Origin: a virus
Lineage: Duplodnaviria > Heunggongvirae > Uroviricota > Caudoviricetes
Strand: one strand, 5' to 3'
IMG/VR virus record: IMGVR_UViG_2740892423_000017
Length of the DNA: 4,307 nucleotides
Below the pieces are notes generated by a model. That model saw nothing but the letters and a program-made list of their open reading frames with translations. It was not told the DNA's origin and did not search any database. Positions within the stretch are counted from its first letter, which is position 1; the number at the start of each line of letters is the position of its first letter. The position numbers and the translations under genes are program-made. Below are positions 1-4,307 of the stretch, piece by piece.

Positions 1-1
1 T

Positions 2-115
2 GTGGAACAAGGAGCACTGACTCCATTTGGTCGTGAAACGCTTGCTGAACTTCACAACAGCTTTATAGCTGAACTGAATGAAAACGGCATGCCAGCGGAA
101 CCAGTGACGCACTGA
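2..115 (+). CDS. 3' end of an upstream gene (partial, last 37 codons), unknown function
   Basis: Frame 2 is open from the window edge to TGA at 113-115 (VEQGALTPFGRETLAELHNSFIAELNENGMPAEPVTH*). Same strand as, and 10 nt upstream of, the next start. GAGG/GGAG (115-123) just after the stop serves as RBS for the ATG at 126. Too short to assign function. Confidence 0.4.
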   Translation: MEQGALTPFGRETLAELHNSFIAELNENGMPAEPVTH

Positions 116-125
116 GGATGGAGCC

Positions 126-467
126 ATGATTACTAAAAATTTCCGACTGAATGCGCTGGCAAATAAGTATGCGTCAGCACTGTATAACCACATTACCTCC
201 ACCAGCGGCGGGGACTATTTCATGATTGATGCGGACGGAGAGGCCGTCCGTGTGGAAATCGTCAATGGAGTAAAAGGCGTTCGCAGCCTGATCGATAGCT
301 ACACACTGGCAGCCATGAAAGTGTTCTACCCGCAGTGGGAAACCGTGGGGATCGAGCTTCTTGATCGTTGCGTCACTAAGGACAGATTGACTGACGTCGG
401 GCGTGAGATATGGCAAAGCATGGTTAATGACATGGGCGCAACTGTAGCGGGAGGTTCTCATGCGTGA
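126..467 (+). CDS. hypothetical small protein (113 aa), first of two small ORFs coupled to the primase-helicase gene
   Basis: ATG at 126 preceded by GAGGATGGAG (115-124) as Shine-Dalgarno. Clean 113-codon frame; its stop overlaps the next start (ATGCGTGA at 460-467). No motif I can recognise. Confidence 0.7.
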   Translation: MITKNFRLNALANKYASALYNHITSTSGGDYFMIDADGEAVRVEIVNGVKGVRSLIDSYTLAAMKVFYPQWETVGIELLDRCVTKDRLTDVGREIWQSMVNDMGATVAGGSHA

Positions 468-831
468 AAATGTAGAAATGGCGCTTAGCTCCGCAATCGG
501 AGAGCAGGTGGCAAAGATTGCTGGTGCTGTGTGGATTCATAACCTTCATTCTACTGGTGAAGAGAAAATGGCAATTCAGACGCCAGAGGGACGCACCATT
601 ACTACATCTCTGAAGCCGTCAGATGTTTGTGATCTGATTTGCGCATTCATGTACCCAGCAATGAGGACTGTCCACGGCGATAAGTGGAAACTTGCGACAA
701 CCGCTGAATTTGATATGTGGCTAAACAATGATGGCATGCTGACTGATTACGGAATAACCAAGTGGCAGATGCTGGTTAGCCATATCGCAAACGCTATAGA
801 CCACGTGGGGTACGGTGATGCGAAACATTGA
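460..831 (+). CDS. hypothetical small protein (123 aa), second small ORF, translationally coupled on both sides
   Basis: ATG at 460 overlaps the upstream stop by 8 nt, with GGGAGG (448-453) as SD. Stop TGA at 829-831 lies 14 nt inside the primase ORF. No recognisable domain. Confidence 0.7.
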   Translation: MRENVEMALSSAIGEQVAKIAGAVWIHNLHSTGEEKMAIQTPEGRTITTSLKPSDVCDLICAFMYPAMRTVHGDKWKLATTAEFDMWLNNDGMLTDYGITKWQMLVSHIANAIDHVGYGDAKH

Positions 832-3274
832 TCTTATCCGTCAGGTTATCAGTGCGTCTGAAAACAACTGGCCTCATGTGCTGGGCTGCCTGAACATAAA
901 TGTCCCTGACTCTCCGCGCCGTCATGCTCCCTGCCCTGCATGTGGTGGAAAAGACCGTTTCAGATTCGACGACAACGGGCGCGGTAGCTTTATCTGCAAC
1001 CAGTGTGGCGCTGGTGACGGGCTGGATTTAATCAAGCGGGTTAACAACTGCGACACCACGGAGGCGGCACAGCTTGCCGCTGACGTGCTGGGTATTGATT
1101 ACCGGGCAGCGCAAACCGACCCGGCGGCAGCGAGCCATAGAAGAGAGCAACTGGAAGCCGACCGCCAGCAGCGTGAGCAGGAGCGCCAGAAACAGGCAGC
1201 AGAGGACGCAGAGCAGCGAAGGGCTACGTTTGCCCATCTGTATGCCGGAATGCGCCAGAGTGCCACACAGGGCGAATCTGATTACCTGCAATCAAAAGGG
1301 CTGACCGGGTTTAACTATCCGGTTATGCCGGATGGTTCGTTATTGCTGGAGCTGGTGGACGAATCCGGCGCAGTGGCAGCAGCGCAAACCATTACACCGC
1401 AGGGAGAGAAGCGACTCCTGACAGGTTCAGCAAAGCGCGGGGCATATCACGCCGTAAACGCGCCAGAATCGCCGCAGAGCGTTTTAATTGCCGAGGGGCT
1501 GGCTACCGCTCTGTCTGTTCACCTGATGCGCCCGGACGCGCTGGCAGTGGCAGCAATTGACGCCGGGAACCTGATCCACGTTGCCGGAGTAATGCGCCGG
1601 AAATACCCGCAGTCGCAAATTATTATCGCCGCAGATAACGACCACCCTACAGCAGCCTCCGAAACCGGAGCCACCAACATCGGGAAGGAGGCCGCAGAGA
1701 AAGCAGCTTTATCCGTGGCTGGCTGGGTATCGCTGCCACCGACTGACAGCAAAGCTGACTGGAACGACTACCACCAGCAACACGGGCTGGAAGTCGCTAC
1801 GGCTGCGATTAACGATTCGATGTACCGGCCGCAGGGGGAATGCGTGAAACCACAACTACAGGCCATTGCTGGCGGTAAATCCCGCCGTAAAGCCGATGTC
1901 GGAGATATTGCACAAATGGCAGCCAGCCAGAAAGCGCGGTTGCTTTCATCTCGATGGGATATGTTGGCGGTTAACCCAGATAGTGGCACTGTTTACTGCT
2001 ACGAATCTGGCGTATGGGTGAAGCTACCAGACAGCGAATTAGAAAGGGTTATGGTGGCAATTTTCGACGAGCACGAAGCCCACTACACCGAAAAGGGGAT
2101 TAAATCGGTTGTCGCAACCATGAAGCTGCAAATACCGGTAATTGGTGAGCGGAGCGGGGATCTGATTGGTTTTGATAACGGCGTTTATGACCTCGCTACG
2201 CAGACGTTTTCCGCCCATTCGCCGGGTAACTGGCTGATGAACCACAATGGGATCACCTACACCCCGCCAGCGCCGGGGGAAAATATTACCACCAGCGCCC
2301 CCAATTTTACCCGTTGGCTGAATCATGCAACGGCTGGCGACCATCATAAGGCCGAGCGTATCAAAGCAGCCTTGTTTATGGTGCTGGCGAAGCGTCACGA
2401 CTGGCAGCTATTCATTGAGATAACTGGCGAGGGCGGCAGTGGGAAATCCGTATTCAGCAGCATAGCCGTATCACTGGCAGGTGAGCACAACACAGCCAGC
2501 GCCAGCATGGGAGCGCTAGACACAGCCAGAGGGCGGGCGCAGCTTGTAGGAAAAAGCCTGATTATCATGCCAGACCAGACCCGCTATGTTGGCGAAGGCG
2601 CAGGGATAAAGGCCATTACAGGCGGCGACCCAGTAGAGATTGATGGTAAGTATGAAAAGCAGTTCACCACCGTGCTAAATGCCGTTGTTCTCGCAACCAA
2701 CAACGAACCAATGACCTTTACCGAGCGCAACGGGGGCATTGCCCGCCGCCGTGTGATATTCCCGTTCGATAATCCGGTATCAGAAGCGGAGAAAGACCCC
2801 GACCTGACAGCGAAGATCTGCCGTGAAATGCCGGTAATTATTCGTCACTTGCTGGCAATGTTTGCCGACCAGAACAAAGCTAAAGCGCTTTTAATCGAGC
2901 AGCGCGATTCCGCAGAGGCGTTGGGCGTTAAGCGCGGGACAGATCCGGTCATAGACATGTGCGCGGCCTTGTATTTTATGAACGAGCCGAAGGGAATGAT
3001 GATGGGGGGAGGAACGTGGGCAGGACAGCCAGAGCCGAGAACTTACCTGTATCACCTTTATTTGGCCTTTATGGAATATCACGGGCTAGGGAAGCCGCTT
3101 TCCGTCAACAAGTTCTCACGGGCGATTAAATCAGCCGCCAGAGAATACAGGGCTAACTACCTGACACGCAGCATTAACGGCAGAGCGCAGACGAACGTTG
3201 GGATCAATGAGTTGGCGGAGGAGTTTATACCGCGAGCATATGGCAGCAGCACCGCCGAAGGGGGTGATGAATAG
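818..3274 (+). CDS. DNA primase-helicase, phage P4 alpha-like (N-terminal Zn-ribbon, TOPRIM primase, D5_N-like region, SF3/P-loop NTPase, C-terminal putative origin-binding region)
   Basis: An 819-codon frame from GTG 815; I prefer ATG 818 (GGGG at 807-810 as SD). Zn-ribbon C-x2-C...C-x2-C (CPACGGKDRFRFDDNGRGSFICNQCG, nt ~932-1006). TOPRIM glutamate in IAEGLATALS (GAG at 1493-1495), resembling the EGYATA primase motif of P4 alpha as I recall it, and acidic cluster IIIAADNDH (~nt 1620-1645). FDNGVYDL motif typical of D5_N/P4-family primase C-terminal domain. Walker A GEGGSGKS (nt 2426-2449) and Walker-B-like LIIMPD. Stop TAG 3272-3274. Confidence 0.93.
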   Translation: MRNIDLIRQVISASENNWPHVLGCLNINVPDSPRRHAPCPACGGKDRFRFDDNGRGSFICNQCGAGDGLDLIKRVNNCDTTEAAQLAADVLGIDYRAAQTDPAAASHRREQLEADRQQREQERQKQAAEDAEQRRATFAHLYAGMRQSATQGESDYLQSKGLTGFNYPVMPDGSLLLELVDESGAVAAAQTITPQGEKRLLTGSAKRGAYHAVNAPESPQSVLIAEGLATALSVHLMRPDALAVAAIDAGNLIHVAGVMRRKYPQSQIIIAADNDHPTAASETGATNIGKEAAEKAALSVAGWVSLPPTDSKADWNDYHQQHGLEVATAAINDSMYRPQGECVKPQLQAIAGGKSRRKADVGDIAQMAASQKARLLSSRWDMLAVNPDSGTVYCYESGVWVKLPDSELERVMVAIFDEHEAHYTEKGIKSVVATMKLQIPVIGERSGDLIGFDNGVYDLATQTFSAHSPGNWLMNHNGITYTPPAPGENITTSAPNFTRWLNHATAGDHHKAERIKAALFMVLAKRHDWQLFIEITGEGGSGKSVFSSIAVSLAGEHNTASASMGALDTARGRAQLVGKSLIIMPDQTRYVGEGAGIKAITGGDPVEIDGKYEKQFTTVLNAVVLATNNEPMTFTERNGGIARRRVIFPFDNPVSEAEKDPDLTAKICREMPVIIRHLLAMFADQNKAKALLIEQRDSAEALGVKRGTDPVIDMCAALYFMNEPKGMMMGGGTWAGQPEPRTYLYHLYLAFMEYHGLGKPLSVNKFSRAIKSAAREYRANYLTRSINGRAQTNVGINELAEEFIPRAYGSSTAEGGDE

Positions 3275-3287
3275 TTTACCCCTGATT

Positions 3288-3306
3288 TATCCCTACCTAT
3301 CCCTAC
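3288..3306. repeat. iteron cluster 1: two direct copies of TATCCCTAC (3288-3296, 3298-3306)
   Basis: Direct reading: ttatccctacctatccctac, copies spaced 10 bp. Confidence 0.8.
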
Positions 3307-3346
3307 AAAGTCATTTAAGGCCAGTAATGACGGGGCTTGTAGACTG

Positions 3347-3392
3347 GTAGGGATATATATATTTATCCCTACATATCCCTACATATCCCTAC
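3347..3392. repeat. iteron cluster 2: inverted copy GTAGGGAT (3347-3354), 10-bp AT-only spacer (3355-3364), then three direct copies of ATATCCCTAC (to 3392) at 10-bp phasing
   Basis: Direct reading: GTAGGGAT-atatatattt-ATCCCTAC forms a perfect 8-bp inverted repeat around a pure A/T spacer, a plausible DNA-unwinding element. It is followed by ATATCCCTAC ATATCCCTAC. Confidence 0.8.
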
Positions 3393-3430
3393 TAAACAAG
3401 AAGCCACGCATAACCGTTTTTTGGTATTTG

Positions 3431-3459
3431 GTAGGGATAGGTAGGGATAAGTAGGGGTA
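3431..3459. repeat. iteron cluster 3: three reverse-orientation copies GTAGGGATA, GTAGGGATA, GTAGGGGTA at 10-bp phasing
   Basis: Direct reading: gtagggatag gtagggataa gtaggggtag. A degenerate forward copy (tgCCCTAC, 3469-3476) follows after an A-rich spacer. Confidence 0.8.
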
Positions 3460-3515
3460 GAAAAACAATGCCCTACCAGCCTGAAAGCCGCGCCACATAT
3501 GGGTTTTATCGATTG

Positions 3516-3533
3516 GTAGGGATTGGTAGGGAT
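3516..3533. repeat. iteron cluster 4: two reverse-orientation copies of TTGGTAGGGAT at 10-bp phasing
   Basis: Direct reading: gattggtagggattggtagggata. Lies about 35 bp upstream of the next ORF, so it may overlap that gene's promoter. Confidence 0.75.
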
Positions 3534-3565
3534 ATTACACCCCCAAAAAGATTCACAGGGGGGGT

Positions 3566-3775
3566 ATGATTCAGCTAAAGGGCGAAAAAATGAACGAACA
3601 TCATAAAAAGCAGATCGAAGTTGTTAGAGAGATTGAAGCGCAGGGGTTCACCGCGCAGGAGGCGGCGGCCTTGTTACTGGCTGGCGAATTATCCCGACTA
3701 AATGACAGCATGGACTACCTGAAACGAGCCGCTGGGAATATTGACGACACGTTATCAAGAATGGAGTGCGCTTAA
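3566..3775 (+). CDS. hypothetical small protein (69 aa from ATG 3566; 61 aa if translation starts at ATG 3590), predicted mostly helical, translationally coupled to the downstream SSB-like gene
   Basis: ATG 3566 sits 1 nt after a G7 run, which is poor SD spacing. The in-frame ATG at 3590 has AAGGG (3578-3582) 7 nt upstream and is the more likely start. Stop TAA 3773-3775 overlaps the next ATG (TAATG). No recognisable motif; the stretch FTAQEAAALLLAGELSRL could be a DNA-binding helix, but that is speculative. Confidence 0.6.
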   Translation: MIQLKGEKMNEHHKKQIEVVREIEAQGFTAQEAAALLLAGELSRLNDSMDYLKRAAGNIDDTLSRMECA

Positions 3776-4209
3776 TGACAGCACAAATTTCAGCATACGG
3801 GCGGCTGGTGGACGAGCCGCAGGTAAAACAGACCAGCAAAGGCACAAGCATGACGCTGGCACGCATGGCGGTATCAGTGCCGTGCCATAACGCAGACGAC
3901 GGGCAGGCGACGCTATGGCTTGCCGTAACTGCCTTTGGCAGACAGGCCGACGCACTGGCAAAGCACCACAAAGGCGACCTTGTGAGCGTGGCGGGTAACA
4001 TGCAGGTGAACCAGTGGACAGGCCAGAACGGCGAAACGCGGCAGGGCTGGCAGGTTATCGCAGACAGCGTAATCAGTGCGCGAACGGTGCGACAGGGAGG
4101 CAAAAATAGCCAGCGGGGACAGGCGACGGACGCGCTGAGACGTGCGCAGCAGTCAACCCGTGATGAATACGACCAGCGCCCACCATTCGACGATGAAGCG
4201 CCATTCTGA
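3775..4209 (+). CDS. ssb: single-stranded DNA-binding protein (SSB-like OB-fold protein, 144 aa) with acidic C-terminal tip ...FDDEAPF
   Basis: ATG 3775 overlaps the upstream stop, with GGAG (3763-3766) 8 nt upstream; the ORF track's 3766 start is a GTG 9 nt further upstream in the same frame. The translation aligns by eye to E. coli SSB: [19 protein letters not shown] vs [40 protein letters not shown] vs [38 protein letters not shown] vs LRTRKWTDQSGQDRY. The tail PPFDDEAPF matches the SSB tip MDFDDDIPF. The linker is much shorter than in E. coli SSB. Confidence 0.85.
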   Translation: [144 protein letters not shown]

Positions 4210-4219
4210 GGGGGGGGGG
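4210..4219. repeat. G10 homopolymer tract in the 15-nt gap between the SSB stop and the next ATG
   Basis: Direct reading: tga-GGGGGGGGGG-tgaac-ATG. It is positioned where the Shine-Dalgarno of the downstream gene should be. Confidence 0.9.
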
Positions 4220-4224
4220 TGAAC

Positions 4225-4307
4225 ATGGTAAACGACAGCAAAGCTGAGGATCTGGAAGCAAAAGGGCTGTACCGACGCGCCGCCGCGCGATGGATGGAAG
4301 TCATGCT
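4225..4307 (+). CDS. 5' end of a gene running off the window (27 codons visible); possible PerC-family small transcriptional regulator
   Basis: ATG 4225 lies 5 nt after the G-run and the frame is open to the window end: MVNDSKAEDLEAKGLYRRAAARWMEVM. The segment AE-LE--GL-RRAA-RW--V matches what I remember as the conserved N-terminal signature of PerC/Pch-like regulators. This is recall, not a search result. Confidence 0.45.
   Translation, partial: MVNDSKAEDLEAKGLYRRAAARWMEVM

Follow-up and report, generated by a model that had tools for sequence, protein, structure and literature searches.

The two small open reading frames that precede the primase gene in the stretch of DNA analysed here (4,307 nucleotides, referred to below as the window) are well supported as diverged paralogues of a single uncharacterised family of mildly acidic proteins of approximately 110–130 amino acids, and the members of this family share one slot immediately ahead of the primase. 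The element that carries them is, as judged from gene content and sequence, a phage-inducible chromosomal island (PICI) of the EcCIMP1 type rather than a P4-type satellite. What is new here is that the two are paralogues with a common slot ahead of the primase, that the element falls within the EcCIMP1 family of PICIs, and that the window is a mosaic. The explanation that we prefer combines a paralogous family, a position in the early operon, coupling to the primase and a protein-binding accessory role; taken as a whole it is our leading, if tentative, account, its structural and genomic parts being near-certain and its mechanistic step rather doubtful.

The coordinates of the two frames and of the features that surround them are given in Table 1. 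They agree with the two small ORFs and the overlaps of 8 and 14 nucleotides described in an earlier, sequence-only reading of this DNA. The 8-nucleotide overlap between ORF1 and ORF2 reads ATGCGTGA, and the overlap between ORF2 and the primase gene is 14 nucleotides when counted from the ATG, or 17 nucleotides if the GTG at 815 is used; at the related loci, it is the ATG-equivalent codon that the RefSeq annotators picked as the primase start. ORF2 is preceded by a strong Shine–Dalgarno (SD) sequence, which lies 5 nucleotides ahead of its ATG and inside the final codons of ORF1, GAGG is found upstream of ORF1 at positions 115–118, and the primase start has a weak SD, consisting of just a G-rich stretch. 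A pattern scan of the plus strand between positions 1 and 900 found no promoter-like or terminator-like sites, which fits a single polycistronic message, and the 14-nucleotide overlap is also present at Citrobacter, Kluyvera and metagenome loci. We infer, reasonably from the geometry of the overlapping stop and start codons, that the primase is likely to be co-expressed and co-translated with ORF1 and ORF2, and on the same geometry the coupling to the primase proposed in the earlier reading was upheld.

Table 1. Features of the window, with position 1 as its first nucleotide.
Feature	Position	Strand	Description
Upstream gene of about 200 aa, 3' end (final 37 codons)	2–115	+	phrog_1515
ORF1	126–467	+	ATG 126 to TGA 467, 113 aa, pI 5.6; phrog_37628 member
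ORF1/ORF2 coupling junction	449–467	+	SD GGGAGG 449–454, ORF2 ATG 460, ORF1 stop 465–467
ORF2	460–831	+	ATG 460 to TGA 831, 123 aa, pI 5.6; diverged ORF1 paralogue (well supported)
ORF2/primase coupling junction	805–831	+	G-rich stretch 807–810, primase ATG 818, ORF2 stop 829–831
Primase-helicase, 818 aa	818–3274	+	Zn-ribbon, Toprim, D5_N, DUF5906 and Pox_D5 domains
Putative replication origin	3285–3535	.	About 11 copies of a 9-mer around an AT-rich core

Both ORFs are genes rather than chance open frames. Homologues of ORF1 form 133 clusters spread across the Enterobacterales and those of ORF2 form 21, with 386 clusters in a joint profile, and both ORFs are under purifying selection with dN/dS values around 0.2; the median for ORF1 is 0.20 over 298 pairs of loci, and values for ORF2 are 0.12–0.21 in comparisons with the window copy at unsaturated dS. 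Residues 2–13 of ORF1 (ITKNFRLNALAN) show next to no variation over the range from Erwinia, Pantoea and Yersinia to Escherichia, the complete motif of this N-terminal helix being ITKNFRLNALAN.Y. The synonymous positions of the same codons vary freely, with codon entropies of about 1–1.9 bits, and the N-terminus is therefore constrained at the level of the peptide rather than that of the DNA or RNA. A cause at the DNA or RNA level was rejected on this ground and because an Rfam search of the window gave nothing credible. At the other end of the proteins, the C-terminal tail of ORF1 is disordered and its codons carry the SD of the next gene, and the C-terminus of ORF2 is conserved as ID.VGYGDAKH.

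The placing of an SD within these codons, together with the weak, G-rich SD of a primase start that overlaps ORF2 by 14 nucleotides, might be taken to mean that the two frames are leader cistrons only, whose translation delivers ribosomes to a weakly initiated primase start and whose peptides are functionless. A purely leader role is contradicted because selection acts at the level of the protein, both in the strong constraint on amino acids and in an N-terminal peptide that is invariant while its synonymous sites are variable. In addition, AlphaFold2 (AF2) predicts confident and compact folds for both proteins, and ORF1 is kept at loci where no primase follows, such that we regard a leader function alone as highly improbable.

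Direct comparison of ORF1 with ORF2 by BLASTP gave an alignment of 97 amino acids with 23% identity (E = 7e-4), and the two family profiles aligned collinearly over 91 columns in hhalign with a score of 29.4, compared with 12.6 ± 2.6 (maximum 20.8) for 100 column shuffles and 13.5 for a reversed control. The direct profile match has an hhalign probability of 30–47%, which is modest taken alone, and proteins of the ORF1 family were not recovered when the whole library was searched by HMMER with the ORF2 profile; the case for paralogy therefore rests on a bridging sequence and on structure. The bridge is P0142, a divergent protein that an exhaustive HMM search with the ORF2 profile recovered at E = 1.9e-22 and that carries the C-terminal YGDA.H of that family; it also matches ORF1 itself by BLASTP (E = 4e-12) and the ORF1 profile with 96% probability (E = 2.6e-9). 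Four positions are invariant in the joint alignment (L59, W76, G98 and W102 in ORF2 numbering), and the motif L-[ST]-[DE]-x-G-x-x-x-W is common to both families. The AF2 models are confident, with pLDDT 91.4 and pTM 0.84 for ORF1 and pLDDT 88.9 and pTM 0.79 for ORF2, and the order of predicted elements is alike in both, namely a long N-terminal helix, a beta-hairpin and two or three helices. Although the pairwise signal is modest by itself, we regard the homology of ORF1 and ORF2 as established on the bridge and the predicted structures. The paralogy was absent from the sequence-only reading.

The same reading had recognised no motif in either ORF, and our searches agree, because remote-homology and structure searches named no family of known function. 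ORF1 matches phrog_37628 (function unknown) from end to end, with an E-value of 6.5e-50 over residues 1–109 of 113, and ORF2 matches no PHROG; Pfam, NCBIfam and PADLOC gave nothing above noise for either protein. A sequence search of the PDB with ORF1 gave no match, Foldseek against BFVD returned nothing with E < 0.4, and no meaningful structural neighbour was found among solved or viral predicted structures. Neither protein has a helix-turn-helix (HTH) or catalytic signature or matches a DNA-binding or enzymatic family, and the best 120 of the 386 clusters of the joint profile bear only the labels ‘hypothetical protein’ and ‘Prophage protein’, with no Pfam domain.

Polyubiquitins were matched by the ORF2 profile with E-values down to 6e-14 in a library of 1.8 billion proteins, and were the only matches for ORF2 in the PDB sequence search. 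We rejected a kinship of ORF2 with ubiquitin or the beta-grasp proteins as an artefact of summation, in which every one of the four to eight identical repeats contributes about 8 bits; mono-ubiquitin reaches only 12.5 bits against the ORF2 profile, corresponding to a library-wide E-value of about 1e4, and the fold predicted for ORF2 is not a beta-grasp. Chance is the best explanation for the local resemblance between ORF2 and ubiquitin, which comprises T-x-x-G-[KR]-T-[IV]-x-x-x-[LV]-x-PSD and DG-x-L-[ST]-DY-x-I-x-K.

The genomic setting of the family was examined at 51 ORF1-type loci, of which 42 came from a scan of one genome per species, six from E. coli, one more from Escherichia and two from phage records. 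A primase-helicase gene follows ORF1 directly at 23 of these loci, ORF2 and then the primase follow at five (Escherichia only), small non-primase genes follow at 22, and one locus is cut by the end of the contig. ORF1 and the primase are joined by a conserved 8-nucleotide overlap, ATGCGTAA, in 21 of the 23 direct cases. ORF2-type genes without ORF1 occur in Citrobacter and Kluyvera, directly 5' of the primase and with the 14-nucleotide overlap, which by one tally is common to the four genera checked; in Serratia, a 58-nucleotide gap is found in place of the overlap. On a metagenomic contig, a 115-aa gene (ORF1-like by size alone) and a 73-aa gene come before an ORF2-type gene, after which a primase begins. 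The sole ORF2-type gene with no primase after it is that of P0142, which is followed by a P22 gp7-family gene instead; we read this island (L058) as a deletion remnant, and in every intact locus examined the ORF2-type gene adjoins the primase. On this survey, ORF1 and ORF2 are therefore alternative or additive occupants of one pre-primase slot. The most constant neighbour on the other side is a homologue of the 200-aa phrog_1515 protein, which lies directly 5' of ORF1 at 34 of the 51 loci; the fragment of this gene within the window matches phrog_1515 with an E-value of 4.7e-05, and the full-length protein from the L003 island does so with 2.2e-47.

The tandem form found in E. coli appears to have arisen by insertion. 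ORF2 there starts with ATG CGT (MRE...), which are also the first two codons of the primase (MRN...) in elements where ORF1 is followed by the primase, and ORF2-type proteins elsewhere have longer, different N-termini; from these sequences we infer that ORF2 probably entered such an element by in-frame insertion at the start codon of its primase. Within E. coli, ORF2 is found at ≥ 99% identity ahead of three types of primase-helicase (TOPRIM+DUF927, DUF5906 and the Zn-ribbon type), and among 5,426 complete E. coli genomes ORF2 is present in 478 and ORF1 in 346. A primase N-terminus co-adapted specifically to ORF2 was considered and rejected, as the N-terminal sequences show no pattern beyond linkage.

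The 22 ORF1 loci without a following primase include those of Yersinia, Xenorhabdus, Rahnella, Trabulsiella, Kosakonia and others. At these loci, and in phages EKP1 and phi467, the ORF1-type gene is preceded by phrog_1515 or by a gene with an ORF6N, Bro-N or Rha domain and is followed by small genes; several loci continue with additional small genes and a KilA-N gene (L027) before an AlpA- or PrtN-like gene is reached. The EKP1 and phi467 genes, which belong to phrog_37628, follow an ORF6N-domain gene rather than lying beside a primase, and an integrase gene is found downstream of each. EKP1 is a 38.9-kb phage with tail and baseplate genes, and its Toprim primase is encoded in the opposite operon. 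Because non-primase genes follow at 22 of the 51 loci and the EKP1 primase lies in the opposite operon, ORF1 cannot be an obligate primase cofactor.

This distribution bears on the main rival to our reading, in which the two proteins are effectors of host takeover or counter-defence, that is, early proteins that bind a conserved host protein, such as one of the replisome, of recombination and repair or of immunity, and neutralise it in the lytic or induced phase, with the adjacency to the primase being incidental. ORF1 homologues do occur in the early-left operons of temperate phages and in primase-less islands, beside ORF6N, Bro-N, Rha and KilA-N genes and 5' of xis/int, and the invariance of the ORF1 N-terminal helix from Erwinia to Escherichia, across element backgrounds, fits a conserved host target; the small, acidic nature of both proteins and their lack of an enzymatic signature fit an effector. 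However, ORF2-type genes in intact loci occur solely directly ahead of the primase, the 8- and 14-nucleotide junctions with the primase are kept across genera, and neither protein matches PADLOC or any named PHROG or Pfam family, those of anti-defence included. We consider host takeover possible but on balance unlikely.

The identity of the element follows from comparison with EcCIMP1, the PICI of E. coli MP1 (Pick, Stadel & Raivio 2025, PMC11773190), whose excision, circularisation and transfer were shown experimentally to need AlpA, the integrase and the P22-like helper phage Kapi1 (PMC11773190). The experiments on helper-dependent excision, replication and transfer were thus carried out on EcCIMP1 with Kapi1 (PMC11773190), which is another element than that of the window, and the homologues of ORF1 and ORF2 were left there as hypothetical proteins (PMC11773190). 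In EcCIMP1 (NZ_CP139039), SID94_RS17365 and SID94_RS17360 correspond to ORF1 and ORF2, respectively, at 98% protein identity, and the gene order is like that of the window, with the 200-aa gene, ORF1, ORF2 and the primase in succession. An EcCIMP1-type island, L003, is approximately 100% identical to the window at the nucleotide level from nucleotide 1 to about 900, a stretch that spans ORF1, ORF2 and the first 28 or so codons of the primase. From about position 918, the window primase is instead 96–99% identical to that of lineage L001, which is without ORF2 and has an SSB gene in its right arm, and the window is recombinant some 85–100 nucleotides inside the primase gene. What is left of the primase-helicase, together with the origin and a right arm of SSB and PerC-like genes, is of a different lineage from EcCIMP1, where a TOPRIM+DUF927 protein and P22-like ejection-protein genes are found in their place. 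ORF2 is missing from the closest full-length relatives of the window.

The full-length E. coli relatives are islands of 12–20 kb located beside yicC or a tRNA-Thr gene. Their conserved left arm begins with genes for an integrase, a hypothetical protein, an AlpA-family HTH protein, a 143-aa protein, an AntA/AntB antirepressor-family protein, a DUF4222 protein and a Phage_ASH-family protein, and continues with three small genes, the 200-aa gene (phrog_1515), ORF1, ORF2 (present or absent) and the primase. The AlpA gene (PF05930) and int, found in the left arm of these relatives, fall outside the window, which itself holds the primase and the iteron array. The relatives have the features of Gram-negative PICIs, namely int, AlpA, a primase-helicase with an adjoining origin and no capsid or lysis genes. 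P4-like satellites are made up of int, psu, delta and sid, along with alpA, epsilon and alpha (PMC8628076). The islands share with them an alpha-type primase-helicase and an AlpA-family regulator; the primase of close relatives is annotated as ‘phage/plasmid primase, P4 family’, and that of the window has D5_N, Pox_D5 and DUF5906 domains. The P4-like module of psu, sid and delta, which hijacks capsid size and late genes, has, by annotation, no copy in the six full-length relatives.

The earlier reading had set the two ORFs against phage P4, placing them in the position of orf151 and of epsilon, the P2 antirepressor. The left operon of P4 consists of vis (orf88, AlpA-like), the cI-region ORF (Ash), epsilon, orf151, cnr (orf106) and alpha, and the left arm of the islands is coarsely collinear with it in its AlpA-family gene, Ash-family gene, small ORFs and primase. 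ORF1 and ORF2 occupy the interval that in P4 contains epsilon, orf151 and cnr, and as a coarse interval from Ash to primase the proposed position holds, but the gene directly 5' of alpha is cnr rather than epsilon. The proposed setting does not hold: the element is best assigned to the EcCIMP1-type PICIs, whose known helper is P22-like, and P4 epsilon and orf151 belong to another helper type and another element family. Of P4-like elements, 90% are reported to have a member of the cnr family in the interval from epsilon to alpha, which also has a 75-aa unknown gene (PMC8628076).

Current Pfam models match P4 epsilon to PF25738 (9e-51), Cnr to DUF5375/PF17345 (2.9e-63) and the cI-region ORF to Phage_ASH (PF10554), and we therefore do not follow the equation of Phage_ASH with epsilon used in PMC8628076. 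Neither ORF1 nor ORF2 has a Pfam match to PF25738 at E ≤ 1, and comparisons with epsilon gave BLASTP E-values of at least 0.19 and hhalign probabilities of at most 0.3%; there was likewise no Pfam match to DUF5375 (PF17345), and hhalign against P4 Cnr gave probabilities of 0.2–0.3%. No BLASTP or hhalign comparison with epsilon, orf151, Cnr, the cI-region ORF or Vis of P4 was significant, and homology to these proteins was rejected.

The P4 parallel had also led the sequence-only reading to offer the ORFs as candidates for derepression of, or interference with, a helper phage, whereby they would, like epsilon, inactivate the repressor of the helper prophage or disturb its development. The location between the Ash-family gene and the primase would suit such a role, as would the finding that EcCIMP1 adds to superinfection immunity against Kapi1, for which the responsible gene is unknown (PMC11773190). 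The lack of similarity to epsilon or PF25738 argues against it, the AntA/AntB-family gene of the island itself is the obvious antirepressor candidate, and the family is also found in bona fide temperate phages. More directly, deletion of the whole EcCIMP1 island left both CI-lux expression and the induced titre of Kapi1 unaltered (PMC11773190), an outcome that the earlier reading had itself named, and which here applies to Kapi1, as telling against the idea. Moreover, derepression by the island would come too late, because the AlpA-dependent cycle of EcCIMP1 is switched on only after induction of the helper (PMC11773190). Helper derepression thus became the least favoured of the substantive options, and we think it quite improbable. 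Replication accessory functions, the other possibility raised in that reading, are a live option.

Our preferred reading is of the latter kind. ORF1 and ORF2 occupy the end of an EcCIMP1-type PICI's early operon, which in EcCIMP1 is under AlpA control, and would be translated, with the primase-helicase, from one message by way of the overlapping stop and start codons. The two proteins may act as accessory factors that bind other proteins, with neither an enzymatic nor a DNA-binding role. Of the two branches, that of ORF2 most likely binds and modulates the primase-helicase of the island itself. P4 Cnr, a copy-number regulator that acts by binding alpha, is like ORF2 in its position, as a small protein encoded right before the primase-helicase in the same satellite operon, and ORF2, with its 14-nucleotide overlap and no terminator-like or promoter-like site between it and the primase, appears to have a Cnr-like placement, although cnr, unlike ORF2 with the primase gene, ends without overlapping the start of alpha. 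ORF2 could thus be a positional and functional analogue of Cnr, non-homologous to it. Its target may be the conserved N-terminal Zn-ribbon/Toprim half of the primase, because ORF2 works with several helicase and origin modules, or else host machinery. The ORF1 branch would be older and more general, being found also in temperate-phage early operons with no primase neighbour, and its invariant N-terminal helix probably docks on some conserved target, either a host component or a part of the machinery for replication or recombination.

A protein-binding accessory role with the primase is our best guess from the sequences, held with low confidence; the case for an interaction with the primase is the weaker because neighbouring, translationally coupled genes are a common feature of phage operons. 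We advance more hesitantly still the general proposal that the family is a hitherto unrecognised class of small partner proteins which, in Enterobacterales satellites and temperate phages, exert control over primase-helicases of the P4-alpha, D5 or DUF927 type or bring the host replisome to them, with ORF2 as a dedicated regulator of replication initiation and ORF1 as an adaptor that docks through its invariant helix.

A role of the family in modulating satellite replication, if true, would fill a gap in the known lifecycle of EcCIMP1-type islands and would be a second, unrelated case of the solution seen in P4 Cnr. Such islands are common in E. coli, some bear PerC-like virulence regulators, and a tractable test system exists in E. 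coli MP1, EcCIMP1 and Kapi1. For the present, the finding amounts to an ordinary accessory-gene pair in an element of a known kind, and the two ‘hypothetical proteins’ can be given a single annotation, that of a paralogous family with a defined slot in a defined type of element.

Downstream of the primase-helicase gene, the 9-mer TATCCCTAC/GTAGGGATA is repeated about 11 times at a spacing of 10 bp, in both orientations, flanking an AT-rich core at approximately 3352–3365. The position of this iteron array 3' of the primase-helicase suggests that it is the replication origin of the element.

A recombination breakpoint lies within the primase gene. On the 5′ side of the breakpoint, the window is ~100% identical to the EcCIMP1-type island L003, whereas on the 3′ side its identity is 96–99% to the primase of L001, which represents a different primase lineage, so that the first ~28 codons of the primase move together with ORF2, the small gene immediately preceding it. 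Directly 3′ of the primase stop lies a dense iteron array with an AT-rich core in its middle, and this array is probably the replication origin of the island. Rfam matches in the same interval were to miRNA models only, triggered by the palindrome, and were dismissed as meaningless.

Beyond the array, the right arm forms an exchangeable module: 3′ of the primase, homologues of the P22 ejection/injection proteins are found in many EcCIMP1-type islands, whereas the lineage of the window has an SSB-family gene and a PerC-like gene in their place. The SSB-family gene is coupled through a TAATG overlap to a 69-aa ORF, at the position of which the relatives L001 and L002 have instead a 100-aa hypothetical gene. 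No G-run of at least 7 nt was found at the equivalent junction among the relatives scanned, and the G10 run preceding the PerC-like gene could be either an artefact of sequencing or a translation signal prone to slippage.

Coordinates of features in the window and in compared loci
Feature	Location	Remarks
Recombination breakpoint	window ~900-917	within primase gene; identity switch between relatives
Iteron array	window 3285-3535	both orientations; ~11 copies TATCCCTAC/GTAGGGATA, 10-bp spacing
AT-rich core	window ~3352-3365	
69-aa ORF	window 3566-3775	no family match
SSB-family gene, 144 aa	window 3775-4209	PF00436, E 3.7e-17
G10 homopolymer	window 4210-4219	5 nt before ATG of PerC-like gene
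PerC-like gene, first 83 nt	window 4225-4307	83% identity to PerC-family regulator gene of EcCIMP1-type islands
P22-like ejection/injection genes	L003 17897-23065; also L004, L006, L055	DUF2824, P22_gp7, Inj_translocase, gp16/SLT
ORF over cI region of phage P4	L052 8168-8584	Phage_ASH (PF10554)
~190-aa protein upstream of ORF1-type gene	L020 6075-6671 (Yersinia/Xenorhabdus loci)	phrog_3007
~190-aa protein upstream of ORF1-type gene	L025 6436-6990 (Yersinia/Xenorhabdus loci)	phrog_3007

PF10554 has served as the ‘epsilon’ marker (PMC8628076), yet in Pfam it matches the cI-region ORF of P4 and not epsilon, which belongs to PF25738; the ‘epsilon’ counts in surveys of P4-like elements may thus actually track the Ash ORF. 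The ~190-aa proteins encoded upstream of ORF1-type genes (relatives of the first small gene of the window) match phrog_3007, labelled ‘RusA-like Holliday junction resolvase’, a label that may be wrong: they also match phrog_947, a ‘DNA polymerase processivity factor’ family (E 2.8e-8), and show, by eye, the beta-clamp-like motifs YL.GV...ATDG.

At L016, L017 and L054, the host labels are probably due to contamination or mis-assignment and not a sign of true host range: ORF1–primase loci typical of Enterobacterales sit in assemblies named as Pseudomonas lundensis and Chryseobacterium sp., and an ORF1 homologue is carried by ‘Elizabethkingia phage EKP1’.

Finally, matches of the ORF2 family profile to polyubiquitin were rejected, because a low score of ~8 bits per ubiquitin unit had been added across identical repeats. 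When every identical repeat contributes one weak chance match in this way, the sum can bring E-values of repeat proteins against a small-protein profile down to ~1e-14 to 1e-19, a general trap in representative-library and PDB sequence searches.

Follow-up and report, generated by a model that had tools for sequence, protein, structure and literature searches.

A primase-helicase-initiator gene and its candidate iteron origin in a PICI-like island at the thrW locus of Escherichia coli

The DNA analysed here (the window, 4,307 nucleotides, which make up an entire 4.3-kb contig) most probably carries the gene for a self-contained replication initiator, which serves a small integrative PICI-like island located at the tRNA-Thr gene thrW of E. 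coli, a reading to which we assign a probability of about 0.85. The ORF at 818-3274 on the + strand encodes a very common type of three-in-one replication protein, which is at once primase, helicase and origin-binder, and the gene belongs to a small phage-satellite-like island of E. coli. Directly 3' of it lies a mirror-symmetric array of iterons, the putative replication origin, which is now pinpointed at a place where the existing annotation is blank. With these elements the 4.3-kb contig can be recognised as the part of a PICI-like island that serves its replication. The replicase and its origin represent a further case within the known picture, and the current understanding is unchanged.

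The reading frame of the replicase is unbroken on the + strand from 815 (GTG) or 818 (ATG) to 3274; public gene calls place the start at 818 (818-3274), and the product of 818 aa is a full-length homologue of P4 alpha. A P4 alpha-type architecture had been proposed in a first-pass annotation made from the letters alone, and this was borne out, since P4 alpha aligns over 97% of the length (38% identity, E 4e-161) and the catalytic motifs correspond one-to-one. The Zn-ribbon, EGLATA, FDNGVYDL and Walker A motifs that it had listed were all found at the positions claimed, and the profile search that it had recommended recovered the primase and helicase domains, the five Pfam domain matches of the replicase all exceeding the curated thresholds. 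The N-terminal part is a DnaG-type Zn-ribbon plus TOPRIM primase (aa 1-~350). Its Zn-ribbon (aa 34-69, nt 917-1024; Zn_Ribbon_Prim, E 2.7e-15, 56.8 bits) contains CPACGG (aa 39-44, nt 932-949) and CNQCG (aa 60-64, nt 995-1009), and the TOPRIM core (aa 222-323, nt 1481-1786; Toprim_3, E 9.6e-15, 55.2 bits) presents the TOPRIM glutamate, E226, within EGLATA (aa 226-231, nt 1493-1510) and the DxD motif as DND (aa 273-275). Both are joined by a region that AF2 predicts as a single long helix (aa 102-148, nt 1121-1261), with pLDDT climbing from ~51 to ~91, and that is the least conserved stretch in comparison with P4 alpha and with the replicase of the island EcCIMP1. The Q/E/R-rich segment HRREQ...AEQRR lies inside this helix, which fits, at the moderate confidence of the model, the flexible or coiled linker suggested earlier for it; its limits are aa 107-135, nt 1136-1222, slightly inside the ~1133-1225 given before.

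The second module is a D5-family SF3 hexameric helicase (aa ~360-660). It comprises a D5_N domain (aa 415-503, nt 2060-2326; E 1.6e-7, 32.1 bits), in which FDNGVYDL is found (aa 452-459, nt 2171-2194), and an SF3 ATPase core (nt 2423-2767) recognised by the P-loop family DUF5906 (aa 536-643, E 2.9e-11, 44.4 bits), with Walker A GEGGSGKS (aa 537-544, nt 2426-2449), Walker B LIIMPDQ (aa 581-587), motif C VVLATNN (aa 623-629) and RRR (aa 643-645). These SF3 motifs are invariant across the replicase family and alignable with P4 alpha, and the structure of SaPI5 PriRep (PDB 7OLA) aligns to aa 393-652, D5_N included (E 2e-11 for the ATPase). As for the protein as a whole, PHROG 2249 ('DNA primase') matches aa 32-801 with E 8e-149, and TIGR01613 ('phage/plasmid primase, P4 family') is passed marginally, by 0.1 bit (108.8 bits against a cutoff of 108.7).

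After the helicase come a helical linker (aa ~660-705) and a C-terminal domain (aa ~708-806, nt 2939-3235) that homology identifies as an origin-binding winged helix of the P4 alpha type. The structure of the P4 alpha origin-binding domain (1KA8) matches the C-terminus with E 1e-8 as a single sequence and, against a profile of 19 diverse replicase relatives, with E 8e-27 and the entire chain covered; Pox_D5 matches aa 740-803 (27.7 bits, Pfam). The ~170-aa region after the helicase core had been described as having no recognisable motif, which these two signatures correct, and as the natural candidate for iteron specificity, a proposal supported for the last ~100 aa by the 1KA8 homology, the iterons downstream, covariation and domain swaps. 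The winged-helix fold rests on sequence homology because structure prediction was poor for this domain: the AF2 model of the isolated C-terminal 169 aa, a check recommended at the outset, had a pLDDT of 49 and was unusable. The full-length model (pLDDT 66, pTM 0.38), computed like the other from shallow alignments of close homologues, can be trusted for aa ~120-340 and parts of D5_N but not for the ATPase and the C-terminal domain (pLDDT ~27-55). Foldseek matched this model to SaPI5 PriRep, poxvirus D5/E5 and the DnaG and T7 gp4 primases, the two primase matches coming from its confident part.

The candidate replication origin (3289-3533, without assigned strand) was delimited by repeat statistics and geometry. 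It contains twelve 8-bp iterons, GTAGGGAT / ATCCCTAC, ten of them exact, one with 1 mismatch and one with 2 mismatches, which form six mirror pairs around position ~3411 and are arranged in runs with 10-bp phasing. The array begins 15 nt and ends 260 nt past the stop codon of the replicase; it includes AT-rich patches at ~3345-3375 and ~3410-3430 and a conserved element that is not an iteron, CTGAAAGCCGCGCCA, at 3481-3495. Sites with at most one mismatch number 16 in the window against 2.4 expected (16 or more were reached in 0 of 200 shuffles), and 11 of these 16 fall within 3289-3533, while in the whole island the exact iterons are all in this one cluster (10 of 10) and none elsewhere. The existence, position and symmetry of this candidate origin are established here. 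A search of Rfam at a permissive threshold returned only sub-threshold miRNA and snoRNA matches, caused by the origin palindrome, and a promoter and terminator scan of 3150-3800 gave nothing above shuffled expectation, with no terminator after the replicase gene.

The iteron sequence follows the winged-helix domain and not the helicase. Among 32 replicons, with iteron classes and register assigned by hand from consensus sequences, iteron distance was correlated with winged-helix distance (Mantel r 0.70; partial r 0.68 given the helicase, p 2e-4), whereas its partial r with helicase distance, given the winged helix, was -0.17; the Aeromonas loci (GGTCACTG) were omitted from the final test because their register was uncertain. 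Part of this covariation could come from physical linkage: the DNA encoding the winged helix borders directly on the origin, and the two tend to be exchanged as one by recombination. The alignment columns most associated with iteron class are all in aa 706-806. Natural domain swaps change the iteron class: in locus L014, whose iterons are of the P4 type, the replicase has 73-85% identity with the window protein as far as aa ~700 and 33% after that point. Between E. coli islands, primase module and helicase/origin-binding module move independently of each other.

At least a dozen iteron classes occur on one protein scaffold, and all iterons have a common GT anchor followed by ~6 variable bases. 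For the iterons of loci L064 and L071 a different register, ATGAACAC, was dropped, since the L062 and L064 origins, compared position by position, show the GT-anchored GTGTTCAT to be correct. Two proteins of the family differ at 8 residues only, 5 of which are in the last ~100 aa (787 and 790 included), and the origins beside them have the same scaffold with every iteron switched from GTATACAC to GTGTTCAT. A tentative proposal, which we regard as less likely than not, is that a compact code, open to re-programming, may govern how the iterons are read, and that it resides mostly in the wing (aa ~784-790) of the C-terminal winged helix and in a few positions near it. If true, a handful of substitutions would suffice for mutually orthogonal satellite replicons, which would explain how many such islands coexist in one cell and would constitute a natural toolkit of orthogonal origins. 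The replicase family is in any case a large natural set of matched initiator/iteron pairs with clean domain swaps, and it could be used to learn how winged-helix initiators select an origin and what keeps related satellites from cross-activating one another within a cell.

An island of E. coli at the tRNA-Thr gene thrW contains an identical copy of the replicase gene; a 12-bp repeat at thrW marks the island ends, with 12.4 kb between the repeats. The gene order is int, AlpA, AntA (an antirepressor), DUF4222, Ash, small ORFs, replicase, ori, SSB, PerC and PRiA4_ORF3; the Pfam families Phage_integrase and Phage_AlpA were found on the island gene calls, and Phage_ASH (PF10554) matches L003 at 7055-8038 with E 2.9e-14. 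Upstream of the replicase, the window carries two ORFs of unassigned function on the + strand, one of 113 aa (126-467; phrog_37628, E 6.5e-50) and one of 123 aa (460-831), the latter overlapping both the former and the replicase gene. Both are also present in EcCIMP1, and the 123-aa ORF is missing from the yicC/dinD-site islands L001 and L002. Downstream of the origin there is a small ORF of 69 aa (3566-3775, +; alternative ATG at 3590), which has no family match in Pfam or PHROG and no similarity by blastp to its EcCICFT073 counterpart; a small ORF occupies the equivalent slot, between ori and ssb, in L001, L002 and EcCICFT073. It is followed by an SSB gene (3775-4209, +; 144 aa, Pfam SSB E 3.7e-17, TIGR00621 62.4 bits), whose product ends in the acidic C-terminal tip DDEAPF, and by the 5' end of a gene for a PerC-family regulator (4225-4307, +; Pfam PerC, PHROG 994 and 10396), cut by the contig end and complete in L003 (103 aa). 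Applied to the unassigned ORFs of the island, PADLOC detected no defence system; its one match, to PDC-S22, was partial and fell on the AntA protein. The L004 contig starts and stops exactly on the att core, which is the only hint of excision. An 18.2-kb Klebsiella entry, deposited as a circular 'plasmid', is an island of this type.

The layout described for Gram-negative PICIs (Fillol-Salom et al. 2018, PMC6092414) is that of this island: 12.4 kb in size, within the ~10-15 kb given for such islands, a specific att site, int at one end with alpA after it, a single direction of transcription, and no phage structural or lysis families in Pfam and PHROG scans. The island is related in mosaic fashion to two PICIs already described, EcCIMP1 and EcCICFT073. 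The first-pass annotation had placed the window in a satellite or island replicon; the island is confirmed by its context and by its published relatives, and the word satellite is read from gene content, which suggests that a helper phage may mobilise the element. SatelliteFinder assigns elements with int, alpA and a primase to 'Type C PICI', a class that may include defective or other elements (PMC10085698), and this scheme would place the island there, together with EcCIMP1.

The breadth of the Type C class also leaves room for the replicon of a plasmid-like integrative element, or of what is left of a decayed satellite, which would replicate as an episome after excision and would not be packaged by any phage. 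We regard this as unlikely, although it is the alternative that survives best. No packaging signal of the cos or pac kind and no hijacking gene was found in the island: lambda-type cosN (at most one mismatch) is absent from L003, and terS, capsid-size and packaging-redirection gene families are absent from the island in Pfam and PHROG. Relatives have been deposited as small non-mobilizable circular plasmids, and P4 itself can persist as a plasmid. However, EcCIMP1, the closest characterised relative, is moved by phage Kapi1 despite having no recognisable packaging genes (PMC11773190), and it has the same att site, left arm and N-terminal third of the replicase. In addition, genes such as those for the AntA antirepressor, Ash and Icd-like proteins usually belong to modules for interaction with phages, and the wide distribution of intact islands of this type over many genomes speaks against simple decay.

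Much less probable is a strict P4-like satellite, dependent on P2 and remodelling its capsid through Psu, Delta and Sid, in which the gene would be the alpha of the element. From the seven-component definition of P4-like satellites (PMC10085698), the island has the integrase, the AlpA-type regulator, Ash/epsilon and a full-length alpha homologue, but the psu-delta-sid capsid-hijacking operon is absent, no match to psu, delta or sid being found among the island ORFs (Pfam, PHROGs), and this reading is contradicted because of that gene content. The iteron array is placed where P4 has crr, yet it is a single cluster, whereas ori and crr of P4 are 4.5 kb apart; the gene order is the unidirectional one of PICIs, with int first and all genes rightward, and not that of P4. 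Moreover, the replicase is 49% identical to EcCICFT073 Pri-Rep against 38% to P4 alpha, and the right arm keeps the EcCICFT073 order of ori, small ORF, SSB and PerC. That the gene encodes a conjugative-plasmid primase of the TraC/Sog type, or is part of a complete prophage, has next to no probability: the source of one homologue names it 'DNA primase TraC' and the EGYATA-type motif is shared with plasmid primases, but the inspection of flanks recommended in the first-pass annotation led to an integrase-bearing 12.4-kb element with att repeats at a tRNA gene. The flanks of the identical copy lack genes for capsid, tail, terminase and lysis, and relaxase and T4SS genes are absent from the whole 19.5-kb context; the plasmid matches are small and non-mobilizable, the phage collection gave no nucleotide match, and the reading is refuted because of the context of L003 and L004.

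For the PICI-like island, a replication mechanism can be outlined from the domain homologies, motif conservation, island context and statistical coupling between iterons and winged helix observed here, with the steps of binding, melting, self-loading and priming modelled on the homologues P4 alpha, EcCICFT073 pri-rep-ori and SaPI Reps. Following induction and excision of the island, the twelve iterons of the dyad-symmetric origin would be bound by the winged-helix domains, and the AT-rich DNA between the opposed iteron sets would melt. The helicase would load itself, probably as two head-to-head hexamers and without a separate loader, and the tethered primase would provide the first primers. 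The SSB of the island, encoded two genes downstream, would coat the unwound strands, and the remaining synthesis would be performed by the host polymerase.

Among the known systems, the SaPI Reps are very distant in sequence. In them a C-terminal winged helix reads iterons located immediately downstream of rep, in opposite orientations around an AT-rich centre, and the helicase is self-loading (Qiao et al. 2022, PMC9371898). SaPI Rep/PriRep5 (PDB 7OLA) and the window share the SF3 ATPase, the C-terminal winged helix and the opposed iterons downstream, and PriRep5 has its primase fused to the helicase as in the window replicase; however, identity is about 15% in structural alignments, the hosts are Gram-positive, the iterons have 5-6 bp, and the N-terminal primase part of PriRep5 is not of the Zn-ribbon/TOPRIM type. 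P4 alpha presents the identical order of four modules (Zn-ribbon, TOPRIM, D5-type SF3, winged helix). Its ribbon, CPVCGG...CNQCGAGDG, is almost identical to that of the window, its EGYATA and DRD correspond to EGLATA and DND, and the DxD, Walker A/B, motif C and Arg motifs all have their counterparts. Both P4 crr and the window origin have 8-bp iterons in both orientations, with ~10-bp spacing, directly 3' of the gene, but the P4 iteron is GGTGAACA against GTAGGGAT, and the bipartite origin and the psu, delta and sid genes of P4 distinguish it from the window island with its one dyad-symmetric cluster and PICI gene order.

EcCIMP1, the PICI of E. coli MP1 that phage Kapi1 induces and transfers (PMC11773190), has in common with the window island the thrW/proA attachment site, the left arm (AlpA, AntA, DUF4222, Ash/Icd and the 200-, 113- and 123-aa ORFs) and, at the right end, PerC and PRiA4_ORF3. 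The first ~80 aa of its replicase are identical to those of the window protein, with 74% identity over aa 1-352, but from aa ~353 it has a different, DUF927-type helicase and an unrelated C-terminus; its iterons, TGAACCAAC, are unlike those of the window, and it carries P22-like ejection-protein genes that the window island lacks. EcCICFT073 is the archetypal Gram-negative PICI (Fillol-Salom et al. 2018, PMC6092414). It differs from the window island in its chromosomal site, its capsid-like genes and its two lambda-type cos sites, and its protein has 584 aa, with no Zn-ribbon and little of the TOPRIM primase. Nevertheless, the 49% identity extends over aa 270-804 (D5_N, ATPase and winged helix), both origins follow the gene directly on its 3' side and have GGTAG-type iterons in an equal layout, the CTGAAAGCCGCGCCA element is common to the two, and the downstream order (small ORF, SSB, PerC) is alike, with SSBs that are 65% identical. 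The ori of EcCICFT073 together with its pri-rep gene is sufficient for plasmid replication (PMC6092414).

The sequence analysis supports the reading of the window as the replication module of a PICI-like island, with a P4-alpha-type primase-helicase-initiator, a dyad-symmetric iteron origin and an SSB. The ORF scan gave a single long + strand ORF, which starts at 815 or 818 and ends at 3274; the ATG at 818 is the start in the public gene calls for the same contig. Every motif quoted in the first-pass annotation was found where it had been placed in the translation of 818-3274: CPACGG (aa 39-44), CNQCG (aa 60-64), the primase motif EGLATA (aa 226-231), FDNGVYDL (aa 452-459) and the Walker A GEGGSGKS (aa 537-544). 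The Zn-ribbon, TOPRIM and SF3 P-loop helicase that it had proposed were recovered by profile searches above curated cutoffs, as Zn_Ribbon_Prim (aa 34-69), Toprim_3 (aa 222-323), D5_N (aa 415-503), DUF5906, which contains the P-loop (aa 536-643), and Pox_D5 (aa 740-803). In addition, TIGR01613 'phage/plasmid primase, P4 family' barely passed (108.8 bits, cutoff 108.7), and PHROG 2249 'DNA primase' matched aa 32-801 with an E value of 8e-149. The charged segment HRREQ...AEQRR (aa 107-135, nt 1136-1222) is the least conserved stretch of the replicase in comparison with P4 alpha and the replicase of the PICI EcCIMP1. In the AF2 model it sits within a single long predicted helix (aa 102-148, pLDDT climbing from ~51 to ~91) that separates the Zn-ribbon part from the TOPRIM fold; both the placement and the low conservation fit the earlier suggestion of a linker.

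P4 alpha was the only full-length match among phage records (tblastn, 38% identity, 97% query coverage, E 4e-161). The pairwise alignment brought the motifs into one-to-one correspondence, in agreement with the P4 alpha-type architecture claimed before: CPVCGG...CNQCGAGDG in P4 alpha and CPACGG...CNQCG in the window protein for the Zn-ribbon, EGYATA and EGLATA for the primase motif, DRD and DND for the TOPRIM DxD, GPGGSGKS and GEGGSGKS for Walker A, LIRLPDQ and LIIMPDQ for Walker B, VILAVNN and VVLATNN for SF3 motif C, and an aligned RRR motif common to both. In P4 alpha, a primase of the DnaG type is joined to an SF3 helicase of the D5 family, and a winged helix that binds the origin forms the C-terminal domain (PMC4889955). 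The search of solved structures matched aa 393-652 to PriRep5, the primase-helicase of SaPI5 (7OLA, E 2e-11). Furthermore, a Foldseek search with the AF2 model retrieved SaPI5 PriRep and the poxvirus D5/E5 helicases and, for its N-terminal half, the DnaG and T7 gp4 primases.

The last 170 aa had been described as lacking any recognisable motif and as the candidate iteron-specificity domain. The first part of this description did not hold, since aa 708-799 align with the P4 alpha origin-binding domain in its crystal structure 1KA8 (E 1e-8), and a profile of 19 diverse relatives covers the entire 1KA8 chain (E 8e-27). From these matches, the region divides into three parts: a conserved helical linker still within TIGR01613 (aa ~650-705), a winged-helix domain of ~100 aa with the 1KA8 homology (aa ~708-806) and a short variable tail after aa ~806. 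Two structure predictions were of low quality in this C-terminal region; the secondary-structure pattern there, with three helices and then a beta-hairpin, is compatible with a winged helix, whose assignment rests on the homology. The specificity role is retained for the last ~100 aa, on the evidence of covariation and domain swaps.

The iteron array located just 3' of the replicase gene is the predicted target of this domain. The stretch 3289-3533 has 10 exact copies of the octamer ATCCCTAC/GTAGGGAT, plus one copy with one mismatch and one with two. In the entire window there are 16 sites with at most one mismatch (expectation 2.4), and shuffling reached this number in 0 of 200 cases; in the complete island, all 10 exact octamers fall within this cluster. 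The iterons are spaced 10 bp within a run, and the 12 of them form six mirror pairs around a centre at ~3411: two leftward iterons (3289-3306) opposite two rightward ones (3516-3533), three (3365-3392) opposite three (3431-3458), and a single one (3347-3354) opposite a degenerate one (3469-3476). In the origin, AT content peaks in two places, ~3345-3375 (ATATATATATTT) and the centre of the dyad (~3410-3430). As read from the sequence, this design is the one known for PICI and SaPI origins, which lie immediately 3' of rep, with opposed iteron sets around an AT-rich stretch, and whose iterons are recognised by a winged helix at the C-terminus of a helicase that loads itself (PMC6092414; PMC9371898).

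Some other features of the origin should be mentioned. The non-iteron element CTGAAAGCCGCGCCA (window 3481-3495) has close variants in relatives at the yicC/dinD site (CTGAAAGCCTTGCCA in L001 and L002) and in a Klebsiella circular element; it might bind a host factor or form part of a promoter. The DnaA box consensus is TTATCCACA, and an iteron with its flank, TTATCCCTAC (window 3285-3296, and other iterons too), agrees with it at 7 of 9 positions, which may be a coincidence. A poly-G tract (3558-3564) that borders the origin on the right, immediately ahead of the ATG at 3566, is not of constant length, although the copies compared are otherwise identical: it is G7 in the window and in the copy L005, G8 in L003 and L004, two contigs with an identical replicase, G6 in L001 and G8 in L002. 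A second G run (4210-4219), before the PerC gene, is G10 in the window and G6 in L002. This variation could be a homopolymer sequencing error, or slippage affecting the expression of the downstream genes.

To compare iterons with replicases, 80 related loci were gathered from species-representative genomes. In most of them one repeated 8-mer predominates at no more than 500 bp from the stop codon, and the iterons line up in a single register, with six variable bases after a GT anchor. The iteron classes, which were assigned by us, include GTAGGGAT in the window and close relatives, GTGAACAG for the P4 type, and GTAGAGAT, GTAGATAA, GTAGAC.., GTGAATAG, GTGTTCAT, GTATACAC, GTGTATAG and GTGCATAG. 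Across 32 replicons, iteron distance correlated with winged-helix distance (r 0.70), also when helicase distance was taken into account (partial r 0.68, permutation p 2e-4); in the same replicons, helicase distance given the winged helix had no positive effect on iteron distance (partial r -0.17). The association of alignment columns with iteron class averaged z 3.25 in aa 706-806 versus 1.1-1.3 elsewhere, and the five columns with z>6 all lie within aa 706-806, with a cluster at 784-790, the predicted hairpin.

Individual pairs of replicons point in the same direction. Up to aa ~700, the Tatumella replicase (L014) shares 73-85% identity with the window protein, and from there on only 33%; the break coincides with the domain boundary, and the L014 iterons are of the P4 type. 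Another locus, L022, has these same iterons and a C-terminal domain with 86% identity to the L014 one. The EcCIMP1 replicase matches the window protein exactly in the first ~80 aa and at 74% identity over aa 1-352, and bears no relation to it beyond; its iterons are TGAACCAAC. In a closer pair, L062 and L064, the replicases differ at 8 residues (463, 468, 662, 728, 742, 787, 790 and 807 in window numbering), of which 787 and 790 fall in the predicted wing. Their origins (in the 420 bp that follow the stop codons) share a common scaffold with the same repeat offsets and orientations, and every iteron is switched at three positions (GTATACAC versus GTGTTCAT). The DNA identity of this pair falls gradually toward the gene's 3' end and on into the origin. 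Because the winged-helix coding sequence abuts the origin, co-inheritance by linkage contributes to the covariation. With this linkage and the self-assigned classes as caveats, it is well supported that the last ~100 aa of the replicase would set iteron specificity. The winged-helix domain, and not the helicase, tracks the iteron sequence, and the comparative evidence for this is new here.

The window is the complete contig JRGD01000037.1 (4,307 bp), and an identical replicase is present on the 98-kb contig L003 and the 12.4-kb contig L004. In L003 the element is inserted at tRNA-Thr(CGT), thrW, and adjoins proBA, 100% identical to E. coli sequence; a 12-bp direct repeat, CTCCTATTATCG, flanks the island and delimits 12.4 kb. 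Its genes are, in order, integrase, a 251-aa ORF, AlpA, AntA antirepressor, DUF4222, an Ash-family protein and several small ORFs, followed by the replicase, the origin, a small ORF, SSB, PerC, a 125-aa ORF, PRiA4_ORF3 and a single ORF on the reverse strand. The family searches of this gene content gave no match for capsid, tail, terminase, lysis, Psu/Sid/Delta, relaxase or T4SS; thus, the inspection of the flanks that had been proposed returned integrase and alpA and no genes of a conjugative plasmid or a complete prophage. Other E. coli genomes carry close relatives (86-91% identity) at a second location, between yicC and dinD. Of 5,426 complete E. coli genomes, 1,797 have a match to at least part of the window, and the helicase half is matched by more than 5,000 database proteins at E<=1e-10.

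Within the island, a 123-aa ORF (460-831) overlaps both neighbours and gave no Pfam, NCBIfam, PHROG or PADLOC match; it is also present in EcCIMP1 and missing from L001 and L002, where a 113-aa ORF directly abuts the replicase gene. The acidic C-terminal tip of E. coli SSB, DDDIPF, recruits host replication and repair proteins, and the similar DDEAPF ends the island SSB (window 4189-4206). Beyond the window, a 77-nt sequence is repeated directly and imperfectly, at 73% identity (L003 13742-13818 and 14527-14603); the repeat lies upstream of small ORFs past PerC and is kept in L002 and partly in the Klebsiella element; a lambda-type cos site was ruled out for it.

Two observations suggest that the replicon functions extrachromosomally. 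A Klebsiella pneumoniae 'plasmid' of 22.9 kb (L091, NZ_CP033626.1) is a circular island of the window's type, with int, AlpA, AntA, an Icd-like gene, primase-helicase, SSB, PerC, a tape-measure-like gene and PRiA4_ORF3, and with iterons GTAGACGT/GTAGAGGT; its terminal duplication of 4.65 kb is probably an assembly overlap, which gives a true size of 18.2 kb. Both ends of the Logan contig L004 lie exactly on the 12-bp att core (1-12 and 12420-12431; in L003 the cores are at 3473-3484 and 15892-15903). A de Bruijn (k-mer) assembler would end a contig on the att core if an attP-type junction, expected as ...GTGTATTG-CTCCTATTATCG-GCACCATTCAAAC..., coexisted with attL and attR. We infer that these ends may be the trace of excised circles or tandem copies beside the integrated form in ERR4843808.

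The family and mechanism of the replicase are already well known; what is new here is the origin, the identity of the C-terminal domain, its tracking of the iterons, and the independent exchange of the primase and helicase/origin-binding modules. With regard to satellite classes, the island is not P4-like, because it has 4 of 7 SatelliteFinder P4-like components and the psu-delta-sid operon is missing. Immediately after alpha, P4 has crr, in which 8-bp repeats run in both orientations as they do in the window origin; a second P4 iteron cluster, ori, lies 4.5 kb off, whereas the island has a single one. As a PICI, the island would be 'Type C' (int, alpA and primase only) under SatelliteFinder, the class in which EcCIMP1 was placed (PMC11773190) and about which the authors of that tool are cautious (PMC10085698). 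EcCIMP1, the PICI of E. coli MP1 mobilised by phage Kapi1 (PMC11773190), has the thrW/proA site and the left arm up to the primase module as in the window island, but a different helicase, origin and cargo. Its 'TOPRIM and DUF927' replicase (L008 19422-22178) shares the primase module, aa 1-352 (window 818-1873). Since the two replicases have the Zn-ribbon/TOPRIM part in common but differ entirely in helicase and C-terminus, the primase module has been exchanged independently of the helicase/origin-binding module. The archetypal Gram-negative PICI EcCICFT073, whose pri-rep-ori segment drives plasmid replication (PMC6092414), has two lambda-type cos sites, unlike the window island. Its Pri-Rep is 49% identical over aa 270-804 of the window protein and, in contrast to it, does not have the Zn-ribbon/TOPRIM part. 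Its origin, with iterons GGTAGACA/GGTAGATA, has the layout of the window origin and an exact copy of CTGAAAGCCGCGCCA, and the downstream order is the same in both: small ORF, SSB and PerC.

Follow-up and report, generated by a model that had tools for sequence, protein, structure and literature searches.

The repeat array at positions 3283-3540 of the window, as the whole 4307-bp draft contig JRGD01000037.1 is called here, is very probably the vegetative replication origin of a Gram-negative PICI-type phage satellite of E. coli, approximately 12 kb long. The homology of the protein encoded just upstream with P4 alpha, the likeness to EcCICFT073, the conservation of the iterons and the tracking of the iteron word with the C-terminal half of that protein all argue for an origin, as had originally been predicted. 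From this homology and from the anatomy of the array we infer the binding of the protein, the firing of the origin and the start site. The element carries int, alpA, antA, the gene of an alpha-type primase-helicase, the putative origin, ssb and perC; its integration site is either a tRNA or an intergenic att site. Gram-negative PICIs, and at a greater distance P4 and SaPIs, are known to have origins of this kind, to which the window adds a member with its own iteron word; a literature search for this word returned only I-SceI-site and primer matches. The view of how these elements replicate is unchanged by this result, and its comparative point is modest. What it provides is a short draft contig that carries a satellite replication module, with the putative origin placed to the base, which is of use for annotation and for minimal replicons.

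Iteron copies and layout of the array

The word ATCCCTAC, or GTAGGGAT in the reverse orientation, occurs in the window in 10 exact copies, which start at 3289, 3299, 3365, 3375 and 3385 on the forward strand and at 3347, 3431, 3441, 3516 and 3526 on the reverse strand. An eleventh copy with one mismatch lies at 3451-3458 on the reverse strand, and a twelfth, degenerate forward site, tgCCCTAC (gCCCTAC), lies at 3469-3476, a position that is also occupied in relatives. Every copy, exact or imperfect, falls inside 3289-3533, and the sites are six forward-biased and six reverse-biased. No further exact copy of ATCCCTAC is present in the rest of the window or in the complete 19.5-kb copy of the element (L087, which has an identical primase), where all 10 exact copies are in one array and 0.31 would be expected by chance. 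When one mismatch is allowed, 16 matches are obtained in the window versus 2.4 +/- 1.7 expected, a value that none of 200 shuffles reaches; the five matches outside the array each contain a mismatch.

The original prediction gave at least 12 copies, which holds only when both imperfect sites are counted, because ten of the copies are exact, one has a single mismatch and one is degenerate; as exact copies the number is 10. The spacing of 10 bp inside clusters was correctly described, the repeat scan giving exactly this distance from iteron to iteron, as was the palindrome GTAGGGAT-atatatattt-ATCCCTAC at 3347-3372. The start of the array right after the primase-helicase gene also stands, with the stop codon ending at 3274 and the first 9-mer beginning at 3288, and the next ORF after the array begins at 3566. 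The sites do not form four clusters as proposed, the actual groups being six (2/1/3/3/1/2).

A larger pattern, absent from the original prediction, is that the whole array is one imperfect palindrome of 258 bp (3283-3540). Aligned with the reverse complement of the right half (3427-3540), the left half (3283-3396) is identical at 87 of 111 bases, with an alignment score of 53 versus 4.5 +/- 1.9 for shuffles, and the dyad is also found as inverted repeat I1. The sites are arranged as two forward, one reverse, an A/T spacer and three forward, followed by a 38-bp centre and then by three reverse, an A-rich spacer, one forward and two reverse. Because the array is a palindrome, BLAST with the array matches both strands, in two places, in every genome that holds it. 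The features of the window, with the evidence for each in brackets, are the following:

815-3274, + strand: P4-alpha-type primase-helicase, 819 aa (Pfam, P4 alpha match, PHROG)
2939-3214, + strand: predicted winged-helix origin-binding domain, codons 709-800 (phmmer versus PDB 1KA8)
3283-3540, no strand: putative whole origin, composed of two half-origins (87/111 identity of half versus half; inverted repeat I1; two-strand matches per genome)
3288-3306, + strand: iterons 1-2, TATCCCTAC twice in 10-bp register (repeat scan)
3307-3346, no strand: left-half non-iteron segment of 40 bp and 55% A+T, which includes CCAGTAATGAC and mirrors 3477-3515 (dyad alignment)
3347-3355, - strand: iteron 3, lone reverse copy and left arm of the small palindrome (repeat scan)
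3353-3366, no strand: pure A/T spacer, candidate melting site (least stable duplex in the window)
3364-3392, + strand: iterons 4-6, TATCCCTAC three times in 10-bp register (repeat scan)
3393-3430, no strand: dyad centre of 38 bp and 63% A+T, its sequence unconserved among relatives (dyad alignment, relatives)
3431-3459, - strand: iterons 7-9, GTAGGGATA twice and GTAGGGGTA with one mismatch (repeat scan)
3457-3470, no strand: A-rich spacer GTAGAAAAACAATG, 71% A+T, mirror of the pure-A/T spacer (dyad alignment)
3469-3476, + strand: iteron 10, degenerate forward tgCCCTAC, mirror of iteron 3 (position kept in relatives)
3477-3515, no strand: right-half non-iteron segment, with the CTGAAAGCCGCGCCA block at 3481-3495 (block kept even in EcCICFT073)
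3516-3534, - strand: iterons 11-12, GTAGGGAT twice, mirror of iterons 1-2 (repeat scan, dyad)
3566-3775, + strand: 69-aa ORF without assigned function, first gene past the putative origin (ORF list, Pfam, PHROG)
3775-4209, + strand: element-encoded single-strand DNA-binding protein, SSB (Pfam SSB, E = 4e-17; 65% identity to EcCICFT073 SSB)

Nowhere in the 4.3-kb window is the duplex weaker than in ATATATATATTTA (3353-3365), whether stability is calculated over 13, 20, 30 or 50 bp (z = 3.6-4.0), which makes the pure-A/T spacer thermodynamically plausible as a melting site. The AT-rich tract of EcCICFT073 and EcCIRM13514 (77-78% A+T) spans the 35-40 bp that separate the lone reverse iteron from the first iteron pair, and in P4 ori it likewise lies between these sites. 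The same segment of the window array has just 55% A+T, and the sole strongly A/T stretch is 14 bp long. Given that the AT-rich tract of the tested and known origins sits in another segment, the melting site may differ from the one originally proposed.

Apart from the iterons, the CTGAAAGCCGCGCCA block at 3481-3495 (mirror partner at 3321-3346) is kept in EcCICFT073 despite different iterons there, and GAAAGCC or AAGCCTT is present in 12-15 of 30 non-redundant origins. Possible roles of this block are those of a second protein site and of a priming signal. The short ORFs in the array, at 3379-3498 on the reverse strand and 3468-3569 on the forward strand, are iteron sequence and were not counted as genes. 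An RNA gene in the array was rejected, the Rfam matches being to eukaryotic miRNA families, all sub-threshold, and artefacts of the palindrome.

Replication of P4 is DnaA-independent and bidirectional. Initiation of the DnaA-independent kind fits the array because DnaA boxes (TTATCCACA), IHF sites and GATC are all absent from 3275-3565 at up to one mismatch. An origin of the DnaA-dependent iteron-plasmid type was rejected, since neither DnaA boxes nor an IHF site nor GATC clusters were found beside the iterons.

The primase-helicase upstream of the array

The ORF upstream of the array starts with GTG at 815, and public gene calls begin at the ATG at 818. According to Pfam, its product contains a Zn-ribbon, a Toprim domain, D5_N, an SF3-helicase P-loop (DUF5906) and a Pox_D5-like C-terminus. 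The protein is 38% identical to phage P4 alpha across 97% of its length and matches the PHROG 'DNA primase' with E = 8e-149. Residues 709-800 match the structure of the origin-binding domain of P4 alpha (1KA8; phmmer, E = 1.1e-8), and the helicase core matches PDB 7OLA (E = 2e-11), deposited as 'DNA primase', which we take to be a SaPI primase-helicase.

Two small ORFs precede this gene, at 126-467 (113 aa, matching phrog_37628) and at 460-831 (123 aa, no family), overlapping each other by 8 bases and the primase start by 17 bases. Both are kept 5' of the primase in the copies with an identical primase (L087-L090), and the E. coli relatives L001, L002 and L083 have a matching ORF of approximately 113 aa directly before the primase. 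These ORFs may be translationally coupled replication accessory genes.

The element and its downstream genes

In the window, the array is followed by the 69-aa ORF, the SSB gene and the beginning of the PerC gene, and the SSB is likely an accessory factor for replication. An E. coli draft genome (L087) holds a complete copy of the element, with primase and array identical to those of the window. From the tRNA-Thr(CGT) beside proA, its order is int, AlpA, AntA, DUF4222, small ORFs, primase, array, 69-aa ORF, SSB, PerC and a few more genes, over approximately 12 kb and with all but one of the called genes on one strand. The combination of int, alpA, rightward genes and a length of approximately 10-15 kb, without phage lysis or tail genes, is that of a PICI and is found in this element. 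Among its called genes, an annotation check revealed no Pfam families corresponding to sid, delta or psu. The same array is found in related E. coli elements at yicC-dinD and der-yfgJ, besides thrW, and this occurrence at different integration sites means that the array moves as part of the replication module rather than together with the integrase or att site. Approximately 1800 E. coli loci have primase DNA in common with the window.

The run of G at 3559-3565, before the ATG of the 69-aa ORF, has 7 G in the window and in L089, and 8 G in L087 and L088, a difference set in stretches of 340 bp that are otherwise 100% identical; among relatives the run has 6-9 G. Pairing of this run with CCCCC at 3540-3544 folds the mRNA into a conserved hairpin (3530-3572; -17.7 kcal/mol, z = -3.1), which extends over the likely ribosome-binding site and the start codon of the 69-aa ORF. 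The run may represent a slippage-prone translational control, or a homopolymer sequencing error. A second homopolymer, of 10 G (4210-4219), lies between the stop codon of the SSB gene and the start of the PerC gene at 4225.

Conservation of the array among relatives

Conservation was evaluated in nine loci that share the word ATCCCTAC (from E. coli, Shimwellia, Kluyvera, Atlantibacter, Buttiauxella and others). Pairwise identity in this set is 87% in the iteron columns versus 67% in the other intergenic columns, and when eleven 8-mers were placed at random 5000 times, the conservation observed for the iterons was never reached.

A wider set of relatives comprises approximately 60 loci (30 non-redundant) whose proteins are homologous in the C-terminal half, and most of these loci have a repeat array directly after the stop codon. 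A search for arrays beside P4-family primase genes had been suggested with the original prediction, and it is the plan that recurs among these relatives, with a word that varies. Where arrays are clear, the plan and the approximate spacings are kept and the word differs by lineage, with at least eight words: ATCCCTAC; TCTCTACC in Rosenbergiella and Aeromonas; TATCTACC in Yersinia; GGTCTACC in Tolumonas; ACCCTACC in Aeromonas; TGTTCACC in Tatumella, Erwinia, Serratia and Rahnella; CTGTGCAC in Proteus; and GTGTTCAG in Yersinia. The words of Xenorhabdus are mostly based on TGTATA, with GATGTATAG in many loci and GGTGTATA in L031. The copies within a locus change together, as expected of sites that are read by one co-evolving protein. 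The 12-site dyad appears to be family-wide, and P4 ori looks like one half of it.

The part of the protein that the word follows can be discerned from 16 loci whose proteins share 50-74% identity with that of the window over their first 340-480 residues, which make up the primase domain. The C-terminal half is unrelated in at least 13 of the 16 (two of the ORFs are truncated), and 12 of those loci have the unrelated iterons GTTGGTTC, TGTTGTCT and ACGGGTTA. Where their arrays are complete (approximately 8 loci), the plan is three forward, three reverse, two reverse, one forward and three reverse. Unrelated iterons therefore accompany an unrelated C-terminal half, indicating that the word goes with this half of the protein rather than with its primase domain.

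When their last 120 residues are aligned, the proteins fall into two super-classes of origin-binding-domain residues, which match two super-classes of iterons. Proteins with words ending in CTAC have A-[IMVL]-K-x-A-[AT] and T/S-R-x(3)-G-x(2)-Q-T-N, and those with TGTTCAC, TGTGCAC or TGTATA words have [FIL]-P-K/V-[VIM]-M and T-[KND]-x-G. The non-P4 members of the latter class have Y-[NS] where the CTAC class and P4 have T-N. This suggests that the iteron word and the origin-binding domain may switch modularly and in concert among relatives. A fixed 12-site dyad with at least eight words also constitutes a natural series for the study of specificity change in a winged-helix domain and for the design of compatible replicons.

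The primase domain of the window protein (815-2030, residues 1 to approximately 405) is common to proteins of approximately 920 aa, at approximately 50-74% identity, encoded in loci L049, L054-L056, L059, L063, L065, L066, L068, L069, L074, L077, L079 and L082. A shared primase domain joined to unrelated C-terminal halves points to domain shuffling between initiator families. Loci L009 and L049, from an assembly labelled Chryseobacterium sp. 18061, are Enterobacteriaceae-type elements with primases that are 81% and 74% identical to that of the window, and this assembly is probably contaminated or mixed. In E. coli 19-5 (L001, 11392-11966), the RefSeq names 'ubiquinol-cytochrome C reductase' and 'nicotinic acetylcholine receptor subunit beta' are placed on small ORFs of the element, and are evidently spurious annotation transfers.

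Function of the array and alternative explanations

If the array is the origin, replication may proceed as follows. After induction, the primase-helicase encoded just upstream would be made, and its C-terminal winged-helix domain would bind the twelve TATCCCTAC sites, which in their 10-bp register lie on one face of the helix. The twelve sites would act as two mirror-image half-origins, each with two forward sites, one reverse site, an A/T spacer and three forward sites, and the bound subunits would assemble into SF3 helicase rings, probably one per half-origin and facing in opposite directions. The DNA would open at the pure-A/T spacer (3353-3366) and possibly also at its A-rich mirror (3457-3470). 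The Toprim domain would then prime, the SSB of the element would coat the single strands and the host polymerase would elongate. In this scheme, we infer the loading of the rings, the melting site and bidirectionality.

A broader and tentative reading, which is possible although rather doubtful as a whole, is that two P4-ori-like half-origins placed head to head are the ancestral, family-wide design of alpha-type origins, of which P4 ori would be a single half. Two SF3 hexamers would be loaded in opposite directions as in SV40 and papillomavirus, and the word and its recognition residues would switch together, being exchangeable apart from the primase domain. If true, these elements would be mutually orthogonal replicons, and satellites sharing a cell would not fire each other's origins.

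The location of the array is also that of crr in P4, which is found directly after the alpha stop codon and consists of two direct 120-bp repeats, with 10 type-I iterons spread over 300 bp (X51522 annotation). Position alone would indeed suggest crr, that is, an enhancer that binds the primase-helicase and is needed in cis for a replication that starts elsewhere in the element. Nonetheless, this is quite unlikely, given that each half of the array has the plan of P4 ori and not that of a crr unit, that crr is made of direct repeats and the array is an inverted dyad, and that just one iteron cluster is present in each of the complete elements L087, L001, L002, L003 and L004. Moreover, in EcCICFT073 pri-rep and its 3' region alone support replication (PMC6092414). 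The sites could also form an operator, bound by the primase-helicase or by another regulator, that controls the transcription of the 69-aa ORF, ssb and perC. The distance from the end of the last two sites to the next ORF is 32 bp, the conserved RNA hairpin just downstream covers the likely ribosome-binding site, and the scan of 3150-3700 revealed no terminator between the primase gene and the 69-aa ORF, which places the array in a transcribed region. However, the same scan (3150-3700) revealed no promoter-like site on the + strand, the last pair of sites mirrors the first pair, and the dyad is kept whichever gene follows. Twelve sites in 250 bp, with an A/T core and tracking the origin-binding domain of the helicase, have the anatomy of an origin, making an operator very unlikely. 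The original proposal that the last cluster couples replication to the transcription of the next gene finds no support, this cluster being the mirror of the first and lacking a + strand promoter-like site. A side effect on read-through transcription is possible, the primase gene and the next ORF having no terminator between them.

Satellites of this family carry cos sites of the helper phage somewhere in their genome, and palindromic repeats can serve as binding sites for a terminase or a recombinase, so that a packaging (cos/pac) or attachment site of the element was also considered. The att ends of the full element are nevertheless distant, approximately 9 kb to the left of the array, at the tRNA-Thr next to int, and approximately 3 kb to its right. 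No lambda-type cosN with up to three mismatches is present in 3275-3565, and matches elsewhere are at chance level. The word follows the C-terminal half of the helicase and not the integrase or att site, with the array occurring at yicC-dinD, der-yfgJ and thrW. This explanation is extremely unlikely.

Comparison with known replication origins

SV40 large T antigen and papillomavirus E1 are SF3 helicases with their own origin-binding domain, and at their origins dyad sites beside A/T-rich DNA load two hexamers head to head. An SF3 helicase with its own predicted origin-binding domain, and dyad sites next to A/T-rich DNA, are also found in the window; the analogy is functional only, and the loading of a double hexamer at the array is a conjecture.

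The biochemistry of P4 ori, crr and alpha is reportedly due to Ziegelin, Lanka, Calendar and co-workers. The window protein shares with P4 alpha a homologous multifunctional architecture of primase, SF3 helicase and origin-binding domain (38%/97%; 1KA8 at E = 1e-8), and the array of 8-9-bp iterons directly after the gene resembles crr, with a binding of the C-terminal domain that is predicted in the window. In the orientation of alpha, P4 ori has two forward sites, the AT-rich tract, one reverse and three forward sites, which is the plan of one half-origin of the window. The type-I iteron of P4 is TGTTCACC, unlike the TATCCCTAC of the window, although the relatives L045, L061, L062, L007 and EcCIRM13514 do use the P4-type TGTTCAC(C). 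P4 needs two separated cis elements, ori and crr, with ori proper lying 4.5 kb from crr (X51522 annotation), whereas the element of the window has just a single array. The inverted-dyad form of this array contrasts with the direct 120-bp repeats of crr, type-II repeats are absent from it, and the annotation check found the element to be without sid, delta and psu. The 10-mer CAGTAATGAC is present in the window at 3322-3331 and in P4 (L084) at 9339-9348, in different slots of the plan. As a family-wide non-iteron motif, CAGTAATG(AC) was rejected, and because this 8-mer is found in just 4 of 30 non-redundant origins, the motif match between P4 and the window may be due to chance.

In SaPIs, the origin is also found just 3' of the initiator helicase gene, with iterons flanking an A/T-rich region (PMC6092414). 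These elements differ in having Gram-positive hosts, divergent regulators with the Stl repressor, unrelated iterons and a protein that is only distantly related.

For Gram-negative PICIs, the origin is the region immediately 3' of the initiator gene (PMC6092414), which is where the array is located (stop codon ending at 3274, first iteron at 3288). In EcCICFT073, pri-rep together with the 3' ori segment drives plasmid replication (Fillol-Salom et al. 2018, ISME J, PMC6092414). Deletion of pri-rep or of ori lowers plasmid maintenance, with the deletion of ori decreasing colony numbers without abolishing them (PMC6092414). The initiator and the putative origin of the window are homologous to this validated replicon. 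Both have the order primase, array, small ORF, SSB and PerC, the intergenic region after the primase gene being approximately 290 bp in EcCICFT073. The SSBs are 65% identical, and the Pri-Rep of EcCICFT073 shares 49% identity with the helicase and origin-binding part of the window protein (residues 271-805). The two arrays align site for site on the same 12-site dyad plan, share the non-iteron block CTGAAAGCCGCGCCA, and have two iteron sets around A/T-rich DNA, the AT-rich part being much shorter in the window than in EcCICFT073. Indeed, EcCICFT073 has a long AT-rich tract in the left half, whereas the window has a segment of 55% A+T and the 14-bp pure-A/T spacer. The iteron word is (C)TGTCTACC in EcCICFT073 versus TATCCCTAC in the window. 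The 584-aa protein of EcCICFT073 gives no alignment before residue 271, whereas the 819 aa of the window protein keep the P4-like Zn-ribbon and Toprim. EcCIRM13514, a catalogued PICI at yicC-dinD, has the same plan built from the P4 word TGTTCACC.

Follow-up and report, generated by a model that had tools for sequence, protein, structure and literature searches.

The locus described here raises the question of why a mobile element should carry a gene for a protein that binds single-stranded DNA (an SSB) and that ends like the SSB of its host, and what such a protein would do. The window, i.e. the whole stretch of DNA analysed (4,307 nt, IMG/VR record IMGVR_UViG_2740892423_000017), displays the ssb open reading frame on its + strand at nt positions 3775–4209, with an ATG at 3775, a TGA stop codon at 4207–4209 and a translated chain length of 144 amino acids. 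The sequence GGAG is located 8 nt 5′ of the ATG. As read directly from the nucleotides, the ATG overlaps the TAA stop codon of the preceding open reading frame (TAATG).

The codons of the OB-fold region give dN/dS values of 0.08–0.32 when compared with 16 homologous genes; thus ssb is under purifying selection. It is a real, conserved gene. A GTG at position 3766 was considered as an alternative start and is ruled out since every homologue begins with MTAQI. The opposite strand has a 218-aa open reading frame at positions 3648–4304, which is dismissed as a gene because it has no family support and faces a gene under purifying selection.

Truncated or frameshifted copies of ssb are found at several species loci (L035, L039, L041, L042, L045–L047), and the island EcCIMP1, described below, is without the gene. 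These may signify a passenger gene that has no present function in the island, or one that is decaying. The open reading frame in the window is intact, however, with the dN/dS values given above and a conserved tip, and a third of the complete E. coli genomes carry a member of the family. A passenger gene is highly improbable.

The aa sequence of the SSB matches Pfam family PF00436 (E-value = 3.7e-17, 62.7 bits vs a cutoff of 26), NCBIfam family TIGR00621 (62.4 bits vs a cutoff of 53.95) and PHROG 44, “single strand DNA binding protein” (E-value = 1.8e-37). A sequence search of the PDB matched 26 solved SSB sequences. An AlphaFold2 model (single chain, 27 sequences as input) gives a confident OB fold for residues 1–103, a beta-barrel with one helix (pLDDT about 81–94), and shows residues 104–144 as disordered (pLDDT <50). 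The top 50 Foldseek matches of the model in the PDB are bacterial SSBs throughout, with a probability of 1.00, E-values of ~1e-8 to 1e-9 and target-normalised TM-scores of 0.66–0.80. The OB fold claimed in the first-pass annotation is thus borne out by the two families PF00436 and TIGR00621, by the model and by the Foldseek matches. The profile search and the structure prediction, which that annotation had named as checks, lead to the SSB family and the OB fold and to no unrelated family. The island protein is an ordinary bacterial-type SSB, and it is very probably a working ssDNA-binding protein. Residues 1–103 (nt positions 3775–4083, + strand) form the putative ssDNA-binding domain, on the basis of the profiles, AlphaFold2, Foldseek and dN/dS.

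Alignments were made with the E. coli SSB (EcSSB, P0AGE0). The OB fold is common to the two proteins, as is an acidic tip that closes with Pro-Phe and has its aromatic residue at position −7; their overall identity is 23%, and the chain length differs (144 aa in the island SSB vs 178 aa). W48, F54 and W81 of the island SSB are the equivalents of W54, F60 and W88 of EcSSB and are invariant in the family. The Trp/Phe positions previously described as conserved therefore stand at these three sites and not at the fourth, W40, whose equivalent is Cys37; the Cys is itself invariant in the family. His55 of EcSSB, at the tetramer interface, is replaced by Leu49. The loss of the W40 and H55 equivalents suggests that the mode of ssDNA binding and the stability of the oligomer may differ from those of EcSSB.

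Between the OB fold and the tip is an Arg/Gln-rich tail (residues 104–135, nt positions 4084–4179, + strand), marked out by its composition and by a motif kept in relatives. It consists of 32 aa, as opposed to 57 aa in EcSSB, where the tail is rich in Gly, Gln and Pro; the island linker has 9% Gly, 0% Pro, 19% Arg and 19% Gln, with a net charge of +3. An earlier description of the linker as almost absent was overstated, as it is present and shortened and has lost the Gly/Pro-rich composition. The tail motif, G115–Q126 (nt positions 4117–4152), reads GQATDAL(R/N)RA(Q/K)Q and is found in 118 of 149 relatives, surrounded by residues that are variable and that include indels. A helix is weakly predicted at positions 117–126 (pLDDT <50). 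SSBs of other islands display an alternative tail module, APGWE(I/V/L)Y(N/Q)TP(D/E).

The acidic tip, PPFDDEAPF, encompasses residues 136–144 and is followed by the TGA stop codon (nt positions 4180–4209, + strand). In the alignment with EcSSB it is opposite MDFDDDIPF, and F138-D-D-E-A-P-F144 matches F171-D-D-D-I-P-F177 residue for residue, the last six residues being DDEAPF in the island SSB and DDDIPF in EcSSB. The chain closes with Phe in 138 of the 149 close relatives of full length and with Pro-Phe in 118 of them, and 141 are free of basic residues over the last eight positions. An FDDxxPF-like end is also found in most full-length representatives of the wider family, which was grouped into 315 clusters (50% identity, E-value ≤1e-10). 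The host-like acidic tip noted from the sequence is thus confirmed both by the alignment and by the ends of relatives. Its presence on the SSB of a mobile element is expected and not surprising.

The tip can also be read as an instrument of interference. Here the host-like tip, or mixed tetramers, would draw SSB partners such as chi, PriA, RecQ and ExoI away from helper or host replication, and the satellite would outcompete its helper. The close mimicry of the chromosomal tip and its conservation are in keeping with this, as is the confinement of the lineage to satellites, the best match in 50,697 phage records having 28% identity. Interference of PICIs with their helpers is moreover known from other stages (PMC6739421). 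However, every bacterial SSB that works would normally keep its tip, so that tip conservation does not discriminate between replication and interference. In addition, ssb is located in the replication module and not in a packaging or interference module. Interference or a decoy function appears unlikely.

The window has the gene order of a replication module. ORF113, a conserved island gene (nt positions 126–467, + strand), matches phrog_37628 (E-value = 6.5e-50) and is 98% identical to an open reading frame in EcCIMP1. ORF123 (460–831, + strand), also a conserved island gene with 98% identity to an EcCIMP1 open reading frame, overlaps both ORF113 and the start of the primase gene; it gave no family match in Pfam, NCBIfam and PHROG profile searches. 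The primase-helicase of the P4 alpha/D5 type (815–3274, + strand) has a chain length of 819 aa and displays a Zn-ribbon, Toprim, D5_N, DUF5906 (P-loop) and a Pox_D5 C-terminal domain. It matches phrog_2249 (E-value = 8e-149), barely reaches the “P4 family” model TIGR01613 (108.8 bits vs a cutoff of 108.7) and is 93% identical to a protein of an E. coli island. PADLOC gives weak DRT matches to this protein, confined to N-terminal residues 49–163.

Following the primase-helicase gene is an iteron origin (nt positions 3288–3534, no strand assigned), which is recognized by its repeat families, by a shuffle test, by its counterparts in two related islands (L001 and L002), where it is conserved, and by its PICI layout. 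The repeat, ATCCCTAC, is present at positions 3289–3533 in ten exact copies and one copy with a single mismatch, in a 10-bp phase. The + strand carries five of the copies and the − strand six, and these form two opposed sets that flank an AT-rich core at ~3354–3365. In the whole window ATCCCTAC is matched 16 times, where 2.4 matches are expected; a count as high did not arise in any of 200 shuffles. In mapped Gram-negative PICI origins, two sets of iterons likewise flank an AT-rich region after pri-rep, a layout that the window origin shares (PMC6092414).

The ssb gene had been placed directly after the origin. This is not so: the last iteron ends at 3533–3534, a small open reading frame of 69 aa follows at 3566–3775 (+ strand; possibly 61 aa from an ATG at 3590), and only then does ssb begin. 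The small open reading frame gave no family match in the profile searches and occupies a variable slot between origin and ssb, which in other islands is filled by at least five unrelated small open reading frames. A counterpart with 96% identity is found only in a Shimwellia locus (L022). A conserved segment at 3540–3564, of the form C5...G7, does not fold significantly better than its shuffles (z = −1.9). Rfam searches gave sub-threshold miRNA/snoRNA matches only, which are attributed to the inverted repeats of the origin.

Downstream of ssb are the first 27 codons of a gene for a PerC-family regulator (4225–4307, + strand), which is cut by the end of the window and has 100% identity over 27 aa to a protein of L002 that is annotated as a PerC-family member. 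A simple scan of the window for promoters and terminators showed nothing above the shuffle expectation; the operon structure is thus deduced from gene order only.

What type of element carries this module? The DNA of the window has up to 91% identity to E. coli chromosomal islands, and a megablast search with the whole window yielded no match in the 50,697 phage records. Among complete relatives the nearest are L001 and L002, two islands of ~12.5 kb with yicC on one side and dinD on the other. Their genes run in the order tyrosine integrase, HTH regulator, AntA/B, DUF4222, Ash/Icd-like, small open reading frames, primase, hypothetical, SSB and PerC/hypotheticals, with all genes but one co-oriented. 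The criteria for Gram-negative PICIs were taken from Fillol-Salom et al. 2018 (PMC6092414). One of these, a pri/rep gene followed by an iteron origin, is seen in the window itself in the primase-helicase gene and its 11 iterons. The others are seen outside the 4.3-kb window, in related islands (L001, L002, L050, L051, L053–L055): an integrase together with an AlpA-type regulator, co-orientation, a size of ~10–15 kb, and no full structural/lysis set. The window is best regarded as the part of a Gram-negative PICI-type satellite that makes up its replication module.

The element is a PICI-type satellite and not P4 proper. The P4 satellite has the same domain plan in its primase-helicase, and its origin likewise consists of short iterons. 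P4 relies on the host SSB. The element differs from P4 in two respects: the complete islands akin to it (L001, L002 and L048) have no annotation for sid, psu or delta, and among the 50,697 phage records the SSB matches none from an enterobacterial phage.

EcCIMP1 is a PICI that has been experimentally induced and transferred by phage Kapi1 (PMC11773190). In addition to ORF113 and ORF123, it resembles the window in the N-terminal half of its primase, which is 74% identical. Its left arm (int, HTH, AntA/B, DUF4222, Ash/Icd) is that of those E. coli islands which resemble the window most, and PerC and pRiA4b-ORF3 genes are likewise shared. EcCIMP1 differs in having a helicase half of the DUF927 type, no SSB, and DNA-ejection-like genes after the primase.

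The SSB lineage is common. It is present in 1804 of 5426 complete E. coli genomes, in at most six places per genome, and 2348 of these 2350 places are chromosomal. A tblastn search of the 50,697 phage records gave a best match of 28% identity over the full length and otherwise distant matches of ≤33%, none of them in an enterobacterial phage; because no close relative is found in the phage records, the lineage is considered satellite-associated. A prophage or phage origin of the SSB was dropped, as the window has no match in the phage records and the SSB only distant ones. Among 72,556 plasmids the lineage was found by tblastn in 29 records only. Two of the plasmid matches were examined; both are small circular non-mobilizable replicons, and one is the same island type.

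Eight annotated islands, i.e. seven from E. coli and one Klebsiella episome, display, in this order, int, HTH, Icd-like, DUF4222, a replicase, a small open reading frame, SSB and PerC/capsid-like genes. The linkage of replicase, origin and SSB is thus found in eight of nine annotated island contexts, the ninth being EcCIMP1, which lacks an SSB. In the roxA-phoQ islands of O157:H7 and strain JNE082640, the SSB occurs with a RepA-family helicase, and the O157:H7 island also carries PerC, capsid, decoration and terS genes. The lineage occurs with a primase-family protein in a cspD-clpS island and with a ProQ/FinO-like gene in an island at the yicC-dinD site, where the dinD end was examined. Of 45 loci from different species of Enterobacterales, about 37 have the SSB 0.4–3 kb downstream of a primase, with both genes on one strand.

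Two island copies hint, indirectly, at mobilisation by helpers. One SSB-bearing island is inserted in the major capsid gene of a lambda-like prophage, and insertion inside a helper prophage is the configuration termed “helper-embedded PICI” (PMC10111431). The other is a 22.9-kb circular record from K. pneumoniae, which is of the same island type, retains the integrase, and is probably an excised episome.

SSBs from the replication modules of Gram-negative PICIs, including helper-embedded ones, show 61%–81% identity to the window SSB over the aligned stretch. They have in common with it the order of replicase, origin, small open reading frame, SSB and PerC/late genes, as well as a host range in the Enterobacterales. 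The window SSB is set apart from the other PICI SSBs by its location behind a P4-alpha-type primase-helicase and the rare 69-aa open reading frame.

The replicases upstream of the SSB in the annotated islands are of at least three types (P4-alpha, RepA helicase and primase family), and this bears on another possible function. The SSB tail could serve as an adaptor, with the G115–Q126 motif or the PGWExY module binding the island primase-helicase or another island protein, in which case the SSB would serve as a specialised loader or processivity factor and not as a generic SSB. This is suggested by the retention of the motif in 118 of the 149 relatives within a tail that is otherwise rich in indels, and by the existence of a second conserved module. 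However, close kinship of the sequences inflates the apparent conservation of the motif, and the helix within it has the low pLDDT noted above. Both tail modules are found with primases that are ~90% identical, and the same type of SSB follows three replicase families. Since neither the tail modules nor the SSB type track the replicase, a replicase-specific contact is disfavoured, and the adaptor function is thought improbable.

The gene contexts best support a canonical function: of the roles suggested in the first-pass annotation, help in replicating the element itself is favoured by about 37 of the 45 species loci and by eight of the nine islands. Thus the SSB is likely to serve a PICI-type satellite as an accessory component of its replication module, with the ordinary role of an SSB. 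In accordance with this, genes for primase, SSB and DUF5906 that colocalise with mapped origins have been assigned to the PICI “Replication” category (PMC10111431).

The following sequence of events can be proposed. Induction of the island by a helper would lead to transcription of a rightward operon consisting of small open reading frames, the primase-helicase, a small open reading frame, ssb and perC. The P4-alpha-type primase-helicase would bind the ATCCCTAC iterons, melt the AT-rich core and unwind the DNA. The SSB would be made in step with this by translational coupling to the upstream small open reading frame, and gene order together with this coupling suggests co-expression with the replicase. 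Exposed single strands would be coated by the OB fold through W48, F54 and W81, as the fold and the conserved aromatic residues imply. The FDDEAPF tip may then recruit host proteins that read the chromosomal SSB tip, e.g. Pol III chi and PriA; this engagement is an inference based on how the two tips match in sequence and on what is generally known of the SSB interactome (Shereda et al. 2008, as cited in PMC11541004). The island would in this way have SSB of its own at the time when it replicates alongside the helper. The oligomeric state, the timing of expression and the benefit to island replication are likewise inferred.

The SSB is not universal in PICI-type islands, as the verified PICI EcCIMP1 is without it, and the rep gene and ori of EcCICFT073 alone can replicate a plasmid in DH5alpha (PMC6092414). 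On these two grounds the SSB appears dispensable for PICI biology in general, and it seems to be an accessory more than a required component.

SSBs of conjugative plasmids (F Ssb and those of leading regions) offer a further comparison. They are likewise mobile-element SSBs with a host-like tip and supplement the host pool. The plasmid genes are located in the leading region, with psiB and anti-restriction genes as neighbours, and it is the incoming single strand from which they are expressed (PMC11541004), whereas the window ssb follows a vegetative origin in an integrated satellite. Identity as a leading-region plasmid SSB was rejected on context, i.e. the replicase, the origin and PerC in a chromosomal island.

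A protective function of the plasmid type can nevertheless be considered for the island SSB, in which it would shield ssDNA from nucleases, damp RecA and the SOS response, or titrate or trigger defences such as Retron-Eco8, Hna and DRT10. Plasmid SSBs have been linked to SOS inhibition and ssDNA protection (PMC11541004), and some defence systems specifically sense phage SSBs; the host E. coli SSB does not activate Retron-Eco8, whose trigger is T7 gp2.5 (PMC13402713). The bacterial-type OB fold of the island protein differs from T7 gp2.5, however, and PADLOC gave no match for the SSB or for the small open reading frames of the window. No defence genes were seen adjoining the SSB in the contexts examined, and psiB, ardA and anti-defence genes are adjacent to it in none of nine contexts. 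The island, moreover, presumably enters as packaged dsDNA and not as a transferred single strand. Protection, or modulation of the SOS response or of defences, is quite unlikely. Similarly doubtful is the broader proposal that a satellite-specific SSB, with a short modular tail that joins an internal motif to a host-mimicking tip, is more than additional SSB and acts as a weapon or shield in the conflict of satellite, helper and host, either by diverting the host SSB interactome from helper to satellite or by modulating SSB-sensing defences.

The accessory replication function favoured here concerns a family that databases already annotate and published work mentions. In RefSeq these genes already have the annotation “single-stranded DNA-binding protein”. 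Searches of one literature library found no functional, biochemical or genetic study of a PICI or satellite SSB, and the sole mention of a PICI SSB that they yielded is the functional-category assignment of 2023 (PMC10111431). The PICI life cycle as now described consists of int, alpA, pri-rep, ori and packaging functions. Should the SSB boost satellite replication or alter that of helper or host, it would be a new component of this life cycle and, in addition, a natural system for the sharing of SSB tips between competing replicons. If it is merely a spare SSB, nothing changes. The interest is limited to the biology of a very common satellite gene, and its importance is modest.

A few further observations may be mentioned. 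A homopolymer of ten G residues (G10, nt positions 4210–4219, + strand) is present in the spacer between ssb and perC, in the Shine-Dalgarno region of perC; relatives have G3–G6 in its place. An informal look at tail type against replicase type showed no correlation. The protein closest to the island SSB in a collection of 5.8 billion sequences has at most ~83% identity, and the SSB itself looks, from its sequence, like a mosaic, in which the OB domain is of the E. coli type and the tail of the Citrobacter/Enterobacter type.

The helicase-primase encoded at positions 815-3274 of the window is a mosaic. Residues 1-353, which comprise the Zn-ribbon/Toprim region, display 74% identity to the TOPRIM/DUF927 protein of EcCIMP1, a verified E. 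coli PICI (L052, positions 18539-21295). The C-terminal helicase part belongs to the D5_N/DUF5906 family, unlike the EcCIMP1 protein. In many of the loci from different species, the match to the window protein is likewise restricted to residues 1 to about 350-480.

The SSB tails are modular. Two tail types, GQATDAL(R/N)RA and PGWExY, were found in comparing the window tail (positions 4084-4179) with the tails of the E. coli island L002 and the related loci L016, L018, L019 and L022. Both types are present on islands whose primases are approximately 90% identical, a distribution implying that the OB-fold and tail portions of ssb have been recombined.

A small open reading frame lies between the origin and ssb (window 3566-3775), and the open reading frame that occupies this slot varies by island. 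The products found there are 69-132 aa long and come from at least five unrelated families; comparable positions are 15112-15414 in L001, a closely related E. coli island, 7212-7592 in the Klebsiella locus L048 and 9753-10004 in the SSB-bearing island L050. In the examples found, the stop codon of the slot open reading frame either overlaps the start of ssb or lies directly against it. The 69-aa type of the window recurs (96% identity) only in Shimwellia pseudoproteus (L022), and a family search with it gave no match. A 218-aa open reading frame on the minus strand (window 3648-4304) is antisense to both ssb and the small open reading frame. It had no support in a family search and was rejected as a gene; it most likely arises as a side effect of the high G+C content of the coding strand.

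A C5...G7 segment (ACACCCCCAAAAAGATTC..GGGGGGGTA, window 3540-3564) follows the last iteron and precedes the small open reading frame. It is kept in L001 and L002 despite replacement of the open reading frame behind it, and may either belong to the origin or have a regulatory role. The hairpin predicted at these positions was not significant relative to shuffled sequences (z = -1.9).

On the other side of ssb, a G10 homopolymer (window 4210-4219) separates the ssb stop from the start codon of the PerC-family gene; in related islands the corresponding run is shorter, G3-G6. The G10 run could reflect either a Shine-Dalgarno region prone to slippage or a sequencing error. One island at the yicC-dinD site (L055) carries a ProQ/FinO-family gene between ssb and perC (positions 7467-7934), and this position is a further variable cargo slot adjoining the SSB.

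L048 (NZ_CP033626.1, K. pneumoniae) is a 22.9 kb circular sequence of the same island type, deposited as a plasmid, with integrase, primase-helicase, SSB, PerC, superinfection-immunity and tape-measure genes. This sequence probably represents a satellite that has been excised and is replicating. In L051 (NZ_CP172134.1, 1186713-1207076), an SSB-bearing island interrupts the major capsid gene of a lambda-like prophage, splitting it so that its N- and C-terminal halves are now pseudogenes. This insertion inside a capsid gene fits the published arrangement of a helper-embedded PICI (PMC10111431).

Follow-up and report, generated by a model that had tools for sequence, protein, structure and literature searches.

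The window, that is, the whole stretch of 4,307 nucleotides analysed here, constitutes the replication module of a phage-inducible chromosomal island (PICI) of Gram-negative type (GN-PICI). It comprises a primase-helicase gene, an iteron origin, and the genes with which the post-origin operon begins. The island replicase, a P4-type primase-helicase of 819 aa encoded on the plus strand at positions 815–3274, was recognised from its Pfam domains (Zn_Ribbon_Prim, Toprim_3, D5_N, DUF5906, and Pox_D5) and from its match to the PHROGs DNA primase family phrog_2249 (8e-149). It is followed by the origin (3285–3535), a small gene, named here family A (3590–3775), and the ssb gene (3775–4209). Past a plus-strand homopolymer of ten G residues, visible in the sequence after the ssb stop and ahead of perC (4210–4219), lie the first 27 codons of a plus-strand gene for a PerC-family regulator (4225–4307; Pfam PerC, 1.1e-10), the next gene of the same operon, whose whole length in contig L018 is 103 aa. 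Directly 5' of the primase gene the ORF list has two small overlapping plus-strand ORFs, 126–467 and 460–831, of which one matches phrog_37628 (6.5e-50), a family of unknown function, and the other could be matched to no family; their placement resembles that of the accessory genes 5' of alpha in phage P4. On the minus strand, an antisense ORF of 218 aa (3648–4304) runs opposite ssb and a portion of the small gene; it was put down to the GC-richness of the SSB coding strand, the profile matches all favouring the plus-strand genes.

The small protein in its exact form was traced to contigs L018–L020, in which the island, about 12 kb in size, lies between yicC and yicG/ligB. It carries, in this order, int, genes for a 312-aa protein, AlpA, a 145-aa protein, AntA, a DUF4222 protein, and Ash, several small genes, the primase gene, and, after the origin, the small gene and those for SSB, PerC, and PRiA4_ORF3. 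GN-PICIs have int, alpA, and pri in the same direction and ori 3' of pri, formed by two sets of iterons that flank an AT-rich stretch (PMC6092414), and their primase, SSB, and DUF5906 genes co-localise with ori (PMC10111431). The same backbone is found here, with int, alpA, and pri unidirectional in an element within the 10–15 kb range occupying a chromosomal att site, and the pri–ori–small ORF–ssb–perC layout is a standard one, already annotated for GN-PICIs including the model island EcCICFT073. Overlaps are the default in this island, as 9 of its 15 same-strand junctions are overlapping, among them that of alpA with its neighbour (1 nt); an overlap alone therefore says little on co-function.

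The origin is an iteron field of about 250 bp, delineated by a repeat search that returned the direct families D1 and D2 and the inverted pairs I1–I23. TATCCCTAC iterons are located at 3288–3306 and 3364–3392 and inverted GTAGGGATA iterons at 3347–3355, 3431–3459, and 3515–3534, both with a 10-bp spacing, and iterons lie on both sides of an AT-rich core near 3355–3363. The origin, directly 3' of the primase gene and with its two iteron sets around an AT-rich core, is organised as in other GN-PICIs (PMC6092414). Its right edge bears an inverted repeat of C5 and G7 (3540–3564, plus strand) predicted by RNA folding to form a hairpin (−17.8 kcal/mol, z = −2.26), in which G7 (3558–3564) pairs with C5 (3540–3544) and whose extended stem takes in the ATG at 3566. 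Homopolymer G runs bracket the small gene and ssb, the G7 run standing before the first ATG and the G10 run at 4210–4219. The first run varies from G6 to G9 among the relatives and is found at the same place whichever gene comes next. This first run could be a slippage-prone expression switch, a structure of the origin edge, or nothing. A scan for promoter and terminator consensus sequences from the primase gene to perC gave nothing usable, and an Rfam scan gave chance matches only.

The small gene begins about 55 nt after the iteron origin. In the ORF list it extends over 3566–3775, with an ATG start and a product of 69 aa, and a second in-frame ATG at 3590 reduces the product to 61 aa. M9 of the 69-aa form is the sole invariant Met in an alignment of 33 sequences, and most relatives begin there, the 8-codon extension from the upstream ATG being limited to the close relatives of the window. 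An AAGGG Shine-Dalgarno-like tract (3578–3582, plus strand) is read in the sequence 7 nt before 3590, and purine-rich tracts of this kind (GAGG, GGAG, or AAGGG) are found 6–9 nt 5' of the start in all family A lineages. Judging from the invariant Met, the Shine-Dalgarno-like tract, and the location of ATG 3566 in the predicted hairpin stem, the conserved start is 3590 and not 3566, and it is the resulting plus-strand gene of 61 codons (3590–3775) that the alignments, dN/dS values, and AlphaFold2 model described below concern.

The small gene and ssb are joined by a TAATG stop/start overlap (3773–3777, plus strand), seen in the sequence and in the ORF list. In gcgcTTAATGaca at 3771–3780, TAA occupies 3773–3775 and ATG 3775–3777, so that base 3775 is common to both codons, just as pointed out in an earlier note on this DNA, in which the two genes were regarded as a co-translated and probably co-functional cassette downstream of ori. 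The TAATG overlap is kept in L001, L003, L018–L020, and L026–L038, and an ATGA overlap is found instead in L004, L006, and L021. The junction is not due to chance, since an identical TTAATGACAGCAC recurs in 13 related loci. A GGAG Shine-Dalgarno sequence for ssb, read 8 nt before its ATG (3763–3766, plus strand), sits in the last codons of the small gene, AGA ATG GAG, encoding a conserved C-terminal R-M-E; in L008 the same ATGGAG stands before the start of a ProQ gene. Owing to the overlap and this GGAG, the co-translation with ssb presumed earlier is plausible.

The downstream gene (3775–4209, plus strand) codes for a PICI-type SSB of 144 aa, and its earlier identification as ssb is borne out by matches in Pfam, PHROGs, NCBIfam, and PDB: PF00436 (3.7e-17, 62.7 bits with a cut-off of 26), TIGR00621 (62.4 bits with a cut-off of 53.95), phrog_44 (1.8e-37), and PDB SSB chains (down to 1e-10). 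The start of ssb is the ATG at 3775 and not the mechanically assigned GTG at 3766, because all homologues begin with MTAQI. The protein comprises an OB fold, a very short linker, and an acidic C-terminal tip, ...PPFDDEAPF, which ends in the (D/E)xPF motif and is kept in most members of its clade. The acidic C-terminal tip of SSB proteins recruits partner proteins. In the PICI SSB it is of the same type as the DDDIPF tip of E. coli SSB, but the two proteins are only 26% identical, and the PICI protein has a very short linker and a total length of 144 aa. It belongs to a PICI-specific clade; of 5426 complete E. coli genomes, 1804 carry a PICI-type ssb.

When 5.8 billion proteins were searched, 33 relatives of the small protein were obtained. 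None has been given a name beyond 'hypothetical', and the source organisms are all Enterobacteriaceae (Phytobacter, Enterobacter, Klebsiella, and Pluralibacter); further relatives were found in one Shimwellia locus among species-representative genomes and in one E. coli chromosome. By tblastn, the small gene was absent from 50,697 phage records and gave one match, in Klebsiella, among plasmid records. No distant relatives came to light when 1.84 billion representative proteins were searched by profile, which yielded 8 matches; the two long ones were rejected as repeat proteins having only the common 'GLSRxEAL' helix-loop-helix. Nothing above threshold was found in Pfam, PHROGs, NCBIfam, or PADLOC, in agreement with the earlier failure to assign the protein to any family, and no significant match was obtained with PDB sequences or in a fold search. 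Two readings of the N-terminal half were discarded: a UBA-like one (UBA_HOIP, 16.2 bits, below the cut-off of 22.4, with only 6 of 22 members matching) and one as RuvA domain III (Foldseek E = 2.7 over 24 columns). Family A is tiny and confined to satellite islands of Enterobacteriaceae, and it is known from few loci, mostly close relatives of each other.

Nei-Gojobori comparisons of nine loci gave dS above 1 (saturated) and dN of 0.11–0.38, with 0.04–0.2 for the C-terminal half of the protein; omega was about 0.05–0.28 where dS was computable and, as dS is saturated in many pairs, represents a bound and not an estimate. In 22 sequences, the first helix varies, but hardly any change is seen at residues 28–52 (LLLAGELSRLNDSMDYLKRAAGNID), whichever face of the helix they occupy. 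AlphaFold2, supplied with the 22-sequence alignment, predicted a two-helix hairpin with a pLDDT of 95.3, composed of helix 3–17, a Gly-containing turn, and helix 22–60. With 11 acidic and 7 basic residues counted in the sequence the protein is net acidic, and its earlier description as helical and charged thus proved apt. Saturated synonymous sites at low dN, the near invariance of residues 28–52, and the confident fold argue that the small ORF is a real, strongly constrained protein-coding gene; both synteny and purifying selection are present among the related elements, so that the lack of them, named in the earlier note as refuting, does not apply. It is therefore highly improbable that the ORF is a mere translational leader delivering ribosomes to ssb, or no gene at all, as could be supposed from the stop/start overlap and the internal Shine-Dalgarno sequence: a leader would account neither for strong purifying selection on amino acids nor for a confident fold, the small gene is present without ssb in L007, and ssb has its own Shine-Dalgarno sequence and exists without a leader ORF.

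The place between the origin and ssb is filled differently in other islands. In EcCICFT073 of the CFT073 chromosome, the primase gene is followed, after a gap of 288 nt, by a hypothetical ORF of 85 aa, an ATGA-overlapping SSB gene, and a PerC gene (the segment NC_004431.1, 1384284–1385207), and then by capsid genes. This island resembles that of the window in having a primase, an iteron origin, a small ORF overlapping ssb, and PerC, as well as in the clade of its SSB (65–73% identity) and in the int–alpA–...–pri backbone. It differs in the ATGA overlap in place of TAATG, in the capsid genes, none of which is found in the island of the window, and in the small protein itself, a member of phrog_1231, whose homology to family A was rejected (hhalign probability 0.2%, no PHROGs match of the family A protein). 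Proteins of phrog_1231, called here family B (81–85 aa, function unknown), overlap the ssb start in EcCICFT073 (L017, 10285–10542) and in L011–L013 (1259–1504). Of the 5426 complete E. coli genomes, 1617 have family B before ssb and one has family A. A third, 100-aa protein, family C, precedes ssb in L002, with a deleted remnant in L015 and nothing in that place in L014; homology of A and C was likewise rejected, BLASTP giving no alignment. Conservation in family B follows the pattern of A, the C-terminal half (HPELISAFMTTAAANFATLTEREIAEAEQVTTINVK) being invariant and the basic N-terminus and helix 1 variable; the family B protein was modelled as a helical hairpin with helices 4–36 and 45–74, but with a pLDDT of only 63. 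Families A and B agree in their genomic slot, both coming first after ori and overlapping ssb, and in the form of a small helical hairpin.

These comparisons show one slot filled by unrelated small helical proteins in different PICIs. The small protein is a new, narrow family in a known slot, and the cassette itself belongs to a known GN-PICI region; the arrangement is ordinary for Gram-negative PICIs and therefore reveals no new kind of system. Nonetheless, the slot gene is under strong selection, and some version of it accompanies the satellite SSB in about one-third of complete E. coli genomes.

The association of the small gene with its neighbours was compared in ten family A lineages. In every one of them, the replicase gene and ori are followed first by family A, 160–360 nt past the replicase stop. 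The next gene is ssb with a 1-nt overlap in the window, L001, L003, and their relatives, with a 4-nt overlap in L004, L006, and L021, and at a distance of 53 nt in L005 and about 16 nt in L024. In L008–L010, a ProQ gene comes 3 nt after the family A gene and ssb further on, and in L007 the next gene codes for a 633-aa transglycosylase/tape-measure-like protein, there being no ssb within 8 kb. The family A stop adjoins or overlaps the start of the next gene, ssb or proQ, whose Shine-Dalgarno sequence lies in the last codons of the small gene. As regards conservation of the gene pair across related elements, raised as a question in the earlier note, the small gene is conserved but its pairing with SSB is not constant.

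The DNA of the window and that of L001 are about 97% identical over 3140–3799 and then about 68% identical from about 25 nt into ssb. A recombination seam near 3800 (ssb codons 8–10) concerns L001 and L027–L038, and conserved codons seem to be the crossover site. In 12 close relatives, all of which keep the TTAATGACAGCAC junction, the C-terminus of the primase is 94–95% and the small protein 93–95% identical to that of the window, but the SSB only 54–73%, so that the primase, ori, and small-gene block is common to them and the SSB alleles differ. The SSB of the window is more similar to the SSBs following family B or C (73–78%) than to those following other members of family A (56–71%). The divergence of the N-terminal half of family A correlated poorly with that of SSB (Spearman rho of 0.14) and of the replicase (0.29), the pairs compared being non-independent. 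Moreover, L008 and L010 have SSBs 90% identical and replicases 30% identical, and L004 and L006 SSBs 97% identical and N-terminal halves of family A 41% identical. Family A is found with three replicase architectures and different iterons. In L007, where the replicase has no primase domains (D5_N/DUF5906 only), the family A gene is joined to another kind of origin, with TGTTCACC iterons of P4 type immediately 5' of it at about 7955–8000. The comparison of these loci shows the small gene to reassort independently of the replicase and SSB; the small gene and ssb do not co-evolve as a pair. An adaptor idea, with the variable N-terminal helix tracking the replicase and the invariant helix the host, was abandoned, as the correlation is weak and there are counter-examples.

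The claim of the earlier note that the overlap implies co-function with SSB is thus not sustained, as overlaps are the default in the island, the contexts differ, the alleles reassort, and rho is low. It is accordingly unlikely that the small protein is a partner or modulator of SSB that binds the island or host SSB and tunes ssDNA binding, loading, or recruitment of partners, with the overlap setting the stoichiometry. Such a role would suit the location of family A directly 5' of ssb in 7 of the 10 lineages (in 5 with an overlap) and the junction kept in 13 loci, and the two unrelated small helical proteins that likewise overlap the start of ssb genes of this clade could be analogous partners. 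It does not agree with the occurrence of family A without ssb in L007 and beside ProQ in L008–L010, with ssb lacking an upstream small gene in L014, with nearly identical family A proteins joined to divergent SSBs and uncorrelated divergence of the two, with the greater similarity of the SSB of the window to those after families B and C, or with the acidic character of both the small protein and the SSB tip. Nevertheless, ssb is found within three genes downstream of family A in 9 of 10 lineages, and a loose functional link of the small protein with the island SSB or host SSB may exist.

The reading preferred here, albeit tentatively, is that the small protein could be an autonomous accessory effector binding a conserved host or helper protein. 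After induction, read-through transcription from upstream promoters would proceed across the origin, as suggested by the lack of promoter or terminator consensus between the primase gene and perC. Coupled translation would then yield the small protein early, along with SSB, and the small protein would act alone as a small protein-binding effector. Its invariant helix (residues 28–52) would dock onto a partner constant between the islands, as suggested by the retention of this helix in islands with unlike replicases, iterons, SSB alleles, and downstream genes. The partner would be a conserved protein of the host or helper phage, plausibly one of replication or recombination in view of the timing and neighbourhood, and not the island's own SSB or primase. 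The ssb overlap would in turn reflect operon compaction and expression coupling and would not be evidence of a two-subunit machine. Binding to a protein rather than to DNA is suggested by the prevalence of acidic residues and by the lack of an HTH or other DNA- or RNA-binding signature in Pfam and NCBIfam (22 members scanned with Pfam). Against the effector reading, the conservation of the helix on all faces could result from homo-oligomerisation instead.

In EcCICFT073, the rep gene and ori alone drive plasmid replication (PMC6092414), so that the slot protein and SSB are accessory in that island. Its post-origin genes expressed singly do not block lambda, except for c1503/rppA (PMC6739421). 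This would speak against a simple anti-helper role, here against lambda and in terms of plaque formation, for the family B protein. A broader proposal, which at present appears doubtful, is that the slot proteins are interchangeable non-homologous helical effectors, co-expressed with SSB, each docking onto a conserved replication or recombination protein of the host or helper and thereby favouring satellite replication over that of the host or helper. Besides family A, the class would take in phrog_1231, carried by about 30% of E. coli genomes, and one or more further families, and its targets could be, for example, the helicase loader, the SSB interactome, or RecBCD; if true, this would add to satellite-helper conflict a level not described to date. 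Family A offers a clean handle on the role of the slot, with its 61 aa, confident two-helix model, and invariant helix of 25 residues, and should its target be a host or helper replication protein, a new mechanism of interference or takeover would be added to satellite biology.

The post-origin operon of PICIs is known to hold small proteins that bind helper proteins (PMC6739421, PMC6092414). The interference and packaging proteins RppA/c1503 of EcCICFT073 and Ppi, Cpm, and Pti of SaPIs are like the small protein in being encoded at this post-origin location. The Rpp (redirecting phage packaging) proteins have a TerS-like DNA-binding domain and a helix forming a four-helix bundle, in contrast to the small protein, whose model predicts two helices and no winged-helix domain; a profile search of PDB sequences, including RppC (6HLK/6HN7), gave chance-level matches only, none of them to Rpp.

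Phage P4 resembles the window in having a P4-family primase-helicase followed by iterons, and the relative L007 even has the P4-type repeats. The Cnr protein of P4 is a precedent for a small protein modulating replication. In P4, cnr is located 5' of alpha and not after the iterons, and the gene set of the island (AlpA, AntA, Ash, and PerC) is that of a PICI and not the sid/psu/delta set of P4. By analogy to Cnr acting on the alpha protein, and functionally to Rop of ColE1, the small protein might be an accessory of the origin or replicase modulating copy number or initiation, which would fit its location next to the replicase and ori, with no gene in between, in all loci, the block of 97% identity spanning the 3' end of the primase gene, ori, and family A in the window and L001, and the joint conservation of the primase C-terminus and family A in close relatives. 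This role is considered to be of low probability, no better than that of an SSB partner.

A still lower probability is assigned to a role in regulating the post-origin operon at the transcriptional or post-transcriptional level, e.g., as a co-factor of PerC or ProQ. Small helical proteins are often anti-sigma or adaptor factors, and family A leads an operon with PerC or ProQ/FinO-domain genes, but it has no DNA- or RNA-binding signature and a net acidic charge, and PerC and ProQ are each missing from several islands bearing family A. ProQ/FinO-domain genes lie beside the small gene or ssb in L008 (8187–8639), L010 (2405–2854), L005 (8711–9298), and L021 (4440–4949), which suggests that the post-origin operon also provides an RNA-chaperone function. 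Genes for large proteins of 633–1019 aa are also found in islands carrying the small gene: L007 (8452–10353), L004 (10160–13219), and L006 (11262–14315). That of L007 has tape-measure and lytic-transglycosylase matches in PHROGs (phrog_7694 and phrog_2276), that of L006 has a weak Pfam TMP_2 match, and that of L004 has no family match on record; such proteins are an unusual cargo for capsid-less satellites.
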